Part shown: positions 1-64,000 of the stretch, in pieces
Layout of the letters: every line of letters begins with the position of its first letter
How positions within the stretch are numbered: the first letter of the stretch is position 1
Assembly: GCA_043756865.1 (NCBI GenBank)
Contig: JAYUQG010000024.1
Location: 91,259-155,258, forward strand
Source of the DNA: a bacterium
GTDB lineage: Bacteria; Patescibacteriota; Minisyncoccia; Phycocordibacterales; UBA6899
Direction: 5' to 3'
DNA: 64,000 nt
Translations under genes and position numbers: made by a program
The notes under the pieces: model-generated
What the model saw: the letters and a program-made list of their open reading frames with translations, nothing else
What the model was told of the DNA's origin: nothing
Databases searched by the model: none

Positions 1-645
1 ATTGTGATTCCAAAACTCTCAGCGATTATTTTGGAAACAGGAAAGGATTTACCAATCTATACAAAGGCAGTTATTGGCGCGTCGAATTTTATGATAAATT
101 ACGGCCTGCTTTTTGCAGCAGCCATTGCGCTCTTTATTTTTTCTATATGGCGCTACGTACAAACAGATCACGGGAAGGAAGTTATGGCCCGTCTCTCACT
201 CTCAGTCCCGTATATTGGTGACTTATACAAGAAACTCTATTTGGCCCGCATTGCTGATAACTTAAACACAATGCTTTCTTCGGGTATTGCCGTTGTGCGT
301 GCGGTTGAAATCGCAGCGTCAGTTGTCGGCAACGAAGTCTACAAAAACGCACTCCTGAATGTCGCGTCAGATGTACGTACTGGAGTTTCGCTTTCACAGG
401 CAATGGGAAAGCATCCAGAAATTCCCGGAATTATGATTCAAATGATAAAAGTGGGAGAGGAAACAGGGGAAGTGGGAAGTATTCTCGAGACACTCGCAAA
501 GTTTTATAAACGCGAAGTTGATAATGCTGTTGAAACACTCATTGGTATGATTGAGCCAGCAATGATTATTTTGCTGGGGTTGGGGGTTGGGGGACTGTTG
601 GTATCCATCCTCCTCCCAATCTACGACATCACCGCAAGTTTCTAA
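1..645 (+). CDS. pilC: Type IV pilus / T2SS platform protein PilC (GspF family), C-terminal part; the gene continues upstream of the window
   Basis: The ORF is open to the window edge. GspF-family C-terminal repeat with a conserved hydrophobic C-terminus (…LLGLGVGGLLVSILLPIYDITASF). Followed by pilin and prepilin peptidase genes. Confidence 0.85.
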   Translation: MVIPKLSAIILETGKDLPIYTKAVIGASNFMINYGLLFAAAIALFIFSIWRYVQTDHGKEVMARLSLSVPYIGDLYKKLYLARIADNLNTMLSSGIAVVRAVEIAASVVGNEVYKNALLNVASDVRTGVSLSQAMGKHPEIPGIMIQMIKVGEETGEVGSILETLAKFYKREVDNAVETLIGMIEPAMIILLGLGVGGLLVSILLPIYDITASF

Positions 646-685
646 AATTGACGCATTGCTCGGTTTTCCCTCACTAAACTCACGC

Positions 686-740
686 AACGTATAAAACATA
701 CGTCTCGTGAGTATTAGCTCAGTCCAAACCTTCGCACTGC
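686..740 (+). repeat. Copy a of a ~55-nt repeat family: hairpin ACGTAT-N5-ATACGT followed by a conserved GCAGTCCA..CTTCGCACTGC segment
   Basis: About 65% identical to the copy at 22972..23027. Conserved 5–6 bp stem CGTAT/ATACG plus a GCAGT..ACTGC inverted repeat. Confidence 0.5.
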
Positions 741-785
741 ATCTCATTTTGTGCGTTTTACTCAGCATTATGAACAGTTTTTTGG

Positions 786-840
786 ACGTATAACTCATAC
801 GCCCATCCAAATATCGCCGCAGTCCAGAACTTCGCAATCT
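786..840 (+). repeat. Copy b of the same ~55-nt repeat family, in tandem with copy a, in the pilC–pilin intergenic region
   Basis: About 85% identical to 22972..23027 (ttgga..cgtataactcatacgccc…gccgcagtccagaacttcg). Confidence 0.55.
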
Positions 841-867
841 TGGAGCGAGTGTTACCTTTTGGGGGGA

Positions 868-949
868 CTCTCGCAGGAGGGTTGGCTTGGTGTCGCTCTC
901 TTGAGCGACCAACCCGCCGAGAGTGAAGTTGGCGCCCGCAGGAGGCGCC
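868..949 (+). promoter_or_regulatory. Structured GC-rich leader upstream of the pilin gene: a nested ~56-nt hairpin (868..923) plus the hairpin GGCGCC-cgcagga-GGCGCC (931..949)
   Basis: Perfect nested inverted repeats CTCTCG/GGGTTGG/GTCGCTC…GAGCGAC/CCAACCC/CGAGAG. Two 'CGCAGGAGG' loops. 440-bp intergenic region. Confidence 0.35.
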
Positions 950-1090
950 GACTTGTGCCCCTCAAAAGGCTAACCCGAGCGGTTATTTATCCACACCCTC
1001 TTCCCGTACCCTCATTTTGCATGGTACGATATATACAGTGCTTCGAAAATCTGAAGCAATTACATCAGTTATTAATTTTAGTCATTTCTT

Positions 1091-1690
1091 ATGTTCACCT
1101 CTATTAAAGACACGAAGAAAGGTTTCACCCTGATTGAGCTTCTTGTGGTCATTGCGATCATCGGTATTCTCTCTTCAGTTGTGCTCGCATCGCTTTCAAC
1201 CGCGCGCCAAAAGTCACGTGACGCAAAGCGTATCTCTGACGTAGGGCAGATTCAGCTTGCGCTCGAACTCTTCTTCGACGCACAGCAGAGCTACCCACGA
1301 ACAACGCAGCTTGCAAGTACTGTAACGCAGGATGGAGGAGTGCTCGCTCTTACTGCCGCTCAATTTCTTCCTCAGACACCGGTTCCTCCAGCAGGTGGAA
1401 GTCCAAAGTATTTCTACCGCGGTCGTGTAAGCGCAGCGAATCCCCCCGGCATTGCTGATGAGTGTAATGCACTTGCAGAGACATCATGCACTTCGTACAT
1501 TGTTGCAGTCACGCTGGAGCGTGCGGACAACACCGTGCTGACAAGTGATGCCGACACTGACGCAAGTGCTTGGGTTGCCCATGCAGCTGGAGTGGTAGCA
1601 CAGTATGGTGAAGGAGGTGACATCTTTGGTGGCGCTGCAGCTTGTGGGGTCACTGGTGGTGCAGACCTTTGCTACGACATCTCACCGTAA
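1091..1690 (+). CDS. Type IV pilin (prepilin-type N-terminal cleavage/methylation domain); candidate major pilin
   Basis: N-terminus KKGFTLIELLVVIAIIGILSSV is the class III signal and methylation motif. Long structured 5' region. Confidence 0.85.
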   Translation: MFTSIKDTKKGFTLIELLVVIAIIGILSSVVLASLSTARQKSRDAKRISDVGQIQLALELFFDAQQSYPRTTQLASTVTQDGGVLALTAAQFLPQTPVPPAGGSPKYFYRGRVSAANPPGIADECNALAETSCTSYIVAVTLERADNTVLTSDADTDASAWVAHAAGVVAQYGEGGDIFGGAAACGVTGGADLCYDISP

Positions 1691-1776
1691 GCAACAGCGA
1701 ATCTTATTTGATTCCAACACAAGCCCAAGCGGGGCTTGTTTTGTTTCGGGCCACCAAGTATGTCTGAACACTCGAG

Positions 1777-2628
1777 GTGAGATGGTATACTGTGTTCCAC
1801 ATGACGTTGTATATTGGAGTTATATACTTTCTTGCTTTTCTTCTCGGAGCTACTATCGGGAGCTTTCTCAATGTGGTTATTTATCGTATGGGAAGTGGAG
1901 TGGGGTTGGGGGGAAGGTCAAAGTGTCTTTCCTGCGGGCGCGCACTCACCGTGCGCATGCTCATTCCGTTATTCTCGTATTTCTTCCAGAAGGGAAAATG
2001 TGTATTTTGTCGCACAAAAATTGCAGTACAGTATCCCGCTGTTGAATTGGCACTCGCTTCACTTTTCGTTGCTGTTGTAGTGTTGCGTGGATTTGACCCC
2101 CTGCTCGCCACTTGGGTTGAGGTGTTACGAGTATTGCTTGAAATGACCGTGTGGTCGGTTTTACTTGGGGTACTCGTGTATGATCTCAAGCATAAGATTA
2201 TTCCTGACAGATTTTCTGTCATGTTTGCGGTTACTTCAGGAATATTGTTGTTTGTCACTACGCAATTGCAGACACCATCCGTGCAATATATTCCATTCCT
2301 CAATACTACGCCTGCGTGGATTGATTGGGCGGCTGCCCCCCTTATTGCAATTCCGTTTGCGTTACTGTGGCTTCTCTCGGGTGGTCGCGCGATGGGGTTG
2401 GGTGACGCGAAACTTGCTTGGGGGATAGGGTGGTTTCTCGGTTTTTCAGGTGGCGTAACGGCGGTCATTCTCAGTTTTTGGATTGCATTCATCCCAAGTA
2501 TAGTGCTGTTGTTTCTTCGTGCAAAACACTTTACAATGAAAAGTGAGATTCCATTTGCACCCTTTCTTGTGCTCGGCACACTTGTCACTTATTTGTTTGG
2601 GGTCGACATACTCGCATGGACATTTTAG
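1777..2628 (+). CDS. pilD: Prepilin peptidase (A24 family, PilD)
   Basis: N-terminal Cys tetrad (CLSCG…CVFCR), multiple TM segments, conserved GLGDAKL motif. Gene context. An alternative start at 1801 is possible. Confidence 0.85.
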   Translation: MRWYTVFHMTLYIGVIYFLAFLLGATIGSFLNVVIYRMGSGVGLGGRSKCLSCGRALTVRMLIPLFSYFFQKGKCVFCRTKIAVQYPAVELALASLFVAVVVLRGFDPLLATWVEVLRVLLEMTVWSVLLGVLVYDLKHKIIPDRFSVMFAVTSGILLFVTTQLQTPSVQYIPFLNTTPAWIDWAAAPLIAIPFALLWLLSGGRAMGLGDAKLAWGIGWFLGFSGGVTAVILSFWIAFIPSIVLLFLRAKHFTMKSEIPFAPFLVLGTLVTYLFGVDILAWTF

Positions 2629-2647
2629 GCGATTCGGTATTTATAAT

Positions 2648-3292
2648 ATGTACAAGAAACAGCCATACACACAGTCCCAGTCATTGGAGAAAGGATTTTC
2701 CCTGCTCGAACTTATTGTTGCCATTTCCATTTTTATTGTCCTTTCGAGTGCTTTTTTGATTAACTATAATTCGTTTAATAAGCGTATCAGTATTGATACA
2801 TTGGCACATCAGATAGGCCAGTGGGTTCGCGATGCTCAAGTTTCTGCAATGAGCGTGAAGCGGACCAGTGTTTCATCGACCGTATTTCCCGGATATGGGT
2901 TGCATTTTTCGACATTAACTCCCAACAAGTTCATCTTTTTTGCAGATTCCCTGACCGCAAATAATCAATATGATGCAGGTGTGGGAATATGCGGCAGCGC
3001 AACCACTGAATGTGAGCGTGAGGTGCAACTCCTGCAGGGGAATGTGCTTGAGGCGCTCTGCGGCGATGCTCCGTCGGGTGCCGCCATTACGGCAAAATGC
3101 GGACTACTCGATACTTCAGAAACATTTGATATTGTGTTCACGCGACCCAATCCTGATGCGGTAATTACTGGCGACCTTGGCGGGGCATCATTCCCCACAG
3201 CGTATTCTCGGGCACAAATTCATTTGCTTTCCCCTGCAGGACACCGACGTGTGGTGGAGGTGTGGACAACTGGCCAGGTATCAATCAGATAA
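2648..3292 (+). CDS. Prepilin-type pseudopilin / minor pilin
   Basis: LEKGFSLLELIVAISIFIVLSS prepilin N-terminus. The ATG at 2648 follows immediately after the pilD stop. Confidence 0.75.
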   Translation: MYKKQPYTQSQSLEKGFSLLELIVAISIFIVLSSAFLINYNSFNKRISIDTLAHQIGQWVRDAQVSAMSVKRTSVSSTVFPGYGLHFSTLTPNKFIFFADSLTANNQYDAGVGICGSATTECEREVQLLQGNVLEALCGDAPSGAAITAKCGLLDTSETFDIVFTRPNPDAVITGDLGGASFPTAYSRAQIHLLSPAGHRRVVEVWTTGQVSIR

Positions 3293-3296
3293 TGCC

Positions 3297-3908
3297 ATGA
3301 AACCAAACGTTATAAAAAAAGCAGGAAAGAAGAATGGATTCACACTCATTGAGATGATTGTCTCGATGTCTATTTTTACCATCGCACTCCTCATTATCGT
3401 TGGAGCGCTTATCAGTCTTGAAAATGCGAGCAGGAAAGCCCGAACAGTGCGTATTGTGACTGACAACTTGAGTGCGGCCATCGACTCCATGTCGCGCAAT
3501 GTGCGCATGGGCACGTATTACCACTGTGGTTGCGTCGGCCCCTATACTACGCCGCTTAACTGCCCAATGACCGACGACACGGGAGGTGGTGGCGCGACAT
3601 GCTTGGCGTTCGAGAGCCAGCGTGGCGATCCATCTATTTCAACCGACCAATATATCTACCGCCTTTCAGGAAATCGCATAGAACGCTCAACAGATGGCGG
3701 AAGCACGTTTCTCGCGCTCACAGCTCCTGAGCTCGATGTAACAAACCTGCGTTTTTATGTCACGGGAACTGAGACAAGCAGCAATCAACCTTATGTGACA
3801 ATGATAGTTCGTGGCTCGGCGTCCACCACACCAAGGACGGCAACAGATTTTAATATTCAAACAACCATCGGCGAGCGAACCCCAAACTTCGACTTCACAG
3901 CACCGTAG
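3297..3908 (+). CDS. Prepilin-type pseudopilin (PilW/GspJ-like)
   Basis: KKNGFTLIEMIVSMSIFTIALLII prepilin N-terminus. Starts 5 nt after the previous stop. Confidence 0.7.
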   Translation: MKPNVIKKAGKKNGFTLIEMIVSMSIFTIALLIIVGALISLENASRKARTVRIVTDNLSAAIDSMSRNVRMGTYYHCGCVGPYTTPLNCPMTDDTGGGGATCLAFESQRGDPSISTDQYIYRLSGNRIERSTDGGSTFLALTAPELDVTNLRFYVTGTETSSNQPYVTMIVRGSASTTPRTATDFNIQTTIGERTPNFDFTAP

Positions 3909-3910
3909 CC

Positions 3911-4510
3911 ATGAAATACTCAAATGCACATCACAAGGGTTTTACACTCATAGAGGCAGTGGTCTCCATTGCAATTTTAGCGTTTGCGGTCGGAGGTCCC
4001 ATGGCACTTTCCGCACAAAGTTTGCGTGCGTCGCGTGAGGCGCGTATCCAGCTGGAAGCTATACACATTGCAGAAGAGGGAATTGAGATTATTCATAACA
4101 TTCGTGACAATAATTCCGCAAAAGACGTTACGCTCACCCGCGATGCATGGATGTCATCCATACTGGGAACATGCGTAGGCGGTTGTATCGCGGATGTTAC
4201 TGACCACTCCGCTGGTGTATGGGGTCCAGCAGCACTTACTGCATGCCCCGCTGGTGACTGCAGTGTTGTAGGGCGCATTTACTATCATCCAACGTCATCA
4301 TTGTATCGACAACGCCAAATCGCGCTTGCGGCGCCGTGGGTGCCAACGGTGTTTACCCGCTCAATGACCGTTGCGGGCGTTGATGACGTGTCGAATCCTG
4401 TGCGACAGGTCGTGGTTACCTCAACGGTGACGTATCAGGGATATAATGGAGCCATCCGTACAATAAGCGTACGTCAGGATCTTTACAATTGGTTTCCTCG
4501 GCTCAACTGA
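3911..4510 (+). CDS. Prepilin-type pseudopilin (PilV-like)
   Basis: HKGFTLIEAVVSIAILAFAV prepilin N-terminus. 3-nt spacing from the previous gene. Confidence 0.75.
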   Translation: MKYSNAHHKGFTLIEAVVSIAILAFAVGGPMALSAQSLRASREARIQLEAIHIAEEGIEIIHNIRDNNSAKDVTLTRDAWMSSILGTCVGGCIADVTDHSAGVWGPAALTACPAGDCSVVGRIYYHPTSSLYRQRQIALAAPWVPTVFTRSMTVAGVDDVSNPVRQVVVTSTVTYQGYNGAIRTISVRQDLYNWFPRLN

Positions 4511-4516
4511 TACTTC

Positions 4517-5041
4517 ATGAAACACTTACGCACACAACTTGAGGATGAAAAACAAGGAGGATATATTCTTCTGCTCACCGTGCTCATTGTCAGCATTATT
4601 CTTGCAATCAGTTTCAGTATTTATGCACTCAGCATAAAGGAAGTAATTCTCGCATCGTTCCTTCGGGAATCAGAAAAGGCATTTACTGCAGCAGACCGTG
4701 CGGTGGAGTGTACAATCTATTGGGACCGTTCGTTCCCTCAGAATGGTTTACCCTACACTGCGTTTGCAACGTCAACAACTTGGGTAGATCCTGTTAATGT
4801 CAATACGGTTGTCTGTGACACCACCTCGCTTCCGCTCATTCCTTGGGATAACACCACAGGGAGAACTGCAACGAGGGGGATTACCACATTTACCATGCAG
4901 TATGTAGATGGTACGTGCGCTGATGTAACAGTCATCAAAGAAAACGGAGGAACAAACATCACCACCAATGGCTATAACAATTGCACACCCGGTGCAGCGC
5001 GAAGAACGCAGCGGACTATTCTGGTTGACAGTAACATTTAA
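4517..5041 (+). CDS. PilX-like minor pilin / pilus-associated membrane-anchored protein
   Basis: Single N-terminal hydrophobic helix (GGYILLLTVLIVSIILAI) directly after the pseudopilin genes. Cys-containing extracellular part. Confidence 0.5.
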   Translation: MKHLRTQLEDEKQGGYILLLTVLIVSIILAISFSIYALSIKEVILASFLRESEKAFTAADRAVECTIYWDRSFPQNGLPYTAFATSTTWVDPVNVNTVVCDTTSLPLIPWDNTTGRTATRGITTFTMQYVDGTCADVTVIKENGGTNITTNGYNNCTPGAARRTQRTILVDSNI

Positions 5042-5047
5042 CACTAA

Positions 5048-7156
<2,109 letters not shown>

Positions 7157-7253
7157 GACGCAGGGGCGGAAGCCCTCCAAGACAATGGGGAAGATTTTTT
7201 ACGAAAAATTTTCTGTTTTGTCAATGAACTCATCATTTCGCAAATGGTGTAGT

Positions 7254-7547
7254 ATGAAGACCATGCTCACAAAAGATGACATCAGTAATCTGGCAGAACT
7301 CGCGCGACTTTCTATTTCTGACGAAGAAAAAGCACTTTTCGCAGAGCGTCTTGGTCCCGTACTTGCCTACGTATCCGAGGTAACCTCCGTTACTACCGAA
7401 GAAGATGCAGTGCCCCGTGTTGGTGCACTAAGAAATGTTATGCGCGAAGATGGCGCGCCCAGAGAAGGCGGAACCTTCACTGACCGTATCCTCACCAACG
7501 CTCCTGCAACCGAAGACGGGTATGTTAAAGTGCGTCAGATTTTCTAG
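7254..7547 (+). CDS. gatC: Asp/Glu-tRNA amidotransferase subunit C
   Basis: MKTMLTKDDISNLAELARLSISDEE… is the typical GatC N-terminus. ~97 aa. Directly upstream of gatA. Confidence 0.85.
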   Translation: MKTMLTKDDISNLAELARLSISDEEKALFAERLGPVLAYVSEVTSVTTEEDAVPRVGALRNVMREDGAPREGGTFTDRILTNAPATEDGYVKVRQIF

Positions 7548-7557
7548 TTTTCCACCT

Positions 7558-8991
7558 ATGTCTATCGATATACACAATCTCACAATTAAAGATGCAAGTG
7601 TCGCGCTTCGCGATGGGGAATACACTTCGGTGCAATTGACCGAAGCAGTGCTTACTAATGCAAAAAAAGAAAATCCAGAAATCAATGCGTATGCGGAAAT
7701 TTTTGAAGATGCGGTGGAGCTCGCCGCAAAGGCGGATGCACTGATTGCCCGCAAAGAGGGTGGACCAATGACCGGCATCCCTGTGTCTATAAAGGACAAT
7801 ATGCTCTATCAAGGCAAAGAATCTACTTCAGGCTCGATGATTTTGCGCGGACACAAAGCGACATACAATGGGACAGCAGTTGAAAAACTCATAGCCGGAG
7901 GAGCGGTCATTATTGGACGCACAAATATGGACGAGTTCGCCATGGGAAGCTCAACAGAGACGTGTGCCTATGGGCAGGTAAAGAACCCTATTGACCCCAC
8001 ACGCGTTCCTGGGGGCTCTTCTGGGGGTGCTGCTGCATCGCTTACTATGGGGGGCGCCCTTGGCTCCTACGGCTCGGATACGGGAGGGTCTATTCGTCAG
8101 CCTGCTGCGTTTTGCGGCATCGTTGGGCTAAAGCCCACCTACGGTGCAGTTTCGCGTTACGGACTTATGGCACTGGCGTCATCATTGGACCAGATTGGAC
8201 CATTCGGGAAAACCGTAGAAGACACGAGACTCCTTTTTGATGCAGTGCGTGGGCACGACCCCATGGATAGCACGTCAGTACCCGAAGCACATGCACTCCG
8301 CGCAAAACGCGATGCACCAAAGACGCTCACCATTGGTATTCCGGAGGCATTTATCGACATGGATGGAATGGATGCAGATGTACGTGAAAATTTTCGTGCA
8401 ACGATCGCCCGACTGGAAGCTTCAGGACACAAAATTAAACCTATTGACCTGCCGTCGATGCCGCGATCGCTTGCGGTGTACTACATCATTCAGCCCGCAG
8501 AAGCTTCCGCAAACCTTGCGCGGTATGATGGTATTCGTTTTGGATTCTCGAAATCCGCAGACCGTCTTCGTGAGGTGTATACAGAGACCCGCGGAGAAGG
8601 GTTTGGCAAAGAGGTCCGCCGACGCATCCTCCTTGGAACGTATGTACTTTCTGCAGGATATTACGATGCGTACTACAACAAAGCAGTTGCAGTTCGCCGC
8701 ATGATTATGGAGGAGATGAAGAAGGCGTTTAGTGAGGTAGATGTTATCGCTACACCCACCACCCCTTCTCCCGCATGGAAATTGGGCGCAATGAACGCGG
8801 ATCCACTCAAGATGTATCTCGAAGACATCTTCACTGTACCCGCCAATATTGCCGGTGTGCCAAGCATCTCCATTCCCTCAGGTGTGGTGACGCGCGACGG
8901 CGTGGTGCTTCCCGTGGGTATACAGTTCATGGCGGATGCATTCAACGAAGACGTGCTGTTTCAGGCGGGTTCTGCAGTTGAGCGTATATGA
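7558..8991 (+). CDS. gatA: Asp/Glu-tRNA amidotransferase subunit A (amidase signature family)
   Basis: Amidase signature GGSSGGAAASLTMGGALGSYGSDTGGSIRQPAAFCGIVGLKPTYG. Confidence 0.95.
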   Translation: MSIDIHNLTIKDASVALRDGEYTSVQLTEAVLTNAKKENPEINAYAEIFEDAVELAAKADALIARKEGGPMTGIPVSIKDNMLYQGKESTSGSMILRGHKATYNGTAVEKLIAGGAVIIGRTNMDEFAMGSSTETCAYGQVKNPIDPTRVPGGSSGGAAASLTMGGALGSYGSDTGGSIRQPAAFCGIVGLKPTYGAVSRYGLMALASSLDQIGPFGKTVEDTRLLFDAVRGHDPMDSTSVPEAHALRAKRDAPKTLTIGIPEAFIDMDGMDADVRENFRATIARLEASGHKIKPIDLPSMPRSLAVYYIIQPAEASANLARYDGIRFGFSKSADRLREVYTETRGEGFGKEVRRRILLGTYVLSAGYYDAYYNKAVAVRRMIMEEMKKAFSEVDVIATPTTPSPAWKLGAMNADPLKMYLEDIFTVPANIAGVPSISIPSGVVTRDGVVLPVGIQFMADAFNEDVLFQAGSAVERI

Positions 8992-9638
8992 CTATGTCAG
9001 ACAAACCCCCAGCAAAAGGACCACCAAAAGCAGCAGTAGGAGCGCCAAGCGGAAACAAGATATTTGCGGAGGTTGGAGGTATTCTCATAGCACTCCTCGT
9101 GTTTCTTCCAATCTTAAGCTCGCTTGCGGGGTCGCTCGGATTTCTTGGAGTGGTTGGTGACACGGTGGCTTCTGTTTTCTCTTATGTAAAGATGCTCGCT
9201 ACGGTTATTTCAATGGTTGCATTGATTATTGCTGTCTATTCGTTTATACGTATTTCAGAAATTGCCGCTGAGGAAACAAAGAAGCTTGGGCTCGCGCTCA
9301 ATTGGACAAGTGAACGAAAGCAGAAGAATGCACGTTGGGAGCGCGTAGAGACATACATGACTTCGCTGAATTCCTCTGACTGGAAAATTGCGATTCTTGA
9401 GGCTGATAACATTCTCGACCAAGTAGTAGAACGGATGGGCTACAAGGGGACCACGCTTGGGGAGCGCATGAAGCATATCGAAGCAAGTGATTTCCCGTAT
9501 CTTGAGGACGCATGGACTGCACATAAGACAAGAAATGCGATAGCGCATAAAGGGACTGACTATGAAGTATCCCGCAGTGATGCGGAGCAAACCATCAATA
9601 TCTATCACAGAATTTTTAAGGAGTTGGGGTATTTGTAA
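8988..9638 (+). CDS. Membrane-anchored DUF4145/HEPN-like protein (predicted RNA-targeting fold)
   Basis: ATGA overlap with the gatA stop. Two or three N-terminal TM helices. C-terminal domain carries an Rx4H motif (HKTRNAIAHKG) of the DUF4145/HEPN type. Confidence 0.55.
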   Translation: MTMSDKPPAKGPPKAAVGAPSGNKIFAEVGGILIALLVFLPILSSLAGSLGFLGVVGDTVASVFSYVKMLATVISMVALIIAVYSFIRISEIAAEETKKLGLALNWTSERKQKNARWERVETYMTSLNSSDWKIAILEADNILDQVVERMGYKGTTLGERMKHIEASDFPYLEDAWTAHKTRNAIAHKGTDYEVSRSDAEQTINIYHRIFKELGYL

Positions 9639-9646
9639 AGCCCAGT

Positions 9647-10777
9647 TTATTCTGCCCATGGACTCGCCAATGGTTCGCCTACAAAAACACCTTGTGCAGG
9701 AAACGCAACGCTTTTCCAGTATGACTCAATCAGCGTCTCTCCTTGAGTGTAGTGAGTAATCACTATTTGTGGGTCAGGAAATTTTTTTTTCAGCGCGTAC
9801 GGTTCGCTTACTGTGCCGTAACTCCCTGTTACTCCAGCTTCAATAAATTCAAGTATGCTCATTTGCGAAGTGTCAGTCAGCATTCCACCAAATGAGGTTA
9901 GGTGGTCTGCTACTGCCCCATTGGGAAATTTGTTTGACGAAATGTTGGGGACCTTGGTTAGACCCTGAAAATAAAAGAGTGCATCGGTAGTATTAGAAAT
10001 GTAATTTTCTGAGGATGCTTTTGTTGATGTGGCACTCTCGGGTTGCGCAGAAAGAAGTTTCACGTGCACTTGCTGGCTAATTGCATGCCCAAGCATCGAT
10101 TTTGAATAATTATTTGCACGCATGCTTCTTATTTGATCTGATGTTTTCATAATGTACGCACTCCCAAATGGTTGTGAATTGTCAGAGGCGACCCCCCGCT
10201 CAATTAATTTTTTTACGCTCGAGACTGATTTTCCCGCGAGCATCATTGATGGCCTAAACCCAAAATCTGTATATGGTGCCAGAGACAGAGAATTATAATA
10301 GGGAAGTGCATCGGGCACATTCCGAGGATCAACGCACGCCATATCGTTGTACCCGAGAGATATTGCGGAGGTAATTCCGTTGCAATTAACGCGTGAGGGG
10401 TTTGTCCACGCAACGGCAATAATCTGAACTGTCTTTGGCAATGCAGCGTTTACTTCCTGAGATAATGCACCGAATTCCTCAGCAGTTAATTGATTTTTTA
10501 GGGGGAGGCTAACATGGACAATATTTTCATTCGGTATACCCCTTTTTGTTTGGTAGTACCATCCAATCTCGATACTTTCGGGGTCATTTTTGTTAATAAC
10601 AATTCCGGTGTTTTGACTGGTTACTTCCCTGTGAAACGTGAGCAATTTCTTTACTGGGGAGATTGTAACCCCACCTTCACTTCGGAAATGTCCAACAAAG
10701 TAGGTACTTACAAACATATAAGCAAGGACAAAAAGAAATATTTCTTTTCTAGGCATGCATACAGAATAGCATAGCAA
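9647..10777 (-). CDS. Hypothetical secreted or membrane-anchored protein (376 aa)
   Basis: N-terminal hydrophobic segment (IFLFVLAYMFVSTYFVG). No recognisable catalytic motif. Converges on the HEPN-like gene. Confidence 0.6.
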   Translation of the reverse strand: MLCYSVCMPRKEIFLFVLAYMFVSTYFVGHFRSEGGVTISPVKKLLTFHREVTSQNTGIVINKNDPESIEIGWYYQTKRGIPNENIVHVSLPLKNQLTAEEFGALSQEVNAALPKTVQIIAVAWTNPSRVNCNGITSAISLGYNDMACVDPRNVPDALPYYNSLSLAPYTDFGFRPSMMLAGKSVSSVKKLIERGVASDNSQPFGSAYIMKTSDQIRSMRANNYSKSMLGHAISQQVHVKLLSAQPESATSTKASSENYISNTTDALFYFQGLTKVPNISSNKFPNGAVADHLTSFGGMLTDTSQMSILEFIEAGVTGSYGTVSEPYALKKKFPDPQIVITHYTQGETLIESYWKSVAFPAQGVFVGEPLASPWAE

Positions 10778-11092
10778 GAAAGCAGGCTTAGCCTAAGGGA
10801 ACTCTCGGCTACCGCCGCGGGTGATATTCAATCTCGACGACTTGATAATGGATATCCTTTCTTCAGCAGACGGGACTCTAGCATAAGAGGCGCAACACCC
10901 ATTTCCAATTTTCAGAACGAGACTCTGTCGCGAATATTTTGCTTGCCGCCGAGCGCAAAATTTCTCGACCCCAGCTCGTGGTTTCGCCTGCTGACGAAAC
11001 ATCGCTCCGCTTTTCGAGTCCCTCGTTGAGTGCGGCAGCGCACTCAACACCGCCGTGCAAAAATACCACCTTACGGTGGCTTTTTGTATTTG

Positions 11093-11166
11093 CGCGGCGG
11101 ACGGGACTCGAACCCGCAACCTCCCACGTGACAGGCGGGTGCTCTAACCAGTTGAGCTACCACCGC
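11093..11166 (-). tRNA. tRNA-Asp (GTC)
   Basis: Reverse complement folds as a cloverleaf: acceptor GCGGTGG/CCGCCGC, anticodon loop CTGTCAC, T-arm GCGGGTTCGAGTCCCGT. Close to E. coli tRNA-Asp. Confidence 0.85.
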
Positions 11167-11195
11167 AAATATTATTTTCTGGCCACCTTGACCAG

Positions 11196-11272
11196 TGGTG
11201 TCGACGGGAGGGAACGATCCTCCGACCTCGGGCTTATGAGTCCCGCGCTCTAACCAACTGAGCTACGTCGAC
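11196..11272 (-). tRNA. tRNA-Met (CAT); elongator-like, Ile2-lysidine not excluded
   Basis: Acceptor GTCGACG/CGTCGAC, D-arm GTAGCTCAGTTGGTTAGAGC, anticodon loop CTCATAA, CCA encoded. Confidence 0.85.
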
Positions 11273-11552
11273 ATATAAACATGCGTGCTCCAGTCACACC
11301 AATGAGCACAGTGGATTTATAGCATATTCTGTCTCAAAATCAAACTTGGATGTCATTTGCATGCGGTTAGGAATTAATCACCAGTCCTAAGTTCACAGAC
11401 AGGACTCGGTCACGAGTTACTAAGTCTTTTGGTGCGAAGGCCACCAAAAGCCCAAGTACTCCCGACCCCGACTCGCCCGTCTCACAAGGCTTCGACATGG
11501 CTCCGTCTTTCGATTCCTGATGAAAGTGCCATTGGGCGCTTTTTTGTAATTG

Positions 11553-11623
11553 TTGCGGGGACAGGAATCGAACCTGTGCCTGAAGGTTATGAGCCTTCCG
11601 AGCTACCGCTGCTCCACCCCGCT
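11553..11623 (-). tRNA. tRNA-Met (CAT), initiator-like
   Basis: GCGGGGTGGAGCAGCGGTAGCTC… resembles bacterial tRNA-fMet. A1:A72 mismatch, anticodon loop CTCATAA, T-loop TTCGATT. CCA not encoded. Confidence 0.8.
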
Positions 11624-11748
11624 ATATTCAATAGTTCCTTGTCCGCATGACTAAGGAAGTGATGATTTCGGCATTATAAGCAATAGAGCCATTTTTCGCA
11701 AGGACTTGCGTAGTGGGCGCAAAACGATAAATCCGATATGATGGAACA

Positions 11749-12369
11749 ATGAATTTGTTCTCACATATTGTGCATTCTCCACTCATAAATATCTCCCTCG
11801 GTTTTATGCTTTCTATGGTATGGGTAATCTTTGCATTTTCACACGTACAGGCATGGCAATCGACGGGCGAATTCGCGCTCCTCGCATTCTGCCTTTCGGA
11901 GACTTTGCAGGCAATGTTTTTTTTGTTTCGTAAGGTTCCCGAAACAGTATCTGTCGACCCCTTTGACTGGCTTGTTGCAGGAGGGGGAACTTTTGCGCCA
12001 CTGCTTTTTCGTCCGGGGGGAGAGGTGCTGTTTGCCCATGGCGACAAAATATTGCTTATTGGCGTATTTTTGCAAATTGCCGCATTAATTTCTTTGAATA
12101 GGAGTTTTGCAATTGTTGCTGCCAAGCGCTCGGTGAAAACAAAAGGCATGTATAGGATTGTGCGCCATCCTATGTATGCGAGTTATATATTCCTTTTGTT
12201 TGGCTACATACTGTTCAACGCCTCAATCGTCAATGTTTTTTTGCTTATGATGGCGTTTCTGTTTATGTATCTGCGGATTGAACAAGAAGAAAAGCACTTA
12301 CTGCAGGATTCGCTCTATCTTGCCTTCACAAAAAAAACAAAGTGGCGACTGATTCCTTTCGTGTATTAG
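11749..12369 (+). CDS. Isoprenylcysteine carboxyl methyltransferase / PEMT-family membrane methyltransferase
   Basis: Multi-TM. C-terminal motif …GMYRIVRHPMYASYIF…LRIEQEEKHL is characteristic of the ICMT/PEMT family. Confidence 0.8.
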   Translation: MNLFSHIVHSPLINISLGFMLSMVWVIFAFSHVQAWQSTGEFALLAFCLSETLQAMFFLFRKVPETVSVDPFDWLVAGGGTFAPLLFRPGGEVLFAHGDKILLIGVFLQIAALISLNRSFAIVAAKRSVKTKGMYRIVRHPMYASYIFLLFGYILFNASIVNVFLLMMAFLFMYLRIEQEEKHLLQDSLYLAFTKKTKWRLIPFVY

Positions 12370-12438
12370 GAGAGAGGAATTGTAAAATAGTGTTGTATCA
12401 TGTATATTCTCGGTACTGTGAATTGATTCGCGTTTTAT

Positions 12439-12514
12439 GCCGTTTTAGCTCAGCTGGTAGAGCATTTCCATGGTAAGGAAAAGGTCCCCGGTTCGATTCC
12501 GGGAAACGGCTCCA
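12439..12514 (+). tRNA. tRNA-Thr (GGT)
   Basis: Acceptor GCCGTTT/AAACGGC, anticodon loop ATGGTAA, T-loop TTCGATT, CCA encoded. Confidence 0.9.
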
Positions 12515-12537
12515 TGCTAGTATCTCGCTACTAGTTT

Positions 12538-12612
12538 GCCGCCTTAGCTCATCTGGTAGAGCAACGGTATCGTAAATCGTAGGTGCCCAGTTCGAGTCTG
12601 GGAGGCGGCTCA
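12538..12612 (+). tRNA. tRNA-Thr (CGT)
   Basis: Acceptor GCCGCCT/AGGCGGC, anticodon stem ACGGT/ATCGT, loop ATCGTAA, T-loop TTCGAGT. Confidence 0.85.
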
Positions 12613-12613
12613 A

Positions 12614-13087
12614 ATGAATTCCTCGGCAAATAATCCGCGTGTGGGTATCGGGGTCATGATATTTCGTGACTTTCCTGCGTACGCAGGTGGAACTGTAGTC
12701 AAAAAAATATTACTAGGAAAACGAAAGAGTAAGCTTGGGCAGGGCGATTGGTCGTTTCCCGGCGGACACCTCGAAGCAGGGGAGTCCTTCGCTACGTGCG
12801 CAATTCGCGAAACTCAGGAAGAGACGGGAATAGAAATAACAAATATGCAATTTCAATTATTGGGAAATATTCCCAACACGTTTTCGGCGCATTATGTCCA
12901 GATTGCATTCACGGCGGATTGGAAGTCCGGTGAGCCTACAGTGATGGAACCGGAGAAGTGTGAACGCTGGGAGTGGAGTACGCTAAATGACTTACCTGAA
13001 CCACTGTTTGTACCAACGCGGATGATGATTGATGCATGGAAAGAGGGAATACATTTTTTAGATAGTAAGCAAAAAAGTAATATTTAG
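12614..13087 (+). CDS. NUDIX hydrolase
   Basis: Nudix box GGHLEAGESFATCAIRETQEETGI. Confidence 0.9.
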   Translation: MNSSANNPRVGIGVMIFRDFPAYAGGTVVKKILLGKRKSKLGQGDWSFPGGHLEAGESFATCAIRETQEETGIEITNMQFQLLGNIPNTFSAHYVQIAFTADWKSGEPTVMEPEKCERWEWSTLNDLPEPLFVPTRMMIDAWKEGIHFLDSKQKSNI

Positions 13088-13092
13088 TATTT

Positions 13093-13114
13093 AAAAAGCC
13101 GCGCAATGCGCGGC
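13093..13114 (-). terminator. Intrinsic terminator for the minus-strand gene 13121..13612 (hairpin GCCGCGC-aat-GCGCGGC plus U-run on the minus strand)
   Basis: Perfect 7-bp GC stem. AAAAA on the plus strand becomes a U-tract on the minus strand. Confidence 0.6.
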
Positions 13115-13120
13115 TTGTGG

Positions 13121-13612
13121 CTATGTTCTGAGAACTCGTGGAATATCCCCCGAGTAAATACGCCTGAGAATCAGGGGAATGAGCAATGCGTTACTGAGAA
13201 GAAAAAGCACAGTGCCCAACCATCGGCAGAGATCGCCGATACTCACGATGTTTACGCCCCCCTCGAAGGGGTAGTCAAGCCATTTGCCCCACCACCGAAT
13301 TGCGGAACCGATGGCTCCACGCGGAATCTCGTCTTCCCAATTCGGAAAGTCGATACGCACTCGGTCTGCAAGTATGAGCAGTTTGCCATCATCTACGAAC
13401 TGGCGAGGTGTTCCTGCGTTGGTCGTGATAATTCCGGGTATATCGACAATGACCGGCATGACCCCGTCATTTACTTCCACCACTATGCCGTTCATCACAA
13501 CTCCCCATGCATTGAGCGCAAGCCCAATGACGACAAGGAGAGTGAGCGCGGTATCAACGAAACCCCATTTGGTTCGCTCGCGACGAAGATTCAGTTCTTG
13601 AGAGAGTTCCAT
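13121..13612 (-). CDS. Hypothetical membrane protein (163 aa)
   Basis: N-terminal TM helix (ALTLLVVIGLALNAWGVV). Terminator directly downstream. Preferred over the overlapping, low-complexity plus-strand reading. Confidence 0.45.
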   Translation of the reverse strand: MELSQELNLRRERTKWGFVDTALTLLVVIGLALNAWGVVMNGIVVEVNDGVMPVIVDIPGIITTNAGTPRQFVDDGKLLILADRVRIDFPNWEDEIPRGAIGSAIRWWGKWLDYPFEGGVNIVSIGDLCRWLGTVLFLLSNALLIPLILRRIYSGDIPRVLRT

Positions 13613-13741
13613 GTGTACTCCTTAGAATGGAAAGATGTGTCAGCCAAGTATAATAATAGTACAAAAAAACTGAATTGTCAAACACGCAAGTCAGTAACAA
13701 GGAGGACATGCAGTGTTCGTCTAGGTATTTGCTATACTCGC

Positions 13742-14227
13742 ATGATGAATACGTACACCGTGCGCACCGCAACAAAAAAAGATATAGACGCGCTTATTCC
13801 ACTGCAAAAAGAGATGGCAAAATATCACCACGCGCTCGATTCCATCTGGAATAAGGGAGCAAAGGATGATTCTGTTTGGCGTGAAATGCTTCTTGGGTTT
13901 TTTAAAAGAGGAAAAAATTTTTCCTTTCTCGTGCTTGAGTGTAATGGAAAAATAGTTGGTTATGCGAACGCAGAAATAAAGGTCGCGAGTCCCGCATATG
14001 CAGTCAAGTTGCTCGGGCATATAGGTAGTGTGTATGTGCAAAAACCCTATCGTCGCTCAGGTCTTGCAAGTATGGCAGTTGACCACTCCATGGACTGGTT
14101 TAAGAAAAATAAGGTGACATGGGTTACGCTTCAGGTTGATACAGACAATCCTTTGGGCACTAAAACGTGGAAGAAACTTGGATTTGAGGAGTGGCGCTTG
14201 GTGTTACGCAAGAAGCTACGTACATAG
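13742..14227 (+). CDS. GNAT-family N-acetyltransferase
   Basis: …IVGYANAEIKV…GSVYVQKPYRRSGLASMAV… is the acetyl-CoA binding region (Q/RxxGxG/A-like). Confidence 0.8.
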   Translation: MMNTYTVRTATKKDIDALIPLQKEMAKYHHALDSIWNKGAKDDSVWREMLLGFFKRGKNFSFLVLECNGKIVGYANAEIKVASPAYAVKLLGHIGSVYVQKPYRRSGLASMAVDHSMDWFKKNKVTWVTLQVDTDNPLGTKTWKKLGFEEWRLVLRKKLRT

Positions 14228-14269
14228 CCTGTTGGTTGCATCGCGCGCAGTTCTCGCTATGATACCTCT

Positions 14270-14962
14270 ATGTCCAAGCATAAGGAGTTTTGGAATAAAG
14301 AATACAAGACTGCAGAGCACCTGCAGCTTTCAGACGAGCCCGCAGAGGACTTGGAGAAGTTTTGTCGTTGGCTGGAGCGCAATCATGGCAAAAAATATTT
14401 GAACGTGACAACGCGCGTGCTGGACCTCGGCAGCGGCAATGGCCGTAACCTGATTTATCTTGCACAGAACTATGGCATGCGTGCGGTGGGATATGACATT
14501 TCCGAGGAGGGAGTGAAGCTTGCAACTAAGGCATCTCAAGGTATGCCAATCAAATATGTTACTCGTTCGATTGCGGGAGAGTTTGAGGAAAAAGATTCCT
14601 CGTTCGATGTGGTGATGGATATGATGACCTCACATTTTCTTCGCGAACAAGAACGCGAAATGCTGCTTCGCGAGACACTTCGCGTACTTAAGCCAGGGGG
14701 ATGGCTTTTTTATAAATCTTTCCTCGCCGACCAAGACTTGAATGTTAAACGACTCCTAAATAAACATAGTGCAGATGAAAAAGATTCATACATCCACCCG
14801 ACGCTCGGCGTGTACGAGCATGTTTGGACAGAAGAAACATTGCACGAGTTTTTTGCTCCTCATTTCGTTATTGAAAAGGTTGAGAAGTCGTTTAAGCATA
14901 TTCGTGACGGAAAGGCATTTAAGCGCAGAACCGTTGTCGCATATCTCAGAAAGCCTTTTTAG
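14270..14962 (+). CDS. Class I SAM-dependent methyltransferase
   Basis: Motif I VLDLGSGNGRN. Post-I acidic residue (GYDISEEG). Confidence 0.85.
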   Translation: MSKHKEFWNKEYKTAEHLQLSDEPAEDLEKFCRWLERNHGKKYLNVTTRVLDLGSGNGRNLIYLAQNYGMRAVGYDISEEGVKLATKASQGMPIKYVTRSIAGEFEEKDSSFDVVMDMMTSHFLREQEREMLLRETLRVLKPGGWLFYKSFLADQDLNVKRLLNKHSADEKDSYIHPTLGVYEHVWTEETLHEFFAPHFVIEKVEKSFKHIRDGKAFKRRTVVAYLRKPF

Positions 14963-15002
14963 GGTAAATAGGATATGTGAGTACTATCGCGCCACGACTT
15001 AT

Positions 15003-15031
15003 AAAAAAGCGCCAGCACAATTTGCTGGCGA
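15003..15031 (-). terminator. Intrinsic terminator (GCGCCAGC-acaattt-GCTGGCG) serving the minus-strand ORF 15048..15359
   Basis: 8-bp stem followed by a T-run on the minus strand. Confidence 0.5.
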
Positions 15032-15047
15032 GTGTTGCTTCATTCTC

Positions 15048-15359
15048 TCACGAGACGCAAACGGGCGTCGCGGTGTGTTTTGCGTGGTACTCACTTGGGG
15101 GAAGTCCACCGATTTGCGCAAATGGCGTTTCGCCTGCGACGTATCCCCAAGAGCAGACGCCGCATGTGCATGAGCCACCTTTGTCAAAGTGGGCTGGGAG
15201 AGTGTCCTTGCATTGCGGGCAATGCGCTGTGATGACCTTCGAGGTGACCATGGCGTCCTTCCATTGATTGTTGCAACCCAAAATATACACTAAGTTATAC
15301 ATATTGTCAATGTTTTTGTTGGAGGGGTACATATTTACAAAGCTTAAATTATCTTGCAA
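15048..15359 (-). CDS. Small Cys-rich protein (possible zinc-ribbon), hypothetical
   Basis: CPQCKDTL…CTCGVCSWGY has four Cys in C-x2-C…C-x-C-x2-C spacing. Own terminator downstream. Confidence 0.35.
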   Translation of the reverse strand: MQDNLSFVNMYPSNKNIDNMYNLVYILGCNNQWKDAMVTSKVITAHCPQCKDTLPAHFDKGGSCTCGVCSWGYVAGETPFAQIGGLPPSEYHAKHTATPVCVS

Positions 15360-15432
15360 AAAGATGTGGTTGGAATAGCATTAGCCCAGAGCTGTTATTT
15401 CACATAGTTCAACTTTATAAAGGGGATCAGAT

Positions 15433-18027
15433 ATGGGCTGGTTCAAAAATGGGGCGGGTGACGAAGCTGAGCGCAGAAAAAGTGAACGGCGCGCAGCAGC
15501 GTTAGCACAGAACGCAAAGCGCTCCCGTGTCTGGCGTTTCTTTGCTGTCGGACTCCCTGCACTGGCTTGGACACTCTTGTGGCTTGTTGGCCTTCCGCTC
15601 GCATGCTTCGGCATGATTGGATTGTGGTACTTCGCCGACAGTCTGCTCGACACCAATACGCTTGAAAGCGTTGCGATCGTCTTCTCCACCGTTGTGTCCG
15701 AATTCATCTATGCAGTGGATATGCGCACGGGTTGGTTCTCGTATGAGATGCCAAAGGTATTCACGCTCGGAGTCAAAGAGTACATACTCACCATTCCGTT
15801 TGTTTTTTACCTGAAAGTTGCGAGTGCGGCACTCGTTGCGCTTACTGCGTTCTTTGTGGCGATTCGCTACAAAAAGGCGCGCTGGGCAGCATCGCTTATT
15901 GCGCTCATCCTGTTCACCGGAATTTCCGTCGGGTACTACACCGTTTTGGATCCCGTGGCCGCACCTCCTGCCTACGGAACACAGCTGCGCGACTTTCGCA
16001 TGCGTGAAGCTACTCATGTCACCGACGCGACAGGCACAAACGAGATTGGCTGTTTTGCGCATGAAAATCGCAACATCGTCGACCTTGCGCAGGTGAGTCC
16101 GCATCTCCTTCAAGCCATTCTTGCGTCCGAAGACCACAAGTTTTACGACCATGCGGGAGTGAACCTGTACGCGATTGTGCGTGCGGCGTTTGCAAACGCC
16201 ATGAAAGCAAAGATTGCTTCAGGCGCTTCGACGATTCCGATGCAACTGACGAAAAACGTGTTTTTGACTCCGGAAAAGTCGCTTATCCGCAAGGCGCGGG
16301 AGGCGGTCATCGCCATACATCTGGAGCATTCGGTTTCAAAAGACGAACTCCTGTATTTGTACATCAACCTTGTGTACTTCGGTGGCGCATATGGCGTCGA
16401 GGCGGCGAGTCAATCGTACTTCGGCAAGTCGGCAAAAAATGTGACCATTGCGGAAGCGGCATTTCTCGCAGCGCTCATCAACCAACCTGAAGCATATCGC
16501 CGTGGCGGCACTGCTGGGCGAAAAGCAATCATGGTGCGCCAAGTGCGCGTTGTGGACTTGATGGTCAAACGCGGAATGATTTCGGCAAGAGATGGCGACC
16601 TCGCAAAACAGCAAACGCTCGCGCCGCAAGAGTACAAGGGTACCTGCACACGTACTGAGGCGTACATTAACGCTGCGGTGAATCGTGAATTCGGCATTGA
16701 CCGCAAGATACCGATTGCAAGCGCCGGACTCAATATTCAAACGACTATTGACCTCGCGAAGCAGTCGGTGCTCGACAAGGCATGCAGAAAGGCCATTGAA
16801 GACTATCTGAAGCGTCGTCCGGAAAATGCGGAAACGATACGCTGCTCGTCGCTTGCGATAAAGACGCAGACGGGTGAAGTTGTCGCCATGGTGAGCGGTC
16901 AGAACTTTAAGATCGATCAGTATGACCACGTGGAGATGTCTGAACGCCAAGCGGGTTCGGTGTTCAAGCCCTTCGTGTATGCGGCACTCTTGGAAAAAAT
17001 CGAACTCGACGAGCTGGCGCTTCGCGAAGAACGCTGCTCCTCCATCACGGAAGACGAATGCACCGCACTCATGTCCATTCCAATTGACCTGAACTCGCTC
17101 TGCAAGGTCCTCGACGCTCCTGTTTGGGTGCCTCAAGTCGTGGGGTGGAAAGGTCGCATCGTCTCACGGCATGTGATCAACAACTACCCCTATGAGGCGC
17201 GCCCACAGCATCGTGGATGGATTTCCTGCACGCTTGCGCTCGGAGAAAGTCGCAATACTGCAACCATCTGGGGTGAAGGTCAGCTGGCTCCCGCAAGTTG
17301 GGGAGAACTGGAGCGCTGGGTTTACGGGGCGAAGACTGTGGTTAGCATGGCGCACCGCTTGGGTGTGAAGAGTCCGCTCGAACACAAGAGCGTAACCGGC
17401 AAGACCGCAGAAGAGCGTGCACAATCGCTCCCCAACTACACCATCGGCATCGGTTCCGCTGAGGTGACATTGTGGGAAATGGCAGAAGCATTCTTGCCGC
17501 TTATGAATGGAGGATGCAAACAAAGCATCTCATTCATCAAGAAAGCGACGAACGCTGAAGGCAAGGTCATCTACGAACACCTGCTCGCACCTTCGTGCAA
17601 GCGCGTGCTCTCACCGCGAGTGGCGGCCGCAATGCGCGACTTGATGACCGCATCGATTGATGTGCGCGGACAGCGTGGCTCGAATGCTCCCGGGGACGTA
17701 CTCCTCGGCACGGCTGCAAGCTTGCGCAAGTCTTTCCCGGAGGGCGTGCTCTACGGGAAGACAGGTACCGCTACGGGCCCAGATGGAACCTCATCGACCG
17801 AGAACTGGTTCATCGGTGCGAGCGCCGATTACCTTGTGGCGACAAGGCTGAATAACGTCAACAAGACGCCCCTCGGCAAGAAAGAGACCGGCGGCAGGAA
17901 CGCGCTTCCTGTATTTGATATCTTCAACAGGGAATTGAAACTCTTCGACCCGCTCGCCGTTTCTCCTCCCATCGACACCAGTGCGTCGTGGGCCCCTCCG
18001 GCACCACGGCCGATGGCAACCCGTTGA
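15433..18027 (+). CDS. Class A penicillin-binding protein (bifunctional GT51 transglycosylase / transpeptidase, PBP1A family)
   Basis: GT51 motifs (EDHKFYDH…, …TIPMQLTKN…). Transpeptidase SxxK (SVFK) and KTGT (YGKTGTATG). N-terminal TM anchor. Confidence 0.95.
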   Translation: MGWFKNGAGDEAERRKSERRAAALAQNAKRSRVWRFFAVGLPALAWTLLWLVGLPLACFGMIGLWYFADSLLDTNTLESVAIVFSTVVSEFIYAVDMRTGWFSYEMPKVFTLGVKEYILTIPFVFYLKVASAALVALTAFFVAIRYKKARWAASLIALILFTGISVGYYTVLDPVAAPPAYGTQLRDFRMREATHVTDATGTNEIGCFAHENRNIVDLAQVSPHLLQAILASEDHKFYDHAGVNLYAIVRAAFANAMKAKIASGASTIPMQLTKNVFLTPEKSLIRKAREAVIAIHLEHSVSKDELLYLYINLVYFGGAYGVEAASQSYFGKSAKNVTIAEAAFLAALINQPEAYRRGGTAGRKAIMVRQVRVVDLMVKRGMISARDGDLAKQQTLAPQEYKGTCTRTEAYINAAVNREFGIDRKIPIASAGLNIQTTIDLAKQSVLDKACRKAIEDYLKRRPENAETIRCSSLAIKTQTGEVVAMVSGQNFKIDQYDHVEMSERQAGSVFKPFVYAALLEKIELDELALREERCSSITEDECTALMSIPIDLNSLCKVLDAPVWVPQVVGWKGRIVSRHVINNYPYEARPQHRGWISCTLALGESRNTATIWGEGQLAPASWGELERWVYGAKTVVSMAHRLGVKSPLEHKSVTGKTAEERAQSLPNYTIGIGSAEVTLWEMAEAFLPLMNGGCKQSISFIKKATNAEGKVIYEHLLAPSCKRVLSPRVAAAMRDLMTASIDVRGQRGSNAPGDVLLGTAASLRKSFPEGVLYGKTGTATGPDGTSSTENWFIGASADYLVATRLNNVNKTPLGKKETGGRNALPVFDIFNRELKLFDPLAVSPPIDTSASWAPPAPRPMATR

Positions 18028-18053
18028 GCGGTATGTGAAATAGTTCTTAGCAT

Positions 18054-18086
18054 CCCCCGCGCCTTGGCGCGGGGGCTTTCTTTTTG
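18054..18086 (+). terminator. Intrinsic terminator after the PBP gene (CCCCCGCGCC-tt-GGCGCGGGGG plus T-run)
   Basis: 10-bp GC stem followed by tttctttttg. Confidence 0.7.
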
Positions 18087-18140
18087 CCAAATTCACGTTA
18101 TGGTGAGATGAGACAGCTGTTTAACTTTTTGGAGAATAAC

Positions 18141-19466
18141 ATGAAAGCACTCCTCGCAGTGTTTTTGAGCGCTACTACAGTTGCGTGTCTCGCAGCGCCA
18201 CCTTTGCCGACCGTTGCTCCTGAGTTGCGCGGTGAATACATTTTGACTAAAGTCGCCGAGGCAGAAGAGCGTTGTCGCGATGAGCCGCTCACGCTTCCGC
18301 AGTCACCTGATCCGAAGGGCGCAAACAATACCTGGTTCATTGAACGCCCCGTGCTTTTGTGCGCCTACAGTGAAGTCAATCGCACTTGGCACCCCGTTGT
18401 GGTCACGATTCCGTCTCCCGTTCCTCGCGAATATTTTGCGTGTATCGGTGCAGCGCAGACTGTGCAAGACCGCAAATCATGTGTCATGCCCTATCGTATA
18501 ATTAGCGATGGGTATAGGCTCGCACACCTTGGCGGCACTGGAGCAACCCGACTTTCATTCAATGTTTGGCATCAAGCAACGGGGGAGCGTCTCACGGTCT
18601 ACCGTACGCGACATCTCTGGCTTGACGATGATGCACTCAAGAGTAGAGACATTACTCGAGTCATCGCCACGATGCGGACGATTAGCTACACACCGTATCA
18701 CGCCGATCTTTATGATCCTGCGTTGGTGGTCGAGGGGAAAGAGTTTCTCTATCGCGCCGTGGAGCGGTCGCTTGCGGAGATGACACACGTGCCATCAAAC
18801 GCATTTCCTGATCGGACCCTCTCGAAATCAGTCCCATGGGAAATTCCCATGGCACTCGCGATCATTGAGCAGATGGATGACAAGGCATTTGAGGAGTTGC
18901 CCACCGTAACGACAGAGGCAGTGTTTGTGGAATACGCGCTCAACCGCGAGCGCACGTTTATGTGGACGCAATCATCCGCAATGGCAATTGGTCCAATGCA
19001 GTTCACCAACGGTAATGGCAACGGCACCTATTCATCCGTGGTCGCGCGATGCCCAGAGGCCAAGCTCAATCCGAACTTTGATGTTGGCGCACGCGAACTG
19101 ACGAACTCAATTAAGGCAGCGATTTGCCTGATTGATCTTGAGGTTGCGCAGTTCCCACGTATCGCTAAGCTGTTCGAGCGCAGCCCGATCCTGGCAGGTA
19201 TCTATCCTGTCGCTGCCTATAACGGCTCGCCCGCCTCTGCGCGCGCACTCTATGACTGGGTTTTGCGTCGAGGTATCGACATCGAGGCTGACGCCGTGGC
19301 TGTGCCGGATGCACTGCATATGAAACGCCACGAATCATGCCCCTGTCGTCTTGCGAACGGAAAGCTCCGCAAAAAGGGAACTCGGCTTGTGATAAAGCAA
19401 AACACCGAAACACCGGGGTACATCAAGAAATACATTTTTGTCATCAATTACCTTTCAAAGGAATAA
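18141..19466 (+). CDS. Hypothetical lipoprotein-like secreted protein; weak SLT-like GPMQF motif
   Basis: Signal peptide MKALLAVFLSATTVAC. …WTQSSAMAIGPMQF… resembles the lytic-transglycosylase ES…GLMQ motif, but with Q in place of the catalytic E. Follows the PBP gene. Confidence 0.5.
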   Translation: MKALLAVFLSATTVACLAAPPLPTVAPELRGEYILTKVAEAEERCRDEPLTLPQSPDPKGANNTWFIERPVLLCAYSEVNRTWHPVVVTIPSPVPREYFACIGAAQTVQDRKSCVMPYRIISDGYRLAHLGGTGATRLSFNVWHQATGERLTVYRTRHLWLDDDALKSRDITRVIATMRTISYTPYHADLYDPALVVEGKEFLYRAVERSLAEMTHVPSNAFPDRTLSKSVPWEIPMALAIIEQMDDKAFEELPTVTTEAVFVEYALNRERTFMWTQSSAMAIGPMQFTNGNGNGTYSSVVARCPEAKLNPNFDVGARELTNSIKAAICLIDLEVAQFPRIAKLFERSPILAGIYPVAAYNGSPASARALYDWVLRRGIDIEADAVAVPDALHMKRHESCPCRLANGKLRKKGTRLVIKQNTETPGYIKKYIFVINYLSKE

Positions 19467-19496
19467 ATAAACACCCGCCATGGCGGGTGTTTTCTT
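19462..19496. terminator. Bidirectional intrinsic terminator (ACACCCGCC-atg-GGCGGGTGT flanked by A-run and T-run) between convergent genes
   Basis: Perfect 9-bp stem. Polyadenine 5' and polythymine 3'. Confidence 0.65.
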
Positions 19497-20169
19497 ATGC
19501 AAACAAATGCGGCTTGTCCGTGAAGATGCGCTCGGCTCCCCAGTCATAGACGCGCTTAGCCGTCTTCAGGTCATTTACTGTCCATACCCACACATGAAAG
19601 CTTAGTGCTTTGGCGCGAGCCATGAACTCACCTCCGTTTTGCATGTCCATGTCTGCGTTCATATATTCCATGTGCAGATTATCTATCTGCGCTTCGTGGA
19701 GGATATCGAGGTAGCGCACATCGGGGATAGCGTCCATGATGACGCCGACCGTGAGGCGGGGGGAGCGTTTTTTGATGAGCAACGCAGTGGGGTGGTGAAA
19801 TGTGGAAATGACAAATTGCTCTGCCCGCCATCCAGCATGGGTGATGTACCAATGCATAATCTCCAGCACTCTTTGCCATATGGCTGGGTCTTTGATTTCG
19901 ATATTTACACGACAGGAATCATTGATCACATCGAGCGCATCCACGATAGTTGGAACATTGCCTCCAGAATAAGGGTCATGCGCAATGACAGGAAAATTTT
20001 TATCCCCAAGTGGGTTTATTCTTGCATCGAATTCGATCATTACTGCACCTCTATCAATCGAGGCACGAAACGCCGCAAGTGAGTTTTCGGCAATGAGGAC
20101 AATATGCCCTCCGCAGTTGACATATCCGTGCCGGCCTCGATGGTCGATGAGATCTTTCTGGGTGAACAT
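19495..20169 (-). CDS. Glycerophosphodiester phosphodiesterase (GDPD/UgpQ family)
   Basis: IDHRG…ENSLAAF…IEFDARI catalytic motifs. The start could also be at 20181. Confidence 0.85.
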   Translation of the reverse strand: MFTQKDLIDHRGRHGYVNCGGHIVLIAENSLAAFRASIDRGAVMIEFDARINPLGDKNFPVIAHDPYSGGNVPTIVDALDVINDSCRVNIEIKDPAIWQRVLEIMHWYITHAGWRAEQFVISTFHHPTALLIKKRSPRLTVGVIMDAIPDVRYLDILHEAQIDNLHMEYMNADMDMQNGGEFMARAKALSFHVWVWTVNDLKTAKRVYDWGAERIFTDKPHLFA

Positions 20170-20260
20170 GCAACACTCCAAGGAACACTGTCCTCATTCA
20201 ACCAAGTTTACAAAAGGAGTCAACCCGAGATAAAGGTTGCTATTTGCTATACTGGATTTC

Positions 20261-21145
20261 ATGAGTGACCAACCACACCCACATCAAACCCGTATTGCCG
20301 AAATTGAAAACGTAATGCTTACGGGAGATTTCTGGAGTGATAAAGAAAAGGCGCATGCGCTCATTAAGGAGCTTCAGGATTTAAAGACTGAAGTCGAAGG
20401 GGGAGGAAAATATGACAAGGCAAATGCGATTATCACCATCTTCTCTGGCGCCGGTGGCGACGACTCCGAAGATTTCTCCGCAATGTTGGTGCGCATGTAT
20501 TTCAAATACTGCGAACGCAAAGGTTGGGGATACGATGTACTGCACGCCCACGACAATGACCATGGGGGATATCGCAATATCACATTTGAGGTAGTGGGCA
20601 AAGCATCATACGGTGAACTCAAGAATGAATCCGGTGTGCATCGACTGGTGCGCATCTCGCCGTTTAATTCAAATGCAAAACGACACACCTCCTTCTCAAT
20701 GGTCGAGGTCATACCGAAATTCAAAAAAGGTGAAATTGAAGCACTTCCAGAAGCAGAAGTGCGTTTCGAGTACTCGCGCTCTGGTGGCGCAGGTGGGCAG
20801 AACGTAAACAAGCGCGAGACCGCAGTGCGTGCCGTGCATGAGCCAACAGGACTTGCCGTACATGTGTCTGCCGAGCGCTCGCAGCTCCAAAACAAAGAGC
20901 GCGCACTCGAGATTCTCGCTGCGAAGGTTTTTCATTTGCGCGAATCACTCACTCAGGCGGAAAAAGAAAAGATGTATGTATCCAAAACCACAAAGGTGGA
21001 ATGGGGCAATCAGATACGCTCATATGTCCTTCATCCCTACAAGATGGTAAAGGATCATCGCACCGATGTAGAGACATCGAAGGTTGATGACGTACTTCTG
21101 CACGGGGAGCTCGATGAGTTTATTGAGGCCGAGCGAGGGTTGTAG
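20261..21145 (+). CDS. prfB: Peptide chain release factor 2 (short form lacking part of domain 1)
   Basis: SPF tripeptide (RISPFNSNAKRHTSF) and GGQ (SGGAGGQNVNK). No in-frame TGA or CTT-TGA frameshift site upstream. TTG at 20237 is an alternative start. Confidence 0.88.
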   Translation: MSDQPHPHQTRIAEIENVMLTGDFWSDKEKAHALIKELQDLKTEVEGGGKYDKANAIITIFSGAGGDDSEDFSAMLVRMYFKYCERKGWGYDVLHAHDNDHGGYRNITFEVVGKASYGELKNESGVHRLVRISPFNSNAKRHTSFSMVEVIPKFKKGEIEALPEAEVRFEYSRSGGAGGQNVNKRETAVRAVHEPTGLAVHVSAERSQLQNKERALEILAAKVFHLRESLTQAEKEKMYVSKTTKVEWGNQIRSYVLHPYKMVKDHRTDVETSKVDDVLLHGELDEFIEAERGL

Positions 21146-21246
21146 TTCGGCACCCACTCAGTTTCCTAAGAGTTTCTTGACCCACCAGAGGACTTCCCGT
21201 AGCTTTATATATAGACGCATATTGTTCGTTTACTGGGGGTATCACC

Positions 21247-22158
21247 ATGAAGCACGTGGAAATGCTCAATCGATATTTTGATCCGCTCTCCGTACGAGCA
21301 AGCATCATCCATGAAAATTGGAGCCAAACGCCTTCTCGGAGTTTCGCTCATTTGGTTCGCCGCATTCAAAATGGGTTTGCGCGCATCCTTGATGACGAGT
21401 CACAGCATGCACCGTTTTTGATTTCTGAAGCACTTTACGAGCGCGACGAGAATGGCGAGGAATACGAGGTCGGTCTACTACCTAAGCGCACCGGGGGAGT
21501 GAAGCGTGTACTCACACCCACTGAGGCAATCGAAGGCCGTAAGTCATACGACACAAATAAATGGCGCTTCCATTATGGCGATGACTTGTTACCCCATCTC
21601 GCGGGTCAGACAGAGGTGCTGCGCGCACATCGCGATTTTCTTTCGGCATGCCGCATTATGAACAATCGTGGTGCATATCTCGCCACGCAGCTTGCTCGTG
21701 CATTTGACCAGTGTGGGTACCCTGGTAATCTGGAAGCGAAGTTTGCAAAAGGAAAAGCATTCACGCGTGTGTTGCGCTATGAGCAACCGCAAGGAAATGC
21801 TCCAGACGCGGGACTCCACCGCGACCGGTCTGCACTGACTTTTCACTGGTACTCCTCACACTCGGGACTCGTACTGTTTAACCAGGCGGGCAATCCGATG
21901 CAAGGAAACGAGACCGACCCCCGTGCAGTCATGACGTTTCCGGGAACTAAATTCTGGGCAATGACTCGAGGGAGGTATGGCAAAGGAACCATTCATGGTG
22001 TGCGCGACAACCGTCGTGATTTGCAAGCTGCGACAACAAATCAGGCGCGCTACGCAATTGTGACCTTTGTGCACTCAATGCTCGACCCCGACGACGTATT
22101 GTTTATGCGCGAACACCTACCTGAACTCCGCATCGACCAAGGTGCATACCGTATCTAA
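21247..22158 (+). CDS. 2OG-Fe(II) oxygenase superfamily protein
   Basis: HxD…H facial triad candidates (LHRDRSALTFH…GTIHGV) and a C-terminal RxS/A-like motif (RYAIVTF). Confidence 0.6.
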   Translation: MKHVEMLNRYFDPLSVRASIIHENWSQTPSRSFAHLVRRIQNGFARILDDESQHAPFLISEALYERDENGEEYEVGLLPKRTGGVKRVLTPTEAIEGRKSYDTNKWRFHYGDDLLPHLAGQTEVLRAHRDFLSACRIMNNRGAYLATQLARAFDQCGYPGNLEAKFAKGKAFTRVLRYEQPQGNAPDAGLHRDRSALTFHWYSSHSGLVLFNQAGNPMQGNETDPRAVMTFPGTKFWAMTRGRYGKGTIHGVRDNRRDLQAATTNQARYAIVTFVHSMLDPDDVLFMREHLPELRIDQGAYRI

Positions 22159-22184
22159 CACCCCGCCGTGGGGTGTTTTCTCTT
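22158..22184 (+). terminator. Intrinsic terminator (ACACCCCGCC-gtg-GGGTGT plus T-run)
   Basis: GC stem followed by ttttctctt. Confidence 0.6.
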
Positions 22185-22260
22185 GGTGAGCAATAGAACT
22201 ACACATATCCCATTGGAGATTCTTTTCCTTCGTGTGTGAAAAAGCTATACTAGAGCAACG

Positions 22261-22938
22261 ATGATTTATTTCGATAATGTCACCAAGCTGTACTCCGACC
22301 ACGCAGCACTTTCCGATGTGACGTTTGGAATTCAAACGGGGGAGTTCGTCTCTATCGTGGGGCATTCTGGCGCCGGCAAGACTACTATGCTTCGTCTGCT
22401 GATGGTGGAAGACAAGCCGACAAGTGGGGCGATTTTTTTTGAATCTACAAATGTGCACCGTATCAAGTCTTCCAGCGTGCCAGAGTATCGACGCAGAATT
22501 GGGACGGTTTTTCAGGATTTCCGCTTGCTTCCAAATAAGACCGCTTATGAAAACATCGCCTTTGCCATGGAAGCTGCGGGACGCCCCGACGAGGAGATTC
22601 ACTCCGATGTTCCTCAAGTACTCGAACTTGTCGACTTATCATCGAAGGCACTGCATTTTCCTCACGAACTTTCAGGCGGTGAAAAACAGCGCGTCGCTAT
22701 CGCGCGCGCGATCATAAGCCAGCCTGATGTGTTGATAGCTGACGAGCCGACAGGAAACCTTGATCCCGTGAATACATACGACATCATCCAGATACTCAAA
22801 AAGATAAACGACATGGGAACGACGATTATTTTGACGACACACAATAAGGGCATTATTGATGCATTGAAACGACGGGTGATTACGATGGAGCATGGAAAGA
22901 TTATCCGTGACGACCAGCACGGCAAGTATATTCTCTAG
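22261..22938 (+). CDS. ftsE: Cell-division ABC transporter ATP-binding protein FtsE
   Basis: Walker [10 protein letters not shown]. Signature [15 protein letters not shown]. Walker [12 protein letters not shown]. ftsX lies 2.3 kb downstream. Confidence 0.95.
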
Positions 22939-22971
22939 TATTTGGGCGCACTACTCGCCCTTCCTTTGGCA

Positions 22972-23027
22972 AATTTGGAGGACGTATCACTCATACGCCC
23001 TCGCAAATATTGCCGCAGTCCAGGACT
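22972..23027 (+). repeat. Copy c of the ~55-nt hairpin repeat family (see 686..740 and 786..840), immediately after ftsE
   Basis: gacgtatcactcatacgccctcgcaaatattgccgcagtccaggacttcgtactgc is ~85% identical to copy b. Confidence 0.55.
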
Positions 23028-23194
23028 TCGTACTGCGACCAATTTTTATTAGCGGTATCCGCCTTAGAAAAATGAAGTACTCTTGTGGTGCATCCCAAAT
23101 ATTAGAGAATACACGAGTTCTTGCGCCTCGTAATGCGCTGAGAATATTAGAGAATATGCGTGACCGTGATTTTGGTGTGCTATATTTTGGATAC

Positions 23195-24394
23195 ATGGAA
23201 CAAGAAAACAGAGTCCAACACATGAAGCAAAACGGCTCAAATATTTTCCTTGGAATTGTAGCGATACTCACGGGGGTATTCGCATTGCTTGTTGGTTTCG
23301 GCCTCATTCAAACTGACGGGAATGACAATGATGTTCCTCTCGGGATTGCGCGCATTACAGGAGGGATCTTTTTTGTTGCAGGAGTGATGGCGCTTGGAAT
23401 AGGAAAGTTTCCCCCACGTTTATACAACATACTGGGTGCAGTCCTCATGACCCTTTTTTCTTTTATAGCGGGATGGGTGGCATTCGGACCCGGCAACAGA
23501 GTGTTTGGTGGTGCTGGACCAATGTTGGGACGCATGGTTTTTGGATTTTCGGCATTTATTTGTGTTTATATGGCTATAGTGGCATGGAAGCGAGTTTTTA
23601 TGAGCGAAGTAAATGAGGGGAATAAAACCATAGTTATTGATAAGCCTAAAGGATTTTTTACTCTGTTTTTATTTTTATTTCCGTTTATGGTTTGGCCTTT
23701 TGTTGTGTTTTTCTTTGTTCAATCTGACGGGTCGTGGAAGTTCCCCACACTTGATGTCCTGCCGACAACCTCGTCGACAATGCAGCAACATGAAGAATTA
23801 TTAAACCGACAAGGATTCACCCTCCACACTGCGGAAAAGAATGGTACACATATATTCGACGGTGCCATTATTGTCGCGTTTGACAAACAAACAGGGGCGA
23901 TCGTGGGCGAAGCGATTATCGACATGGATGGTAATGCACAATTTATCCTACCGTACGGACATTATGAGTTTCGTCCGCATCCTCTTAAGGAAGATAAAGT
24001 TGTTGGCAGTCTTGATTTTGATATGTTTGCCACAAAACTACAACCAACCATACTGTATCTTTCCGAGATAGGCCCACATGGGTTCGGAACACCACTAAAG
24101 AGTTGCGAAGAAAAAAAGGATGTTCTTGCTGTGGCTGTCGAAAATAAGAATTACTGCGATGATGATGGGGACTGTAAATTTCTGAATACTTATTTTGGCT
24201 GCCCGTATCTTGTAAACAGACATGCTGATCTTGAGATATTTAAGGATCGTGATGAAGATGTTTTAAAATCTTGTCCGACTATTGTGGATATGTTGTGTCC
24301 TCTTTCTTCTCAAAATCTGAGGTGTGAGAAACATTCTTGTGTTTCAGGTTCTCGGGGAAATGGGGAAAGTCAAACAATTGACAATGCTATATAA
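23195..24394 (+). CDS. Hypothetical polytopic membrane protein with a Cys-rich C-terminal domain; AT-rich; inserted between ftsE and ftsX
   Basis: Four or five TM helices, then a ~200-aa domain with 12 Cys (…CDDDGDCKFLNTYFGCPYL…). The start is uncertain (23195 or 23222). Confidence 0.5.
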   Translation: MEQENRVQHMKQNGSNIFLGIVAILTGVFALLVGFGLIQTDGNDNDVPLGIARITGGIFFVAGVMALGIGKFPPRLYNILGAVLMTLFSFIAGWVAFGPGNRVFGGAGPMLGRMVFGFSAFICVYMAIVAWKRVFMSEVNEGNKTIVIDKPKGFFTLFLFLFPFMVWPFVVFFFVQSDGSWKFPTLDVLPTTSSTMQQHEELLNRQGFTLHTAEKNGTHIFDGAIIVAFDKQTGAIVGEAIIDMDGNAQFILPYGHYEFRPHPLKEDKVVGSLDFDMFATKLQPTILYLSEIGPHGFGTPLKSCEEKKDVLAVAVENKNYCDDDGDCKFLNTYFGCPYLVNRHADLEIFKDRDEDVLKSCPTIVDMLCPLSSQNLRCEKHSCVSGSRGNGESQTIDNAI

Positions 24395-24406
24395 AAGTGA
24401 TATAAT
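24378..24406 (+). promoter_or_regulatory. Sigma-70-type promoter TTGACA-N17-TGaTATAAT
   Basis: Canonical -35 and extended -10 with 17-nt spacing, ~65 nt upstream of the 24474 ATG, which has an AGGAG SD. Confidence 0.55.
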
Positions 24407-24473
24407 ATATATGGCACAGTGAATTCTAGTTACGTCCTGTACGTTGGTATTGTCATTCCACTAGGAGAGACAC

Positions 24474-24776
24474 ATGTTGGAAACCGTTCCCGTCCCGTTG
24501 GTCCGCTTCGACCTGAAATCGGAATCCCCATTCGACCTCACCGAGGCTATCTCGGTGACGGAGTGGAAGGGCTTCGCCGTCGGTATGACCGTGGACGTCA
24601 ACATTGCGCGCGGTACGGCACTCGGCGAGATTCACACGATTTGGCTCGGCGCCAAGTCGCACAACGACGCACACGTGGTCGCTTTCGAAGTTCACGTCGA
24701 CAACATACAGCATTACCTCACCCAGCGCGGCGTGCATCACGTCGTCGTCGATGACCTCGCACACCGCCTTCACTGA
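24474..24776 (+). CDS. Hypothetical protein (100 aa), compositionally atypical (GC-rich codons)
   Basis: SD AGGAGAgacacATG. Own promoter and strong terminator. Markedly higher GC than neighbours. Confidence 0.45.
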   Translation: MLETVPVPLVRFDLKSESPFDLTEAISVTEWKGFAVGMTVDVNIARGTALGEIHTIWLGAKSHNDAHVVAFEVHVDNIQHYLTQRGVHHVVVDDLAHRLH

Positions 24777-24795
24777 CTCCCTTCGAGGAGTCAAC

Positions 24796-24828
24796 ACACC
24801 GTAGCTATTGCTACGGTGTACTTTTTTC
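24796..24828 (+). terminator. Intrinsic terminator (ACACCGTAGC-tatt-GCTACGGTGT plus T-run)
   Basis: Perfect 10-bp stem followed by acttttttc. Confidence 0.7.
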
Positions 24829-25251
24829 TAACAGGCTTTTAAGAAAAACATCCGCGCGCTGCGGATGTCGATATTAGGAGTTCGGACCTTGTGGGCGCTT
24901 GAGTGCTATCCACCGGACGCGGTGGGTGATGTCAGTTCGAGCGGGGCCTTCTGCGTAGAACCTGCTATTTCGGGCACCGTAAACGGCCATGACTGCATGC
25001 GCGTCACCTGTACATTTCACCATGAGAAATGCGGGAATGACACTTGGTGCTTGTTCCGGCCACTTGAGCCATTCGATTACTTCGCCAATCATATGCACCT
25101 CTGTGAGAACGCTCGTATGACCATAACACACGAACTTTTAAAGACAAGTATGTGCGTAACTAGGCGTGAATTACTGAATTTCACTAATAATATCTAACGT
25201 CTTTCTATCCCCATTTCGCATTCTCTGCATATCATGGGAAAATAAAGGCTT

Positions 25252-26181
25252 ATGGGAGTTTTCACGAGTACACGCAGGATTATTAAGGCTGGCTTCATTA
25301 ATTTTTGGAGAAATGCGGTGGTTTCGCTTTCTGCGATTTTTGTAATGACCGTCGCACTCTTTGTCGTTGGGGCAACTATCTTGTCTTCAGCGTTTCTCGA
25401 CTCGGCTCTGCGGGAAATCAAAAGCAAGGTTGATATCAACGTCTATTTCAATCCTGACGCTGAGGAATCAGACATCTTCGTGATGAAACGCTCGCTAGAA
25501 GACCTGCCCGAAGTTGCGGCTGTTGAGTATATCGCACGTGAAACCGCTATCGAGAATTTCAAGCAGCGTCATGAGAACGACTATCTCATGAAACAGGCGC
25601 TCGACGAGCTCATTGATAATCCGCTCGGTGCAATTTTGAACATCAAAGCGAAAGACACTTCACAGTACGAGGCTATCGCCAAGCACATTAGGGCAGAACA
25701 AGAAGACGCAGGTCCAAGTGGGAACCTTATCTACAACGTCAACTACGGCAAAAACAAAATTGTTATCGACAAACTGACCGCTATCACAAGGGGTGTCGAG
25801 CGTGTCTCCTTGGCGGTACTCCTACTCCTTATTGTCATTGCTATTGTGATTACGTTTAACACTATTCGCCTCGCTATTTATGTATCGCGCGAAGAAATTG
25901 CAATCATGAGACTCGTTGGTGCGAACAACATGTTTGTCCGAGGGCCATTTGTTGTTGAGGGAATCATGTATGGCATGGTTTCCGCAATTGTGGCCACTGC
26001 GCTCTTCTATCCTGTTACGGTGTGGTTGCGCGATTCCACTGAGAATTTCTACGGAGGGATAGACCTCTTTGTCTACTACATTACAAACTTCAATCAAATA
26101 TTTCTCGTACTGCTTTTTAGTGGAATGTTCCTTGGAGCGGTGTCAGCATTTCTGGCGGTCAGAAGGTATTTAAAAGTATAA
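25252..26181 (+). CDS. ftsX: Cell-division permease-like protein FtsX
   Basis: FtsX topology: N-terminal TM, large periplasmic loop, three C-terminal TMs. FtsX-like motif …LVGANNMFVRGPF…. Confidence 0.9.
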   Translation: MGVFTSTRRIIKAGFINFWRNAVVSLSAIFVMTVALFVVGATILSSAFLDSALREIKSKVDINVYFNPDAEESDIFVMKRSLEDLPEVAAVEYIARETAIENFKQRHENDYLMKQALDELIDNPLGAILNIKAKDTSQYEAIAKHIRAEQEDAGPSGNLIYNVNYGKNKIVIDKLTAITRGVERVSLAVLLLLIVIAIVITFNTIRLAIYVSREEIAIMRLVGANNMFVRGPFVVEGIMYGMVSAIVATALFYPVTVWLRDSTENFYGGIDLFVYYITNFNQIFLVLLFSGMFLGAVSAFLAVRRYLKV

Positions 26182-26284
26182 ACACGATTCATGAGTGAAT
26201 GCACACCACAACAAGAAAGTGAGACCCCCTCACTTCTCGTCTCCGAGTTTCGTTTTATACAGCAAGTAATAACACATAAACAGT

Positions 26285-27931
26285 ATGGCAAAAAATCATA
26301 AATACATCTTTGTTGTGGGTGGTGTGATGAGCGGGGTGGGGAAGGGTGTGGCCACTTCATCTATCGCGCTTTTGTTGCAATCACGCGGGTTCAAAATTTC
26401 GCCAATTAAAATTGACCCGTATCTAAACGTGGACGCGGGCACGATGAATCCAACCGAGCACGGTGAGGTGTTTGTATTAAATTCCGGGCTTGAGACTGAC
26501 CAAGACATGGGCTCGTACGAGCGCTTTCTCGGAAGGGACCTGAATACTGAGAACTATATGACGGGAGGATTGGTGTATAAGACCGTGATTGACCGTGAGC
26601 GTGCACTTGGCTATGGCGGAAAATGTGTCGAGCCTGTGCCACATATTCCTGAGGAAGTTATTCGTCGCATTAAAGCGGCAGGAGAGAAAGATAAGTCCGA
26701 TATCACCATTGTGGAAATCGGAGGGACACTCGGCGAGTACCAGAGCGTCATGTTTATCGAAGCGGCACGTACGCTTCATCTCGATAATCCCGATGACGTC
26801 CTCTTTGTACTCGTCTCCTATCTTCCTGTTCCGGGAAAGTTGGGTGAAATGAAGACGAAACCCACACAGTATGCGGTACGCACGATGAATTCGTACGGTG
26901 TGCAGCCTGATATTATCATTGCACGCGGTGAGGTTGCACTCGACCAAAAGCGCAAAGAGAAGATTGCCGCATCTTCGGGTATGCGGGTGGAGCAGGTTAT
27001 TGCTGCCCCTGACGTGGACAGTGTCTATGACGTACCGCTGAACTTCGAAGACGACTACATGGCGGACATTGTCATGAAGATTTTGAAACTCAAAGCGAAG
27101 CGCCCCGTCAATCTTCTGCCATGGAAAGGTTTTGTCCGTAAGGTGAACAACGCAAAGGGTGAAGTCCGTATTGGTATGGTGGGAAAGTATTTTGCAACGG
27201 GAGATTTCGTACTTGCCGACTCTTACCTTTCCGTTATCGAGGCACTGAAATACGCCGCATACCATGCAGGGAAGAAACCCGTGATTGATTGGATTGCCGC
27301 CACGGACTTTGAGGGTAGCGGGGCATCAAAAAATCTTGCGAAGCTCGCAAAGTATGACGGCATTGTCATTCCGGGAGGATTTGGGTCACGCGGTGTGGAG
27401 GGAAAGCTTAAAGTTATAGCATATGCACGCACGCACAAAATTCCGTATTTCGGACTGTGCTATGGCATGCAGCTTATGGTCGTCGAATACGCACGCAATG
27501 TGCTTGGCCTCAAGGGCGCAATCACTACCGAAATTGACCCGAAGACAAAGTATCCTGTAATAGACGTGATGCCCGACCAAAAAGCAAAGCTTGCAGAGGG
27601 GGATTATGGAGGATCTATGCGCCTCGGCACATACCCTGCATATCTGAAGGAAAAGACAGTTGCGCGATTGGCATATAAATCCGAAATGGTGCACGAGCGT
27701 CACCGCCATCGCTATGAGGTGAACCCTGAGTATGTGTCGCAGCTTGAAGCGGCAGGACTCGTCTTTTCAGGCATATCGCCCGATCGTGCACTTATGGAAA
27801 TTGCGGAACTTCCAAAATCAAAGCACCCCTTCTTTTTGGGAACGCAGTTTCACCCCGAGTTTACGGCCCGCCCACTTACCTCGCACCCACTTTTCGACGC
27901 GTTCATCAAGGCAGCGGCAAAAAGAAAGTAG
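26285..27931 (+). CDS. pyrG: CTP synthase
   Basis: N-terminal KYIFVVGGVMSGVGKG. Glutamine amidotransferase domain with GLCYGMQ and HPEF motifs. 548 aa. Confidence 0.97.
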   Translation: MAKNHKYIFVVGGVMSGVGKGVATSSIALLLQSRGFKISPIKIDPYLNVDAGTMNPTEHGEVFVLNSGLETDQDMGSYERFLGRDLNTENYMTGGLVYKTVIDRERALGYGGKCVEPVPHIPEEVIRRIKAAGEKDKSDITIVEIGGTLGEYQSVMFIEAARTLHLDNPDDVLFVLVSYLPVPGKLGEMKTKPTQYAVRTMNSYGVQPDIIIARGEVALDQKRKEKIAASSGMRVEQVIAAPDVDSVYDVPLNFEDDYMADIVMKILKLKAKRPVNLLPWKGFVRKVNNAKGEVRIGMVGKYFATGDFVLADSYLSVIEALKYAAYHAGKKPVIDWIAATDFEGSGASKNLAKLAKYDGIVIPGGFGSRGVEGKLKVIAYARTHKIPYFGLCYGMQLMVVEYARNVLGLKGAITTEIDPKTKYPVIDVMPDQKAKLAEGDYGGSMRLGTYPAYLKEKTVARLAYKSEMVHERHRHRYEVNPEYVSQLEAAGLVFSGISPDRALMEIAELPKSKHPFFLGTQFHPEFTARPLTSHPLFDAFIKAAAKRK

Positions 27932-28190
27932 CACCCCCTTATGTATCTCTCGCTCCTTCTGCTCCTGCTTGCAAAAGTTCCCTACACTTAACCCCAGATT
28001 CCGTTGGGAATTTATGTGGTAGTAAAGTTCCTTGTGCTCGTAGCCTTCGGGGCTGGAATTGGGCGCTTCTTTGTTTTTTGCCGCGTTTGCGCATTTTATC
28101 GCGCTTCGGCGCCTCGATAACTCTGCCTATGCGTGGTTTGCGGTAGCGGTGATTGGAGCGCTCCTTGTGTCGATGTTATAATAGGGGCAT

Positions 28191-28619
28191 ATGAATTTTG
28201 CGCGTTTGCCATTCTCATTCTGGGTTGTCTTCCTCGTCGCTGATATCGGGCTTCTCTTTACGCTACTTCTCTCCATTTCATACATTACCGACCTCAAATT
28301 TATTCAAGAGCCCGTGAGGTTCTTGCTCGGGCTCCCAATATACTATTTTGAGTTTCTCCTATTTCTTGTCATCGATGTTGTTTCCGTCTTTGTGCTGACG
28401 CGCGATTATGACATCTATCGTGTGCACATGATCACTGGCGCAATGAGCACCCTTGGAATTCTGCTTTCGGGTGTGTACTCAGCACTTGAAATGACCACCC
28501 TCATGCAACAGGGTGTTGGCGCATACACACTGCTGGCACCCACAAGTGTGTTCTCACTCGTATTGTTTATGATTGCGCTCGTGGCGGCCGCGCTGTCACT
28601 GTCGAGTCGACCTGAGTAG
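28191..28619 (+). CDS. Hypothetical membrane protein (4 TM)
   Basis: Hydrophobic helices. -10 gttataat upstream. Confidence 0.5.
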   Translation: MNFARLPFSFWVVFLVADIGLLFTLLLSISYITDLKFIQEPVRFLLGLPIYYFEFLLFLVIDVVSVFVLTRDYDIYRVHMITGAMSTLGILLSGVYSALEMTTLMQQGVGAYTLLAPTSVFSLVLFMIALVAAALSLSSRPE

Positions 28620-29181
28620 TGGTGCTTCGCTTCCCTAGAATTAGGGTCACCGAGATTAGTACATTAATCACAAGCAAGTATGCAGGGATCAACATGTCGG
28701 GGAGTGCATAGGCGGGTATCGCATATAATGCAAGTGAGTTTGCAATTACAGATAATGCATAGGTTAAGAATGTTTCTTCGCTCGGCCTTCTCCATGCATG
28801 AAGAACGGTGGGTATTGCGCCAATGGCGTCCGTGACTACGAAGCCGATTATCGCTGCAGTGGGGTTGTCGGTGAGCCACCATGCCAATAGACCAAGTAAC
28901 GCACCTGCTTGGCAAAATGCGTCGAAACGCGTGTATGTGTAATGCCCTTTCCCAAGTGAAAATAGCACGATGACAAAACTTTCTATCGTAAGCGCCATGG
29001 CCAAAATAGCCGATGCATAGGCGCCCTCTATAAACGCCGCAATTGATGCAATTCCCGCAAGCACCATCCATGTCATCCAGCTCACTATCGCGGGCTTAGT
29101 CGTTCCACGACGAATATCACGAATGTACGGAAGAGCTGTACTTGCTTCAAGGATTCCGGCCAGAATAAGGAGTGGCAGCAT
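28567..29181 (-). CDS. Hypothetical polytopic membrane protein
   Basis: Six predicted TM helices. The start codon is ambiguous (29181, 29199 or 29208). Confidence 0.5.
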   Translation of the reverse strand: MLPLLILAGILEASTALPYIRDIRRGTTKPAIVSWMTWMVLAGIASIAAFIEGAYASAILAMALTIESFVIVLFSLGKGHYTYTRFDAFCQAGALLGLLAWWLTDNPTAAIIGFVVTDAIGAIPTVLHAWRRPSEETFLTYALSVIANSLALYAIPAYALPDMLIPAYLLVINVLISVTLILGKRSTTTQVDSTVTARPPRAQS

Positions 29182-29243
29182 TTTTCGATAATAACACATG
29201 AACCCCATGGAATGGTTGAGTCGTCTGCATATGTTGCTATACT

Positions 29244-30059
29244 GTGATGTATATGAAAAATAACACAATATTGAGCATCGGAGTGGGTGTTGTTGCACTC
29301 GTTTTTACTCCAGCGGGACTTATTACTGCAGAAACTACAGGTGCGGGAGTACAGAGTAAGCCGCAGCCGCTCCTTTATATGGAGGCAGGTGGTGAGGCGG
29401 GAGGAGAAGGGGGTATTATCATGGAAGACCGGGTGAAAATGGAAGGAACTACCATGACAAAAGAAGAGATGGAAAATGCTCGTCCCATGGAAAAAAATAT
29501 TGATGCAATCAAAAACGAAATAGACACGGACGATGATACTGACGAGGATCTTTTTGATATCGAGATAGATATTGATGTGGACGCACTCATGAATGATAAG
29601 AATGAGTCAAGTCATACTCATGAAGGTAAGAGTGATATAGATGAGGCAGATGATGTTGACTCTGCGGCTGATTTCGAACATTTCGTCTCTTTTAAAGTGA
29701 AGGCAGATGATCGCATCAAAGATGTTGATATTAAGGACGGAAATCTCGTTGTCACCTACGCTCTCCCTGTTAAATTCTTTGGATTTTGGAAAACATCGTT
29801 GAACACTACAGCGGAGGTGGATAGTGCGGGCACTGTGGAAGTCCGATACCCCTGGTATGCGATATTCATGAGAAAAGAGTTTTCGAAGAAAACACTCGAG
29901 CCAATATTCACCGCATCGCTTGAAGCAGAGCAGGGCGGAAGTGCAAAGGCCTATGTCGTACCCCATGTTTTTGATACTGTTGTAAAAACTTTTAGCGAAG
30001 TTTCTTCCAGTGAGTTGTCTTACTCCGCGAAAACAGGAAAAACGGGAAAGACGAAGTAG
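29244..30059 (+). CDS. Secreted acidic protein, hypothetical
   Basis: Signal peptide (ILSIGVGVVALVFTPAGLITA), then a D/E-rich low-complexity region (DTDDDTDEDLFDIEIDIDVDA). Confidence 0.55.
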   Translation: MMYMKNNTILSIGVGVVALVFTPAGLITAETTGAGVQSKPQPLLYMEAGGEAGGEGGIIMEDRVKMEGTTMTKEEMENARPMEKNIDAIKNEIDTDDDTDEDLFDIEIDIDVDALMNDKNESSHTHEGKSDIDEADDVDSAADFEHFVSFKVKADDRIKDVDIKDGNLVVTYALPVKFFGFWKTSLNTTAEVDSAGTVEVRYPWYAIFMRKEFSKKTLEPIFTASLEAEQGGSAKAYVVPHVFDTVVKTFSEVSSSELSYSAKTGKTGKTK

Positions 30060-30063
30060 CGTT

Positions 30064-30091
30064 AAAAAAGACCCCGATTGGGGTCTTTTTG
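30064..30091. terminator. Intrinsic terminator (AGACCCC-gatt-GGGGTCT, A-run 5' and T-run 3')
   Basis: Perfect 7-bp stem with flanking A6 and T5. Confidence 0.65.
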
Positions 30092-30150
30092 CTATCCCTT
30101 GATGTATCACCGTAAACCCGTTACGCTACAGCTACTCATTTGTATAACGT

Positions 30151-32034
30151 ATGACACAAGACACCGCACTTACAATTATGAAAACCGGGGCAAATATTTT
30201 CCTCACTGGTGAGCCGGGGTCTGGAAAAACACATACCGTGAACGCATATGTGCGGTACCTGAAGGAGCATGGTATTCAACCTTCCATCACTGCGTCGACG
30301 GGGATTGCCGCAACACATGTCGGAGGTATGACGATTCACTCATGGAGCGGTATTGGGATACGTCGCGCACTCTCCGAATATGACCTTGATGCAATGGCCT
30401 CGAACGAGGGGCTGGTCCGCCGACTCGCGAAAGCCAAAGTGCTTATCATCGACGAAATCTCGATGCTTGATGGCACGGTGCTCGACATGGTCGACCAAGT
30501 CTCGCGCACGATAAGGATGAAACAAGAACCCTTTGGCGGGCTACAGGTGATTTTGGTGGGTGACTTCTTTCAGCTCCCGCCGATTGCAAAGCAAGGCGAA
30601 CGTGCGCAGTTTGCGTTTGATTCAAAGGCGTGGAAACTCGCCAATCCAATTATTTGCTATCTTTCTGAACAGCATCGCCAAGAAGACACGGCGTTTCTCT
30701 CGACCTTGGGTGCGATACGTCGCGGGGAATTGGAGGACAGTGTCTTTGAGTATATTGGTGAGCGTAACGTGGCACCGGGTGAACACCCACTCGATATTCC
30801 CCAACTGTACACACACAATATCGACGTCGACAAAAAGAACACCATAGAACTAGAAAAGCTCACCAGCGCACCTGTGGTCTTTCTGATGGAAACAAAGGGG
30901 AGTACGGGGCGGGTAGAACAGTTGGTAAAAGGATGCCTCTCGCCAGAGGAATTGGTCTTGAAGGAAGGTGCGTCTGTCATGTTTACCAAGAACAGCTTTG
31001 ATTCAGGTTATGTAAATGGCACACTCGGTACGGTCATCGGGTTTGATGCTGACAACGGATTTCCTATCGTGGAAACACGTGATGGCGATGAGATAACGGC
31101 GTTTCCGTCGGAGTGGGCAGTGGACGATAGTGGCAAGGTCCTCGCGACCATCACGCAAGTGCCACTACGACTCGCATGGGCTATCACGGTGCACAAAAGC
31201 CAAGGACTCTCGCTGGACGCGGCGGTCATGGACCTCTCACGTGCGTTTGAGTACGGTCAGGGGTATGTCGCACTCTCACGTGTTCGTGAATTCGCTGGTC
31301 TGCATATTCTTGGTATCAACCAGCGCGCGTTTGAGGTACATCCACTCGTCCTTGAACGCGATCAAGCATTCCGCGAACGCTCCGACGATGCAGAGCGTGG
31401 TTTTGAAGACATGCCACCGTCTGATCTCCTGGCACTCCACAATAATTTTATTACTGCTATGGGGGGAACGATTCATGCCGTCGCGCTTGATGAAGCGACA
31501 AAAGCCCCGAAGATTTCTACATATGAACAAACACTCGCACTGGTCGCAGACGGAAAAACTCTTGCAGAGATTATCGCACTTCGCGGGATGACCGAGGGTA
31601 CAATTGTGAAACATCTCGAAGAGCTCGCGCTTTCGGGCAATCTTCCGCCCCTCGAGATGGCACAATTCACAGGACTCGAGCAGCGTGGGCTCGACGATAT
31701 ACGGGAAGCCATCCTCGGCGTAGAAGGAGGTTACTTAAAGCCTATTTATGAAGCGCTCGATGAAGCCTATTCTTATGAAATGATTCGACTTGTGCGCTTA
31801 GCCACAGGCGCTCTGGCAAAGCGTAAAGAAGAGAGCACAGAGCAAAAAGTCGCTCGTAAAGAACCAGCCACTGCGAAGCCAGACAATCTTGGTGCCAAAT
31901 GGTCAACGGAAGAGGAGTCACGTCTGAGAGAAATGTTTCAATCGGGAATGAAGACTGCGCACATCGCCCGCGAGCTCAAGCGTCAATCGGGAGGTATCCG
32001 TGCGCGACTCAAGAAGCTCGGGTTGCTTGAATAG
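30151..32034 (+). CDS. Pif1/RecD-like superfamily-1 ATP-dependent DNA helicase
   Basis: Walker A GEPGSGKTH. Walker B LIIDEISML. Helicase motif …VGDFFQLPPI…. Pif1-family architecture with a C-terminal helical extension. Confidence 0.85.
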   Translation: MTQDTALTIMKTGANIFLTGEPGSGKTHTVNAYVRYLKEHGIQPSITASTGIAATHVGGMTIHSWSGIGIRRALSEYDLDAMASNEGLVRRLAKAKVLIIDEISMLDGTVLDMVDQVSRTIRMKQEPFGGLQVILVGDFFQLPPIAKQGERAQFAFDSKAWKLANPIICYLSEQHRQEDTAFLSTLGAIRRGELEDSVFEYIGERNVAPGEHPLDIPQLYTHNIDVDKKNTIELEKLTSAPVVFLMETKGSTGRVEQLVKGCLSPEELVLKEGASVMFTKNSFDSGYVNGTLGTVIGFDADNGFPIVETRDGDEITAFPSEWAVDDSGKVLATITQVPLRLAWAITVHKSQGLSLDAAVMDLSRAFEYGQGYVALSRVREFAGLHILGINQRAFEVHPLVLERDQAFRERSDDAERGFEDMPPSDLLALHNNFITAMGGTIHAVALDEATKAPKISTYEQTLALVADGKTLAEIIALRGMTEGTIVKHLEELALSGNLPPLEMAQFTGLEQRGLDDIREAILGVEGGYLKPIYEALDEAYSYEMIRLVRLATGALAKRKEESTEQKVARKEPATAKPDNLGAKWSTEEESRLREMFQSGMKTAHIARELKRQSGGIRARLKKLGLLE

Positions 32035-32041
32035 CTATCCC

Positions 32042-32150
32042 GAGTTATGCACACCCACCCCTTGCGTAATTCTACACAGGGTGTATATTTCATTCATCGA
32101 GACGATACGTCGTCTCAATTTAACAAAGCCTGTCACCCGACGGGCTTTTT
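32042..32150 (+). repeat. Repeat R1 (copy A): ~109-nt element with three hairpins ending in an intrinsic terminator; small-RNA-like
   Basis: Near-identical to 33721..33828. Hairpins ACACCC…GGGTGT, GAGACGA-tacg-TCGTCTC, and GCCTGTC-accc-GACGGGC plus T6. Confidence 0.55.
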
Positions 32151-32177
32151 TACGCCTCGATAAAGTATTAAGTATTT

Positions 32178-32225
32178 CAGCGCGAAGCGCAGAGATAGTG
32201 AGTCCTCGAGCGACAACGCCAAATA
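32178..32225 (+). repeat. Repeat R2 (copy A), ~48 nt; pairs with 33667..33714
   Basis: agcgcgaagcGCAGAGATAGTGAGTCCTCGAGCGACAACGCCAAATAG versus agcgcgaagcACCCGGATAGTGAGTCCGCGAGCGGTAACGTCAAATAG (~80%). Confidence 0.5.
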
Positions 32226-32226
32226 G

Positions 32227-32266
32227 AAAGAAAAAACCGCCTTTTAGAGGCGGTCTGGTTTTTTAA
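32227..32266. terminator. Intrinsic terminator hairpin ACCGCC-ttttaga-GGCGGT with an A-run upstream and a T-run downstream; terminates sbmA on the minus strand
   Basis: 6-bp stem. AAAGAAAAAA on plus becomes a U-tract on minus. ctggtttttt also follows on the plus strand. Confidence 0.6.
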
Positions 32267-33591
32267 GCTACTTCGTCGATTTTCTCAAGCGGGCGATCAT
32301 TGATTGCACGTTCAAGTGAACTCAAACGTTTGTAGATTGAGAGCATTTCGACAATAGTCGGCCAATTGAGGACCAAATATTGAAAAGAACTTTCTACTCT
32401 TCCGAATGCGCGCACAATCTGCTGCATGACTCCAAGGGTGAATCCTGCAAGTATCGCCTCTTTGGAAAGCAGGGTTGGTGCGAGTGCGATGTAGGGAACG
32501 AGTGCACCCGCCTGTAGATAGCTATACCGCACCATGTTGAAGTACATGTAGTGAAAGTACATCCGAAAGTAGTTTGTTCTCACGTGACCAAACAGCTCAC
32601 GCAATGTCTTCGGTTGTGCCCGAGTTTCGTCCTCTTCGCCGAATACTAGCTCCTTGCGGTAAGCGTGCTCCACTCGTTGGTTGTGGAATTTCAATGTCGG
32701 CAGATAATAACCCGTCAGTGCGAGCACAATCGTACCGAAAACAGACCAGCAGACTGCAATAATCACCAATCCATGGGCGATCGGTCCGATGACGGGTATC
32801 TCCGAGACAAACTTCGTCGAGAGCATCCAAAGAATCGGCAAGAACGCAATGAGCGTCATCACCGCATCAAGCAGTCCCGCACCCAATCCTTCCATGATGT
32901 CTGCAAAACGCATCGTGTCGTCTTGAATACGTTGGGACGCTCCTTCGATGTGACGGACTTTGCTCCATTTCCCAGTATAGTACTCGTTCATCGCGGTGCG
33001 CCACCGGAAGTTGTAGTGCTGGATGAAATAGTTTCCCAGCGTTCTCACAATCACAAACACCGCTGCAATGGTGAAAAAGGTGGCCAGACGTCCGTAGTAC
33101 TCAGTATTTTCGATAGTTCCGGGGTTCGCAAACATGGTTTGAATCATGTTGTAAAACCCACCGAACCATTCGTTAATCATGACATCGAGTTGCACCTGAA
33201 ACCACGTGAAAAAGATAATCACAGCGGAACCAAGAAGCGACCACTTCAGCCATTTGTGTGAACTACAGAAGTACCAGCAGGCAATAAATATTCCGTAGCA
33301 AGGGATGAGGAATTGGTATGCCCAAAAAGTCACCGCGCTTCCGAGCGCACTTATCTGGGATTGCACCAACTTTACTCGCTCGGGGTCTGTCTTTGCACCG
33401 AATCGCGCCGCTTCCTTTTGTAGCGTTTCGAGTAATCCGTAGTCGAGTTGAGCAAAGCCGAACCATTGACCAACGGAATACATTTGACCTGTTTGCTCTC
33501 CTAATGTGAACCAAAACACCAAGCAGGCAAGTGCCCATATCACAAATGAGCCAAAGAAGAGGAGCGGCCTCGGAAAGAAGGAATTAAACAT
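32263..33591 (-). CDS. sbmA: SbmA/BacA-family inner-membrane peptide transporter
   Basis: Strong collinear similarity to SbmA as recalled from E. coli: MFNSFFPRP…, FRWRTAMNEYY, HIEGASQRIQDDTMRFA, MTLIAFLPIL, NQRVEHAYRKELVFGEEDETRA, YFRMYFHYMYFN, LSIYKRLSSLE. Confidence 0.85.
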   Translation of the reverse strand: MFNSFFPRPLLFFGSFVIWALACLVFWFTLGEQTGQMYSVGQWFGFAQLDYGLLETLQKEAARFGAKTDPERVKLVQSQISALGSAVTFWAYQFLIPCYGIFIACWYFCSSHKWLKWSLLGSAVIIFFTWFQVQLDVMINEWFGGFYNMIQTMFANPGTIENTEYYGRLATFFTIAAVFVIVRTLGNYFIQHYNFRWRTAMNEYYTGKWSKVRHIEGASQRIQDDTMRFADIMEGLGAGLLDAVMTLIAFLPILWMLSTKFVSEIPVIGPIAHGLVIIAVCWSVFGTIVLALTGYYLPTLKFHNQRVEHAYRKELVFGEEDETRAQPKTLRELFGHVRTNYFRMYFHYMYFNMVRYSYLQAGALVPYIALAPTLLSKEAILAGFTLGVMQQIVRAFGRVESSFQYLVLNWPTIVEMLSIYKRLSSLERAINDRPLEKIDEVA

Positions 33592-33666
33592 TGGGGGACC
33601 CCTTTTGTGTCGAGAACTTTGTCTGTCAAAAGTCTAAAGGAAGGCGCAAATATAGCAACTGCATTA

Positions 33667-33714
33667 AGCGCGAAGCACCCGGATAGTGAGTCCGCGAGCG
33701 GTAACGTCAAATAG
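33667..33714 (+). repeat. Repeat R2' (copy B)
   Basis: See 32178..32225. Confidence 0.5.
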
Positions 33715-33720
33715 CCCCCA

Positions 33721-33828
33721 AGTTATCCACACCCACCCCTTGCGTAATTCTACACAGGGTGTATATTTCATTCATCGAGACGATACGTCGTCTCAATTTA
33801 ACAAAGCCCGTCTCTGACGGGCTTTTTT
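33721..33828 (+). repeat. Repeat R1' (copy B): small-RNA-like element with terminator GCCCGTC-tctg-ACGGGC plus T6
   Basis: About 95% identical to 32042..32130. Same orientation as copy A. Confidence 0.55.
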
Positions 33829-33858
33829 ACGTCTCCACAACCGCCACAGCTTTTTCAA

Positions 33859-33888
33859 GAAAAAAACCGCCAACTGTTGATGGCGGTT
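33859..33888 (-). terminator. Intrinsic terminator for the minus-strand gene 33902..34621 (AACCGCC-aactgttgat-GGCGGTT)
   Basis: 7-bp stem. The A-run on plus becomes a U-tract on minus. Confidence 0.55.
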
Positions 33889-33901
33889 TATTGTGTTTCT
33901 G

Positions 33902-34621
33902 CTATTTACGCAGTTTGCGAATGAGCGGTTTCACGAGTATGAGGGTGATGTTGAGTGCAATCAGGCAAAGCCACAATCCAAATAGGTATTTCATGGCTGT
34001 GAAAAACCAGTCATGTTCAGTCCAGATTTCTTTGAGCGTGAACACGAAGTAGTCTGGGTCATGCCACGCGAATGCGACGATTGCTGCCACAAAAAGTGAG
34101 GTGAGGATGATTTGCCCTCGTGGTTCCTCCACAAGCCACGCGCCGATGCGCTCGAGACGATTCGTGATTTTGCTCCACCCCTCCGCCGTTCGTACGGCGA
34201 TGGGTGTCCAGAATGCACGGAGTGCTTCGTGAATTGGATCCCATGCCATATGCCAAATCTTGGTGACCCAACTTGCGGTAGCATTCCACATGCGGGCAAG
34301 TCTGTCGCCGAGTCTCAGCACGCTCACGATGGCCACTATGGTGAGGGCGACCTGACCCAAGATTGCAAAGGGAAGTCCCACAATAAGGAGCGGAATACCC
34401 CACCATGCACCTGCAGAAATTCGTTCAACAAATGCACTGCCGAGCAGTAGCGCAAAAGAGAGAATCGCCACTCCCCATGCAGGTAAGAGTGGCATTTCAT
34501 GGCGGAGCCAAAATTTGAGCCCCACAAACAGGTGGAAGTAATAAGCAATTCCTGATTTCTCGGGAACTGATTCATGCCTTGCGAGGTACGGACGCTCAAA
34601 GAAAAACCGTGCAATGTTCAT
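33902..34621 (-). CDS. Hypothetical polytopic membrane protein (239 aa)
   Basis: Five or six TM helices. Terminator downstream. Confidence 0.5.
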   Translation of the reverse strand: MNIARFFFERPYLARHESVPEKSGIAYYFHLFVGLKFWLRHEMPLLPAWGVAILSFALLLGSAFVERISAGAWWGIPLLIVGLPFAILGQVALTIVAIVSVLRLGDRLARMWNATASWVTKIWHMAWDPIHEALRAFWTPIAVRTAEGWSKITNRLERIGAWLVEEPRGQIILTSLFVAAIVAFAWHDPDYFVFTLKEIWTEHDWFFTAMKYLFGLWLCLIALNITLILVKPLIRKLRK

Positions 34622-34758
34622 GTGATGAACCCCTTTTTATCTTTCTGCAAACTACAACGATAAATGGTTATTGTAAAGAGCTTGTCGTCATGTGGTGTAT
34701 TGCACTCTCCGCCCCCACCCCGTATCATTTGCACCAGCATGTACAGCGGGAAAAGGTA

Positions 34759-35055
34759 ATGGGCAAAATGGATACATGGCGTATGACCGAAACAGGCACG
34801 GTCGGAGAATGGATACAGGCACCCAATGGTGAATTTGTGGGGACTATTGTCTCCGACTGTGGCGATGTGTACATCGCAGGAAGCAAGGACTGCCCTGATC
34901 CCTACGATGGCGCGCTCATTACCAAAGGCACGCGCGTGCGCTTCGTCCCCGAGCAAAAGGGGAACAAGGTGAAAGACATGGACACGGGTGTTCCGTACTC
35001 TTGGGGCGTCGCTCGAGAAATCGCGATTGTTCCTAAAACACTCAAGCACCGTTAG
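34759..35055 (+). CDS. Small hypothetical protein (~98 aa)
   Basis: AAAAGG SD-like sequence upstream. The start could be at 34768. The minus-strand ORF overlap was rejected. Confidence 0.35.
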   Translation: MGKMDTWRMTETGTVGEWIQAPNGEFVGTIVSDCGDVYIAGSKDCPDPYDGALITKGTRVRFVPEQKGNKVKDMDTGVPYSWGVAREIAIVPKTLKHR

Positions 35056-35396
35056 CGGTGCTTTTTCTTTGCACCGCTAATTTCCGCGGACTCACGCACC
35101 CAGGCGTCGATTTGCTCGCGGTCAGTCATGATTTCTTCGGGGACTTCCCAGTAGCTCATGGCTACCTTCTTTTGGTCTTTGCTTGAATATGCAAACGGGG
35201 CGCTGCCTAGCGTTTCATAGTGAGCACGGTTTGTCTCGTTCACCTTGAAATAAAGCGTGCTTTCGGCAATGATTCCAAAAATTATCCCGTCTAAGTACAG
35301 CCCATAGCCGCCAAACATGGATTTGGAGGTAATGCCACGAATGCGCCCTAAGACATCATGCACCACATAGTCGTGGAACTCACTCGATTTTTTCAT
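35052..35396 (-). CDS. TfoX/Sxy N-terminal-domain protein (competence regulator family)
   Basis: KSMFGGYGLYLDGIIFGII…LYFKV matches the TfoX_N core. Confidence 0.75.
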   Translation of the reverse strand: MKKSSEFHDYVVHDVLGRIRGITSKSMFGGYGLYLDGIIFGIIAESTLYFKVNETNRAHYETLGSAPFAYSSKDQKKVAMSYWEVPEEIMTDREQIDAWVRESAEISGAKKKHR

Positions 35397-35848
35397 GGAC
35401 GTGGTTTGTGCAATGCTTCTTGCTCAGTCTTAAAACGAAACCATACTTTTCTCCAGTACTGGTAAGTGAGAAAAATAAAGACTCCTGCTAAGGCCGACCA
35501 TGCTCCAAGCAGAAAAAAGTAGGCACACCAGAAAAGTTCTTTGATATAAAAATATTTGATGAGTTTTGGGTAGCAACTCACCTCCGCCTGTGTGGCGTCG
35601 GGGTACTTTCTGCGCTGCGCTTCTTCTAGACTGTTTGCCACTGATGCGTGCATCCAAGAAAAGAATACCGCACAGACACCGAGATATTCGATCCAACCCT
35701 TGTTTGAAATATACGCAGTAGTAAGCAATACGAAAGCCACAATAATGGATTCAACTTGCCACGTATGCATGCCCGTCAGCTTCTGTATGCGCACCATACC
35801 GAGGCAAAAGAGGTTTTTCATAGTGCAAATTGTAACATGGACAGACAT
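35393..35848 (-). CDS. Hypothetical membrane protein (4 TM)
   Basis: 4-nt overlap with the downstream tfoX-like gene, so likely co-transcribed. Confidence 0.45.
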   Translation of the reverse strand: MSVHVTICTMKNLFCLGMVRIQKLTGMHTWQVESIIVAFVLLTTAYISNKGWIEYLGVCAVFFSWMHASVANSLEEAQRRKYPDATQAEVSCYPKLIKYFYIKELFWCAYFFLLGAWSALAGVFIFLTYQYWRKVWFRFKTEQEALHKPRP

Positions 35849-35919
35849 GGGGGTAATACCTTGAAAAATAGACGCATTTGGCTATACTGCGTAGGTTAGT
35901 TGGATTGATATAACATATT

Positions 35920-35988
35920 GCGGGTTCGTCTAATGGTAGGACGTTACCCTCTGGAGGTAAATATTGGGGTTCGAGTCCCTGACCCGCA
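35920..35988 (+). tRNA. tRNA-Gln (CTG)
   Basis: Acceptor GCGGGTT/GACCCGC, Glu/Gln-type D-arm TCTAATGGTAGGA, anticodon stem TTACC/GGTAA with loop CTCTGGA, T-arm TGGGGTTCGAGTCCCTG. 69 nt. Confidence 0.7.
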
Positions 35989-35997
35989 GTTACCACA

Positions 35998-36028
35998 CAA
36001 AAACACTCTGCCAAGAGTGTTTTTGTTT
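35998..36028 (+). terminator. Hairpin AAAAACACTCT-gcca-AGAGTGTTTTT immediately 3' of tRNA-Gln; centre of a longer palindrome
   Basis: Perfect 11-bp stem. Flanked by tRNA 3' end at 35971..35995 and its inverted copy at 36030..36055. Confidence 0.5.
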
Positions 36029-36029
36029 T

Positions 36030-36055
36030 GTGGTAACTCGCGGGTCAGGGACTCG
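36030..36055 (-). repeat. Inverted copy of the tRNA-Gln 3' end (GTGGTAACTCGCGGGTCAGGGACTCG)
   Basis: Reverse complement equals CGAGTCCCTGACCCGCgAGTTACCAC, compared with the tRNA end CGAGTCCCTGACCCGCAGTTACCAC. Confidence 0.6.
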
Positions 36056-36168
36056 AAATGCGTAAGGTGGTATACAAGACGAGCGAAGCGAGTGCTTGTC
36101 ACCGAGCCGGGGTCGAGAGCACTTTGTAGTTCGGTGGCCTTGCGCCGAAATACTTAGTGACTCGTGAC

Positions 36169-36186
36169 CGAGTCCCTGACCCGCAG
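36169..36186 (+). repeat. Direct copy of the tRNA-Gln 3' end (CGAGTCCCTGACCCGCAG); att-like
   Basis: 18/18 identical to tRNA positions 35972..35989. Confidence 0.65.
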
Positions 36187-36452
36187 CAATGTCGCAACGT
36201 CACCCTTTTTGGGTGATTTTGCTATGGGTGAAAATTGTTTGTGAGGGTGATGTTTTTCTCCCCCCGCTCAATTATGCCAATATATGTGCGGTGCACCTCG
36301 GCGCGCTCTGTGAGTTTTTCTTGGGAAAGCTCGCGTTTCAAGCGTTCCTCGCGGACTCGTTTGCCGAATTTGGTTAGCAACTGTTTATTCATATCTACAT
36401 GTACAGTGTAGGAAGTTGCCTACCATGGTTCTACATACTAAAGTTAGCAAAT

Positions 36453-37043
36453 ATGGACAATAATGCGGTGATATTTATACTAGTTGTTTTTGTTGTTTTT
36501 ATTGTGATGAAGATGTTTTTTCAAAAAAAGACACACACAAACACTCATTCAAAAAGCGGACTAATCCTTTCAATCATCTCGCTTTTGTTACCATTCGCGA
36601 AGGAGTTTTTAGAAAAGAGACAGGAGGAAAAGAAGTATATTACAGAAGACGCTCGATATAGTAAAAAACAATATTTCATGACGACCGCTGAGCATCATGT
36701 TTTCGACCAGTTGTTAAAAATAGCAGGGGAGAAATATCACGTCTTTCCGCAGGTGCACTACAGTAAAATTATGTACGCCGAGGGACAGCAGAATTTCCAT
36801 AATCCGTGGTTCAACAAGATAGACCGAAAGTCCGCAGACTTTGTACTTTTTGACAAGCACGACATTTCTCCTGTTTTGGTGATTGAGCATGACGATAAGA
36901 CTCATAATCGTAAAGACCGAATTGAAAGGGACGATTTTATTGACCACACACTTGAAAAAAGTGGAATTTCAATTGTGCATGTTCGACCATTCGCGACCGA
37001 AGAGGAACTGAAGAAACTACTCCAAGTAAAAATCAGTATATAA
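36453..37043 (+). CDS. Membrane-anchored DUF2726-like protein (predicted PD-(D/E)xK / NERD-like nuclease fold)
   Basis: N-terminal TM (AVIFILVVFVVFIVM). Core …YHVFPQVHYSKI…ADFVLFDKHDISPVLVIEHDDKTHNRKDR…GISIVHV has the D…E-x-D/K pattern typical of DUF2726. Confidence 0.6.
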   Translation: MDNNAVIFILVVFVVFIVMKMFFQKKTHTNTHSKSGLILSIISLLLPFAKEFLEKRQEEKKYITEDARYSKKQYFMTTAEHHVFDQLLKIAGEKYHVFPQVHYSKIMYAEGQQNFHNPWFNKIDRKSADFVLFDKHDISPVLVIEHDDKTHNRKDRIERDDFIDHTLEKSGISIVHVRPFATEEELKKLLQVKISI

Positions 37044-37150
37044 GCTTGGATTGGCTTAAAATTGTTCCAACGTCGTCCCACACTCCCAGCAAATGGAAGC
37101 ACCCCTTGGGGGTGTTTTCATTTGCGGGAAAAAGTGCTCTGCAGCACTTT

Positions 37151-37167
37151 TGGCAGGGACTCGAAGC
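37151..37167 (-). repeat. Inverted partial copy of the tRNA-Gln 3' end (GGCAGGGACTCGAAGCC)
   Basis: Reverse complement equals GGCTTCGAGTCCCTGCC. Confidence 0.5.
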
Positions 37168-37316
37168 CGTTCTCCCCTATTTGTGAAGGATTCTTATCCT
37201 GAGTAAATGGAAAACGGGTACTGCCCCTGTAAGGGGAGAGTCTCTGACTCGGAAGACTGAGGCGAAACACTTGGCACATAAGCACTCCTGTGCGAATATG
37301 TTTAGTAACTAATGAC

Positions 37317-37331
37317 CAGTCCCTGACCCGC
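37317..37331 (+). repeat. Direct copy of the tRNA-Gln 3' end (CAGTCCCTGACCCGC); att-like
   Basis: 14/15 identical to the tRNA 3' end. Confidence 0.6.
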
Positions 37332-37364
37332 TACTAAATTGAGTGAGGTTCGGTTCGCGAGAGT

Positions 37365-37790
37365 ATGATTATGACGCCAGAAAATTTAATAAACATAATA
37401 AGTATCGGAGGGGCACTACTAGGTGTTGTTGTTGGAGCACTCCTTAATCACTTTCTAGAAAAAGATAGAAATAAAGACTCTTTAATCTTAAATAAGAAAA
37501 TTGATATTTACTCCTCCCTGTTAGTTAAATTAAATACAGTATTTCAAGACAGTGAGAAAAATATTCTTAATGACCCACTCTTTGAAACAACAATCAGAAC
37601 AACCCTTGCACAATCATTGTCAGAAGCTCGCCTAATAGCTGATGCAAAATTAGAACAGAAACTCAGGGACTACTATGATGAAGCAGTGCTTTTTTGGGAG
37701 AATAAAAAGTACGACAACACCATGCCTAATTTAGTTATTGAGATTGAGCAGTTGATGCGAATTGAGCTAGGAAAAGAACGTCTGCATTAA
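37365..37790 (+). CDS. Hypothetical protein with an N-terminal TM helix and an alpha-helical domain
   Basis: IISIGGALLGVVVGALL TM. AT-rich codon usage typical of the islet. Confidence 0.45.
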   Translation: MIMTPENLINIISIGGALLGVVVGALLNHFLEKDRNKDSLILNKKIDIYSSLLVKLNTVFQDSEKNILNDPLFETTIRTTLAQSLSEARLIADAKLEQKLRDYYDEAVLFWENKKYDNTMPNLVIEIEQLMRIELGKERLH

Positions 37791-37894
37791 TCATTTTGCT
37801 GAGCGCCGAAATGACTTCTTTCAAATCGCCTTATATATCATTATTGGCTTAATGGGGGAAAGTAGGACGCAGGGGGCTGCGGTAAAACCACGAA

Positions 37895-38614
37895 GTGAAA
37901 AGAAGTATCGATCCAATGAAAAACGAAAAAATTAACTCAAAAATCATCGCTCTGTGGAACAAGTATTTTCAGAATGACACTGAGGTGTACGCACCGATGT
38001 TCTACGATGACTTCAAGCGGGGCGGGTTATTGTTTGTCGGCATGAACCCGTCATTTAGCGAGCGAGGATTCAAGACGATCTTGAAAGGCACAAAGTATGA
38101 GAAGATTGACCCCACTTCGTTTTTCAGGTGGAGTAATATTTCCTCAAACCCTGATCTTATCAGCGACTGTATTGCGGTCGAGACCCATGCGTACGAGAAT
38201 TACAAACCCTTCTTTGCTCGTCCTGTTGCGATCGCAAAAGAAGTCGGGCTTGATTGGCAACACATTGATCTATTTCTTTATAAAGAAACATCGCAGGCAG
38301 ATTTCAAGAAACGCATTAAGGATGGTGACTTGCTGAATCAATTTGCACTCGAGCAAATCGCGCTCTTTGAGGAGGTGCTCCTTGCGATTGAGCCGAAGTG
38401 CATCATCGTTGCGAACGCATTCGGCTCCGAGCTTCTCCGTGAACACATCAAGAATGACCTCTTGTGGGATAAAGAGCGGGGATTTCACTGGTTCACCAAA
38501 GGAGGACGAAAGATTCCCATGCTCTTTTCCTCCATGCTTAGTGGGCAAAGAGCACTTGATCGGTGGTCGTATGAACGCTTGAAATGGCACGTTGGGCAGG
38601 CGGTAAAATCATGA
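37895..38614 (+). CDS. Hypothetical protein; possible uracil-DNA-glycosylase-superfamily fold (GMNPS motif). Speculative.
   Basis: LLFVGMNPSF resembles UDG-family motif A (GQDPY/GINPG/GMNPG). The C-terminal …FSSMLSG… is only a weak motif-B candidate. Confidence 0.4.
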   Translation: MKRSIDPMKNEKINSKIIALWNKYFQNDTEVYAPMFYDDFKRGGLLFVGMNPSFSERGFKTILKGTKYEKIDPTSFFRWSNISSNPDLISDCIAVETHAYENYKPFFARPVAIAKEVGLDWQHIDLFLYKETSQADFKKRIKDGDLLNQFALEQIALFEEVLLAIEPKCIIVANAFGSELLREHIKNDLLWDKERGFHWFTKGGRKIPMLFSSMLSGQRALDRWSYERLKWHVGQAVKS

Positions 38615-39321
38615 AAATTATGACAGGAATATTTTTTTCACATCCACATACACTTTCAGATCAAGTAGGTAAAATCTTGGAAAGAGTTGGTCCTCAGAAA
38701 TTCTTTTCAAGTTCTGACAAAGAAGTGAAGAAAGCACAAGAAGGATTCGCGGCATATTTCTTCACTCTTACTTTAAAGAAATACACAGGAAGAGACTGGT
38801 GGTTAGCTCAATACGATCAAGCGGCTCGGTCTTATCCAGATTTTAATTTTATATCATTCGCCGAAAATCCTGGCGATATAAAGATGGAACCAGTAGAACT
38901 AACTGGTATTTATCCTCATTTCAAAACTTTTGATGAGGCCTTAAGAGTTGTTGAAAATAAAAAGAAGAAATATGGATCTGAGCCAGTGAATTTTAGTCTG
39001 CTGGTATTTGTTAATCACGAAAAAAGCGAAGAGTGGATTAATCTGCTAAGGGAGAAAGTGAGTAGCGAGCATCCATTCCTAAGTATTTGGACTATACACT
39101 TGAGATTCAAGAAGGGTGGAAAGGAAGTTGGTAAGTCGGTCGCCCAAAGCATACCCCCCTTGCCATGGCTGAGGATTGAAGCAGATACTGATGATTCAGA
39201 AGTGCACAAGCGCCAGCCGCTCCCATCCTATATGGAAGAGCATCATGAAGGAAGGAATACTTACGTCACATTCAAACCCGAGTTTCTTGATAAGATCAGG
39301 TCGTTGCAAAAAAGTGCCTAG
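38611..39321 (+). CDS. Hypothetical protein (236 aa)
   Basis: ATGA start/stop overlap with the upstream gene. No recognisable motif. Confidence 0.5.
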   Translation: MKIMTGIFFSHPHTLSDQVGKILERVGPQKFFSSSDKEVKKAQEGFAAYFFTLTLKKYTGRDWWLAQYDQAARSYPDFNFISFAENPGDIKMEPVELTGIYPHFKTFDEALRVVENKKKKYGSEPVNFSLLVFVNHEKSEEWINLLREKVSSEHPFLSIWTIHLRFKKGGKEVGKSVAQSIPPLPWLRIEADTDDSEVHKRQPLPSYMEEHHEGRNTYVTFKPEFLDKIRSLQKSA

Positions 39322-39806
39322 TTTGTTGGTGCTGTAAGAATATCCCCGAATGGCTTCACTGTACGGTATTTGTTGTAAATGAGGCAGAGACAGAGACGGG
39401 TGTTTTGTGTCTTATCTGTAGCATTCACAAAATGACCCCAGTGACCGAGACGCCTAGTTACAAGAGTAGAAGGGGTGGTAAGATATCCGTATAAGGTCTT
39501 GCCCTACATGTTTGAGACCGAGATAGTCAGCTATCAACAATAGGTTCGGCTGACCGAGTGCTATCAGAACTGGAAATTTAAAGATTCACTCAATTCCATC
39601 CCGACATACCGGCTGAGTGCCGTATCTAGAAACTCAAAGTCGCTCAATGGGCGACTTTGAGTTTGAGTTGTAGAATAGGTCTGTAATCTATAGGATATAC
39701 AAATGTCAGTCAAACTCATTCTGAAGAGATAGTCCGCTTCTTGAAAACCACAGAGCCGGAAGCCATTTGTATTAGGGGTGAATAGGGTGTCAGATTTGCA
39801 ACTTTC

Positions 39807-39830
39807 GGTTCGAATCCCTGAAGCATTACC
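39807..39830 (+). repeat. Degenerate copy of tRNA-Gln T-arm and 3' flank (GGTTCGAATCCCTGAAGCATTACC); probable distal att remnant
   Basis: Compare tRNA GGTTCGAGTCCCTGACCCGCAGTTACC. Not an intact tRNA. Confidence 0.45.
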
Positions 39831-39933
39831 TCCACGGAATTGCACTGTACTTTCACCTTTTTTTATATTGCCTTGCGTTTTGTGCAGATATTGATAGTTT
39901 GAGCAGTATTATTTATCAACGCACGGCTTCTTT

Positions 39934-42681
39934 ATGCGTAAACTCGTCACCGTCTTATTCCTCGCCCTCACGCTTTTAGCTATCTCTCTGCCCACTGCGT
40001 TTGCAGCCTTCCCTGTTTTTCCTCCGACACTCAATAAAAGTCCCGACGCTGGGTATGCGGATGATTCAGTGAGCAGTGGAGTGGTGCCGAACATTGGTAC
40101 AACGAGTGCTACAGTCTTCACCTTTAAGGTGCTGTATGCACAGTCACAGAATCGTGAGCCATGGGACATTAATCTTGTTGTCACTGATGGAACAACCACT
40201 GCAATTCATGCGATGAATCATGATGTGGGTGCGAATGATCCAATATTACGCGATGGGAATTATGCGAATGGGGAACAGTACATCTTCGCTGCAACGCTCA
40301 CTCCAGGCATGTGGCAATACCACTTTGAAAGCGATTTCGGCGCACAACTTCCGGGAGCGGGGGAGTGGGATTTCACAGTGAGTGTCGATACGACTCCTTC
40401 GAAGTGTGGGGTGGATTGTTACTCAAATGTGCTTTTCCTGCCTGGACTTGAGGCGAGCAGATTATTTTGGACAGATCCAAATTGCATTTTCCTCAATTGC
40501 GAAAACCAACTATGGCTTGCCAATAGTGATACAGATGCAAAACAACTCTACCTTAATTCAAACGGCACAAGCATATTGAATGACATTTATACGAGTGTTG
40601 AACGAGGTGCGATCGACGAGGCGGCGATTCCTGTGGCGGGCACAAATATATATAAAACTTTTCTCAATAGTCTCAGTGAATGGAAGAATGAAGAGCATCT
40701 TATTGCCGACTACGCAGTAGCACCGTATGACTGGAGATTGTCAGTTGATGATGTGCTCACGAAGGGAATAAAAAACGGAGACAATATTTATTATGGTGGC
40801 GCGAGCGGGACATATATTCTTGATGAACTTTTACGCATGGCGTCCACGTCGAAAACGCAAAAAGTTACAATTGTTGCGCACTCAAATGGTGGATTAGTTG
40901 CAAAACAGTTAATGCTGAAGCTCCGCGAGCTAGGCAAGGAGGACTTGATTGACAGGCTCATTCTCGTCGCTGTTCCACAGGTTGGAACACCAAAGGCAGT
41001 CGGTGGACTACTTCACGGAACAGATCTTGGTCTCCCGTTCATTCTTGATGAGGAGCACGCTCGAACTCTTGGCGAGAATATGCCGAGTGCCTATGCATTG
41101 ATGCCATCTCAGAAATATTTCGAGACCATCAATCCGAATTCAATTACAAACAAACTCATTTCATTTACCGACTCACCGCTGTATGCGCCAGAGAGATCAC
41201 AGTACGGATTTTTGGTGAGCAACATGACGGAGCTTCGGGGCTATCTACTCGGCAGTGAAGGACGAACAGAGCCTGCCGATTCTGATCTCGATTCACCAAA
41301 TGTGCTGAAGTTCGAACTTCTCGATCAAGCATCATCAACCCATGCGCTACTCGATGAATGGCAACCTGCGAGTACGACCGAAGTGGTGCAAATTGGGGGA
41401 TGGGGAGAGAAAACCATATCCGGAGTCAGCTATTACACGGAACAACAACGTGATTGTGTGACTGTGCAGGGTCAGTTTGGCGCTAGTCACCAAGAGTGCG
41501 GTCCGTATTATGAGGTGAAAAAATACAAACCCAATTTTACGACAGAGGGCGATGGTACGGTGGTTGTTCCGAGTGCGCTTTGGATAGCGACAAGCACTTC
41601 GCAGGTTGAGAGGTATTGGGTGGATTTGAAAAAATACAATGATGAGAACATCGATAAAGACCACGCGAAAATACTGGAAGTGAGCACTCTCCTCGACTTC
41701 ATTAAGACCAAACTCACTAATGTGACGTCCTCACTCCCGAACTACATAGTAAACTCCGCATCGACGCTGAGCGACGCTCCAGACATAAAGTTTGTCTATA
41801 CACTCCACTCGCCGCTTTCGCTCAATCTCTACGACACTTTAGGAAATCATACGGGAATATCTACCACAACAGGTTACGTGGAGCAAAATATCTCAGGGTC
41901 TCGCTACGGCACATTCGGCGAAGTGAAGTATATTATTGCAAATGCCGATGTCGCTCAACATCTTGCGCTTCAGGGGTATGCGACAGGAACGTTCAGTTTG
42001 GATGTTGAAAAAGTACGTGGAGATATAATTCTCGCGAGCACCACCTTTGCTTCGGTGCCCGTATCTCCAAACACCATTGCGACATTCTCGCTTCCTGCAA
42101 ATGGTGACTTCTCATCTTCGACACCATTACGGGTTGACGTTGATGGAAATGGGGCAAATGATATCGTGCTCGTACCAGAGATTGGAGCAACTGTATATCC
42201 AGACTTCACTCCACCCGAAGCGATATTCTCATTTAATGCAATTACTAAAGATGTTGTGATTTTGGGGGAAGATAACGTTGGGACAACCTCAACACTAATC
42301 ACACCAACGTCGACCACCATCACTGACCAGTCGGGAAATACACTCAGCATCCCATTCATCAAGTTCAAAGAGAAGCCAACTAAATTAAAAATTGCATTCG
42401 ATACGTTAATTTATAACGGAGTAGCGACCGCAACACCATGGGTGACTATTGAGTATGAATGGGTGATTAAGAATAACGGCATGCTCCAGTCACTTTCACA
42501 GGATATTCGCATCAAGGGTGCGCGCCGTGTGACTGCAGACTATTCTTTGAGCAAGGGTGAAACCAAGATTATGGACAGAATCAGGGAGGATGGGGAAAAG
42601 AGTGTCACAAAAACTGTAAAAACGGGTGTAACCGTGCTTCCGCTGTCGACAAAAGCAGGAGCACTCGACGTGACGTATTGA
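39934..42681 (+). CDS. Large secreted alpha/beta-hydrolase (lipase/esterase, PGAP1/LCAT-like) with a long C-terminal beta-rich extension
   Basis: Signal peptide MRKLVTVLFLALTLLAISLPTAFA. Nucleophile elbow VTIVAHSNGGLVA (GxSxG). 915 aa. Confidence 0.7.
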   Translation: MRKLVTVLFLALTLLAISLPTAFAAFPVFPPTLNKSPDAGYADDSVSSGVVPNIGTTSATVFTFKVLYAQSQNREPWDINLVVTDGTTTAIHAMNHDVGANDPILRDGNYANGEQYIFAATLTPGMWQYHFESDFGAQLPGAGEWDFTVSVDTTPSKCGVDCYSNVLFLPGLEASRLFWTDPNCIFLNCENQLWLANSDTDAKQLYLNSNGTSILNDIYTSVERGAIDEAAIPVAGTNIYKTFLNSLSEWKNEEHLIADYAVAPYDWRLSVDDVLTKGIKNGDNIYYGGASGTYILDELLRMASTSKTQKVTIVAHSNGGLVAKQLMLKLRELGKEDLIDRLILVAVPQVGTPKAVGGLLHGTDLGLPFILDEEHARTLGENMPSAYALMPSQKYFETINPNSITNKLISFTDSPLYAPERSQYGFLVSNMTELRGYLLGSEGRTEPADSDLDSPNVLKFELLDQASSTHALLDEWQPASTTEVVQIGGWGEKTISGVSYYTEQQRDCVTVQGQFGASHQECGPYYEVKKYKPNFTTEGDGTVVVPSALWIATSTSQVERYWVDLKKYNDENIDKDHAKILEVSTLLDFIKTKLTNVTSSLPNYIVNSASTLSDAPDIKFVYTLHSPLSLNLYDTLGNHTGISTTTGYVEQNISGSRYGTFGEVKYIIANADVAQHLALQGYATGTFSLDVEKVRGDIILASTTFASVPVSPNTIATFSLPANGDFSSSTPLRVDVDGNGANDIVLVPEIGATVYPDFTPPEAIFSFNAITKDVVILGEDNVGTTSTLITPTSTTITDQSGNTLSIPFIKFKEKPTKLKIAFDTLIYNGVATATPWVTIEYEWVIKNNGMLQSLSQDIRIKGARRVTADYSLSKGETKIMDRIREDGEKSVTKTVKTGVTVLPLSTKAGALDVTY

Positions 42682-42709
42682 TTTAGGATTTGAGGTATAA
42701 TTAAAATGT

Positions 42710-43090
42710 ATGGAGATATTGCAAAAATCTAGTTTTAAGTTTTTCTTGACGACAGCCGTCTTGTTGGCTGCAGTCTTTTTGGTCGGAATTTTTACTGGCG
42801 CACACCTCATGAACTTAGATGGCACCCTCCAAACAGTGGGGTCTGTACTACTTTCCCTCTTCGTGTGTTCTTTTTTTGCGTTATTTGTGAAGCCAGAAGT
42901 ATTTAAGTCATGGCTACACTATATGTATTGGTGGATTGTTCCACTACTCTTCGCATACAGTCTCACATTAAGTCGTGGGGGCGGGTTCAGTGGCATTAAT
43001 CCTTGGGAACCCCTGTTTCCAATTTTTCTCTTTTTGTTTGTCCTCTCGACTCCGATTTATCTCTATATCAAATCTAAAAGGCTGAAATAG
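42710..43090 (+). CDS. Hypothetical membrane protein (4 TM)
   Basis: Hydrophobic helices only. Confidence 0.45.
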   Translation: MEILQKSSFKFFLTTAVLLAAVFLVGIFTGAHLMNLDGTLQTVGSVLLSLFVCSFFALFVKPEVFKSWLHYMYWWIVPLLFAYSLTLSRGGGFSGINPWEPLFPIFLFLFVLSTPIYLYIKSKRLK

Positions 43091-43423
43091 TGCGGAAAGA
43101 AATTAATAAAAAACGGCTTTATTACGAGGTCGTTTTGGAAAGAGGAGATTTTAATCCCTCAATTCCCCTCAGCTTGCTGGGGGGTATCCGCTAAGGAAGA
43201 GTTTGAGAAACCGCTGGTTTCTCAAGATGATTCAGAGCGGAGCTCCTATGATACCCCGCCGATACGGAGCGGTAGCGGAGTGAGGGTAGCAGCTTGCTGC
43301 GGGGAGCTTCATTATTCTCAGCGATCATCGTCTCGGGCTGTGTGTATTTTCTCGTGAGGAAGTAGGGAAAGGCCTATTATAAAAAGACGTGCACGTTTTT
43401 CCTCCCTTTCCTCTATACTCGAT

Positions 43424-44034
43424 ATGTCCCAACCCCCCTATCTTGCACCAACAGAAAATGGGTGTAAGTTTACTCATGCGATAAAAAAGAAATTCTCGCT
43501 TGCCTCTGGAGCACTCATGATTCTCGGTGGGTTATTCACTGCAGAGGGTTGCCATAGCGGCGGGTGGTTCGCCGTTTGACCGACTTGCGGCTGCACTCGG
43601 AGAGCTGCGGAGAGACCTCTCCAGCCTCGAAGTGTGCATTAACAACTTGGTACTTGTACCCGGTCCGCAGGGACCTCGAGGTATTCAGGGAGAGGTTGGA
43701 CCGCAGGGTTTACAGGGTGCTCCTGGTACACAGGGAGCGGTCGGTCGACTGATTACTTACCGTGTGACCTTACCATTCGCCGACATCGCGCTTAATTCTT
43801 CGGCTGCTGCAATCGCAAGGTGCGAACGCGGTGACCAGATACTCTGGTGGGTACTTCCTTCAGGGCTCGACTACTCAGATAGTGGACACAAGGCCTGACT
43901 ATATGGATTGGAACGGAACAAGTTTCGTCGAAGGATGGAAAGTCGTAGGTAGCAATACGAATCCTCCGGCAGGAATTCCCTCAAGCATCGGACTCATTGC
44001 CGCATACGCGCTGTGTAATGACGCCACGCCGTAG
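43424..44034 (+). pseudogene. Collagen-like (Gly-X-Y)9 repeat protein gene split into three frames by two +1 shifts at G-runs
   Basis: Frame 2 (43424..): signal-like MSQPP…KKKFSLASGALMILGGLFTAEGC. Frame 0 (43527..43898): GPQGPRGIQGEVGPQGLQGAPGTQGAVG. Frame 1 (43831..44034): C-terminal domain. Shifts sit at ggcggg (~43550) and tggtggg (~43845). Confidence 0.5.
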
Positions 44035-44178
44035 TCTTGCTCGTTTATCAAAAAAACCGCTACTTGGCGTTGCCGCTCGAAGACTCACTTTTTTTGCGCG
44101 CTTTGCGCGGTAGATACAAAAAGCCATCACGTGGTTTTTTGGTAACACGGTCTCTATGTATTTTGCTAGAATACATTA

Positions 44179-44529
44179 ATGGAAAAACACCGTATCTACA
44201 CAATGAGCTTTGCTAGTGTTTATCCATTGTATGTCGCCAAGGCAGAGAAAAAGGGGCGTACGAAAAAAGAGGTGGATGAGGTCATCCGTTGGCTGACGAG
44301 GTACAGCCAGAAAGAATTGGGCACGCAACTGAAAAAACAAACAGACTTCGAGACGTTTTTTGGTGAGGCACCCGAAATGAATCCTGCGCGAGCATTAATT
44401 ACCGGTGTTATTTGTGGTGTGCGATTAGAAGATATTGAGGAAGCGCTTATGCGCGAAATCCGTTATCTGGATAAACTTATCGACGAGCTGGCTAAGGGGC
44501 GTACGATGGAGAGGATTTTGCGAAAGTAA
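44179..44529 (+). CDS. DUF2200-family protein
   Basis: [32 protein letters not shown] is the conserved DUF2200 N-terminus. Confidence 0.65.
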
Positions 44530-44577
44530 CACATCATCAGATGATGGAGTCACCAAGCTAAATGTTACAATTCCAAT

Positions 44578-44967
44578 ATGACAAAAAATAAAACAAAGTA
44601 TGTCGACGGGTTCGTGCTTATTGTTCCTCAAAAAAATGTAGCAGCTTACAAAAAAATGGCACAGAGTGCAGGGAAAATGTGGATGCGCTGTGGCGCTCTT
44701 GAGTACGTGGAATGTATGGGAGACGACATGTATCCACCATCCATGGGCATGCAGTCACTCACTTTTCCTAAATTGGCAAACGCGAAAAAGGGCGAGACGG
44801 TGTGGTTCTCCTACATTACGTACAAGTCTCGTGCGCATCGTGATCAGGTGAACAAAAAAGTATACGCAGAAATGAATAAAGTTGCTGCAAAGTACAAGAA
44901 CATGAAGATGCCCTTTGACATGAAGAAAATGGCATTCGGAGGCTTTAAGGTGATGGTACACAACTAA
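44578..44967 (+). CDS. DUF1428-family protein
   Basis: YVDGFVLIVPQKNVAAYKKMAQSAGKMWMRCGALEYVECMGDD matches the DUF1428 core. Confidence 0.65.
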   Translation: MTKNKTKYVDGFVLIVPQKNVAAYKKMAQSAGKMWMRCGALEYVECMGDDMYPPSMGMQSLTFPKLANAKKGETVWFSYITYKSRAHRDQVNKKVYAEMNKVAAKYKNMKMPFDMKKMAFGGFKVMVHN

Positions 44968-44972
44968 TCTCT

Positions 44973-45380
44973 ATGCCGAAATCAGTCACAAAGTTACACG
45001 CAGACATCGAAGCATACAACAAGGCACAGTCTCGTGACGACAAAGCGATTTGCGTCATGTTGGCAGAAGAGATAATGCACAATCTTCCCGATGCTGAAAA
45101 TAAAATCTGGCACAGGCATCCTGTATGGTTTCTGGATGGAAATCCTGTTGTGGGGTATAGCAAGCTGAAGGATTCCGTCCGTCTCCTGTTTTGGAGCGGG
45201 CAGTCTTTTGATGAAGCGGGTTTAACGAATGAGGGAAGTTTTAAGGCAGCGGACATGCGCTATACGGAACTGTCACAGATAAACAAAAAAGACCTCAAGC
45301 GCTGGCTAAGGAAATCCGAGGATATTCAATGGGACTACAAAAACATTGTCAAAAGAAAGGGTGTGCTGATTAGATTGTAA
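44973..45380 (+). CDS. DUF1801 (YdhG-like) domain protein
   Basis: …IWHRHPVWFLDGNPVVGYSKLKDSVRLLFW… pattern. Confidence 0.55.
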   Translation: MPKSVTKLHADIEAYNKAQSRDDKAICVMLAEEIMHNLPDAENKIWHRHPVWFLDGNPVVGYSKLKDSVRLLFWSGQSFDEAGLTNEGSFKAADMRYTELSQINKKDLKRWLRKSEDIQWDYKNIVKRKGVLIRL

Positions 45381-45482
45381 GCAGCGTTGTGGGTGCATAA
45401 TAACTTCAATATTTGCGAGGGAAAAATTTTGACAACCAGCCGTACGTATTCAAGACGGGAATTCTTTTGATATAATTAGTGC

Positions 45483-45830
45483 ATGCCTGATTTCGTCGTG
45501 AATACGTTTATTTCACTCGAGTCCAACGAACTGAGTGGAATTACATTGCTTGCAGCATTGGGGATCGTGTTTGTATTTTTTTGTTATTGGGGGATGCGAC
45601 TACTTCTGCCTTTGTTCCAAACAAATAAGCTACATATTTCAAAAAGACAAAAAATGATTTATGCATGGGGAGTCGTGGGTATTCTTTCACTTATTTTTTT
45701 AGGTATGATCAGAGAAAAGTTCCTTCCTTGGGTAGATAGCGATATCTTTATTTTCACATTCTCAGCAATTATTGTGTCGGGTTGTATCTATTTTTTGTTG
45801 AAGAAGGAGGATAAGACTATGCAAAAGTGA
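45483..45830 (+). CDS. Hypothetical membrane protein (3 TM)
   Basis: Hydrophobic helices only. Confidence 0.4.
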   Translation: MPDFVVNTFISLESNELSGITLLAALGIVFVFFCYWGMRLLLPLFQTNKLHISKRQKMIYAWGVVGILSLIFLGMIREKFLPWVDSDIFIFTFSAIIVSGCIYFLLKKEDKTMQK

Positions 45831-45980
45831 ACTACTGTTTATTCAACCATTCACTCGTTCTCCCTTACGTTTGCTTTAGCATGCACTACGGGACCACGTA
45901 AGATCTGGGGGTGTCACCATGCCCATTCCGCTTAATGATATATTCTGCTACTCTCATTTCATAAATCTAATTTTATACAC

Positions 45981-46424
45981 ATGGCACGCGTCAGCACTTA
46001 TCTCAATTTCACTCGTTCGACGGAAGAAGCATTCAATTTTTACCAGTCAATCTTTGGAGGTACGTTCACGGGCGGAATCGCACGACTCGGTGATGCGCCT
46101 GCACAAGAGGGCATGCCCCCACTTGCTGATGGAGACAAAAATCTCGTTATGCATGTTGCACTCCCGATTCTCGGCGGTCACGTACTCATGGGCACCGATG
46201 CTCCAGAATCACTGGGATTTAAAGTCAGCTTTGGGAACAATATCTATATTAACCTTGAGCCGGACACTCGTACCCAAACAAAGAAATTGTTTGATGCGTT
46301 GTCGCAAGGAGGTAAAATTGAAATGGAGTTACAGGAAATGTTTTGGGGAGACTACTATGGTTCATGCACGGACAAATATGGGGTGCACTGGATGTTTAAT
46401 TGTAGTACTGCCCTTTCCAAATAA
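45981..46424 (+). CDS. VOC-family (glyoxalase/PhnB-like) protein
   Basis: YLNFTRSTEEAFNFYQSIFGG…HVALPILGGHVLMGTD… is typical of PhnB-like VOC proteins. Confidence 0.75.
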   Translation: MARVSTYLNFTRSTEEAFNFYQSIFGGTFTGGIARLGDAPAQEGMPPLADGDKNLVMHVALPILGGHVLMGTDAPESLGFKVSFGNNIYINLEPDTRTQTKKLFDALSQGGKIEMELQEMFWGDYYGSCTDKYGVHWMFNCSTALSK

Positions 46425-46603
46425 ACTTAATGAAAAACATGCCACTTTTGCCCCATGCACACCATTCCCGCAAAACCCCTTTTCACCGTAATGCTATTAC
46501 GCCTCAAGGGTTTTTGCGCTTCATGGCAGCGCATGAGACAAAAGTCATCACGTTTGTTCTTGTTAAGTTAATTTAGAAAGAGCAGTAGTAAAACATAACT
46601 CAT

Positions 46604-47011
46604 ATGCCACAAATCACCGTTCACACAAGCGTAAACGCACCGGTGGAAAAAGTTTGGCAATATTACACGGAACCTATGCATGTCACGATGTGGAATAACG
46701 CCTCACCTGATTGGCACTCACCCCACGCAGAGAACGACTTGCGTGTCGGGGGCAACTTTAGCTTCAGAATGGAGGCGATGGACGGCAGTGCGGGATTTGA
46801 TTTTGCGGGGACATACACTGAAATAGTGCCCCTCCAAAAGATTGCATACACTTTTGGTGGCAGAAATGCATCTGTTTTATTTGCAGAACAAGGGGAAAAG
46901 ACCGACGTAACCATTGTGTTTGATGCAGAGTCTGAAAACTCCCTCGTAATGCAGCAAGACGGGTGGCAGGCGATTCTTGATAATTTCAAGAAGCATGTTG
47001 AAGCTGTGTAA
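46604..47011 (+). CDS. SRPBCC-superfamily protein (AHSA1/activator-of-Hsp90-ATPase-like)
   Basis: …APVEKVWQYYTEP…W…G…GG.F.F…FDF.GTYTEIVP… pattern. Confidence 0.7.
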   Translation: MPQITVHTSVNAPVEKVWQYYTEPMHVTMWNNASPDWHSPHAENDLRVGGNFSFRMEAMDGSAGFDFAGTYTEIVPLQKIAYTFGGRNASVLFAEQGEKTDVTIVFDAESENSLVMQQDGWQAILDNFKKHVEAV

Positions 47012-47060
47012 CCTGTTCTGTGCGTTGACAGCACCACAAAGCCATCTATCATGAACTGAG

Positions 47061-47717
47061 ATGTCCCCTGAAGGGAAGCGCATGAATACGCCCATTGCTC
47101 CTCGCCGCGACACTCAACCAAAGCGTACGCGCAAACCGCCACTTCGCTATGCGTTTGATCATCTTGCGATCGTGCTCGATGAGCAAACATATAGGGCATT
47201 GCGTCTGCGCCTGCCTATCCCAAAAGCGCGCGTCGCTTACGAAACACCGTATGTCGGAAACGATGCGGACGGCATGGAGACGTTCGTACTTCAGCGCGAT
47301 GACGTACGTATTGCATTTATGGTGGGAAGAGAAAAAGCAGCGGGTGCTGTTTCTCAGATCACACGGTACCAGATACGTTATGGAAATATGAAGCTCCAGC
47401 ACATCGCACTGCGCACAAATAACATCGAGCGCGCCGTGAGGGAATGGGAACGTGACGGACATCGTTTTCTCACCCGTTCCGCAGACGGCAAGCCTGCGAT
47501 ACTCAAGAGTGTAGATGAGCGTGGTGTGGTGTATCAGTGTTTTACCATGCCGATCGCGGACGGTCTGTTTTTTGAACTGAAGGAAGTATGCAAAAAAGAA
47601 CGCACACTTGTCGGCTTTCAGGAATTTCGAGACGACAACATTGAAGGCCTCTGGGGAGCCGTTGAACGCGAAATTCATGACGGCGAAGATCGATTCTGGC
47701 AGTACACTCTTTTTTGA
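47061..47717 (+). CDS. VOC-family protein with an HPPD-like C-terminus
   Basis: DHLAIVLDE…LQHIALRTNNIERAV… and the C-terminal GFQEFRDDNIEGLWGAVEREI, similar to the HPPD GFGxGNFxxLFxxIE pattern. The start could be at 47082. Confidence 0.55.
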   Translation: MSPEGKRMNTPIAPRRDTQPKRTRKPPLRYAFDHLAIVLDEQTYRALRLRLPIPKARVAYETPYVGNDADGMETFVLQRDDVRIAFMVGREKAAGAVSQITRYQIRYGNMKLQHIALRTNNIERAVREWERDGHRFLTRSADGKPAILKSVDERGVVYQCFTMPIADGLFFELKEVCKKERTLVGFQEFRDDNIEGLWGAVEREIHDGEDRFWQYTLF

Positions 47718-47723
47718 CTCCCT

Positions 47724-47753
47724 CCCGCCATCTTGCGCACGGCGGGTTTTTTA
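47724..47753 (+). terminator. Intrinsic terminator (CCCGCC-atcttgcgcac-GGCGGG plus T-run)
   Basis: 6-bp GC stem followed by ttttttat. Confidence 0.6.
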
Positions 47754-47853
47754 TACGTTTTTAAAAATCGTATAGGAACGGATTGCATTTGAAGCCCACT
47801 TCAATTGCGCATGCGTGGGCGCACTTGCTATGTAGCTGATAGAATAAGCATAT

Positions 47854-48045
47854 ATGAATCCGAAACTCACATATTTTTCAACCGCGATTATCTTGTCGCT
47901 TTTTATTTTAGTACTCGCAATGTTTGCAGGGTCAGCTTTAAAGGAACCGCAATTATTTTGGCTAGGTACAGTAGCCGTTATTTTTTGTGTTAATCTCGTG
48001 TGCTACATGCTGAGTCGGCGCGCCGCAAAGAAAAAAGCAAAGTGA
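47854..48045 (+). CDS. Small membrane protein (63 aa), hypothetical
   Basis: Two hydrophobic helices and a basic C-terminus. Confidence 0.3.
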   Translation: MNPKLTYFSTAIILSLFILVLAMFAGSALKEPQLFWLGTVAVIFCVNLVCYMLSRRAAKKKAK

Positions 48046-48174
48046 CTGCCGCTATTTCCAGCTGTGCACCGCAATTACAGTTTTAATGCACCCACACCAT
48101 CCTCTTTGAGTCTGGGCGCTTTTCATTCAAAACACATCTTGAAGGGGTAACGTGAAGGCATAAACGCAAAACAT

Positions 48175-48378
48175 ATGTCCAAACCCAAAATCACCGCACA
48201 GTCACAAGTGGTATTGGATACTTGCGCAAAAAAACTCGATGAGGCGGGGATAGAAGTCTCACACACGGAATACAAGGGAGTCTTTCATGAATTCTTTGGG
48301 ATGATAGGAGCTATCGATGAGGCGAGCGATGCCCTCGCCGAAGCAGCGAGGCGTTTGAATGTGGTATTTGGACAATAA
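48175..48378 (+). pseudogene. C-terminal remnant of an alpha/beta-hydrolase (esterase/lipase fold-3) gene
   Basis: …EVSHTEYKGVFHEFFGM…ASDALAEAARRL matches only the last ~60 aa (including the catalytic His) of HSL-type esterases. No upstream part. Confidence 0.45.
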
Positions 48379-48426
48379 GCAATCTTCATATTCCGGACTT
48401 TTTGCCGGAGTGTTATACTAGCTCAC

Positions 48427-48852
48427 ATGGACCAAAATTACACATTGATACTCTTGGCTACGGTCGCCCAGTTTATCTTGGGAGCGATGTGGTATTCGCC
48501 GCTTATGTTCGGGAAGTGGTGGATGGAAATCATGGAAAGCACTCATTTATCAAAAGAAGAATTGCAGAAGATACAAAAAGCAATGGCGCCATTCTATGGC
48601 CTGCAATTTTTGCTGACTGTACTCTCTACGTTTGTCCTTTCCCTGTTTATTCATTACCTTCAGATGGCGAACGTTGGTTTTTACGCATACGGCATCGCGG
48701 GGTGGGTGTGGCTCGGTTTTATAGTACCCAGCCAAGTGGCTGGTGTGGTGTGGGCGAATACAAAACAAAAATATTGGGTGAAACAAATTTTTGTGATGAC
48801 CAGCTATTCGTTGGTGGCGATGATGATTGCCGCATGGATATTGTCGCAATAG
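48427..48852 (+). CDS. DUF1761-family membrane protein
   Basis: LLATVAQFILGAMWYSPLMFGKWW… is a conserved DUF1761 N-terminus. Four TM helices. Confidence 0.6.
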   Translation: MDQNYTLILLATVAQFILGAMWYSPLMFGKWWMEIMESTHLSKEELQKIQKAMAPFYGLQFLLTVLSTFVLSLFIHYLQMANVGFYAYGIAGWVWLGFIVPSQVAGVVWANTKQKYWVKQIFVMTSYSLVAMMIAAWILSQ

Positions 48853-49120
48853 TATCGCAGTAGTAGTATAAATTAAGTACTGAGTATGATCGAAGAAACA
48901 GAGAATGAAGTAAGCACAGAGGCTCCACAAGAAAACAGTCGAGAACTGGGTGATTCACTTGTACCCGACGCTGGTCCCAGTCCTGTTGGCGAAGATACAA
49001 AACTGGGCAGCGGCATCCTTGTCATGGCACTTGTTGGAGTTGCGGTAATTGTGTATGTCTTGTTAATTCAGTCCAATTAATGCCATCCCCAACTAATCAT
49101 CTTATAAAAAACTCCTCACT

Positions 49121-49708
49121 ATGTTACATATATATCTCGTACGACACGGCGAGGACCAAGACAATATGCACGGGGTATTGAATGGCCGCAGGGATCAATC
49201 ACTGACGTTGCGCGGTGAAGCGCAGGCTATGAGCGCTGCAAAGCAACTACGCGCACTGGATATACCTTTTGCTGTTGTATACACATCACCACTTGTGCGT
49301 GCCGTCAAAACTGCGGAAATTATTACCAATGAGCTTCGCGCGAAAAGGGCGGAGATACTCTCGGACCTTATTGAGAGAGATTTTGGAGTGATGACTGGGG
49401 AATTGGTTACACGAATTCCCGAATTGTGTGGGCCGAACATTCTCGTGACAGAAAAGAATACATATTTTCTCTCTGCAAAAAAAGCAGAGGCATTTCCTCA
49501 GATGATGACACGGGCACGCCGATTGCTAAAACGCATTGCCTTACGTACGCCGAATGGAGCGGTTATTCTGGTTACTCATGGCGATATCGGGAAGATGATT
49601 TACGCGAGTTACTACGAGTTAGACTGGAAAGAAGTGCTCGAATCGTTACATTTCGACAATTGCGATGTTCTGCTCCTTTCGCCAGATGCAGACCTCGACG
49701 AACCTTAG
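49121..49708 (+). CDS. Histidine phosphatase family protein (phosphoglycerate-mutase-like)
   Basis: Catalytic RHG motif (YLVRHGE). C-terminal …ILVTHGD…. Confidence 0.85.
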   Translation: MLHIYLVRHGEDQDNMHGVLNGRRDQSLTLRGEAQAMSAAKQLRALDIPFAVVYTSPLVRAVKTAEIITNELRAKRAEILSDLIERDFGVMTGELVTRIPELCGPNILVTEKNTYFLSAKKAEAFPQMMTRARRLLKRIALRTPNGAVILVTHGDIGKMIYASYYELDWKEVLESLHFDNCDVLLLSPDADLDEP

Positions 49709-49866
49709 AGCCTATCCCAGCAGGAACTTTCCTGCTGCAACACGCGATCTTCAATAAAAACACGCAAAACCTTTGTCGTCTTGTCTCGACAAGCCTTCGC
49801 AGGTTTTGCATGTTTTTATAATAAAGCTCTCGCGTTTCGCTACGGAGGTCCTACTGGGATAGGCTC
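49707..49866. mobile_element. MITE-like palindromic element: 19-bp terminal inverted repeats (AGAGCCTATCCCAGCAGGA / TCCTACTGGGATAGGCTCT) enclosing nested hairpins
   Basis: 18/19 TIR match. Internal hairpins CAGCAGGA-actt-TCCTGCTG and GCAAAACCT…AGGTTTTGC (the latter followed by a T-run). TATAAT inside. Confidence 0.4.
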
Positions 49867-49950
49867 TTATGTGTTCATGCAGGAAGACCGCAATAACTAG
49901 TCCGCACATCCCGTTTCTGCTAATTGCTAAAGTGCGTATAATAGCCACAT

Positions 49951-50502
49951 ATGCAAAAAGTCACACTCAGCGCACTTGTATTCTTACTCGTGCTTTTCCC
50001 GTACTCCGCAAGCGCACACGGAGCAGGGGAGAGTATCCAAGTTGAGCACAACGGATACACGCTTTCGCTCGGTTCTGCTGCGGAATTTGTCACCGCTGCC
50101 GCCGCTGAGCGACTAAATTTGGAAATTGAGACAGTGGGCGATGAGGATTTTCAGGGATATACCGGCGTGTGGGTGCGCATCGTCGACCCAAGCGGTGAGT
50201 TTCTTTTTGCAGGAACAATCGACAAGGCACCTACGGGGCTGTTGACCGGTATGACTTTTTTCTTTCCTGTATCTGGAACATACGATATGACACTGCGATT
50301 TATGGACGATGAAAAAGTCATTGCAGAGGGACAATTCCCGCTTCCAGTCCGCGACAGCAAAGTCTCAGCTGGGGGCACAAAAGAGAATGGGGAAAGTGGT
50401 AAGATGCTGCCGTTGTATTTTTTTGTTTCTGGTTTGGGGGGTCTCATCATCGGACTACTGTTTGCCGTGCGGTTACGCAAGTCAGCACTTACACAAAAGT
50501 AA
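49951..50502 (+). CDS. Secreted protein with a C-terminal TM anchor, hypothetical
   Basis: Signal peptide ALVFLLVLFPYSASA. C-terminal LPLYFFVSGLGGLIIGLLFAV. Confidence 0.5.
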   Translation: MQKVTLSALVFLLVLFPYSASAHGAGESIQVEHNGYTLSLGSAAEFVTAAAAERLNLEIETVGDEDFQGYTGVWVRIVDPSGEFLFAGTIDKAPTGLLTGMTFFFPVSGTYDMTLRFMDDEKVIAEGQFPLPVRDSKVSAGGTKENGESGKMLPLYFFVSGLGGLIIGLLFAVRLRKSALTQK

Positions 50503-50510
50503 TTTCTATC

Positions 50511-51212
50511 ATGATTATTCAACGATACTTTTTCGCCCTCATGAGTGTGGTTTGTGTCAGCGTCCCGAGCGCCGTGTTTGCGCACGGTGGCGAGCATCCC
50601 ATGATGATGACTGAGCCACGGTACGCAGCCTACCTCTTGCCGGCGAGCGCCATCTTTGCGGGGTGCATTATTGGCGGGCTTTTGTTTGCGAAAACTCGTT
50701 CAAAAAAAGATGCCGGTATGCTCGGCCTTATCTCCGCACTTGTTGTGTTGATAGTCAGTCCGATGGTGTTCCCGCAATTGGGTAGTACGCCACATGACAT
50801 GAGCACTATGGCACCGATCGGAATGACTCCTGTGGGACAAATACTGTTGGGGTCTACTGCGACCGTGTATCGTTCACCTGGATGCGGTTGCTGTGGAGGA
50901 TATATAGAGGAGCTTAAGGCTGCGGGGGCTGCCGTCACCGAGACACAAGTGACGGATGCGGAGCTGGCTCTATTAAAACAGAAGCATAACGTTCCAAATG
51001 AGTTATATAGTTGCCACACAAGCATCATTGACGGATACGTCGTTGAGGGTCATGTGCCTTTTGAGGCAGTCGCCAAACTCTTGAAAGAGAAACCTACTAT
51101 ATCAGGAATCGCACTCCCGGGGATGCCGATTGGAACACCCGGGATGCCGGGCACGAAGACGAAACCCTTTGAAATTAAAACACTTTCAGGGGAAGAGTTC
51201 ATGAATCTTTAA
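50511..51212 (+). CDS. DUF411-family (predicted metal-binding) protein with an N-terminal membrane region
   Basis: SPGCGCCGGYIEEL…SCHTSIIDGYVVEGHVP…GIALPGMPIGTPGMPG are DUF411 hallmarks. HGGEH is a Met/His-rich N-terminal motif. Confidence 0.7.
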   Translation: MIIQRYFFALMSVVCVSVPSAVFAHGGEHPMMMTEPRYAAYLLPASAIFAGCIIGGLLFAKTRSKKDAGMLGLISALVVLIVSPMVFPQLGSTPHDMSTMAPIGMTPVGQILLGSTATVYRSPGCGCCGGYIEELKAAGAAVTETQVTDAELALLKQKHNVPNELYSCHTSIIDGYVVEGHVPFEAVAKLLKEKPTISGIALPGMPIGTPGMPGTKTKPFEIKTLSGEEFMNL

Positions 51213-51261
51213 TTAAATAGGTTCGTTCAGGGCACGGTATTCAAATGCTATAATAAGTTTA

Positions 51262-52467
51262 ATGAAAAAAATCCTCCTTATCCTTGTGGGAATAGTGCTC
51301 CTCGTTCTCCTTGGGGCCGCACTCTTTGTTTGGTACACCTACGGCAGTATTAATGTTCCTCGCAAGAGTGGCACTCCCGCCACCGCAGGAGCATTCACTG
51401 TCCCAGCAGGTTTTGCGTTCACGGAATTTTCGGGTGACGTGCCTCACGCACGCACGATGGCTATTGCACCGCGGGGAGTGCTTATTGTGGCGCAACCAGC
51501 AGAGGGGATTATTTCCGCACTTCCAGATGCGGACGGAAACCACAAGGCGGAAACACCGGTCATCGTTGTGGAAGGACTTAATCATCCGCATGGCCTCGCG
51601 TTTCGTTGTGTAAATATTGAAACACCTGACGTGTGCAACCTCTATGTAGCCGAACACGATGCACTGAGTGTGTTTACGTACGACGCAGCAACTATGCGTG
51701 CAACAAACAAACAGCATCTCCTCGACCTTCCTGTGTCGAAAGCAATAGGTGCACACAAAACACGTTCGCTCCTTTTTCTTCCGTCACCAAATGAGGATGA
51801 ACTCCTCATTGCGCTCGGCTCCACATGCAATGTGTGCGAAGAAGATGACGAACGTTTTGCGGCGGTGCTTAAATACAACATCAAATCAAAGAAAGTGGAG
51901 CAGTATGCGTCGGGACTCCGAAATGCAGTATATATGACACTCCACCCCGTCACTGGGGCAGTGTGGGCTACTGAGATGGGACGCGATGGGTTGGGTGACG
52001 ACTTGCCTCCAGACGAAGTAAATATTGTGCAGGAAGGTGCATGGTATGGATGGCCGTGGTTTTATGGAAAAAATACTGAGGACATGACGTTTCATCCGAA
52101 TATGCGCCCAAGCTTTGGGCAAATGGCAGCAGAAAGTCTTGTTGATATTCCTGCACACTCCGCACCCCTTGGCATCGGGTTTATACCAGAGGAAGGCTGG
52201 CCTGAGGAATATTGGTTTAATGCGCTTGTGGCTTACCATGGGTCGTGGAATAGAAGTACTCCAACGGGATACAAGGTTGTGCGCATGATGTTTGATCAAG
52301 CGGGAACATACAAGGGTGAAGTAGATTTTATTACCGGTTGGTTGGGTGCTGACGGAAAAACTATTGGCAGGCCCGCTGATGTGCTTGTGCTTTCAGGGGG
52401 CACAATGTATGTGTCCGACGACCAAGCAGGGAAGGTATACGTCCTCACGAACGCTCGAGGAGAGTAA
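51262..52467 (+). CDS. PQQ-dependent sugar dehydrogenase (soluble aldose/sorbosone dehydrogenase, beta-propeller)
   Basis: N-terminal TM/signal. …HPHGLAF…WATEMGRDGLGDDLPPDEVNIV…GAWYGWPWFYG… is typical of sGDH/YliI. Confidence 0.8.
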   Translation: MKKILLILVGIVLLVLLGAALFVWYTYGSINVPRKSGTPATAGAFTVPAGFAFTEFSGDVPHARTMAIAPRGVLIVAQPAEGIISALPDADGNHKAETPVIVVEGLNHPHGLAFRCVNIETPDVCNLYVAEHDALSVFTYDAATMRATNKQHLLDLPVSKAIGAHKTRSLLFLPSPNEDELLIALGSTCNVCEEDDERFAAVLKYNIKSKKVEQYASGLRNAVYMTLHPVTGAVWATEMGRDGLGDDLPPDEVNIVQEGAWYGWPWFYGKNTEDMTFHPNMRPSFGQMAAESLVDIPAHSAPLGIGFIPEEGWPEEYWFNALVAYHGSWNRSTPTGYKVVRMMFDQAGTYKGEVDFITGWLGADGKTIGRPADVLVLSGGTMYVSDDQAGKVYVLTNARGE

Positions 52468-52514
52468 TCGTATCCTGTATTGTCATCCGATACGAGACTG
52501 GTAACATAGAACGT

Positions 52515-53858
52515 ATGCACAAAGCCTTCACCTGCGTACTTGGCGTGTTCGTACTATTCTCAGGAACAGTGGTTTATGCACAAGCAGGAGACGGTACTTC
52601 GGGAGGACTCCCTCCTCGCGATTCTTCGGCAGCAACAACTTCAACGGGACAAACGTCACCGACGGGCGACCCCAAACCCGATACTACCCCTTCTCCCGCG
52701 CCCGCAAGCAGCACGCCCCCTTTAGCTGTAGCATCTTCCACCGCTTCCACCCCACCGAGTACTCCCACCGGAAATGCTGTGGCCACCACCTCACCAGCGA
52801 CATTCCCAGTAACGCAAGAGGCACTTCCTGACCCCCAAGTATTCCCCCCGTTCATAGCGCCAATCAGTCACCCTTCTCCTCTCGACCCTCTTGAAGCGAA
52901 CACGGGGGAAAACATCAGCATGTTGCTTTCAATTGTTCTCGCAGGAGCCACTTTTTCGTTGATCGGCGGAGTTCTCGTTGCTGCACGAGCAAAAAAGAAA
53001 ATACCCAAAAGCGACCCATGTGGTGCATTACAAAAAAAGCTCGAACTTGCGCAGTCCGCGCACGAAATGGTTACGGAGCGCATCAGCATGCAGGAGCGAA
53101 TTATTACGCAACTAGAGCGTTCGATAGTTGAAGTGAGAGACGCACTCAAAGGAAAGATACAGGCACAGGTGCGACATGTCGCAGTCAAGATGACGACAGA
53201 AATATTGGAAGCAGAAAAAAGTGGAATACTGGAAGAGTCACTCGCCCTCGCAGGAGAAGCCAAAGTGGCATATGAGCAACTCTCAAAGCGATATAAGCAG
53301 GCGAAAGAATTGATGGAAATACTACAGGCGCGAGCGCATGGACTTTCCAACGAGGTCCGCGAACAGCAAGCACTACTGCAGATTTGCCAAGATGGTGTTG
53401 CTGCACTCACCACGAATCAAGGTGGCGGAGAAAAAATCGCAACTATCGGACACGTGCCCGAAGAAAAAACCATTCTGGTTGACGCGATTGATGCATTTGT
53501 AACCGACGAGGGCATTTTCCGCGAAATGTATGACCTACTCGAGACATACCCACACAGGAAAATTCTACTGACGGGTGCAAATGACGAGCAATGTGCAAAG
53601 TTCAGTTTAGGACTGATGCCCTATGAAGTGTTTACGCAGAAGCACAATCCGGAAAAGACCGACCCCCAATATTATGAACTTATGCTCCGCAATTTTGGTT
53701 TATCGAAAGACGATGTCATTTATTTTGAGCACAACGAGCAGGCCGCGCAAAGCGCAATATCGGTGGGGATTCCGACGTATCATTACGACAGCGCAACCCG
53801 AGACCTGCAATCACTGAAGCAATTTCTTGACACACAGTTAACTTCTCCAATTTTATGA
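52515..53858 (+). CDS. Membrane-anchored protein: signal peptide, Pro/Ser/Thr-rich linker, TM, coiled coil, C-terminal HAD-like-looking domain
   Basis: Low-complexity PSPAPASSTPP… linker. TM ISMLLSIVLAGATFSLIGGVLV. Confidence 0.5.
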   Translation: MHKAFTCVLGVFVLFSGTVVYAQAGDGTSGGLPPRDSSAATTSTGQTSPTGDPKPDTTPSPAPASSTPPLAVASSTASTPPSTPTGNAVATTSPATFPVTQEALPDPQVFPPFIAPISHPSPLDPLEANTGENISMLLSIVLAGATFSLIGGVLVAARAKKKIPKSDPCGALQKKLELAQSAHEMVTERISMQERIITQLERSIVEVRDALKGKIQAQVRHVAVKMTTEILEAEKSGILEESLALAGEAKVAYEQLSKRYKQAKELMEILQARAHGLSNEVREQQALLQICQDGVAALTTNQGGGEKIATIGHVPEEKTILVDAIDAFVTDEGIFREMYDLLETYPHRKILLTGANDEQCAKFSLGLMPYEVFTQKHNPEKTDPQYYELMLRNFGLSKDDVIYFEHNEQAAQSAISVGIPTYHYDSATRDLQSLKQFLDTQLTSPIL

Positions 53859-54040
53859 AAGATGTAGTTGTTATTTTGGGTGTGGAATAAATGTGGACGG
53901 CTCATTGCCTGAGTTGCCTCGGCGATGCGTCGACAAAGGAATTAGCTTCTGTAATGCCCATGACACTGCTAATATGATTAACATCAGGTACCATAAGAAG
54001 GGCGTTCTCGCTTGGTGAGCAGAGTGTTACCATAAGACAT

Positions 54041-54334
54041 ATGACAAACAGCGCAACCAATAACGCACCCACCGTCTCCATTCAAAAGCTCTCTGACGCA
54101 GAGCTTCGCGAGCGGGGAGTTTTCAATTGGGAGATATGGGAGAAAGAGGTCTCCGAATTTGCATATCATTACGACTCGGAAGAGCAATGTTATTTTCTTG
54201 CTGGGGATGTGGTGGTGACCACTGAGGAGGCAACGTATGCATTCGGAAAAGGAGATTTTGTGGTGTTCCCCAAAGGACTTTCCTGCACTTGGCACATTCG
54301 CGAGGCGGTACGCAAGCACTATCGCTTTGTGTAG
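54041..54334 (+). CDS. Cupin-fold small protein (DUF861/cupin_3-like)
   Basis: …CYFLAGDVVVTTEEATYAFGKGDFVVFPKGLSCTWHI… is a cupin beta-barrel core pattern. Confidence 0.65.
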   Translation: MTNSATNNAPTVSIQKLSDAELRERGVFNWEIWEKEVSEFAYHYDSEEQCYFLAGDVVVTTEEATYAFGKGDFVVFPKGLSCTWHIREAVRKHYRFV

Positions 54335-54413
54335 CACACCCCATCTCCTAGGCCACTTTACGCTCGGGCGGTACAATACTATACATCATTACATAAGCGT
54401 ACTGTCCCAATCT

Positions 54414-55307
54414 GTGAATAAACAATATCTTATTTTTGGAGCAATCGGCGTAATCGTGCTCGCCACAGGGGGATTCCTGTTGATGCAAAAGGGAAACGCT
54501 ACGGGTGGAGTTGCTAATTCGGTGACGCAGGGCATGGCAAAGCTTTTTAATGCAGAGTGTCGATATAATGACGCCGAGCTGTGTAAGTTTATGAATGACT
54601 GGGAAATGCCCACAGAGTATGCGATGCGCTTGACCATGACTTCAAAGGGCGGGCCCAAAACAGAATTTGAAAGCATAATAAAGGGTGAGGATTCCCACAC
54701 TACTATGAAGGAATCGGGGAAGGTAATCCAAGAGTTGATTACGCTATCAGGAGTCGACTACATCAAAGACTTGAGTGATGGGAAGTGGTGGAAGGTTCCC
54801 AAGGAAAAGGCGACGGAGACACCAGCTGAAGACATGATAGAGGTGGACTATGACTTTACTGAGAAAATGCAAGAAGTGGAGGACAAGACAACATATGTAC
54901 GTATTGGAATGGACGCGTGCGGATCTGCCCAGTGTTACAAATATGAGGTGGTTGATCCCGCAAACAAAACATTAAAAGAATTTATTTGGTTCGATGACGA
55001 AGACTACCTCATGCGCAAGAAGCGCTCTGAGGAGATTGGCGGAGAAATGTCTGTGTCGGAAGTTGAGAACACATACGGCAACATGACTATTGTGACGCCT
55101 GCCCCAGTGAAGGAAGGCACCGCACTTGATGTGTATGGTGCATCTTCCGGCATGAGCAAGGCAGAGATTGAACAAATGAAGAAAGACCAAGTTGAGGCTG
55201 AAAAAGAAGCTGCCTCGTATATGAAAATGATGAACAATCCAAGCGCGAGTGGAGATATGCAAATGCAGTGGGGTACATCGCCTGACATGCCTCAGGATGC
55301 TCCTTAG
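54414..55307 (+). CDS. Secreted/membrane-anchored hypothetical protein (GTG start proposed)
   Basis: In-frame GTG at 54414 just before signal-anchor KQYLIFGAIGVIVLATGGFLL. The annotated ATG at 54237 would overlap the cupin gene. Confidence 0.45.
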   Translation: MNKQYLIFGAIGVIVLATGGFLLMQKGNATGGVANSVTQGMAKLFNAECRYNDAELCKFMNDWEMPTEYAMRLTMTSKGGPKTEFESIIKGEDSHTTMKESGKVIQELITLSGVDYIKDLSDGKWWKVPKEKATETPAEDMIEVDYDFTEKMQEVEDKTTYVRIGMDACGSAQCYKYEVVDPANKTLKEFIWFDDEDYLMRKKRSEEIGGEMSVSEVENTYGNMTIVTPAPVKEGTALDVYGASSGMSKAEIEQMKKDQVEAEKEAASYMKMMNNPSASGDMQMQWGTSPDMPQDAP

Positions 55308-55443
55308 CAGGAGATGGCCTACTGGGGGAGTGGGAGCACGAGGTTATGTAAATGCGAAATACGAAAAAGTCGCAAGTGTTCCGTGCTCCTTGCCCGATTC
55401 CTTGCCGGTCTATATGCTTTGAGTAGAAGTTAACGGAGTATCC

Positions 55444-56041
55444 ATGAACATTATTCTTTCTAGTCGGAACAAAAGCAAAATTCTCCAAATTAAAGCCGCC
55501 CTGGACGGCCTCGGGGTAGATGTCCTCTCACTTGAAGACGCGGGCATCGTAGGCGAGGCTGTCGAGGATGGGACAACACTTCATGAGAATGCACTCAAAA
55601 AGGCGCTTTTCGCTCACCAACAAACAGGGGGGGTGGGTAGTTGCCGAGGACACTGGTTTCTTCATTGACGCCTTGGGTGGCAGGCCCGGTATTTATGCCG
55701 CACGGTGGGCTGGTGATGGGCTTACAACCGAAGAAATTATGCACTACACACTTCGTGAACTGAAAGACATTCCTGAAGAAGCCCGCACGGCAACATTCAC
55801 CACCGTCGCGGTACTCGTATCTCCCGAAGGAGTTGTTTCTGTCTTTACAGGTTCGGTTCTCGGAAGTCTGCTCACAAGTCCACGGACGGAATGTCAACCG
55901 AATATGCCGTACAGCGCACTATTTATGCCGAGTGGCACGAACAAAGTTTGGGCGGAAATGGAAGTCGCAGAAGAGAACGCCATTAGTCACCGTGGTAAAG
56001 CGTTTCGTCAGGTACGCGACTACCTGAGTGAGATACTCTAG
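55444..56041 (+). pseudogene. rdgB: Non-canonical purine NTP pyrophosphatase (HAM1/RdgB family) interrupted by a +1 frameshift in a G7 homopolymer (55627..55633)
   Basis: Frame 1 MNIILSSRNKSKILQ…AHQQTGG joins frame 2 WVVAEDTGFFIDALGGRPGIYAARWAG…SHRGKAFRQ. Removing one G restores a ~198-aa HAM1 protein. Confidence 0.8.
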
Positions 56042-56175
56042 CGCTCAAAAGACATGCGAATGCATGTCTGTTTATTTACAGACGCGATAGCCGTGGAGTA
56101 CAATCAGCACACGAGTATCCACCTCAAATAATCACAGCAAGGTCATTTCCTTTTTCTTCACGTACTACCCGAATT

Positions 56176-56652
56176 ATGAAAACTACGAGCACAACACAGC
56201 GTATTACCGTATTTTTCCTGCGCATATGCTTGGGGTGGTTTATGTTTTTTGCTGGTTTTGAGAAGGTGCTTGACCCCGCATGGACTGCCAAGGGCTTTCT
56301 TCTCGGTGCTAAAACTTTTCCTGACTTTTATGTGTGGTTCGCACTCCCCGCAAATACGTGGTGGGTAGATCCCCTAAATGCATGGGGGATACTTTTGGTT
56401 GGAGTTGCACTCCTCTTGGGACTAGGGGTGCGGCTTGCCTCATTGTGTGGCGCAGCACTCATGACCCTCTACTACTTCCCGCAAATTACGTTTCCGTATG
56501 TCCCGCATGGCTATATCGTCGACGACCATATTATCTACGCAGCGGCATTCATTTTTCTTGCGTTACTTCCACATAAAGAACATTTTGGTATCGGCAACGT
56601 CCTGCGCCGCACCCGCCTCGGACGTGTTCCCGTGGTTCGCTCACTCCTCTGA
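56176..56652 (+). CDS. DoxX-family membrane protein
   Basis: Four TM helices with the DoxX-like pattern (…RICLGWFMFFAGFEKV…). Confidence 0.65.
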   Translation: MKTTSTTQRITVFFLRICLGWFMFFAGFEKVLDPAWTAKGFLLGAKTFPDFYVWFALPANTWWVDPLNAWGILLVGVALLLGLGVRLASLCGAALMTLYYFPQITFPYVPHGYIVDDHIIYAAAFIFLALLPHKEHFGIGNVLRRTRLGRVPVVRSLL

Positions 56653-56847
56653 TTGAGCCGCTGTGTGTATTTCACGCTCTTTTGTGGATTTCCGCGACGC
56701 AAAAACCTCACTTTGAGGTCGCGCGCACCTCGATAATAGTCAAGAAAGACAAGCCCGTTTTAAATATGTCCCAAAAGGAGGGGGGTGCTTGACCTGAGGC
56801 CACAGGACTCTGTTTAAACCTATTTTCCTAGCCAGAGCCCTGTAGGG

Positions 56848-56856
56848 TGGTATAAT
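56848..56856 (+). promoter_or_regulatory. Extended -10 element TGgTATAAT upstream of the SWIB-domain gene
   Basis: TGnTATAAT about 29 nt before the ATG at 56885. No good -35 seen. Confidence 0.3.
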
Positions 56857-56884
56857 GGATGGATTAATTAAACATCAGTAAAAC

Positions 56885-57175
56885 ATGCCAACAGCAAAAC
56901 CAGCAGCAAAAGCAAAACCAGCTGCAAAAGCAAATTCCGCGTTTATGAAACCGCTTGCAGTGAGCGAAGAACTCGCCGCAGTGGTCGGAACGGGCCCGCT
57001 GCCTCGCTCAGAAGTCGTCAAGAAACTCTGGGTGTATATCAAGAAGCATGATCTTCAGGATCCAAAAAACAAGCGCAATATCATCGCTGACGTCAATCTC
57101 CTCCCTGTATTTGGTGGAAAGGATGTGGTCAACATGTTTGAAATGACGAAACTCGTTTCAAAACATCTCTCATAA
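56885..57175 (+). CDS. SWIB/MDM2-domain protein with a Lys/Ala-rich N-terminal tail
   Basis: …LSEELAAVVG…RSEVVKKLWVYIKKHDLQDPKNKRNIIAD…LLPVFGG…VNMFEMTKLVSKHL is the SWIB core. Confidence 0.8.
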   Translation: MPTAKPAAKAKPAAKANSAFMKPLAVSEELAAVVGTGPLPRSEVVKKLWVYIKKHDLQDPKNKRNIIADVNLLPVFGGKDVVNMFEMTKLVSKHLS

Positions 57176-57234
57176 TTGCCATCTTACGGTAATGCACAAA
57201 TTGCTCCAATTGGAGCGATTTTTGTTACGCCTCG

Positions 57235-57777
57235 TTGGCGCAGATGTTGTGTTACCATGAATTTATGAAGGAAAAGGTGTTTATTGTTGACTATGCATCC
57301 GGATTTCTTCCTGAGATTTGTGCCCCAGACCACATCTCGGTTGCGCGCACTCAAGCTGCACTTCGTGCCTTCCACGCATACCCCAATGCGAAGATTGTGC
57401 TTGGGGCGGGCCTTCGTGAGCGCACTATGGGTTGCGGTCCGCTTGCAGAAATGATGCATACCGCTCTCACTCTGCAGGGGATACCCGAGGATGCTATTTT
57501 AGAGAACGCACTTGGGCACGATACACTTTCGGAAACCGAAGCTGCATATGCGGTCATCGTGAAACAGGGAGGGGGAACAATAGTCTGTGCAACCTCGCGC
57601 TATCACATGCGCCGCGTGTGGTGTTTGTGGTTTTTTCGTTTCGGAATTACTCCAAAAATGTTCCCCGCGGAGATTCGTCCCAGTAGTCAAGAGCAATTTC
57701 GCGAGTATTGCAAGCTCCCTGTTGATTGTCTACGTGCATTAATCCATCGATTCACCAATGAAACCTCAAGCCAATAA
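57235..57777 (+). CDS. DUF218 (YdcF/ElyC-like) domain protein
   Basis: …IVLGAGL…LQGIPEDAILEN…DTLSE…VCATSRYHMRR… pattern. The start could be at 57265. Confidence 0.55.
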   Translation: MAQMLCYHEFMKEKVFIVDYASGFLPEICAPDHISVARTQAALRAFHAYPNAKIVLGAGLRERTMGCGPLAEMMHTALTLQGIPEDAILENALGHDTLSETEAAYAVIVKQGGGTIVCATSRYHMRRVWCLWFFRFGITPKMFPAEIRPSSQEQFREYCKLPVDCLRALIHRFTNETSSQ

Positions 57778-58093
57778 GATTACCTTTTCGGAGCGTGTTG
57801 TGCGGCTTGCGCGCGCGATACCTGCCGGCCGCGTGACTACGTACGGACGTATTTCTCGGGCTGCTGGTGGCGGAGGCATGGCGGCACAAAGCATTACAAC
57901 TATTCTTAGCAAAGCGTGGGATGTGGGTATTAAAGATATTCCCTTTCATCGTATTGTGTATGCGAATGGGAGAATTTGGGTTGACGAAGCGCATCGCGCG
58001 AAACGCATGCAGCTCTACAAAAAAGAAGGAATTCTTATCGACAATCGTGACCGTGTTGTGCATTTTAACGACATTCTTCTTGAGTATAAGTAG
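57758..58093 (+). CDS. MGMT-fold DNA-binding protein lacking the active-site Cys (alkyltransferase-like, ATL)
   Basis: …IPAGRVTTYGRISRAAGGGGMAAQSITTIL…IPFHRIV… The Ogt PCHRV motif reads PFHRI here. Confidence 0.65.
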   Translation: MKPQANKITFSERVVRLARAIPAGRVTTYGRISRAAGGGGMAAQSITTILSKAWDVGIKDIPFHRIVYANGRIWVDEAHRAKRMQLYKKEGILIDNRDRVVHFNDILLEYK

Positions 58094-58155
58094 CATGTTG
58101 CGAAACTGAGGTATCTGCCTATACTCATGAGAGATGTCAGTCACTGGAGTTTAAA

Positions 58156-58842
58156 ATGCAGTTTCGTCCTCAGACCATTCTGGCCTACGTGATGGTTGCC
58201 ATGGTTGCAATCTACTTATTCTTCCCTTCCACTTCACCTGAGATAGAAACGGTGGTGGTGCCGAGTCGCCCAGATACACAGACCTTGATGAATGAGTCAG
58301 TCATTCGCATCAAGGATTTCGAACTGACCGTCCGGCTTGCTGGAGGGCATGCAGAATTTCCCGCAGACCCAAACGAGCCTGATGGCGTGAAGGGTACAGT
58401 TGAGCTGCTCCCAATCGTCGCCAAGAAGGAGGTCATTGTCGGGGAGGGTGACCCACCGCGGAAGGCCACATATGTCTTTAGCGTCGCTGTGGTGAATGCA
58501 GGGGGGAGCGGAAGCTTCTCATATCTTCTGATGTACTACGATGACGGCAAATCGCTTGGCCACGTTGCCTCCGCCGGTCTTGGTGACCGCGTAGTTATCC
58601 AAGAACTGAAAGTGGGAGAGTTTCTGGATAGGGGAGGAGAAAACTTCCCTGTGATGGTCCGCATACTTGGGCGTGAAGAAGGTGGTGCAGGTGGAAGCCC
58701 TCCACAGGTTTCAAAAGTGCTCATCTTTCGAGTCAAAAAAGACTCAGAAACATTGACTCCTGAAGTTATGTCGCCACAGGTGGTTCCGTATGTTCCGGGT
58801 AATCCGACAATCCCACCGGCTCCACCGTTGGGCGGGGATTAA
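58156..58842 (+). CDS. Hypothetical protein with an N-terminal TM anchor and Gly-rich segments
   Basis: TM ILAYVMVAMVAIYLFF. No catalytic motif. Confidence 0.45.
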   Translation: MQFRPQTILAYVMVAMVAIYLFFPSTSPEIETVVVPSRPDTQTLMNESVIRIKDFELTVRLAGGHAEFPADPNEPDGVKGTVELLPIVAKKEVIVGEGDPPRKATYVFSVAVVNAGGSGSFSYLLMYYDDGKSLGHVASAGLGDRVVIQELKVGEFLDRGGENFPVMVRILGREEGGAGGSPPQVSKVLIFRVKKDSETLTPEVMSPQVVPYVPGNPTIPPAPPLGGD

Positions 58843-58844
58843 TC

Positions 58845-58873
58845 AAAACCGCGAAAGTATCGCGGTTTTTTTA
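58845..58873. terminator. Bidirectional intrinsic terminator (AAAACCGCG-aaagtat-CGCGGTTTT)
   Basis: Stem flanked by A4 and T7. Sits between convergent genes. Confidence 0.65.
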
Positions 58874-58877
58874 TATC

Positions 58878-59888
58878 TCAGAGAGTGTACGCGCCACCTT
58901 CAAAAATTATTTCGTCGTCGACAAGTACGCGGTCAACGACGGGGAAGAGGTCGACATGAAAGCGCGCTTTGTGTGTTACGATGCCCTCCTTTTTGTATAC
59001 GCTATGCTTTTCTCCAAGCGAAAGATGCTGCCCAAGAATTCGTTCAAACGCGGTAACGTCATCGATGTAGCGTTCGCGTGTAATGGCACGATTTAGTCCA
59101 AAGCCGATTTCGCGCACCAGGGGTCGCTCGTTTGCGGTGATGCTCGCAATAACTTCGGGAAATGATGCAGGGGCATTCTCCGCCCAGCCTATAACGACGC
59201 CTTCTTTCACATCTACGCGAAAGGGTTCGTGCATAGCAACTGAGAAGTCGCTTCCCGCATACGCATAGACGACGAAGGAGCCATTCATTTGTGCAAAGTC
59301 GCGACTTTCAGTAAATACTTCTCCGATAGGGAATGTGCCGCCGATGTTCTCCATACCCGCATAGTCACCAAGATTTGGTTTCGGGGTTTCAAGCCCCCCT
59401 GTCACCACAAGTGCATGTGTGCCCGCTTCGATGCGCAGCACTTTGCAGTTGGCCAGCTTTGTTTGGAGCTTCGGTCCGATGACTCGGTACCACGATGGGT
59501 CATAGGCAAGCGCGTTGATATACACATCCCACACCTCTTCTTTGTTGCGATAGAGATGGGTGTGCTCGATAACCTTTAGCTTGAGTTTAAAGAGATGCAG
59601 ACGTATGCGAAAGTCATCCAGTCGGAAACTCGAGGTTTGGATAAGCACAACAAGGTCGCGCGGACTGAGTCCGTCGAATGCGGCAATCACTTCCTCCTTT
59701 GTCACCGTATCGAAGTCGATAAACTGTGCGTGAGGTAGCACGGTGCGATATGCAGCAGTCAGAATGTCTGTAAGACCATTTTGGGTGTCATAGACGACAA
59801 GTGCCCGCTCGGGGCTCTTGTGTTCGAGTGCAAGGGTGACCATGTCGCCGATATTCTTTGTTGCGAGCTGGAGCAGTTCCGCGTTCAT
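58878..59888 (-). CDS. Aminopeptidase (M29/AmpS-like) family protein
   Basis: …GDYAGMENIGGTFPIGEVFTE…REIGFGLN… resembles thermophilic-metalloprotease family motifs. Confidence 0.55.
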   Translation of the reverse strand: MNAELLQLATKNIGDMVTLALEHKSPERALVVYDTQNGLTDILTAAYRTVLPHAQFIDFDTVTKEEVIAAFDGLSPRDLVVLIQTSSFRLDDFRIRLHLFKLKLKVIEHTHLYRNKEEVWDVYINALAYDPSWYRVIGPKLQTKLANCKVLRIEAGTHALVVTGGLETPKPNLGDYAGMENIGGTFPIGEVFTESRDFAQMNGSFVVYAYAGSDFSVAMHEPFRVDVKEGVVIGWAENAPASFPEVIASITANERPLVREIGFGLNRAITRERYIDDVTAFERILGQHLSLGEKHSVYKKEGIVTHKARFHVDLFPVVDRVLVDDEIIFEGGAYTL

Positions 59889-60065
59889 ACCAAGAGCCTA
59901 TCGTAAATATATTGAAATACCAAATTTATTTTGTTCAACAAAAAACCCGACATTGGCGTGGATGTATCACGGTTTCCCTGAGGAGTGATCTGGGAACTGC
60001 TGTTCAGCTATAACACACTTGCTTGACTGGCACACACATTCATGTTATTTTAAAACCAGTAACAC

Positions 60066-60656
60066 ATGACAACACTTCCCGATTTATCGATAGGAACACA
60101 AATGAGTTTTGAACAAATGGTGACTGCAGTACGCGAACTTGGTGACAATGGCGCCTATATCGGCCGGCTTTGCCCTCCGCATTTGGGGCACCTCTATCTC
60201 GCCGACCTCCTGCTTCAGGCGTTTCCCAGCACGCACATGATTGGGGTCGGAAGTTGCAACGAGAAGGTTTCGTTCAAGCACCTCTTCAACTACGGTGATA
60301 AGCGCGATGTGTTGCGCCTCGTATATCCACAAGCGACGATTCTCCCAGTTCCCGACTTCGGCAACGATGCGCTCTGGTTTTCCGCCATCGATGACCAGTT
60401 GAGTGCAATGGGAAGAAATCCCAAGGACACCGTCTTCATCGGCGGGTGCGAAGAAGAAGTTGAGTTCTACTACAAGGCTGGGCGAAAGGTCTTCATCGTG
60501 AATCGCTTCGGGGGGCTCACCACCAAGGTGAGCGGCACTGAAGTACGCGACGCACTCATCGAAGGGAGACCACTTGATGGAATGCTCCATCCAAGCACAA
60601 TTCCACTTGTGAAAGAACGTTTCGTGTTGCGCTGGGAAGAATTGCGCAGCAAATAG
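60066..60656 (+). CDS. Cytidylyltransferase-like nucleotidyltransferase (HxGH), possibly NMN/NaMN adenylyltransferase
   Basis: (H/T)xGH motif in LCPPHLGHLYLA. C-terminal …KVSGTEVRD… resembles the ISST/SxxxxR motif. Confidence 0.7.
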   Translation: MTTLPDLSIGTQMSFEQMVTAVRELGDNGAYIGRLCPPHLGHLYLADLLLQAFPSTHMIGVGSCNEKVSFKHLFNYGDKRDVLRLVYPQATILPVPDFGNDALWFSAIDDQLSAMGRNPKDTVFIGGCEEEVEFYYKAGRKVFIVNRFGGLTTKVSGTEVRDALIEGRPLDGMLHPSTIPLVKERFVLRWEELRSK

Positions 60657-60720
60657 CAAACAGACAGCACCCGCATGATGCGGGTGTTTTTTTGTGTACA
60701 AAATAACACGCCTTGGCGTG

Positions 60721-61365
60721 TTATGTAATTACGATGCGCAGATTTTTTCCCGTTCTCTGTGCATGCCCGACTACTTTCTCACCGATATATATCATCGTGT
60801 CCGCAAGTGTGGAACAAACAAAAAACGCACTTGCGATATATTCTTGAAACATGAAGAGCGTTGCAGTTTCGATGCGGGAGTACTGCCTGTGCAGATACAT
60901 GTGGTACAGGGAGAGTCGGTGGGGAAGCCAGCCTGGCGCAATCCTCCGTTCTGCCAAGAGGTCAATTTCGAATTGCATCGATTCCCCCGTGTCTTCGCAC
61001 GGACGCGATATTGCCTCTTTCGGAAGCGTAATCGTGAGTGCCGTCGCAGGAGAGTGGGCGAATGACTTCAGCACAGTTTCAAATGCGGTATGGTGACATA
61101 GAGTTCCGGTGTGCCCGACAATCGTAAGTTCGGTGCAATCGGCAAGGATTTGTCGCGTAAAGTCCTCGTGCATTTCACCAAGTGACGAACGTTGGTGCTG
61201 CAGGGTGTCGCTTTTGCGTAAGTACGTGAACGCCTCGGCTCGGTTGAGAATGACGAAGATGTCTCGTTCGTCATACTGTGTAACGTGAGCGATAATTGCA
61301 GCTCGCGTGAGGTGCATTGTGTCGTAGCGGGTTTGCGGATGCACCACGAGAAGTTTCTTTCCCAT
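60721..61365 (-). CDS. Isochorismatase-family cysteine hydrolase (possibly nicotinamidase-like)
   Basis: …LLVVHPQ… N-terminal strand. …ELTIVGHTGTLCHHTAFET… has the nucleophile Cys in the G-x-C-x-x-T context. Confidence 0.5.
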   Translation of the reverse strand: MGKKLLVVHPQTRYDTMHLTRAAIIAHVTQYDERDIFVILNRAEAFTYLRKSDTLQHQRSSLGEMHEDFTRQILADCTELTIVGHTGTLCHHTAFETVLKSFAHSPATALTITLPKEAISRPCEDTGESMQFEIDLLAERRIAPGWLPHRLSLYHMYLHRQYSRIETATLFMFQEYIASAFFVCSTLADTMIYIGEKVVGHAQRTGKNLRIVIT

Positions 61366-61479
61366 AGTCCTCTCTTAACAAGTCTGTCATCAGAAAACAC
61401 CCACAGTGCTACTTTTGCAAGTTTGCGCGAAGCACACAATAAAAAAGCCCCCTAGGGGGCTTTGTGTACAAAAGTAGAT

Positions 61480-62733
61480 TCAGTCTTTCCCGACTTCGCG
61501 AAGCATCGGTGCTTCGGCTGGGCCAGTCGGGGTGGGGGTGCCACCACGGCGAGAGACAACTTCGTCTTCGATTCTGTTCTTGGCTTCGATATTGTCGTAG
61601 ATGTAGCCGAAACGCTTCAGGAAGGCGTTGAAGACATCATGCAGGATGCGCAACGTGATGATCTTGCGGATTGCGCGCAGGCCCATGCTGAAAGGCCAGA
61701 AGAAGACCCACAGGAACAGTTGCCCCTTGTGTTCGTTCTTCGTCGTGGGGCTACGCTTCGTTGCCTTGCCGATGATGTAGTCGCTGAACTCGGGAACGAG
61801 GACGGTTTTCTCGGGCGTCGAACGACCAAGTTGCTGCGACCAGTACTTCAGGTCTTCGTCGGTGAAGGGGGCGTCTTCGGCTCCCTCTGCTTTCGTGAAC
61901 GCAGCCCTGAGTCTGTTTTCTTCGTCAGAGATGGCTTTCAGACCATACTGCACATCTTGCGAGTTGAAACTGCCCATCGAGACAGCCTTGGTGGGCAAGG
62001 GGTCATCTTTCGACAGTCCCGTACCCTTGCGGAAGTCCGTGCGCAGCTTGACCAGTGCGTCCATGCTCTCCTTGAGTTGGAGCGCCAGTTGCGTCTTGGT
62101 CTCGGTGAAGAGTTCGTGCAGGAAGGCACTGAAGTCTTTCCAGCGGTACACGCTCCAGCCGATGCCGATGGCCACCCAGATGGCGATTGCAGGCGCTGCC
62201 TTCCATGACATCAGCGTTTCCCAGATGGGAAGACCACCGTAGTTCAGGAATGCGAGCATGCCGACGAAAATCAGGGTTGTGGCGAACTCGTGCGTGTCGA
62301 TGCGCTCGCGCTGTCCGCGCTTGCTTTCACGCCAGAACCACCCGATACGCGAGTCGGAATATTCCGACAAGATACCGATTGCAGCCATGGGAATGAAGAG
62401 CACGAGGGCAAACGCGAGCCAGCCGATGGTGCCCATGCCGACCAAGAGCCAGCCACCCGCAAAGAGTGCGCCGAATGCAGCGGTGACACCAACGAACAGG
62501 CCTTTGAGAAAGCCGGTGTTTTCAGATTGCGCTGTGGTTGTTTCCGCGGCGACGCGGACGACGGTTTCAGGTGCGCGGGAGGGTGTGGACTGCGCAGCAG
62601 TACCCGATGGTGTTTGCGCATTTGCCACGACGGTAGCCGTTGCAACAGTACTTGCTGTCGTCGCGTCAGCGGGCGGTTTGAAGACAAACCATCCTGCTAT
62701 CGCAAGAACTATTACGAAAAACAAAGTCTTCAT
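61480..62733 (-). CDS. Hypothetical membrane protein (417 aa): signal/TM, Thr/Ala-rich linker, 5–6 TM helices, cytoplasmic helical domain
   Basis: Hydropathy only. Confidence 0.5.
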   Translation of the reverse strand: MKTLFFVIVLAIAGWFVFKPPADATTASTVATATVVANAQTPSGTAAQSTPSRAPETVVRVAAETTTAQSENTGFLKGLFVGVTAAFGALFAGGWLLVGMGTIGWLAFALVLFIPMAAIGILSEYSDSRIGWFWRESKRGQRERIDTHEFATTLIFVGMLAFLNYGGLPIWETLMSWKAAPAIAIWVAIGIGWSVYRWKDFSAFLHELFTETKTQLALQLKESMDALVKLRTDFRKGTGLSKDDPLPTKAVSMGSFNSQDVQYGLKAISDEENRLRAAFTKAEGAEDAPFTDEDLKYWSQQLGRSTPEKTVLVPEFSDYIIGKATKRSPTTKNEHKGQLFLWVFFWPFSMGLRAIRKIITLRILHDVFNAFLKRFGYIYDNIEAKNRIEDEVVSRRGGTPTPTGPAEAPMLREVGKD

Positions 62734-62883
62734 GTCTCAATCTCTCTTTCTCACTGTGTTGTAAAGAAGGGCCTCCGTAATAACTACTACGTTTTATAAA
62801 ATTGTCAAGCGTCTCTGTTGGGAGCATGTGTTTAATTTTTCAAAATCACTTATAATAGAGTAAATCACTTAACCTCATCTACT

Positions 62884-63090
62884 ATGAATAAAACAACCCT
62901 TATTGGGATACTGCTATTTATCGCACTTTTGCTTGTCGGGGCATTAGGGTTTCTTTTGTTTGGCTCGTCGGGCAGCGACGAGGCTCGCGCGTGTACCGAA
63001 GAAGCAAAACTTTGCCCAGATGGAAGTGCTGTTGGCAGGACTGGCCCCAATTGTGCATTCGCTGTATGTCCCGAAGTCTCAAAGCTGTAG
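62884..63090 (+). CDS. Small secreted Cys-containing protein (68 aa)
   Basis: Signal peptide LIGILLFIALLLVGALGFLLFG. Four Cys in the mature part. Confidence 0.35.
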   Translation: MNKTTLIGILLFIALLLVGALGFLLFGSSGSDEARACTEEAKLCPDGSAVGRTGPNCAFAVCPEVSKL

Positions 63091-63166
63091 GTTTTTGACA
63101 TTGCAGATGGTACGGAAATCAAGTGGAGATTTGACGGAGTACTGCCCACACTTATACTGCACTTAG

Positions 63167-63961
63167 TTGGTACAACATCTTGGAGGTCGAATGACCGAAG
63201 CTATAAATGTGCGCATTCCCGACCTTATCACTCCGAAAACGGATGAAGACTTCTTTGCAATTGGCAGGTTGCTCTTGCCACGCTCGACGTGCTTGAAGAC
63301 TCAAACTGCTGCGCTTATCGTGCAGGACGGTGTCATCGTCTCGTACGGGTACAACATGTGCTGTCCGCAGGGGCAACTTTACGGCATGCCCGTAGCGCAC
63401 TGTCCTCGTGTGGACACGAAGACGGGTACCGCATATGCACTTTGCAAGCCGATTCATGCTGAGGTGGTTGCAGTCTTAAACGCATTTGGTATTAGCCACG
63501 CAGAACGCACATCGCTCTGGCATTTCCCTGGGCATCTGGTGAAGCTTTTTCAGTACAAAGACTACTTCAGGGGTAAGGCGACGTTATACTTGCTCGGTCA
63601 CTACTGGGCGTGCGAGGAGTGTGTTGCCTTTCTCAAGCTCATTGGAATAACGGAAATAAAGTTTGATGACCTCTCTGGCAATGCAACGCTCTCGACATAT
63701 GCCAGAGCAGGGCTGACTGGTACCGAAAGCGGCTGTGTCACTTCGGGGACGCTGCTTATGGGTGTGGTATCCGTTACGCTCACACCTACGGCAAGCGAAA
63801 GCGAACTCTGCGCACGCCTCGGCCTCACCACAGGGCTCTGTCTACCTAAAGAAACAGGTGTTGCACTCCTGCGGGTTCCTGCCGGGACAGAGTTTGAGTG
63901 GGCGAAGCTCCTCGCAACCGATGCTTCCGTCATTGAAGCAAACTTGATTTATCGGCACTGA
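63167..63961 (+). CDS. dCMP/cytidine deaminase-family zinc enzyme (ComEB-like) with a C-terminal extension
   Basis: Zinc-binding HAEVVAVLNA…YWACEECVAFL (H[AC]E…PCxxC-type). The start could be at 63191. Confidence 0.7.
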   Translation: MVQHLGGRMTEAINVRIPDLITPKTDEDFFAIGRLLLPRSTCLKTQTAALIVQDGVIVSYGYNMCCPQGQLYGMPVAHCPRVDTKTGTAYALCKPIHAEVVAVLNAFGISHAERTSLWHFPGHLVKLFQYKDYFRGKATLYLLGHYWACEECVAFLKLIGITEIKFDDLSGNATLSTYARAGLTGTESGCVTSGTLLMGVVSVTLTPTASESELCARLGLTTGLCLPKETGVALLRVPAGTEFEWAKLLATDASVIEANLIYRH

Positions 63962-64000
63962 CGCTACCGGCACAACACTGTGCCGGTTTTGCTTTGCAAA

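Follow-up and report, generated by a model that had tools for sequence, protein, structure and literature searches.

In canonical gatCAB operons, gatB is normally found directly after gatA. In the 64,000-nucleotide stretch of DNA analyzed here (the window), gatC (7254-7547), gatA (7570-8991) and an open reading frame for a 216-aa protein that we call X (8988-9638) are arranged head to tail, all on the + strand, and the slot immediately downstream of gatA is occupied by X and not by gatB. The question raised by the locus is what kind of protein is encoded in that slot, and whether its location beside two amidotransferase genes tells us anything about its function. A sequence-only reading had rightly pointed out that X lies where canonical operons have gatB, and had described it as a membrane-anchored DUF4145/HEPN-like protein co-translated with gatCA, possibly a defence protein or toxin directed at tRNA, or else a selfish gene.

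Both amidotransferase genes are true orthologues, as their products score above the curated TIGR cut-offs: GatC matches PF02686 (6e-13) and TIGR00135 (54.8 bits, cut-off 47.1), and GatA, the glutaminase subunit of GatCAB, matches PF01425 (6.9e-145) and TIGR00132 (536.4 bits, cut-off 481.1). Upstream of them, on the + strand, lies ligA (5114-7156), a 680-aa ORF for an NAD-dependent DNA ligase, which is the first gene of a conserved block ligA-gatC-gatA-X. When homologous loci were surveyed by tblastn, ligA preceded gatC in most of the 80 loci, and DNA_ligase_aden, OB and BRCT Pfam domains were detected in its product. The ligA-gatC gap is the loosest junction among relatives, with a median of 61 nt and more than 100 nt in 20/57; in the window, a consensus scan alone detects in this interval a weak terminator-like hairpin with a T-run (7175-7190, + strand), made of a 5-bp stem followed by AAGATTTTTT.

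At the other end of the block, the ATG of X (8988-8990) lies on the TGA of gatA (8989-8991), and the ATGA overlap noticed beforehand is indeed present in the sequence. In an alignment of 44 homologues, the invariant start column falls on a second ATG, located at 8994 (Met3), which is also the codon at which the public gene call for X, of 214 aa, begins. Because of these two observations, the conserved start of X may be ATG 8994, and the gatA-X junction may be a 2-nt spacer instead of an overlap.

No gatB gene was found within the 64 kb of the window. A full-length GatB that has both Pfam domains is widespread in the clade, however, and encoded away from gatCA: gatB lies behind obg (obg-gatB) in loci L091 and L092, and upstream of ligA in locus L047. 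The probe of the first GatB tblastn search was a Bacillus GatB sequence, validated only by the recovery of a 479-aa ORF in L047; the database twin of this ORF carries PF02934 and PF02637. As GatB is widespread and encoded elsewhere, the idea that X might replace it is ruled out.

The N-terminal transmembrane (TM) helices attributed to X were confirmed as two hydrophobic segments that are helical in the AlphaFold2 model. Helix 1 (aa 25-43; 9060-9116, + strand) has a 19-aa Kyte-Doolittle mean of 2.56 and belongs to a modelled helix that spans residues 23-49; helix 2 (aa 69-87; 9192-9248, + strand) has a mean of 2.45 and belongs to a single modelled helix that spans residues 54-125. Helix 1 is poorly conserved, and the N-terminal tail is rich in Lys and Arg. 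Helix 2 is conserved and is continuous, in the AlphaFold2 model, with the helix that opens the cytoplasmic domain. Across the X family, a mean of 3.2 Lys/Arg residues is found within the 15 aa that follow the last TM helix. The loop between the TM helices is short in the window, and contains one to several SH3-fold repeats in long orthologues. Given the distribution of Lys and Arg, which fits the positive-inside rule, and the existence of SH3-fold repeats between both TM helices, the C-terminal domain is predicted to be cytoplasmic, with the order N-tail, TM1, extracytoplasmic loop, TM2. In roughly half of the relatives, a crude hydropathy scan detects a single TM segment, a figure that may reflect the start-codon calls used.

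The C-terminal domain (~aa 100-216, ~115 aa; 9285-9635, + strand) was modelled by AlphaFold2 with pLDDT values of 95-98. HEPN domains have an Rx4-6H motif that ends helix 3 and, near it, a conserved acidic residue in helix 2 (PMC3710099); the location of the motif of X agrees with that description, and Asp140 is the candidate for the acidic residue. The model is a four-helix bundle of the up-down type, made of two alpha-hairpins as in the definition of the superfamily given in the same paper, with the helices in the expected order at residues ~100 to 125, 129-149, 172-191 and 196-213. The insert that HEPN domains have between helices 2 and 3 is represented by residues 150-171, which form a loop with a short helix (157-162). 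The Rx4H motif and an upstream His (H179-K-T-R182-N183-A-I-A-H187; 9522-9548, + strand) are located in the last third of helix 3, with R182-N-A-I-A-H187 inside helix 172-191. The KTRNAIAHKG stretch from which a HEPN domain had been proposed is found at aa 180-189. All 72 divergent family members share H179, R182, N183 and H187 without exception, and Asp140 (9405-9407, + strand), in helix 2, is invariant in both family alignments, A1 and A2.

Searches against known structures and families were also performed. The best PDB matches found by Foldseek for the X model include HEPN proteins (1wty, 2hsb, 2q00, 1o3u and 1ylm) at E 0.14-1.2, with TM-scores normalised to target of 0.43-0.56; similar scores are reached by generic four-helix bundles, cytochrome b562 among them. 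In the Pfam scan of X, no match to DUF4145 or to any other HEPN family was obtained even at E<=1; the NCBIfam scan produced noise only and no family, and PDB sequence searches with family profiles A1 and A2 yielded nothing but transmembrane-helix noise. The relatives of X do show many sub-threshold matches to the HEPN clan. HEPN_Swt1 (PF18731) is matched by 34/72 relatives at E<=1 (best 1.5e-4), all under the gathering threshold of 27.5 bits, and the family consensus scores 17.9 bits against this model, along profile positions 25-111 of 115. DUF4145 (PF13643) gives a weak match in 4/72 relatives (best E 0.0044), others match RiboL-PSP, pEK499_p136 or Cthe2314 below threshold, and a HEPN model of Cas13a can be aligned with the family consensus. 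By profile comparison, the nearest Pfam model to the X family is HEPN_Swt1, below threshold. Membership in DUF4145 is hence not supported, while the profile evidence for a HEPN domain is divided: X itself has no match, and its relatives have many below threshold. A membrane anchor followed by a C-terminal HEPN-superfamily-like domain is nonetheless upheld by the AlphaFold2 model, the invariant motif and the sub-threshold HEPN-clan matches.

X has 182 close homologues, and the family comprises 2,736 cluster representatives at E<=1e-3, carried by hundreds of species genomes and confined, as far as sampled, to Parcubacteria-type genomes. The linkage between gatA and the HEPN-like gene proved to be general: gatA lies directly upstream of X in 78/78 informative species-level genomes, as well as in five further loci, with a median gap of 19 nt. 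A random insertion of X after gatA is ruled out by this linkage. X is single copy in each surveyed locus, and no paralogues were found within these loci. The X domain is conserved almost as strongly as GatA (mean pairwise identity 48% vs 56%), and the divergence of X tracks that of GatA (Mantel r=0.50, p=0.001). Altogether, X looks like a conserved core gene that is inherited vertically in the Parcubacteria (Paceibacterota), a branch of Patescibacteria; because it adjoins gatA in every related Parcubacteria genome checked, it would be neither a toxin nor a random insertion. No description of the X family was found in the literature on HEPN proteins with amidotransferase or in Patescibacteria, on Swt1-like HEPN domains, or on RNase Y/J of Patescibacteria.

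The ATGA overlap had been taken to indicate that X is co-translated with gatCA. The overlap is a fact in the window; as a general property, however, co-translation is not supported, as X is preceded in most relatives by a spacer of 5-40 nt after gatA and by a -10-like box at leaderless distance from the start codon. A -10-like hexamer ends 7-8 nt before the start of X in 28/83 loci, and is found anywhere between -18 and -5 in 47/83, compared with a background of 6-8%. Shine-Dalgarno enrichment, tested as a sign of coupling, was not detected for any of the three genes. X is probably transcribed in most relatives from a leaderless-type promoter of its own, embedded at the end of gatA. Because most relatives appear to have such a promoter, coupling by overlap appears to be specific to the clade of the window, where X would be expressed from the gatCA transcript via its overlapping or 2-nt-spaced start. 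An embedded promoter may itself help to lock gatA and X together. The conserved adjacency could be neutral: ligA belongs to the same block though it is functionally unrelated, and a promoter embedded in gatA would likewise keep the gatA-X order.

On the opposite side of X, the conserved neighbour is usually a tRNA(CAT)/tRNA-Asp cluster and not a protein-coding gene. The same tRNAs are found no more than 1 kb downstream of X in 50/65 relatives, and the first of them is initiator-like and lies on the same strand in 44/61 loci. The downstream tRNA genes have promoter-like elements of their own. Protein-coding neighbours downstream of X are unrelated between genomes, as ORF clustering yields 53 clusters in 62 loci. 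In the window, the cluster detected by ARAGORN (11092-11623, - strand) contains tRNA-Asp(GTC) and two tRNA(CAT), one of them initiator-like, and is displaced and inverted relative to its usual place directly after X. A TIGR03790-family gene that converges on X (9647-10777, - strand; TIGR03790, 6.8e-63) fills the interval; it was not found downstream of X in the other loci and lies outside the conserved block.

On balance, we think it probable that X, a member of a family undescribed so far, is a predicted HEPN RNase tethered to the membrane and a vertically inherited core protein of Parcubacteria with a housekeeping role. Its C-terminal domain would be a cytoplasmic endoribonuclease of the HEPN superfamily, and the two Rx4H motifs of a dimer would make up a composite, metal-independent active site, as in other HEPN RNases. 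[quoted passage not shown] Together with the variable ectodomain, the rigid connection between TM2 and helix 1 suggests that activity might be set from the envelope side, with a logic similar to that of Ire1. Such a role might lie, for example, in the processing or turnover of RNA or in an RNA transaction related to translation, with no part in biological conflict.

The gene neighbourhood admits a more specific interpretation. X might be a tRNA-directed partner of transamidation, either a membrane-tethered HEPN nuclease or a tRNA-binding module that processes tRNAs or controls their quality; its targets might be the tRNAs on which GatCAB acts, or else the initiator, Met and Asp tRNAs encoded nearby, and it may even contact GatCA physically. 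X invariably adjoins gatA, with short gaps or overlaps, the tRNA cluster follows directly in 50/65 loci, and X and gatA remain neighbours even in loci where X seems to be transcribed from a promoter of its own. Several HEPN nucleases are also known to cut tRNA, including the anticodon nucleases PrrC/RloC and some HEPN-MNT toxins. We consider such a partnership unlikely, however: no fusions of X with GatA, GatC or LigA exist among 269 family proteins, the unrelated ligA is equally part of the block, gatB, which encodes the tRNA-binding subunit, is located elsewhere, behind obg, the tRNA genes have promoter-like elements of their own, and the window has retained X even though its tRNA cluster has moved away. 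A fuller version, in which X is a lineage-essential, non-conflict HEPN endoribonuclease, anchored in the membrane and controlled from the envelope side, that processes or polices the tRNAs of GatCAB or those of the adjacent initiator, Met and Asp genes, seems quite unlikely; if true, it would explain why X stays between gatA and the tRNA cluster across the Parcubacteria radiation.

Two other interpretations question either the catalytic activity of X or its housekeeping nature. X might have a HEPN fold and no RNase activity, and act as a membrane-anchored helical adaptor or sensor whose conserved His, Arg and Asn bind a ligand, for instance a nucleotide or a protein. Many HEPN domains are non-catalytic binding modules, such as the C-terminal domains of nucleotidyltransferases and GlnD/GlnE (PMC3710099); the HEPN homology of X is detectable only below threshold, and SH3-fold ectodomains and a continuous TM2-helix 1 suggest a signalling protein. 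This possibility is quite doubtful, as none of the 72 divergent members deviates from the complete catalytic signature (R, N and H of RNxxxH together with the Asp of helix 2): such a pattern is regarded as diagnostic of active RNases, and non-catalytic HEPN families typically lose the motif (PMC3710099). The proposal that X works as a toxin or as an effector of abortive infection, or that it entered the gatCA operon as a hitch-hiking selfish gene, faces a different kind of objection, namely that its position is fixed in 78/78 species genomes, in single copy, with a divergence that correlates with that of GatA and with 48% mean identity kept across the clade. No antitoxin-like or MNT-like partner is found next to X, and the protein-coding genes downstream differ by genome. 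Real members of the family have no match in the PADLOC defence models, and the family has no match in PHROGs and is absent from the 2.9 million viral contigs of IMG/VR. Hence X lacks the context of toxin-antitoxin or abortive-infection genes, be it a partner, a defence island, or a mobile or patchy distribution. It is true that, of the prokaryotic HEPN proteins characterised so far, most belong to conflict systems (PMC3710099), that the models nearest to X are those of the Abi2/Swt1 group, and that X sits in the canonical gatB slot. The distribution of X nevertheless largely refutes a toxin or a selfish gene, and we hold either to be very improbable.

Nearly all that is known of HEPN domains in prokaryotes comes from conflict systems, namely toxins, Abi proteins, CRISPR effectors and restriction-modification add-ons. 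If a housekeeping HEPN RNase is what X encodes, it would be a rare bacterial case with an intact catalytic motif, to be compared with eukaryotic Las1 and Ire1, and a core gene of a huge, poorly understood radiation. Parcubacteria are distinguished by a set of conserved 'hypothetical membrane proteins' (PMC6744442), and one of these would also gain a candidate function. The strict gatCA-X-tRNA order provides a testable lead to the substrate of X, and, although these organisms have not been cultured, the small size of the cytoplasmic domain makes it accessible to direct biochemistry.

Housekeeping endoribonucleases tethered to the membrane are known in bacteria: RNase Y and membrane-bound RNase E are core gene products with an N-terminal anchor and a cytoplasmic endonuclease domain. 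X resembles them in its membrane anchor, its predicted cytoplasmic endonuclease domain and its core-gene behaviour, but their folds (KH/HD, or S1/DNase I-like) are entirely different. With PrrC/RloC and some HEPN-MNT toxins, X shares the superfamily, as predicted, and a location among tRNA-related genes; in contrast, those proteins belong to defence or toxin-antitoxin modules that have ATPase or MNT partners and a patchy distribution, while X has neither partner and is not patchy. The HEPN_Swt1/Abi2 (AbiD/AbiF) clade includes the best Pfam similarity of X, to HEPN_Swt1, and has an RNxxxH-type motif like that of X; however, all scores of the X family are below 27.5 bits, and Abi2 proteins are soluble products of patchy defence genes. 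Eukaryotic Swt1, which contains a PIN domain and an inactive HEPN domain (PMC3710099), also differs from X.

In overall logic, X would resemble Ire1 (KEN) and C6orf70/ERMARD, in which an outside sensor and a TM segment are linked to a cytoplasmic HEPN RNase activated by self-association, although on the side of X this arrangement is a prediction. A kinase domain is missing from X, the KEN domain is a circularly permuted one, the proteins come from unrelated organisms, and the external loop of X is short in the window genome. The analogy with Ire1 has been drawn before for bacterial TM-HEPN proteins (PMC3710099). Membrane-associated bacterial HEPN proteins were predicted by Anantharaman et al. 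2013 (PMC3710099), who described, in Firmicutes, a DUF4145 group that combines TM and SH3 domains, as well as an Abi2/Swt1 group to which a conserved TM helix is fused. X departs from these groups in that it reaches no Pfam HEPN threshold, is found, as sampled, in Parcubacteria-type genomes only, and is a single-copy core gene beside gatCA and a tRNA cluster, a context not described in that study. It is like them in having one or more TM helices ahead of a predicted cytoplasmic HEPN domain whose Rx4-6H motif is intact and, in some members, SH3 external domains. For bacterial TM-HEPN proteins, stimulus-dependent RNA cleavage at the inner membrane face was predicted, with external domains, some of them SH3, proposed as sensors (PMC3710099).

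In the window, X, the membrane-anchored ORF with a C-terminal HEPN-like domain, is the last of four successive plus-strand genes: ligA (5114-7156), gatC (7254-7547), gatA (7570-8991) and X itself (8988-9638, 216 aa). Matches of gatC to TIGR00135 (54.8 bits, cut-off 47.1) and of gatA to TIGR00132 (536 bits, cut-off 481) both exceed the NCBI equivalog thresholds. X's first ATG (8988) shares an ATGA overlap with the gatA stop; an alternative ATG at 8994 matches a start column invariant in 44 homologues and opens the public gene call (214 aa). As both starts are possible, the gatA-X junction is either -4 or +2 nt. X contains two hydrophobic segments (aa 25-43 and 69-87), and the motif KTRNAIAHKG spans aa 180-189. 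The factual description in the sequence-only reading (gatC-gatA-X order, ATGA overlap, N-terminal TM helices and this motif) is borne out by the sequence. The same reading placed X in the slot of gatB, which is correct with respect to canonical gatCAB operons; gatB was not found in the 64-kb window.

In relatives, gatB is located elsewhere. It was detected in one of 88 X loci examined (L047, a 479-aa GatB ahead of ligA), and in both other contexts looked at it lies immediately 3' of the GTPase gene obg (L091, 3995-6425; L092, 4030-6440; gap 0-37 nt), which suggests a conserved obg-gatB pair in place of the canonical gatCAB order. Replacement of GatB by X was rejected, as Parcubacteria of this clade commonly encode a full-length GatB, complete with both Pfam domains, at another site.

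When one genome per GTDB species was scanned for X, at least 593 confirmed pattern matches were obtained, and 80 loci were taken from Taylor-, Nomura-, Campbell-, Vogel-, Zambryski- and Kaiserbacteria, Paceibacterota and unnamed Patescibacteria. The gatA-X linkage is kept: gatA lies directly 5' of X on the same strand in 78 of the 80 (the other two begin at a contig end), and also in five loci fetched via exact protein look-up. Median gaps are 61 nt for ligA-gatC, 4 nt for gatC-gatA and 19 nt for gatA-X (IQR 5-32). GatA and the X domain diverge together: their pairwise identities correlate (Mantel r=0.50, p=0.001) and average 56% and 48%, respectively. Protein-coding neighbours 3' of X are unrelated (53 clusters in 62 loci).

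Some of these loci carry questionable labels. A contig assigned to Acidimicrobiales (L041, JBLIMJ010000032.1) shows the typical Parcubacteria ligA-gatC-gatA-X order and probably reflects a binning error. The label 'uncultured Candidatus Saccharibacteria' is likewise doubtful for many TPA MAGs, since they have the same Parcubacteria-type locus. The window (1091-5041) and its closest relatives (L001, L004, L095) also have, 5' of ligA, small genes whose N-termini bear type IV pilin-like signatures (N_methyl; weak PpdB matches in relatives); they lengthen the conserved block upstream.

Genes for tRNA(CAT) and tRNA-Asp(GTC) are found within 1 kb 3' of X in 50 of 65 loci from the set L001-L088. The cluster comprises two tRNA(CAT), tRNA-Asp(GTC) and often two tRNA-Thr, and its first member is initiator-like and on the same strand as X in 44/61 loci. 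The window has this cluster in inverted orientation (11092-11623, minus strand), with a TIGR03790-family gene (9647-10777, minus strand, 6.8e-63) between it and X; this gene is convergent to X, only 8 nt separating the stop codons. None of the other loci examined has the gene at this position, which suggests a lineage-specific insertion. Positions 12439-12611 (plus strand) of the window were also assigned to the conserved cluster. Conservation of gatA upstream and of tRNA genes downstream points to ligA-gatC-gatA-X-tRNA(CAT)-tRNA(CAT)-tRNA-Asp as the ancestral block.

Additional elements were observed 3' of X. The tRNA-cluster region of L082 contains a group I intron (1066-1362; Rfam RF00028, 52 bits), and an ORF family of about 235 aa with LAGLIDADG-like motifs occurs in six loci (five similar ones besides L022, 1529-2236); both may represent insertions of introns or homing endonucleases close to tRNA genes. 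Spacers of L060, L066, L069, L080, L082 and L084 harbor repeats whose beginning resembles the 5' portion of the initiator-like tRNA (AGCGGGGTGG...) before they run into non-tRNA sequence. The repeats were recognised as tRNAs by neither ARAGORN nor Rfam; they may represent fragments of tRNAs, tRNA genes that are interrupted, or tRNA-like elements.

Expression signals were sought in the loci of relatives. None of the three genes gatC, gatA and X shows an excess of Shine-Dalgarno-like motifs ahead of its start. What is enriched is a -10-like hexamer, present between -18 and -5 from the start (background 6-8%; consensus matches, function predicted) in 47/83 loci for X, 28/65 for gatC and 7/77 for gatA. 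It ends at -7/-8 in 28 loci for X and 18 for gatC, and at -7 in two for gatA. A -10 box that stops 7-8 nt short of the start codon has the spacing of a leaderless mRNA; given boxes at this distance, X probably has its own promoter, embedded in the end of gatA, in most relatives. Where the gatA-X gap is 4 nt or less, as in the window, such a box was found in only 2 of 18 loci, so genuine overlap coupling seems confined to the clade of the window. Promoter-like elements of their own (consensus matches) were also seen for the tRNA genes. The -10 boxes before gatC and X, together with the lack of Shine-Dalgarno enrichment, suggest widespread leaderless mRNAs in these Parcubacteria. The boxes before gatC and X were taken from the 25 nt 5' of the starts in loci L009-L088; in the window, TAGTAT (7250-7255) lies 8 nt 5' of the second in-frame gatC ATG (7263).

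The X family is large: 182 close homologues share 56-100% identity (one labelled Candidatus Lloydbacteria), and 2,736 representatives of 50%-identity clusters match at E<=1e-3, 552 of them at E<=1e-30. Scans of X itself against Pfam and NCBIfam gave no family match, including none to DUF4145. When 72 divergent relatives were each scanned against Pfam, HEPN-clan matches recurred, all sub-threshold: HEPN_Swt1 in 34 (best E 1.5e-4), RiboL-PSP-HEPN in 11 (0.0031), pEK499_p136 in six (0.0027), DUF4145 in four (0.0044) and Cthe_2314 in four (0.007). The family consensus aligns to positions 25-111 of the 115 of HEPN_Swt1 (17.9 bits, cut-off 27.5) and weakly to a Cas13a HEPN model. Invariant across the 72 are W117, W132, D140, G154, H179, R182, N183 and H187.

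In an AlphaFold2 model built with the family alignment, the C-terminal domain has pLDDT 95-98. TM2 passes directly into domain helix 1 as a single unbroken helix (54-125), followed by helices 129-149, 172-191 (containing the RNxxxH motif) and 196-213, with an insert at 150-171. Top Foldseek matches in the PDB include HEPN proteins 1wty, 2hsb, 2q00, 1o3u and 1ylm (E 0.14-1.2), and generic four-helix bundles rank beside them. The domain is thus very probably a HEPN superfamily member and, within that reading, its nearest relatives are very probably the Abi2/Swt1 group. Of the initial DUF4145/HEPN label the first half is not supported: the domain lies outside DUF4145 and every current Pfam family.

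Lys/Arg counts in the family (about 3.5 in the N-terminal tail, 1.8 in the inter-helix loop and 3.2 in the 15 residues past the last TM helix) are consistent with an N-in, C-in protein whose HEPN-like domain is predicted to be cytoplasmic. Longer orthologues, up to 696 aa, contain one to several repeats of about 75 aa between both TM helices (P0138, P0183, P0236, P0215, P0132 and others; locus L095, 5001-7091). The insert of a 300-aa variant is modelled by AlphaFold2 as an all-beta domain (pLDDT ~95) whose best Foldseek matches are dozens of SH3 domains (probability 0.9-0.99; TM-score normalised to target 0.6-0.69); no Pfam SH3 match was found in the repeats. The 696-aa variant occupies the same ligA-gatC-gatA-X locus. 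With such inserts, the predicted family plan is cytoplasmic tail, TM1, variable ectodomain, TM2 and cytoplasmic HEPN, and the external part is evidently an expansion hot spot.

What X does admits more than one explanation. The sequence-only reading proposed a tRNA-directed defence or toxin function, or a selfish gene. A fixed position, divergence that follows GatA, high conservation and the lack of a partner gene speak against the defence, toxin and selfish-gene readings; no genuine family member matched a PADLOC model, and viral copies were not found. The best-supported reading is that X would be a core, membrane-tethered, cytoplasm-facing HEPN-type endoribonuclease, either housekeeping or envelope-regulated. 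X may also act on tRNA or with GatCAB: strict adjacency to gatA and flanking tRNA genes favour such a link. Four points speak against it or at least account for the adjacency in another way: the block also includes ligA, which has no functional relation to these genes; fusions were not seen in any of 269 family proteins; the units seem to have separate promoters; and a gatA-embedded promoter alone would hold X and gatA together.

No description of the X family was found in Pfam, NCBIfam or the literature that could be searched, and it probably belongs to the 'Parcubacteria-enriched hypothetical membrane families' described by PMC6744442. New are its core-gene behaviour and its constant gatCA/tRNA setting. 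[quoted passage not shown] X is a protein of this predicted kind.

Follow-up and report, generated by a model that had tools for sequence, protein, structure and literature searches.

Two unrelated direct repeats around an SbmA/BacA-type transporter gene of Candidatus Lloydbacteria

The sbmA gene of an uncultured groundwater bacterium, Candidatus Lloydbacteria (Parcubacteria, CPR), is enclosed by two nested pairs of direct repeats, R1 and R2. Comparison with the loci of relatives indicates that the repeats were added around a resident sbmA gene, and not that sbmA was inserted between resident repeats. The window, which is the whole 64-kb stretch of DNA that was analysed, contains the core chromosomal genes ligA, gatA, class A PBP, and pyrG. 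Its pyrG has 88% identity to that of a Ca. Lloydbacteria MAG. The elements are arranged as R1-R2-[sbmA]-R2'-R1', with every repeat in direct orientation, far above chance. This nested arrangement had been described in a preliminary description of the same DNA, and the identities, order, and orientation of the repeats all hold. About even chances are given to the explanation that R1 and R2 were gained independently around a resident sbmA, that R1 is a plus-strand RNA or terminator module, and that the bracket is a by-product.

The sbmA gene and its conserved neighbourhood

The sbmA coding sequence (32263..33591, minus strand) encodes a full-length SbmA of 442 aa, which is a peptide importer of the SbmA/BacA type (SLiPT) and lacks an ATPase domain. 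The Pfam search matched PF05992 (E = 3.5e-131, 437.8 bits) and PF06472 only, and no nucleotide-binding domain was found by it. The NCBIfam SbmA equivalog NF008306 was matched over residues 1-440 with 521.4 bits (cutoff 492). The E. coli SbmA structure 7P34 was matched with E = 1.6e-117; the matches to 7P34, 9G3D, and 9RQJ (E about 1e-117) cover residues 89-437 and the N-terminal helix. The assignment to the SbmA/BacA family, first made from the sequence alone, is confirmed by these searches. Proteobacterial SbmA proteins share about 57-62% identity with the window protein. The motifs FRWRTAMNEYY and YFRLYFHYMYFN are conserved and aligned to the solved structure 7P34. The absence of a fused ABC ATPase separates SbmA/BacA from BclA. 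Like E. coli SbmA and Sinorhizobium meliloti BacA (SLiPT), the window protein is an ABC-type transmembrane domain without an ATPase domain, and the likeness is full-length and above the equivalog cutoff. It differs from them in two respects: about 35-55 additional residues follow the first helix (query 32-88 vs 32-59 in 7P34), and the host is a CPR bacterium. The import of peptides or peptide antibiotics is its predicted role.

A 2025 survey of 1,255 genera reported SbmA/BacA in Pseudomonadota only (PMC12003926), and no literature linking SbmA with CPR was found. The gene is thus an ordinary sbmA with one exception, its CPR host, which is outside the Pseudomonadota-only range of that survey. 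In Ca. Lloydbacteria lineages, bona fide SbmA proteins form a clade with at least 14 sequence clusters, and the gene is fixed in the chromosome. This clade suggests an old transfer into CPR, and also a peptide-uptake role in reduced, partner-dependent cells.

The gene has its own putative promoter and terminator. The upstream alignment of five lineages showed a -35 element TTGCTA (33658-33653), a 16-nt spacer, and a -10 element TAGACT (33636-33631), together spanning 33631..33658 on the minus strand. In this alignment TTGC.A and TAGA.T do not vary, and they are always 16 nt apart (TTGCYA-N16-TAGAST), which is consistent with promoter function. The transcription start is predicted near 33624. 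The intrinsic terminator (32234..32256, minus strand; -10.7 kcal/mol) is a bidirectional hairpin, ACCGCC/GGCGGT, and an equivalent hairpin is present in relatives.

On the R1a side, the neighbour is a PIF1-family helicase gene (30151..32034, plus strand; Pfam PF05970 and HTH_40), which is conserved and convergent with sbmA. The order p271-PIF1-> <-sbmA, with pyrG upstream, is conserved in relatives, with 61-77% identity for PIF1 and 74-80% for SbmA. The convergent pair is kept in L005-L012 (PIF1 61%, SbmA 74%) and in L052 (PIF1 77%, SbmA 80%). The block from pyrG to sbmA, including the sbmA promoter and terminator, is syntenic in four relative lineages without R1 and R2. Homology with the relatives runs from about 32231 to 33660, which covers sbmA and its own promoter and terminator; the blastn homology with L009 reaches 32231. 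The outer neighbour on the R1b side is a lineage-specific 239-aa membrane-protein gene (33902-34621), whose product has one homologue only among 5.8 billion proteins. Its terminator (33864..33889, minus strand), found in the terminator scan, bounds the R1b spacer on its outer side.

R1 and R2 are absent from all sbmA loci of the relatives. No orthologous site empty of sbmA was found among them; the gene is present in L005-L012 and L052. The preliminary description had proposed to look for relatives in which sbmA is missing between single R1 and R2 copies. Instead, sbmA is present and the repeats are absent. The one exception among the relatives is L057 (Lloydbacteria MHLM01000004), which has a short SbmA_BacA paralogue with 40% identity on the other strand.

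The R2 repeat family

R2a (32176..32226, plus strand) contains the mini-hairpin GCGC-GAA-GCGC together with a 30-nt core, AGTGAGTCCTCGAGCGACAACGCCAAATAG. The end of R2a is 5 nt short of the start of homology with the relatives. R2b (33664..33714, plus strand) is located 5 nt upstream of the sbmA -35 element. It is read in the direction opposite to sbmA, and R1b follows it after 2 nt. The two copies share 82% identity over 51 nt (9 mismatches). On either side, no more than 5 nt separate R2 from the conserved sbmA unit, which gives the unit a cassette-like look. A third copy, R2c (44058..44110, minus strand; nhmmer E = 2e-17), is located in the spacer that separates the end of a collagen-like ORF (44034) from the start of a DUF2200 gene (44179). 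This copy was absent from the preliminary account of R2. The core pattern has 3 matches in the window, compared with 0.02 expected.

Outside the window, the genome-collection scan identified one true R2 locus, L014 (Lloydbacteria contig MHLM01000014). The relaxed metagenome scan gave 35 loci: 33 of them match by chance in GC-rich coding sequence, and the other 2 are again the Lloydbacteria locus. None was found in the viral scan. R2 is the only sequence common to the MHLM01000014 locus and the window. The sites in the two genomes are non-homologous, and the R2 core is 83-89% conserved between them. Across four copies, 24 positions of the 30-nt core are invariant. In L014, R2 forms three tandem sub-units, provides the stop codon of trmD, and ends 2 nt before a TTGACA-N17-TACTTT promoter. 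The predicted structure has two mini-hairpins only, of 3-5 bp, with one compensatory change and no terminal inverted repeats. These comparisons indicate that R2 is a small dispersed intergenic repeat family, with copies in both orientations at non-homologous sites.

R2 resembles the REP/BIME-like or MITE-like elements in several features: a length of about 50 nt, small hairpins, occurrence in either orientation, location in spacers beside terminators or promoters, and non-homologous sites in two genomes. Unlike these elements, R2 is present in very few copies, with 3 in the 64 kb and a single locus across the species-representative genome collection. It also has no overall palindrome, no terminal inverted repeats, and no target duplications, and no RAYT or transposase was seen with it. 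Other identities were rejected on inspection. A PIF1 or trmD coding fragment is not supported, since the window lacks trmD and there is no likeness to the PIF1 3' end. The core motifs and spacing misfit an integron attC, a sigma-54 promoter, or a dif-like site.

R2, and perhaps the 5' half of R1, might be regulatory DNA, either a protein-binding site or a portable promoter element for sbmA, the DUF2200 gene, and others. R2b ends 5 nt upstream of the sbmA -35 element, the tandem sub-units of L014 end 2 nt before a promoter, and R2c is upstream of the DUF2200 gene. The invariant core positions, and a TTGRCG-N16-CACTWT arrangement spanned by the core on the other strand, are also consistent with this explanation. 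However, the orientation of R2 to the downstream gene is inconsistent: sbmA and DUF2200 run against it, and the L014 gene runs along with it. R2a is enclosed by two convergent terminators and has no promoter close by, and R2c is 50-120 nt from its candidate promoter. R2 has no dyad symmetry, and no candidate regulator was identified. A regulatory role of this kind is considered unlikely.

R1 as a terminator and candidate RNA module

The R1 pair (32039-32134 and 33717-33812) shares 97% identity over 96 nt (3 mismatches), and the extension (32139-32163 and 33816-33840) shares 88%. The total length of R1 is about 125 nt, with seven differences between the copies. A 35-nt R1 probe found two sites only in the window, where the chance expectation is 0.00. 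R1a (32039..32163, plus strand) begins 4 nt past the PIF1 stop codon, and R1b (33717..33840, plus strand) has R2b on one side and the 239-aa gene's terminator on the other. Both copies have the same plus-strand parts. In R1a, a -35-like TTGCGT (32062-32067) and a -10-like TATATT (32084-32089) are followed by the hairpin GAGACGA-UACG-UCGUCUC (32099-32116), and then by a terminator stem-loop (32128-32145) with T6 (32146-32151). The corresponding parts of R1b are at 33740-33745, 33762-33767, 33777-33794, 33806-33822, and 33823-33828. R1a is the sole terminator between the PIF1 stop codon and the sbmA terminator.

The hairpins and the plus-strand terminator noted in the preliminary description are well supported. 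The plus-strand fold of R1 has z = -6.1 (R1a) and -5.3 (R1b) against shuffled controls. In the terminator, T6 follows a GC-rich stem of 7 bp (-10.7 to -11.6 kcal/mol). The change in the R1a terminator stem is U.G on the plus strand (-10.7 kcal/mol) and A.C on the minus strand (-6.7 kcal/mol), and the UACG loop is of UNCG type on the plus strand only. The R1 terminator was not listed by the consensus terminator scanner, probably because the stem was extended into A-tract/T-tract pairing, which left too few free T. The promoter-like TTGCGT-N16-TATATT resembles the promoters upstream of the tRNA genes in the window, where real-looking examples are TTGCGA-17-TATAAT and TTGTAA-17-TATATT. The R1 -35 element has 3/6 consensus matches, and the promoter scanner, which has a threshold of 4/6 in the -35, reports nothing in R1.

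All 7 differences fall outside the -35, spacer, -10, hairpin 2, linker, stem pairing, and T-tract. The run at 32050-32130 (81 nt) has no difference between the copies, with p = 0.003 under uniform scatter. Instead of selection, gene conversion across the 1.7 kb that separates the copies might explain the identical core.

An RNA of about 55 nt, with a predicted start near 32096 in R1a or 33774 in R1b, is therefore a plausible product of R1, since R1 combines a promoter-like element, a hairpin, and a terminator, and all seven differences spare these parts. Some bacterial sRNAs are transcribed from a promoter of their own, located within a gene or directly behind it, and end at the terminator of that gene (terminator-sharing or 3'UTR-embedded sRNAs). 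R1a is similar to them, as it follows the PIF1 stop codon by 4 nt and carries a promoter-like element, a hairpin, an A/U-rich linker, and the sole PIF1 terminator. Unlike these sRNAs, R1 has no conserved homologues, no Rfam family, and no target found, and the second copy R1b follows no plus-strand gene.

Homologues of R1 were searched in several collections. At the gathering thresholds, the Rfam search of the whole window found tRNAs only and no R1 family; at E <= 10, the region 31900-34000 gave terminator-driven sub-threshold matches only. Two viral-contig scans and one metagenome scan with 22-26-nt probes found no copies, although copies with a divergence above about 5-10% would escape such exact-match scans. 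No match was found by nhmmer --max against all of the relatives' loci examined. Without homologues elsewhere, R1 gains no covariation support. The preliminary description had named the lack of copies elsewhere as an argument against its sRNA idea. By that rule the idea is weakened but not refuted, and the search covered 64 kb of this genome. If it is true, the R1 RNA would be among the very few candidate regulatory RNAs described for CPR bacteria.

Several related candidates were rejected. In the pairing with translation-initiation regions, sbmA ranked 67th among 74 genes when the ~55-nt transcript was used, and 51st when the whole R1 was used, by a simple and crude duplex method. With this low rank of sbmA, and no outstanding pairing of R1 with any target, pairing with the sbmA start region is not supported. 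R1 is also not part of a known protein-coding gene; the overlapping ORFs have no Pfam family. Neither R1 nor R2 is likely to encode a small protein, since there is no Pfam family and no ribosome-binding site, and the start codon differs between copies (the ATG of the R1a ORF is ATC in R1b). The short ORFs on either strand are not hydrophobic on inspection, which does not fit a type I toxin-antitoxin system.

R1 might also be a neutral spacer, namely the PIF1 3' flank copied across sbmA by local illegitimate or replicative recombination, with termination as its only function and R2 as junk. There are two R1 copies only, 1.7 kb apart, and none elsewhere in the sequences searched. R1a already has an obvious job as the PIF1 terminator, the -35 element is weak, and no R1-to-target pairing stands out, with sbmA ranked low. 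Gene conversion can account for the identical core. On the other side, CPR genomes are compact, and it would be unusual to keep 125 + 51 nt of spare DNA twice. The R1 differences spare all of the predicted functional parts, and the changed bases in the terminator still pair on the plus strand only. The R2 core, with 83-89% conservation between two genomes, argues for constraint or recent mobility. This neutral explanation is considered somewhat improbable.

Origin of the nested repeats

The divergence of the two repeats is unequal (3/96 mismatches in R1 and 9/51 in R2; Fisher p = 0.004), and their order is swapped across sbmA. Therefore, R1 and R2 are separate elements. The repeats are also unlikely to be a false duplication. 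The contig is metagenome-assembled, and repeats are common sites of misassembly. However, three independent Logan unitigs (SRR23617209) have 100% identity to the window, and two of them break exactly k-1 bases (30 nt) from the differences between R1a and R1b: L055 stops at 32079, and L001 covers 32101-33757. A unitig break is also present at 33801. Breaks at copy-specific SNPs indicate that both R1 copies are present in the reads, each joined to its own unique flank. The R1 copies differ at 7 positions and the R2 copies at 9, unlike a collapsed or duplicated read pile. An assembly artefact is thus extremely improbable.

The preliminary description had suggested that the cassette looks acquired. 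Such a cassette might be a circle of R1-R2-terminator-sbmA-promoter-R2, which entered by a single crossover at a resident R1 beside PIF1 and could exit via R1xR1 or R2xR2. The repeats are direct and nested, and R2 lies within 5 nt of the sbmA unit on both sides. The R1 copies differ at the ends only, as for crossover chimeras in an identical core. Relatives have nothing that corresponds to the segment upstream of sbmA (33592-35051). In L057, this locus contains a BT1 gene between direct repeats of about 115 nt, which include the last ~55 nt of PIF1, a typical scar of single-crossover integration or duplication. L057 also holds a different short SbmA_BacA paralogue, and the interval therefore turns over.

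Other evidence stands against acquisition. With respect to PIF1, sbmA keeps its ancestral orientation and position, as in the repeat-free L005, L009, and L052, and the promoter and terminator are orthologous in relatives. There is no compositional signal (GC content 0.484, vs the window mean of 0.4835), and no near-identical sbmA was found elsewhere (best match 82%). The Pfam scan of six flanking ORFs found no recombinase, transposase, or integrase. No duplicated flank was seen around the repeats, which are direct and not inverted. R1 and R2 had no match in plasmid and phage sequences. A plasmid or phage origin was also rejected for the gene, as only the conserved sbmA core matches proteobacterial sbmA/bacA, with 64-66% nucleotide identity. 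Moreover, R1 and R2 are of different age, so one integration event cannot account for both pairs. The acquired cassette is thus not upheld, and is considered decidedly unlikely.

In the preferred explanation, sbmA would be a resident, vertically inherited chromosomal gene with its own conserved promoter and terminator. Both spacers flanking its transcription unit would each have gained one R1 and one R2, which are unrelated elements. R2 (about 50 nt), with its two mini-hairpins and 30-nt conserved core, would come from a small, older dispersed family, and R1 (about 125 nt) would be a younger or constrained two-copy module acting on the plus strand. Each R1 may carry a sigma-70-like promoter (TTGCGT-N16-TATATT), a UACG-capped hairpin, a short A/U-rich linker, and a Rho-independent terminator, and with this anatomy an RNA of about 55 nt would be expected. 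R1a might additionally terminate PIF1 transcription. The nested bracket would then be a by-product of separate duplications into neighbouring spacers, rather than a scar left by an inserted cassette. Incidentally, RecA could delete or amplify sbmA by recombining the R1 copies at their 81-nt identical cores, or the R2 copies with each other.

A stronger functional version might be considered, in which R1 is a new lineage-specific sRNA gene pair and R2 a recombination or regulatory site, so that the sbmA unit is insulated, excisable, or amplifiable. This version is very unlikely. If it were true, a host-dependent CPR cell could switch between peptide import (nutrients or signals) and the exclusion of peptide antibiotics, and the repeat-bracketed BT1 in the relative would be a second case of module exchange. 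The present understanding would be changed only by a demonstration of expression or recombination.

The BT1 bracket of MHLM01000004 resembles the sbmA bracket and other direct-repeat-flanked genes subject to RecA deletion or amplification. In both loci, the repeats are about 115-125 nt long and 1.7-1.8 kb apart, and one transporter gene lies directly downstream of PIF1. The two brackets differ in the nature of the repeats: in L057 the repeat is a partial PIF1 3' end with a leader, and in the window R1 and R2 are non-coding modules unrelated to that sequence. R1 was rejected as a homologue of the repeated leader of L057, since the Smith-Waterman alignment was no better than shuffled (p = 0.09-0.66). 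No variant junctions were observed in the sbmA or BT1 bracket. The transporter genes differ among relatives, and two are bracketed by direct repeats; the PIF1-TfoX interval is thus a small, tractable example of CPR gene turnover. The closest sbmA genes (80-82% identity) stand in several different contexts, and the transporter gene has therefore moved in the history of the clade, which counts against the preferred explanation.

SbmA in a CPR genome

By every sequence test applied, the 442-aa product of the minus-strand ORF at 32263-33591 is classified as a member of the SbmA/BacA family, as the preliminary description had proposed. The Pfam search identified SbmA_BacA (3.5e-131) and ABC_membrane_2, and no ATPase domain. 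The NCBIfam SbmA equivalog model scored 521 bits (cutoff 492), and the E. coli SbmA structures (7P34 and others) were matched at an E value of about 1e-117. Compared with E. coli SbmA, the window protein contains an extra segment past the first helix (residues 32-88).

The window carries several core chromosomal genes, encoding an NAD-dependent ligase, an amidase (GatA-like), a class A PBP, and a CTP synthase. The CTP synthase shares 88% identity with its counterpart in a Candidatus Lloydbacteria MAG and 86% with the one in a Parcubacteria genome; thus, the genome belongs to the CPR. The SbmA clade includes about 14 relatives (protein clusters) with 62-82% identity, followed by a gap to the proteobacterial SbmA proteins (55-62%). 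These relatives are encoded by Candidatus Lloydbacteria/Parcubacteria genomes (loci L002-L013 and L050-L052), where a bona fide SbmA clade is fixed. What sets the window SbmA apart is its host alone. A 2025 survey that sampled 1,255 genera, one species per genus, found SbmA/BacA solely in Pseudomonadota, and no CPR group appears in the paper's text (PMC12003926). Set against this range, the CPR clade suggests an old transfer of SbmA into the CPR.

Gene order and repeats around sbmA

The PIF1 helicase gene (30151..32034, plus strand) is convergent with sbmA. The same order, with p271 before PIF1, was found in the groundwater contigs L005-L012, where pyrG lies upstream (identity to the window: p271 40%, PIF1 61%, SbmA 74%), and likewise in locus L052 (p271 60%, PIF1 77%, SbmA 80%). 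Nucleotide homology with the relatives extends from the sbmA terminator (32231) to just upstream of the predicted promoter TTGCYA-N16-TAGAST (33658-33631, minus strand), which is invariant across the five lineages aligned. The GC content of sbmA (0.484) equals the window mean (0.4835). Because of the conserved gene order, the homologous promoter-to-terminator span, and the matching GC content, the sbmA unit, promoter and terminator included, is ancestral at this site. In the sbmA leader (33592-33625, minus strand), about 9 nt conserved in four relatives (…TAYTTGAAAG…) are missing, and the Shine-Dalgarno region is AAGGGGUCCCCC, not GAGGUG. At its C terminus, the PIF1 protein is extended by about 68 aa (31830-32034, plus strand), which resemble a Myb/SANT-like domain; the extension is missing in the 559-aa orthologues of L005-L012 and kept in the 631-aa orthologue of the Lloydbacteria contig MHLM01000004 (L057).

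Two pairs of direct repeats surround sbmA. The R1 copies are located at 32039-32163 (R1a, PIF1 side) and 33717-33840 (R1b, promoter side), with 97% identity in the initial 96 nt and 88% in the final 25 nt, the two segments being separated by a one-base loop indel. The R2 copies are located at 32176-32226 (R2a) and 33664-33714 (R2b), with 82% identity. The described order R1-R2-[sbmA]-R2'-R1', with all four copies in direct orientation, was confirmed. Chance does not explain these copies: a 35-nt R1 probe had 2 matches in the window (0.00 expected), and the R2 core pattern had 3 (0.02 expected). No repeat in the 64-kb window is longer than R1. An assembly artefact is extremely improbable, since Logan unitigs from SRR23617209 are 100% identical to the window and two of them stop exactly 30 nt past copy-specific bases (L055 at 32079, and L001, which covers 32101-33757). 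The assembly across the repeats is sound. A third unitig, L054, ends at 33801 and not at the expected 33779, 22 nt short of the k=31 break predicted by the R1a/R1b differences. There could be a third R1-like sequence with an R1b-type terminator, or a strain variant, in the sample.

Neither R1 nor R2 was found in either spacer of any relative's locus compared, and both are best read as additions around a resident sbmA. R2a stops 5 nt short of the conserved sbmA unit, and on the opposite flank about 4-5 nt separate this unit from the start of R2b. The segment upstream of sbmA is lineage-specific. Besides R2b, R1b, and a short ORF on the plus strand, it contains a gene for a 239-aa membrane protein, for which a single homologue was found among 5.8 billion proteins. 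The bracketing by direct repeats had led to the description of sbmA as an acquired cassette, possibly missing in relatives between single repeat copies. The relatives in L005-L012 and L052 keep sbmA without R1 or R2, so this part of the interpretation was not supported while the gene, the repeats, and their order all stood. That sbmA and the repeats form an excisable or re-acquired cassette is quite unlikely, given this synteny and the GC content.

The joint reading we prefer, with about an even chance of being right as a whole, is that sbmA is a resident unit and that a pair of unrelated short elements invaded, or lengthened, the spacers on its two sides. R2 would be a small dispersed repeat, and R1 would be a plus-strand promoter-hairpin-terminator module: a PIF1 terminator at the very least, and plausibly also a two-copy small RNA gene. 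Recombination between the direct repeats might delete or amplify sbmA.

Contig L057 shares 88% (pyrG) and 72% (PIF1) identity with the window. Its PIF1-TfoX interval holds a BT1-family transporter gene and a short SbmA_BacA paralogue (329 aa, 40% identical) on the plus strand, opposite to the window sbmA. The BT1 gene is flanked by direct repeats, each ~115 nt long (13802-13916 and 15638-15752, 90-100% identity), which consist of the last ~55 nt of PIF1 and the downstream leader. They were rejected as R1 homologues, the sequences being unrelated. With repeat brackets in both the window and L057, transporter genes bracketed by repeats have arisen more than once immediately past PIF1 in this group. 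Gene turnover has a hotspot in the PIF1-TfoX interval.

R1 as a candidate RNA gene

On the plus strand, R1 consists of a C-rich sequence of about 20 nt, a promoter-like TTGCGT-16 nt-TATATT, a gap of about 7 nt, a hairpin GAGACGA-UACG-UCGUCUC (-8.4 kcal/mol), a linker AAUUUAACAAA, and a terminator of a 7-bp GC-rich stem-loop followed by T6, in agreement with the terminator described earlier. Promoter-like sequences of the same form precede tRNA genes of this genome (TTGCGA-17-TATAAT, TTGTAA-17-TATATT, and TTGAAA-16-TATACT). Read on the plus strand, and only there, the UACG loop is of the UNCG class, and the single R1a stem difference is kept paired as U.G on the plus strand (-10.7 kcal/mol) versus A.C on the minus strand (-6.7 kcal/mol). 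For these three reasons, R1 is read on the plus strand. R1a starts 4 nt past the PIF1 stop codon, and contains the sole PIF1 terminator. No plus-strand gene lies upstream of R1b; therefore, its terminator would serve only R1b.

The seven R1a/R1b differences are confined to four places: before the -35, in the loop of the terminator, at the stem wobble position, and past the T-tract. They leave an 81-nt difference-free run (p = 0.003 under even scatter). Purifying selection on a promoter-hairpin-terminator unit with a predicted RNA of ~55 nt would account for this pattern, and so would gene conversion. That R1 and R2 are neutral duplicated spacer DNA, with copies kept alike by gene conversion, is rather unlikely. 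ORFs overlapping R1 contain no Pfam families, and the ATG start in R1a is ATC in R1b; the concern that R1 might be part of longer protein-coding genes was not borne out. The promoter and terminator scanners reported neither R1 signal. The -35 has 3/6 consensus matches, and the terminator appears to have been missed because the scanner lengthens its stem into the A/T tracts. The Rfam search proposed earlier found no family for R1. Scans that need near-exact matches found no R1 copies in viral or metagenome contigs, relatives' loci, plasmids, or phages; this absence is weak evidence, the search of this genome having covered the 64-kb window only. R1 would work like a terminator-sharing small RNA gene, but no conservation was found in the sequences searched.

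R2 and other repeated elements

A third R2 copy, R2c (44058-44110, minus strand), missed in the preliminary description, has a collagen-like ORF on one side and a DUF2200 gene on the other. R1 and R2 are distinct elements, because their divergence differs (3/96 versus 9/51 mismatched nt between copies; Fisher p = 0.004), their order is swapped between the two sides of sbmA, and R2 also occurs at unrelated sites. In the Lloydbacteria contig MHLM01000014 (L014, 4030-4127), the R2 core supplies the final 15 codons of trmD together with its stop codon; two more 26-nt R2 sub-repeats follow, and then a TTGACA-N17-TACTTT promoter. R2 is the sole sequence common to L014 and the window. Each L014 unit ends in ATAG, so that every one of the three frames meets a TAG immediately ahead of the promoter of the following gene. 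R2 contains two mini-hairpins, GCGC-GAA-GCGC, in which L014 shows one compensatory change (GTGC/GCAC), and GCG-RYAA-CGY; strand-specific wobble pairs favour opposite strands for the two. Its position next to promoters in L014 and at sbmA might point to a regulatory protein site or a portable promoter; we consider this unlikely. A relaxed metagenome scan identified only the L014-type Lloydbacteria locus and chance matches. The putative dispersed repeat R2 resembles a REP/MITE-type repeat of low copy number in its behaviour, but appears to lack the structural hallmarks of such repeats. Near R2c, the DUF2200 gene is seemingly leaderless, as TGCTAGAAT ends 6 nt before its ATG at 44179. The collagen-like (Gly-X-Y) gene (43527-44034, plus strand) appears to be split into two overlapping ORFs (43527-43898 and 43831-44034), and is probably frameshifted or a pseudogene.

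Two different tRNA genes are each followed, 50-180 nt downstream, by a copy of another element of ~130 nt, at 36044-36180 (plus strand) and 11395-11525 (minus strand). The copies are 75% identical overall, with 34 nt at 88%, and have in common a long stem-loop that contains a compensatory change (fold z = -7.1 and -2.6); no Rfam match was found. Each copy ends in an att-site-like copy of the adjoining tRNA 3' end. For the tRNA gene at 35919-35989, the 3'-end copies are inverted at 36038-36058 and direct at about 36168-36188. Past them lies a low-GC stretch (0.37-0.44) with an XRE-type HTH gene and a DUF2726 gene, and the region 35919-39500 is probably an integrated element or its remnant.

What the first reader, a model, noticed from the sequence alone, without database searches (positions are those of the whole stretch)
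35920..39835. tRNA-Gln(CTG) followed by a chain of islets bounded by alternating direct and inverted copies of the tRNA 3' end, carrying a membrane DUF2726 nuclease-like gene and a UDG-like gene
Seen in sequence: the last ~18 nt of tRNA-Gln (CGAGTCCCTGACCCGCAG) recur as direct copies at 36169..36186 and 37317..37331 and as a degenerate copy at 39807..39830. Inverted copies lie at 36030..36055 and 37151..37167, giving the order D–I–D–I–D–D'. The enclosed DNA is visibly more AT-rich than the flanks. It encodes a TM-anchored DUF2726 (PD-(D/E)xK-like) protein, a small TM/helical protein, a protein with a UDG-like GMNPS motif, and one unknown protein. No integrase is present. Inference: tRNA 3'-end duplications are the classic footprint of integrase-mediated insertion. 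Several copies in both orientations suggest serial insertion and decay at one tRNA, or palindromic MITE-like units built from the tRNA end. A membrane nuclease plus a base-excision-like enzyme and unknown partners fits the profile of an undescribed anti-phage or mobile-element module.
Basis: partly seen in the sequence, partly recalled or inferred. Interest (0 to 1): 0.7.

Follow-up and report, generated by a model that had tools for sequence, protein, structure and literature searches.

The report
Conserved tRNA-tail element flanking gene cassettes
The direct and inverted copies of the tRNA-Gln end are real, but they are the stem and tail of a widespread, conserved, folded ~150-base element that follows many tRNA genes in Patescibacteria and is in no RNA catalogue searched; here stacked copies hold small foreign, defence-like gene cassettes.

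Summary
Observation confirmed. The 18-nt tRNA-Gln 3' end recurs exactly at 36169-36186, inverted at 36038-36055, and degraded at 37152-37168 and 37316-33. Chance expects 0.06 matches. An independent assembly is identical.

The repeats are not simple integrase scars. The unit 36034-36190 belongs to a family found in more than 120 metagenome contigs. It consists of an inverted copy of the tRNA T-loop/3' end, a conserved three-way-junction core, and a direct copy of tRNA positions 56-73. Covariation is strong: 29 of 31 pairs show compensatory changes, and 94% of cells pair against 77% when shuffled. Of 96 copies with enough upstream sequence, 65 lie about 40 nt downstream of a same-strand tRNA, across 16 tRNA types. 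The window holds three copies, after tRNA-Gln, tRNA-Met and tRNA-Asp. Rfam 15 and full-text searches found nothing.

Cargo always sits between a direct copy and the next inverted copy, here and in at least five other contigs. One of those carries a large serine recombinase.

Best reading (about 0.45): stacked [tRNA-end copy - cargo - inverted copy - core] modules inserted at the T-loop, integron-like, with the recombinase acting in trans. Main rival: a tRNA-linked non-coding RNA.

The cargo is a truncated XRE, a DUF2726 protein, a UDG-fold protein and a weakly nuclease-like 236-aa protein.

The parts
35919..35989 (+). tRNA-Gln(CTG). Its positions 56-73 (35972-35989, 'D1') are the sequence that is repeated. 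No CCA is encoded.
   Evidence: ARAGORN; Rfam tRNA 56.6 bits; pattern search.
35970..36057 (+). An 88-nt near-perfect palindrome: tRNA T-loop/3' end + flank + intrinsic terminator (stem-loop 35997-36026) + inverted copy I1 (36038-36055).
   Evidence: Inverted repeats I2, I4 and I13. RNA fold -83.9 kcal/mol, z = -11.2. Terminator scan. The same giant hairpin is seen in many other loci.
36034..36190 (+). Type-A unit U1: I1 (36040-36055), three-way-junction core, and direct copy D2 (36169-36186).
   Evidence: Covariance-model hit of 107 bits, E 3.8e-28. Fold -81.6 kcal/mol, z = -7.9. Family alignment and covariation.
36199..36217 (+). Intrinsic-terminator-like hairpin directly after D2. Most family members have one after their D copy.
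   Evidence: Terminator scan. Flanks listed, by my reading.
36222..36392 (-). Truncated XRE/controller-type HTH gene (56 aa). It lacks the C-terminal ~12-20 residues.
   Evidence: Pfam HTH_3 positions 1-40 of 55. PADLOC 'control protein' profile positions 7-53 of 77. The 68-aa homologue in L159 continues past ...NITLTN.
36453..37043 (+). Membrane-anchored DUF2726 protein (196 aa as called on the Logan contig; the ORF opens at 36399).
   Evidence: Pfam PF10881, 84 bits, E 9e-24. Gene call.
37100..37151 (+). Two terminator-like hairpins after the DUF2726 gene (37100-37114 and 37130-37151).
   Evidence: Terminator scan and reading of the sequence.
37152..37254 (+). Type-B unit: inverted copy I2 (37152-37168), hairpin, conserved GTACTGCCCCTGTAAGG motif, and a degraded direct copy AGAGTCTCTGAC (37237-37254).
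   Evidence: Repeat families D1 and I12. The same architecture and motif occur in L055, L051, L111, L133 and L134. Not matched by the type-A model, 7.8 bits.
37255..37333 (+). Truncated type-A core (…TTAGTAACTAATGACC) ending in direct copy D3 (37316-37333; 15/18 plus a 1-nt deletion).
   Evidence: Alignment with U1. Pattern hit with 2 mismatches. The same 'B + truncated A' composite occurs in L055.
37365..37790 (+). 141-aa ORF with an N-terminal hydrophobic segment and no detectable family.
   Evidence: No hit in Pfam, PADLOC, NCBIfam or PHROGs. Called as a gene on the Logan contig.
37916..38614 (+). UDG-superfamily-fold protein (232 aa) with motifs FVGMNPSF and FFSSMLSGQRALD.
   Evidence: 358 homologues, mostly Patescibacteria. 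Invariant motifs. AF2 pLDDT 90.3. Foldseek top 50 all TDG/UdgX/family-4 UDG/SMUG1, best E 5e-4, TM 0.4-0.48.
38611..39321 (+). 236-aa protein whose start overlaps the UDG-like stop by 4 nt. It is a conserved family of unknown function with a weak PD-(D/E)xK-nuclease-like fold.
39376..39533 (+). 'Type-C' conserved non-coding block that ends the UDG cassette. It finishes with …GAGATAGTCAGCTA, in relatives …GACAGTCAGCCA, which reads as a collapsed tRNA-Gln 3' end.
   Evidence: 80-90% DNA identity over about 160 nt to 8 distinct UDG-like loci (12 locus ids, some duplicates). No ORF of 40 aa or more here. Too little variation to test structure.
39540..39549 (+). ATAGGTTCGG, which matches the native flank that follows the tRNA-Gln end (…CAGCCA) in relatives L004, L026 and L015. 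It is the probable right border of all inserted DNA.
   Evidence: Sequences compared. This is my inference.
39806..39830 (+). Its significance is marginal.
   Evidence: Alignment score 26 against a shuffle mean of 17 and maximum of 25.
11387..11532 (-). A second type-A unit in the window, directly downstream of tRNA-Met (11552-11623, minus strand).
   Evidence: Covariance-model hit of 108 bits, E 1.6e-28. blastn 82% identity over 74 nt to U1.
10905..11036 (-). A third, divergent type-A unit downstream of tRNA-Asp (11092-11166, minus strand). The middle of helix P3 is deleted on both strands.
   Evidence: Covariance-model hit of 47.5 bits, E 1.7e-11.

Best explanation
The repeats belong to a family of structured elements tied to tRNA genes in Patescibacteria.

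A complete module reads [D: copy of tRNA positions 56-73] - [spacer: a terminator hairpin, or cargo genes] - [I: inverted copy of the T-loop/T-stem/acceptor strand] - [conserved three-way-junction core]. It is followed by the next D.

I propose that such modules insert into the T-loop of the tRNA gene between T55 and C56. The module's own D completes the tRNA, and the previous 3' end is pushed downstream, where it decays.

The recombination site would be the folded single strand I-core-D. Its stem re-creates a double-stranded copy of the tRNA T-arm region. This resembles an integron attC or the folded attP of CTX phage.

In this window three modules have stacked at tRNA-Gln, newest nearest the tRNA:
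- an empty one (35972-36168, 197 bp);
- one carrying a truncated XRE plus DUF2726 (36169-37315);
- one carrying the 141-aa, UDG-fold and 236-aa genes, with its own conserved end block (37316 to about 39524).

The recombinase is not in the window and would act in trans. Cargo genes are most likely defence functions.

Shown: the family, its structure, its linkage to tRNAs, the D boundaries, the cargo position and the decay order.

Inferred: insertion at the T-loop, single-strand folding as the substrate, and which enzyme acts.
For: Family and structure:
- More than 120 contigs hold the core 19-mer.
- The covariance model finds 100 copies in 100 sources and 3 in the window.
- 29 of 31 pairs show compensatory changes; 93.9% of cells pair against 77.2% shuffled and 34-41% in slid controls.

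tRNA linkage:
- 65 of 96 copies with enough upstream sequence have a same-strand tRNA ending <=260 nt upstream, across 16 tRNA types.
- D starts at C56 of the T-loop and ends at the discriminator, identical over all 18-19 nt in about 25 of 67 loci by my count.

D2 as a displaced copy:
- Where the tRNA end (D1) and the downstream copy (D2) differ, the inverted strand pairs with D1 only at 76 positions and with D2 only at 16.
- In L103 and L017, D2 keeps an encoded CCA and a conserved native flank. In L103 the functional tRNA copy lacks both; L017 has no tRNA in the locus.
- D2 is usually followed by its own terminator (by my reading).

Cargo in the D-I spacer:
- Window cassettes.
- L147 1.4 kb, L159 5.5 kb, L104 1.1 kb, L060 1.8 kb.
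- L075 is a 3.2-kb contig whose 127-nt terminal repeat is the unit itself.

Other support:
- L159 carries a large serine recombinase (Resolvase + Recombinase + Zn_ribbon_recom) beside its tRNA, and an XRE homologue of the truncated window gene.
- Decay order in the window is 100%, 100%, 83%, then a collapsed remnant.
- Cargo GC is 0.35-0.40 against 0.45-0.55 in the flanks.
- Tandem and composite units occur elsewhere.
Against: - No recombinase is near most copies. Only 2 of about 120 loci have a serine recombinase and 2 have a Xer-like one.
- Most copies carry no cargo.
- No circular junction or empty site was observed. The closest relative of this organism in 5.8 billion proteins is only 64% identical in a flanking protein and is not syntenic.
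- The inverted strand could track the tRNA end through passive palindrome correction rather than through module ownership.
- In some loci the nearer D is more diverged than a farther one, or derives from another isoacceptor (L093, L131, L121). The 'newest nearest' rule is therefore not universal.
- Large serine recombinases normally need only short att sites, not a 110-nt folded core (my own knowledge).
- The element is absent from IMG/VR viral contigs.
Confidence: 0.45

Rival explanations
1. The unit is a gene for, or a cis-acting part of, a structured non-coding RNA linked to tRNA expression. It would be an acceptor/T-arm 'minihelix' mimic of the neighbouring tRNA, with a conserved three-way junction in place of the T-loop. 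It might be processed by tRNA enzymes, or it might form a structure that alternates between pairing with the tRNA 3' half and with its own tail. On this reading the cargo genes merely landed in a recombination-prone repeat.
For: - Strong covariation in helices unrelated to the tRNA copy (P2 and the P3 tip), and an invariant G.U pair that pairs only on the tRNA-sense strand.
- Units lie on the tRNA strand wherever an upstream tRNA is seen.
- Own terminator after D.
- Most copies have no cargo and no recombinase.
- Absent from viral contigs.
- The inverted strand can pair alternatively with D1 or D2.
Against: - A strong intrinsic terminator sits between the tRNA and the unit, with no room for a promoter.
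- The supposed 3' strand of the closing stem (D2) decays while the 5' strand follows the tRNA.
- Truncated and composite copies are common.
- Pairing with D1 would unfold the tRNA.
- No Rfam family matches, even at E<=10.
Confidence: 0.3
2. One reading: ordinary genomic islets inserted by a tRNA-specific tyrosine integrase, whose attL/attR scars have accumulated and partly inverted. The integrase has since been lost.
For: - Direct repeats start in the T-loop and run to the tRNA end. This is the identity block expected for T-loop-type tRNA integration (my own knowledge of tRNA integration sublocations).
- AT-rich cargo.
- Stacking of elements at one tRNA with scattered partial tRNAs is documented for tycheposons.
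Against: - No tyrosine recombinase in 64 kb.
- The same inverted-copy-core-direct-copy unit follows 16 kinds of tRNA, mostly without any cargo.
- The core is conserved and covaries as a folded strand.
- The junction left of D is the conserved GTGAC, not a T-stem-like symmetric arm.
- Inverted copies are not produced by integrase insertion.
Confidence: 0.1
3. The direct-inverted-direct pattern is a by-product of replication template switching at the tRNA terminator hairpin (a fold-back inverted triplication using the palindromic T-loop TTCGAA as microhomology). The core would be a selfish passenger copied between tRNA loci, with no function for host or element.
For: - Giant near-perfect palindromes are centred on the terminator loop.
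- In several loci D2 is followed by the same flank as the tRNA (L043, L059, L057, L108).
- Units apparently swap between isoacceptors (L131, L093).
Against: A non-functional passenger would not keep compensatory changes in three helices across about 100 diverged copies. Nor would it keep nearly invariant junction sequences that were not used to select the set.
Confidence: 0.1

Closest known systems
Integron gene cassettes and attC sites
   Same: - Arrays of short, mostly single-function, AT-rich cassettes, each ending in an imperfectly palindromic site of about 60-150 nt that folds as a single strand.
- Structure is conserved through covariation.
- The newest cassette lies nearest the anchoring site, and circular cassette intermediates exist.
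- UDG-fold and other glycosylase defence genes are known integron cargo.
   Different: - No IntI integrase and no attI; the anchor is a tRNA T-loop.
- The ends of the site vary with the tRNA while the centre is conserved in sequence. attC is the opposite, with conserved R boxes and a variable centre.
- No RYYYAAC/GTTRRRY boxes.
- Most units are 'empty'.
Folded single-strand attP of CTX-type phages (IMEX elements using host XerCD)
   Same: Two inverted copies of the chromosomal target site, separated by about 100 nt, would fold into a hairpin that mimics the double-stranded target. One-strand exchange would give the observed order target-left / element / target-right (my own knowledge).
   Different: - The target is a tRNA T-loop, not dif.
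- No filamentous-phage genes.
- The intervening core is a conserved three-way junction.
- No evidence yet for Xer involvement.
tRNA-targeting integrative islands, e.g. tycheposons of Prochlorococcus
   Same: [quoted passage not shown] Cargo is adaptive or defensive. A minority use large serine recombinases.
   Different: - Tycheposons are defined by an inward-facing site-specific integrase and replication genes, and none is present here.
- They have no conserved folded core and no inverted tRNA copy.
MITEs and REP/BIME-type repeated palindromes
   Same: Short (about 150 nt), non-coding, multi-copy, hairpin-forming, sometimes tandem or composite.
   Different: - The terminal inverted repeats are not conserved but copied from the adjacent tRNA.
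- The interior is conserved and covaries.
- Location and strand are strict (tRNA 3' side).
- No transposase family is linked.
Brig1/Brig2 UDG-family antiphage DNA glycosylases (for the cargo gene 37916-38614)
   Same: A divergent UDG-superfamily fold carried on mobile or cassette DNA, and found next to restriction-type genes in relatives (type III R-M in L006-L009 and L011, helicase in L010).
   Different: - No sequence similarity was tested against Brig1 itself.
- The motifs are GMNPS / SSMLSGQ.
- It is always followed by a variable partner gene and a conserved 160-nt block.
- Activity and substrate are unknown.

Membership tests
Integron (cassette array with attC) | IntI tyrosine integrase with an adjacent attI and Pc promoter | tested here: not met
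Integron (cassette array with attC) | attC with conserved R''/R' boxes (RYYYAAC…GTTRRRY) and a variable centre | tested here: not met
   Unit ends are tRNA-derived (…TCG / CGA…) and the centre is conserved (alignment A5).
Integron (cassette array with attC) | A recombination site that folds as a single strand, with structure kept by compensatory changes | tested here: inconclusive
   Covariation is strong, but it cannot tell ssDNA from RNA.
tRNA-integrating island (tyrosine integrase; tycheposon-like) | Site-specific integrase gene at one end of the element | tested here: not met
   None in the window. Only L159 among the relatives has one, and it is a large serine recombinase.
tRNA-integrating island (tyrosine integrase; tycheposon-like) | Direct repeats of the tRNA 3' part flanking the inserted DNA | tested here: met
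MITE | Family-wide conserved terminal inverted repeats plus a short target-site duplication | tested here: not met
   The termini differ between copies and match the local tRNA. The duplicated segment is 18-19 nt.
Any Rfam 15 RNA family | A covariance-model match at or near the gathering score | tested here: not met
   Only tRNAs reach the gathering score over the window. No relevant hit at E<=10 over 35800-40000.
UDG superfamily (protein 37916-38614) | UDG alpha/beta fold | tested here: met
   AF2 pLDDT 90.3. The top 50 Foldseek PDB hits are all UDG-superfamily members, though TM is only 0.4-0.48 and the best E is 5e-4.
UDG superfamily (protein 37916-38614) | Catalytic motif A (e.g. GQDPY / GINPG / GMNPG) and motif B (HPSP / NPSGLS type) | tested here: inconclusive
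   An invariant G-x-N-P-S (FVGMNPSF) and FFSSMLSGQ are present. Equating them with motifs A and B rests on my memory of UDG families, not on a structural superposition.
UDG superfamily (protein 37916-38614) | Glycosylase activity on a defined base | not testable with these tools
   Needs enzyme assays.
DUF2726 (PF10881) | A Pfam match above the gathering score | tested here: met
   84 bits against a cut-off of 24.7.
Known anti-phage systems in PADLOC-DB 2.0 | A match of the effector proteins to a system model | tested here: not met
   Only the XRE protein hits 'control protein' models. The four other proteins have no hit.

The most novel reading that the evidence does not exclude
Patescibacteria carry a previously undescribed gene-capture system anchored on tRNA genes. 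Small cassettes end in a conserved three-way-junction site whose stem is a programmable copy of the host tRNA's T-arm and acceptor strand. They insert as folded single strands into the universal T-loop, rebuild the tRNA, and stack like integron cassettes. There is no dedicated neighbouring integrase. 'Empty' cassettes would be the commonest form and defence genes the usual cargo.
Probability: 0.3. Interest if true: 0.9.

Novelty: new variant of a known kind. Interest (0 to 1): 0.78.

Why it matters
If the units are recombination sites, they reveal how ultra-small, streamlined CPR genomes acquire and shuffle defence genes. These genomes are thought to have few classical mobile elements. The mechanism would use the most conserved sequence in biology, the tRNA T-loop, as its landing pad.

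If they are RNAs instead, this is an abundant, highly conserved tRNA-linked RNA class. It is missing from Rfam 15, and four full-text searches of about 8 million papers found nothing on it. It mimics the acceptor end of each neighbouring tRNA.

Either way, there are practical consequences for annotation. Partial tRNA repeats in Patescibacteria should not be read automatically as integrase scars. The covariance model built here, or its 19-mer seed CTTAGTRACTCGTGACCGA, can locate the units and the cassettes lodged in them.

The UDG-fold gene, its variable partner and the conserved 160-nt block form a further candidate defence module that can be tested.

Tried and rejected
1. **Exact-protein look-ups.** Look-ups of the island proteins (DUF2726, 141 aa) returned only the same contig. 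The 915-aa flank protein and P0121 were not on record.

2. **Empty-site search.** Homologues of the 151-aa protein beside the tRNA number only 10, the nearest at 64% identity. Their loci have no tRNA and no synteny, so no empty site could be found.

3. **First metagenome scan.** The window-specific pattern GGGTCAGGGACTCG-N98-128-CGAGTCCCTGACCC found nothing. The closing stem is locus-specific and only the core is shared.

4. **Rfam.** Gathering and E<=10 searches gave nothing. MIR1515 and mir-2772 hits are generic hairpins. A group I intron hit at 39598-39753 (17 bits, E 0.4) was not pursued.

5. **Hammerhead or kink-turn reading of the junction.** Considered by eye and dropped, because the core motifs do not fit and no Rfam ribozyme model matches.

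6. **tmRNA or an intron-containing tRNA for 39322-39933.** Considered because Patescibacteria tRNA genes carry group I introns (PMC13011429). No tRNA 5' half could be found.

7. **Primer-binding-site idea.** The inverted copy resembles a retroviral PBS, but it lacks the TGG that would pair with CCA.

8. **Linked protein gene.** Clustering 899 ORFs around 120 units gave only housekeeping neighbours such as LepA, Hsp20, TruB, CCA-adding enzyme and IF-2, identified by eye from the sequences.

9. **Viral contigs.** The 19-mer has no match. The 16-mer GGGGTCGMGAGYACTT has 19 matches, none confirmed by the model.

10. **Structure of the 160-nt type-C block.** There is too little variation: 1 of 26 pairs covaries.

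Full report
**1. The observation**

The window has a tRNA-Gln(CTG) at 35919-35989. Its last 18 nt are CGAGTCCCTGACCCGCAG.

- They recur exactly at 36169-36186.
- They recur inverted at 36038-36055 (16/16 over 36040-36055).
- They recur with three mismatches at 37316-37333.
- That is four matches where 0.06 are expected.
- A shorter inverted copy lies at 37154-37168 (15 nt, 93%).

The copy claimed at 39806-39830 is marginal. Its score is 26 against a shuffle maximum of 25, and most of the match is the universal T-loop.

The enclosed DNA is AT-rich, with GC 0.35-0.40 against 0.45-0.55 in the flanks.

An independently assembled Logan contig is 100% identical over 33801-39912, so the repeats are not an assembly artefact.

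No integrase was found in the 64 kb.

**2. The anatomy, read closely**

The tRNA 3' part, its flank, an intrinsic terminator and the first inverted copy form an 88-nt near-perfect palindrome (-83.9 kcal/mol, z = -11).

The stretch from the first inverted copy to the second direct copy (36038-36186) folds into a closed stem with an internal multi-helix core (z = -7.9).

The two inverted-to-direct stretches share sequence beyond the tRNA-derived part: TTAGTrACTnnTGACC just before the direct copy. This was the first sign that they are copies of an element rather than bare att scars.

**3. The decisive step: a repeated element**

A local blastn of the intergenic pieces showed that the right half of the first unit is 82% identical to window 11402-11475. 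That stretch lies just downstream of a tRNA-Met on the other strand. The same piece is 76% identical to a stretch in an unrelated Patescibacteria MAG (L017).

Anchored on the 19-mer, the copies show one architecture:
- a variable 5' strand;
- AAAG;
- a short helix with a variable hairpin;
- CGAGnCGG;
- a long conserved helix GGTCGAGAGTACTTAG…CTTAGTAACTCGTGACC with a variable tip;
- a variable 3' strand complementary to the 5' strand;
- then a tRNA-like acceptor strand.

**4. Is the element structured?**

RNAalifold on 26 copies predicts 31 pairs, 16 of them with compensatory double changes.

A covariance model found 100 copies in 100 sources. On that alignment:
- 93.9% of cells pair, against 77.2% after shuffling and 34-41% when partners are slid;
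- 29 of 31 pairs have changes on both sides.

The alignment is fitted to the model, which inflates these figures somewhat. The slid controls and the earlier MAFFT-based count agree, however.

One G.U pair in the conserved helix is invariant, so the strand that folds is the tRNA-sense strand.

No Rfam 15 family matches, even at E<=10. Four full-text searches found no description of the element.

**5. Link to tRNA genes**

- Of 96 copies with at least 330 nt of upstream sequence, 65 have a same-strand tRNA ending within 260 nt upstream. The median distance from tRNA end to 19-mer is 162 nt. Sixteen tRNA types are involved.
- The direct copy begins at C56 in the T-loop and ends at the discriminator. 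It is identical over all 18-19 nt in about 25 of 67 loci by my count.
- In many loci the tRNA end, terminator and inverted copy form the same 35-45-bp-arm hairpin as here.
- In this window the model finds three units: after tRNA-Gln (107 bits), tRNA-Met (108 bits) and tRNA-Asp (47.5 bits). In the last, both strands of the middle of the long helix are deleted together.

The second unit of the finding (37152-37333) is not matched by the model. It is a different 'type-B' core carrying the motif GTACTGnnnCyGTAAG, fused to a truncated type-A core. The same composite occurs in L055, and the motif in five other loci.

**6. Which copy belongs to what?**

Where the tRNA's own end (D1) and the downstream copy (D2) differ, the inverted strand is complementary to D1 only at 76 positions and to D2 only at 16.

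In L103 and L017, D2 keeps an encoded CCA and a native downstream flank that is conserved between organisms. In L103 the functional tRNA copy is followed by the unit's terminator and has no CCA; L017 has no tRNA in the locus.

By my reading of the listed flanks, D2 is usually followed by its own terminator.

These points fit D2 being the displaced original end of the tRNA gene, and D1-spacer-I-core being inserted DNA.

There are exceptions. In L093, L121 and L131 the nearer copy is more diverged, or comes from another isoacceptor. Units therefore also appear to swap between loci.

**7. Cargo**

Cargo sits between a direct copy and the next inverted copy, both in the window and elsewhere.

| Locus | tRNA | Cargo between tRNA and matching unit |
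|---|---|---|
| L147 | tRNA-Gly | 1.4 kb |
| L159 | tRNA-Gly | 5.5 kb |
| L104 | tRNA-His | 1.1 kb |
| L060 | tRNA-His | 1.8 kb |

- L075 is a 3.2-kb contig whose 127-nt terminal direct repeat is the unit itself. It is either a circle or a unit-cassette-unit arrangement, and it carries a DUF3800 protein.
- L159 carries, next to its tRNA, a large serine recombinase (Resolvase + Recombinase + Zn_ribbon_recom). It also has a Fic protein and a 68-aa XRE about 60% identical, by my reading of the two sequences, to the 56-aa XRE here.
- The window XRE stops right after …NITLTN. The window's second module therefore looks like a deletion derivative of such an element.
- Across about 120 loci no protein family is consistently linked to the units. 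The neighbours are housekeeping genes, judged by eye.
- The units are absent from IMG/VR viral contigs.

**8. The cargo proteins**

- **XRE.** It matches R-M 'control protein' models.
- **DUF2726.** Confirmed. Its membership of the PD-(D/E)xK clan is from my own knowledge.
- **The 232-aa protein.** It belongs to a family of 358, mostly Patescibacteria, at 50-90% identity.
  - It has invariant FVGMNPSF and FFSSMLSGQRALD motifs.
  - A confident model places it in the UDG superfamily, though with modest TM scores.
  - Its neighbours in relatives include a type III R-M system and a helicase, and its downstream partner gene varies.
  - A same-strand tRNA-Gln lies upstream in L004 (55 nt), L014 (1.5 kb), L012 (7.5 kb) and here.
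- **The 236-aa partner.** It is a separate conserved family of 144 members.
  - Elsewhere it follows GmrSD/HNH and EcoRI-methylase genes.

UDG-family antiphage glycosylases (Brig1, Brig2), some of them on integron cassettes, are published. The cargo is most simply read as defence genes of partly known kinds.

**9. The right-hand end**

Directly after the 236-aa gene lies a 160-nt block (39376-39533). It is 80-90% identical at the DNA level to the stretch that ends the UDG-like gene cluster in 8 distinct loci (12 locus ids, some of them duplicates), although the genes in between differ.

The block ends in …GAC|AGTCAGCCA (…AGTCAGCTA here). This reads as a collapsed tRNA-Gln end. It is followed in L004, L026, L015 and the window by the same ATAGGTTCGG flank.

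I take about 39524 as the true right border of the inserted DNA, and I take the block as the end-site of this cassette type. Its structure could not be tested, because only 1 of 26 pairs covaries.

**10. Mechanism**

The best-supported reading (confidence about 0.45) has three parts.
- Modules of the form D-spacer/cargo-I-core insert at T55|C56 of the tRNA gene.
- They stack with the newest nearest the tRNA.
- They use the folded I-core-D strand as their recombination site, with a recombinase supplied in trans.

The analogy to integron attC and to the folded attP of CTX phage rests on my own knowledge of those systems.

Rivals:
- a tRNA-linked structured RNA (0.3);
- classical tyrosine-integrase scars (0.1);
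- a template-switch by-product (0.1).

What is firm, whichever mechanism holds, is that the repeats belong to a large, conserved, covarying, tRNA-anchored element family that is absent from the catalogues searched.

**11. Novelty and score**

The cargo is a new member of known kinds. The element combines features of attC sites, folded attP sites, tRNA islands and MITEs without meeting the defining features of any of them (see the membership table).

I file it conservatively as a new variant of a known kind. I give about 0.3 probability that it is a distinct tRNA-anchored cassette system. Interest: 0.78.

Noticed in passing
window 39376-39533; L010 4722-4864, L015 10267-10422, L026 749-904, L011 10271-10425, L017 10074-10234, L016 10074-10198, L018 9072-9170, L012 9155-9218: A ~160-nt non-coding block is 80-90% identical at the DNA level across genomes whose UDG-like proteins are only 64-90% identical. 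It always closes the UDG-like gene cluster, whatever partner gene lies in between. It contains three GACCGAGAC-like motifs. It is absent after the 236-aa gene where no UDG-like gene is present (L181-L184).
   Followed up: partly
window 10905-11036 (-) and 11387-11532 (-): Two further copies of the type-A structured unit lie downstream of tRNA-Asp and tRNA-Met. Three of the six tRNA genes in the window therefore carry one.
   Followed up: yes
window 37152-37254; L055, L051, L111, L133, L134: A second conserved core type ('type B', motif GTACTGnnnCyGTAAG inside a small hairpin) occupies the same position between an inverted and a direct T-loop copy. It is sometimes fused to a truncated type-A core.
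   Followed up: partly
L075 (JACCDH011157894.1, 3200 nt): The contig begins and ends with the same 127 nt, which is a complete type-A unit. It is either a 3.07-kb circle or a cassette flanked by identical units. It encodes a DUF3800 protein and six small ORFs.
   Followed up: partly
L159 4276-10000: A 5.5-kb element lies between tRNA-Gly(TCC) and its matching unit. It carries a large serine recombinase overlapping the tRNA end, Fic/DOC, a small protein that looks GIY-YIG-like by eye, a 267-aa unknown, and an XRE homologous to the truncated window gene.
   Followed up: partly
L182 5826-8693 and L183: The 236-aa family also occurs without the UDG-like gene, immediately after an EcoRI-type methylase and a GmrSD_N+HNH (type IV restriction-like) gene. 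This supports a defence-island association.
   Followed up: partly
L026 905-1000: After the type-C block a complete tRNA-Gln follows, partly masked by N. The block's last bases (…CAGCCAGTTT) duplicate the tRNA end plus the start of its flank. In this genome the island therefore lies upstream of a tRNA-Gln copy.
   Followed up: no
window 39598-39753 and 39630-39664: A weak Rfam group I intron match (17.3 bits, E 0.4) and a 17-bp hairpin lie in the 400-nt gene-free stretch between the type-C block and the next gene. Group I introns are known in Patescibacteria tRNA genes (PMC13011429), but no tRNA halves were found here.
   Followed up: no
L002 (SRR23617208_852020) and L001: Logan contigs of the same organism break inside the tRNA-Gln (window 35941) in one sample and at 39912 in the other. 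These may be assembly-graph branch points and would be worth checking for strain variation at the island borders.
   Followed up: no
window 30151-32034, 32263-33591, 39934-42681: The flanking genes are a PIF1-like helicase with an HTH_40 domain, an SbmA/BacA-type transporter, and a 915-aa protein with an N-terminal signal-like segment and an LCAT-like lipase domain. Exact-sequence look-up of the 915-aa protein found no record.
   Followed up: no
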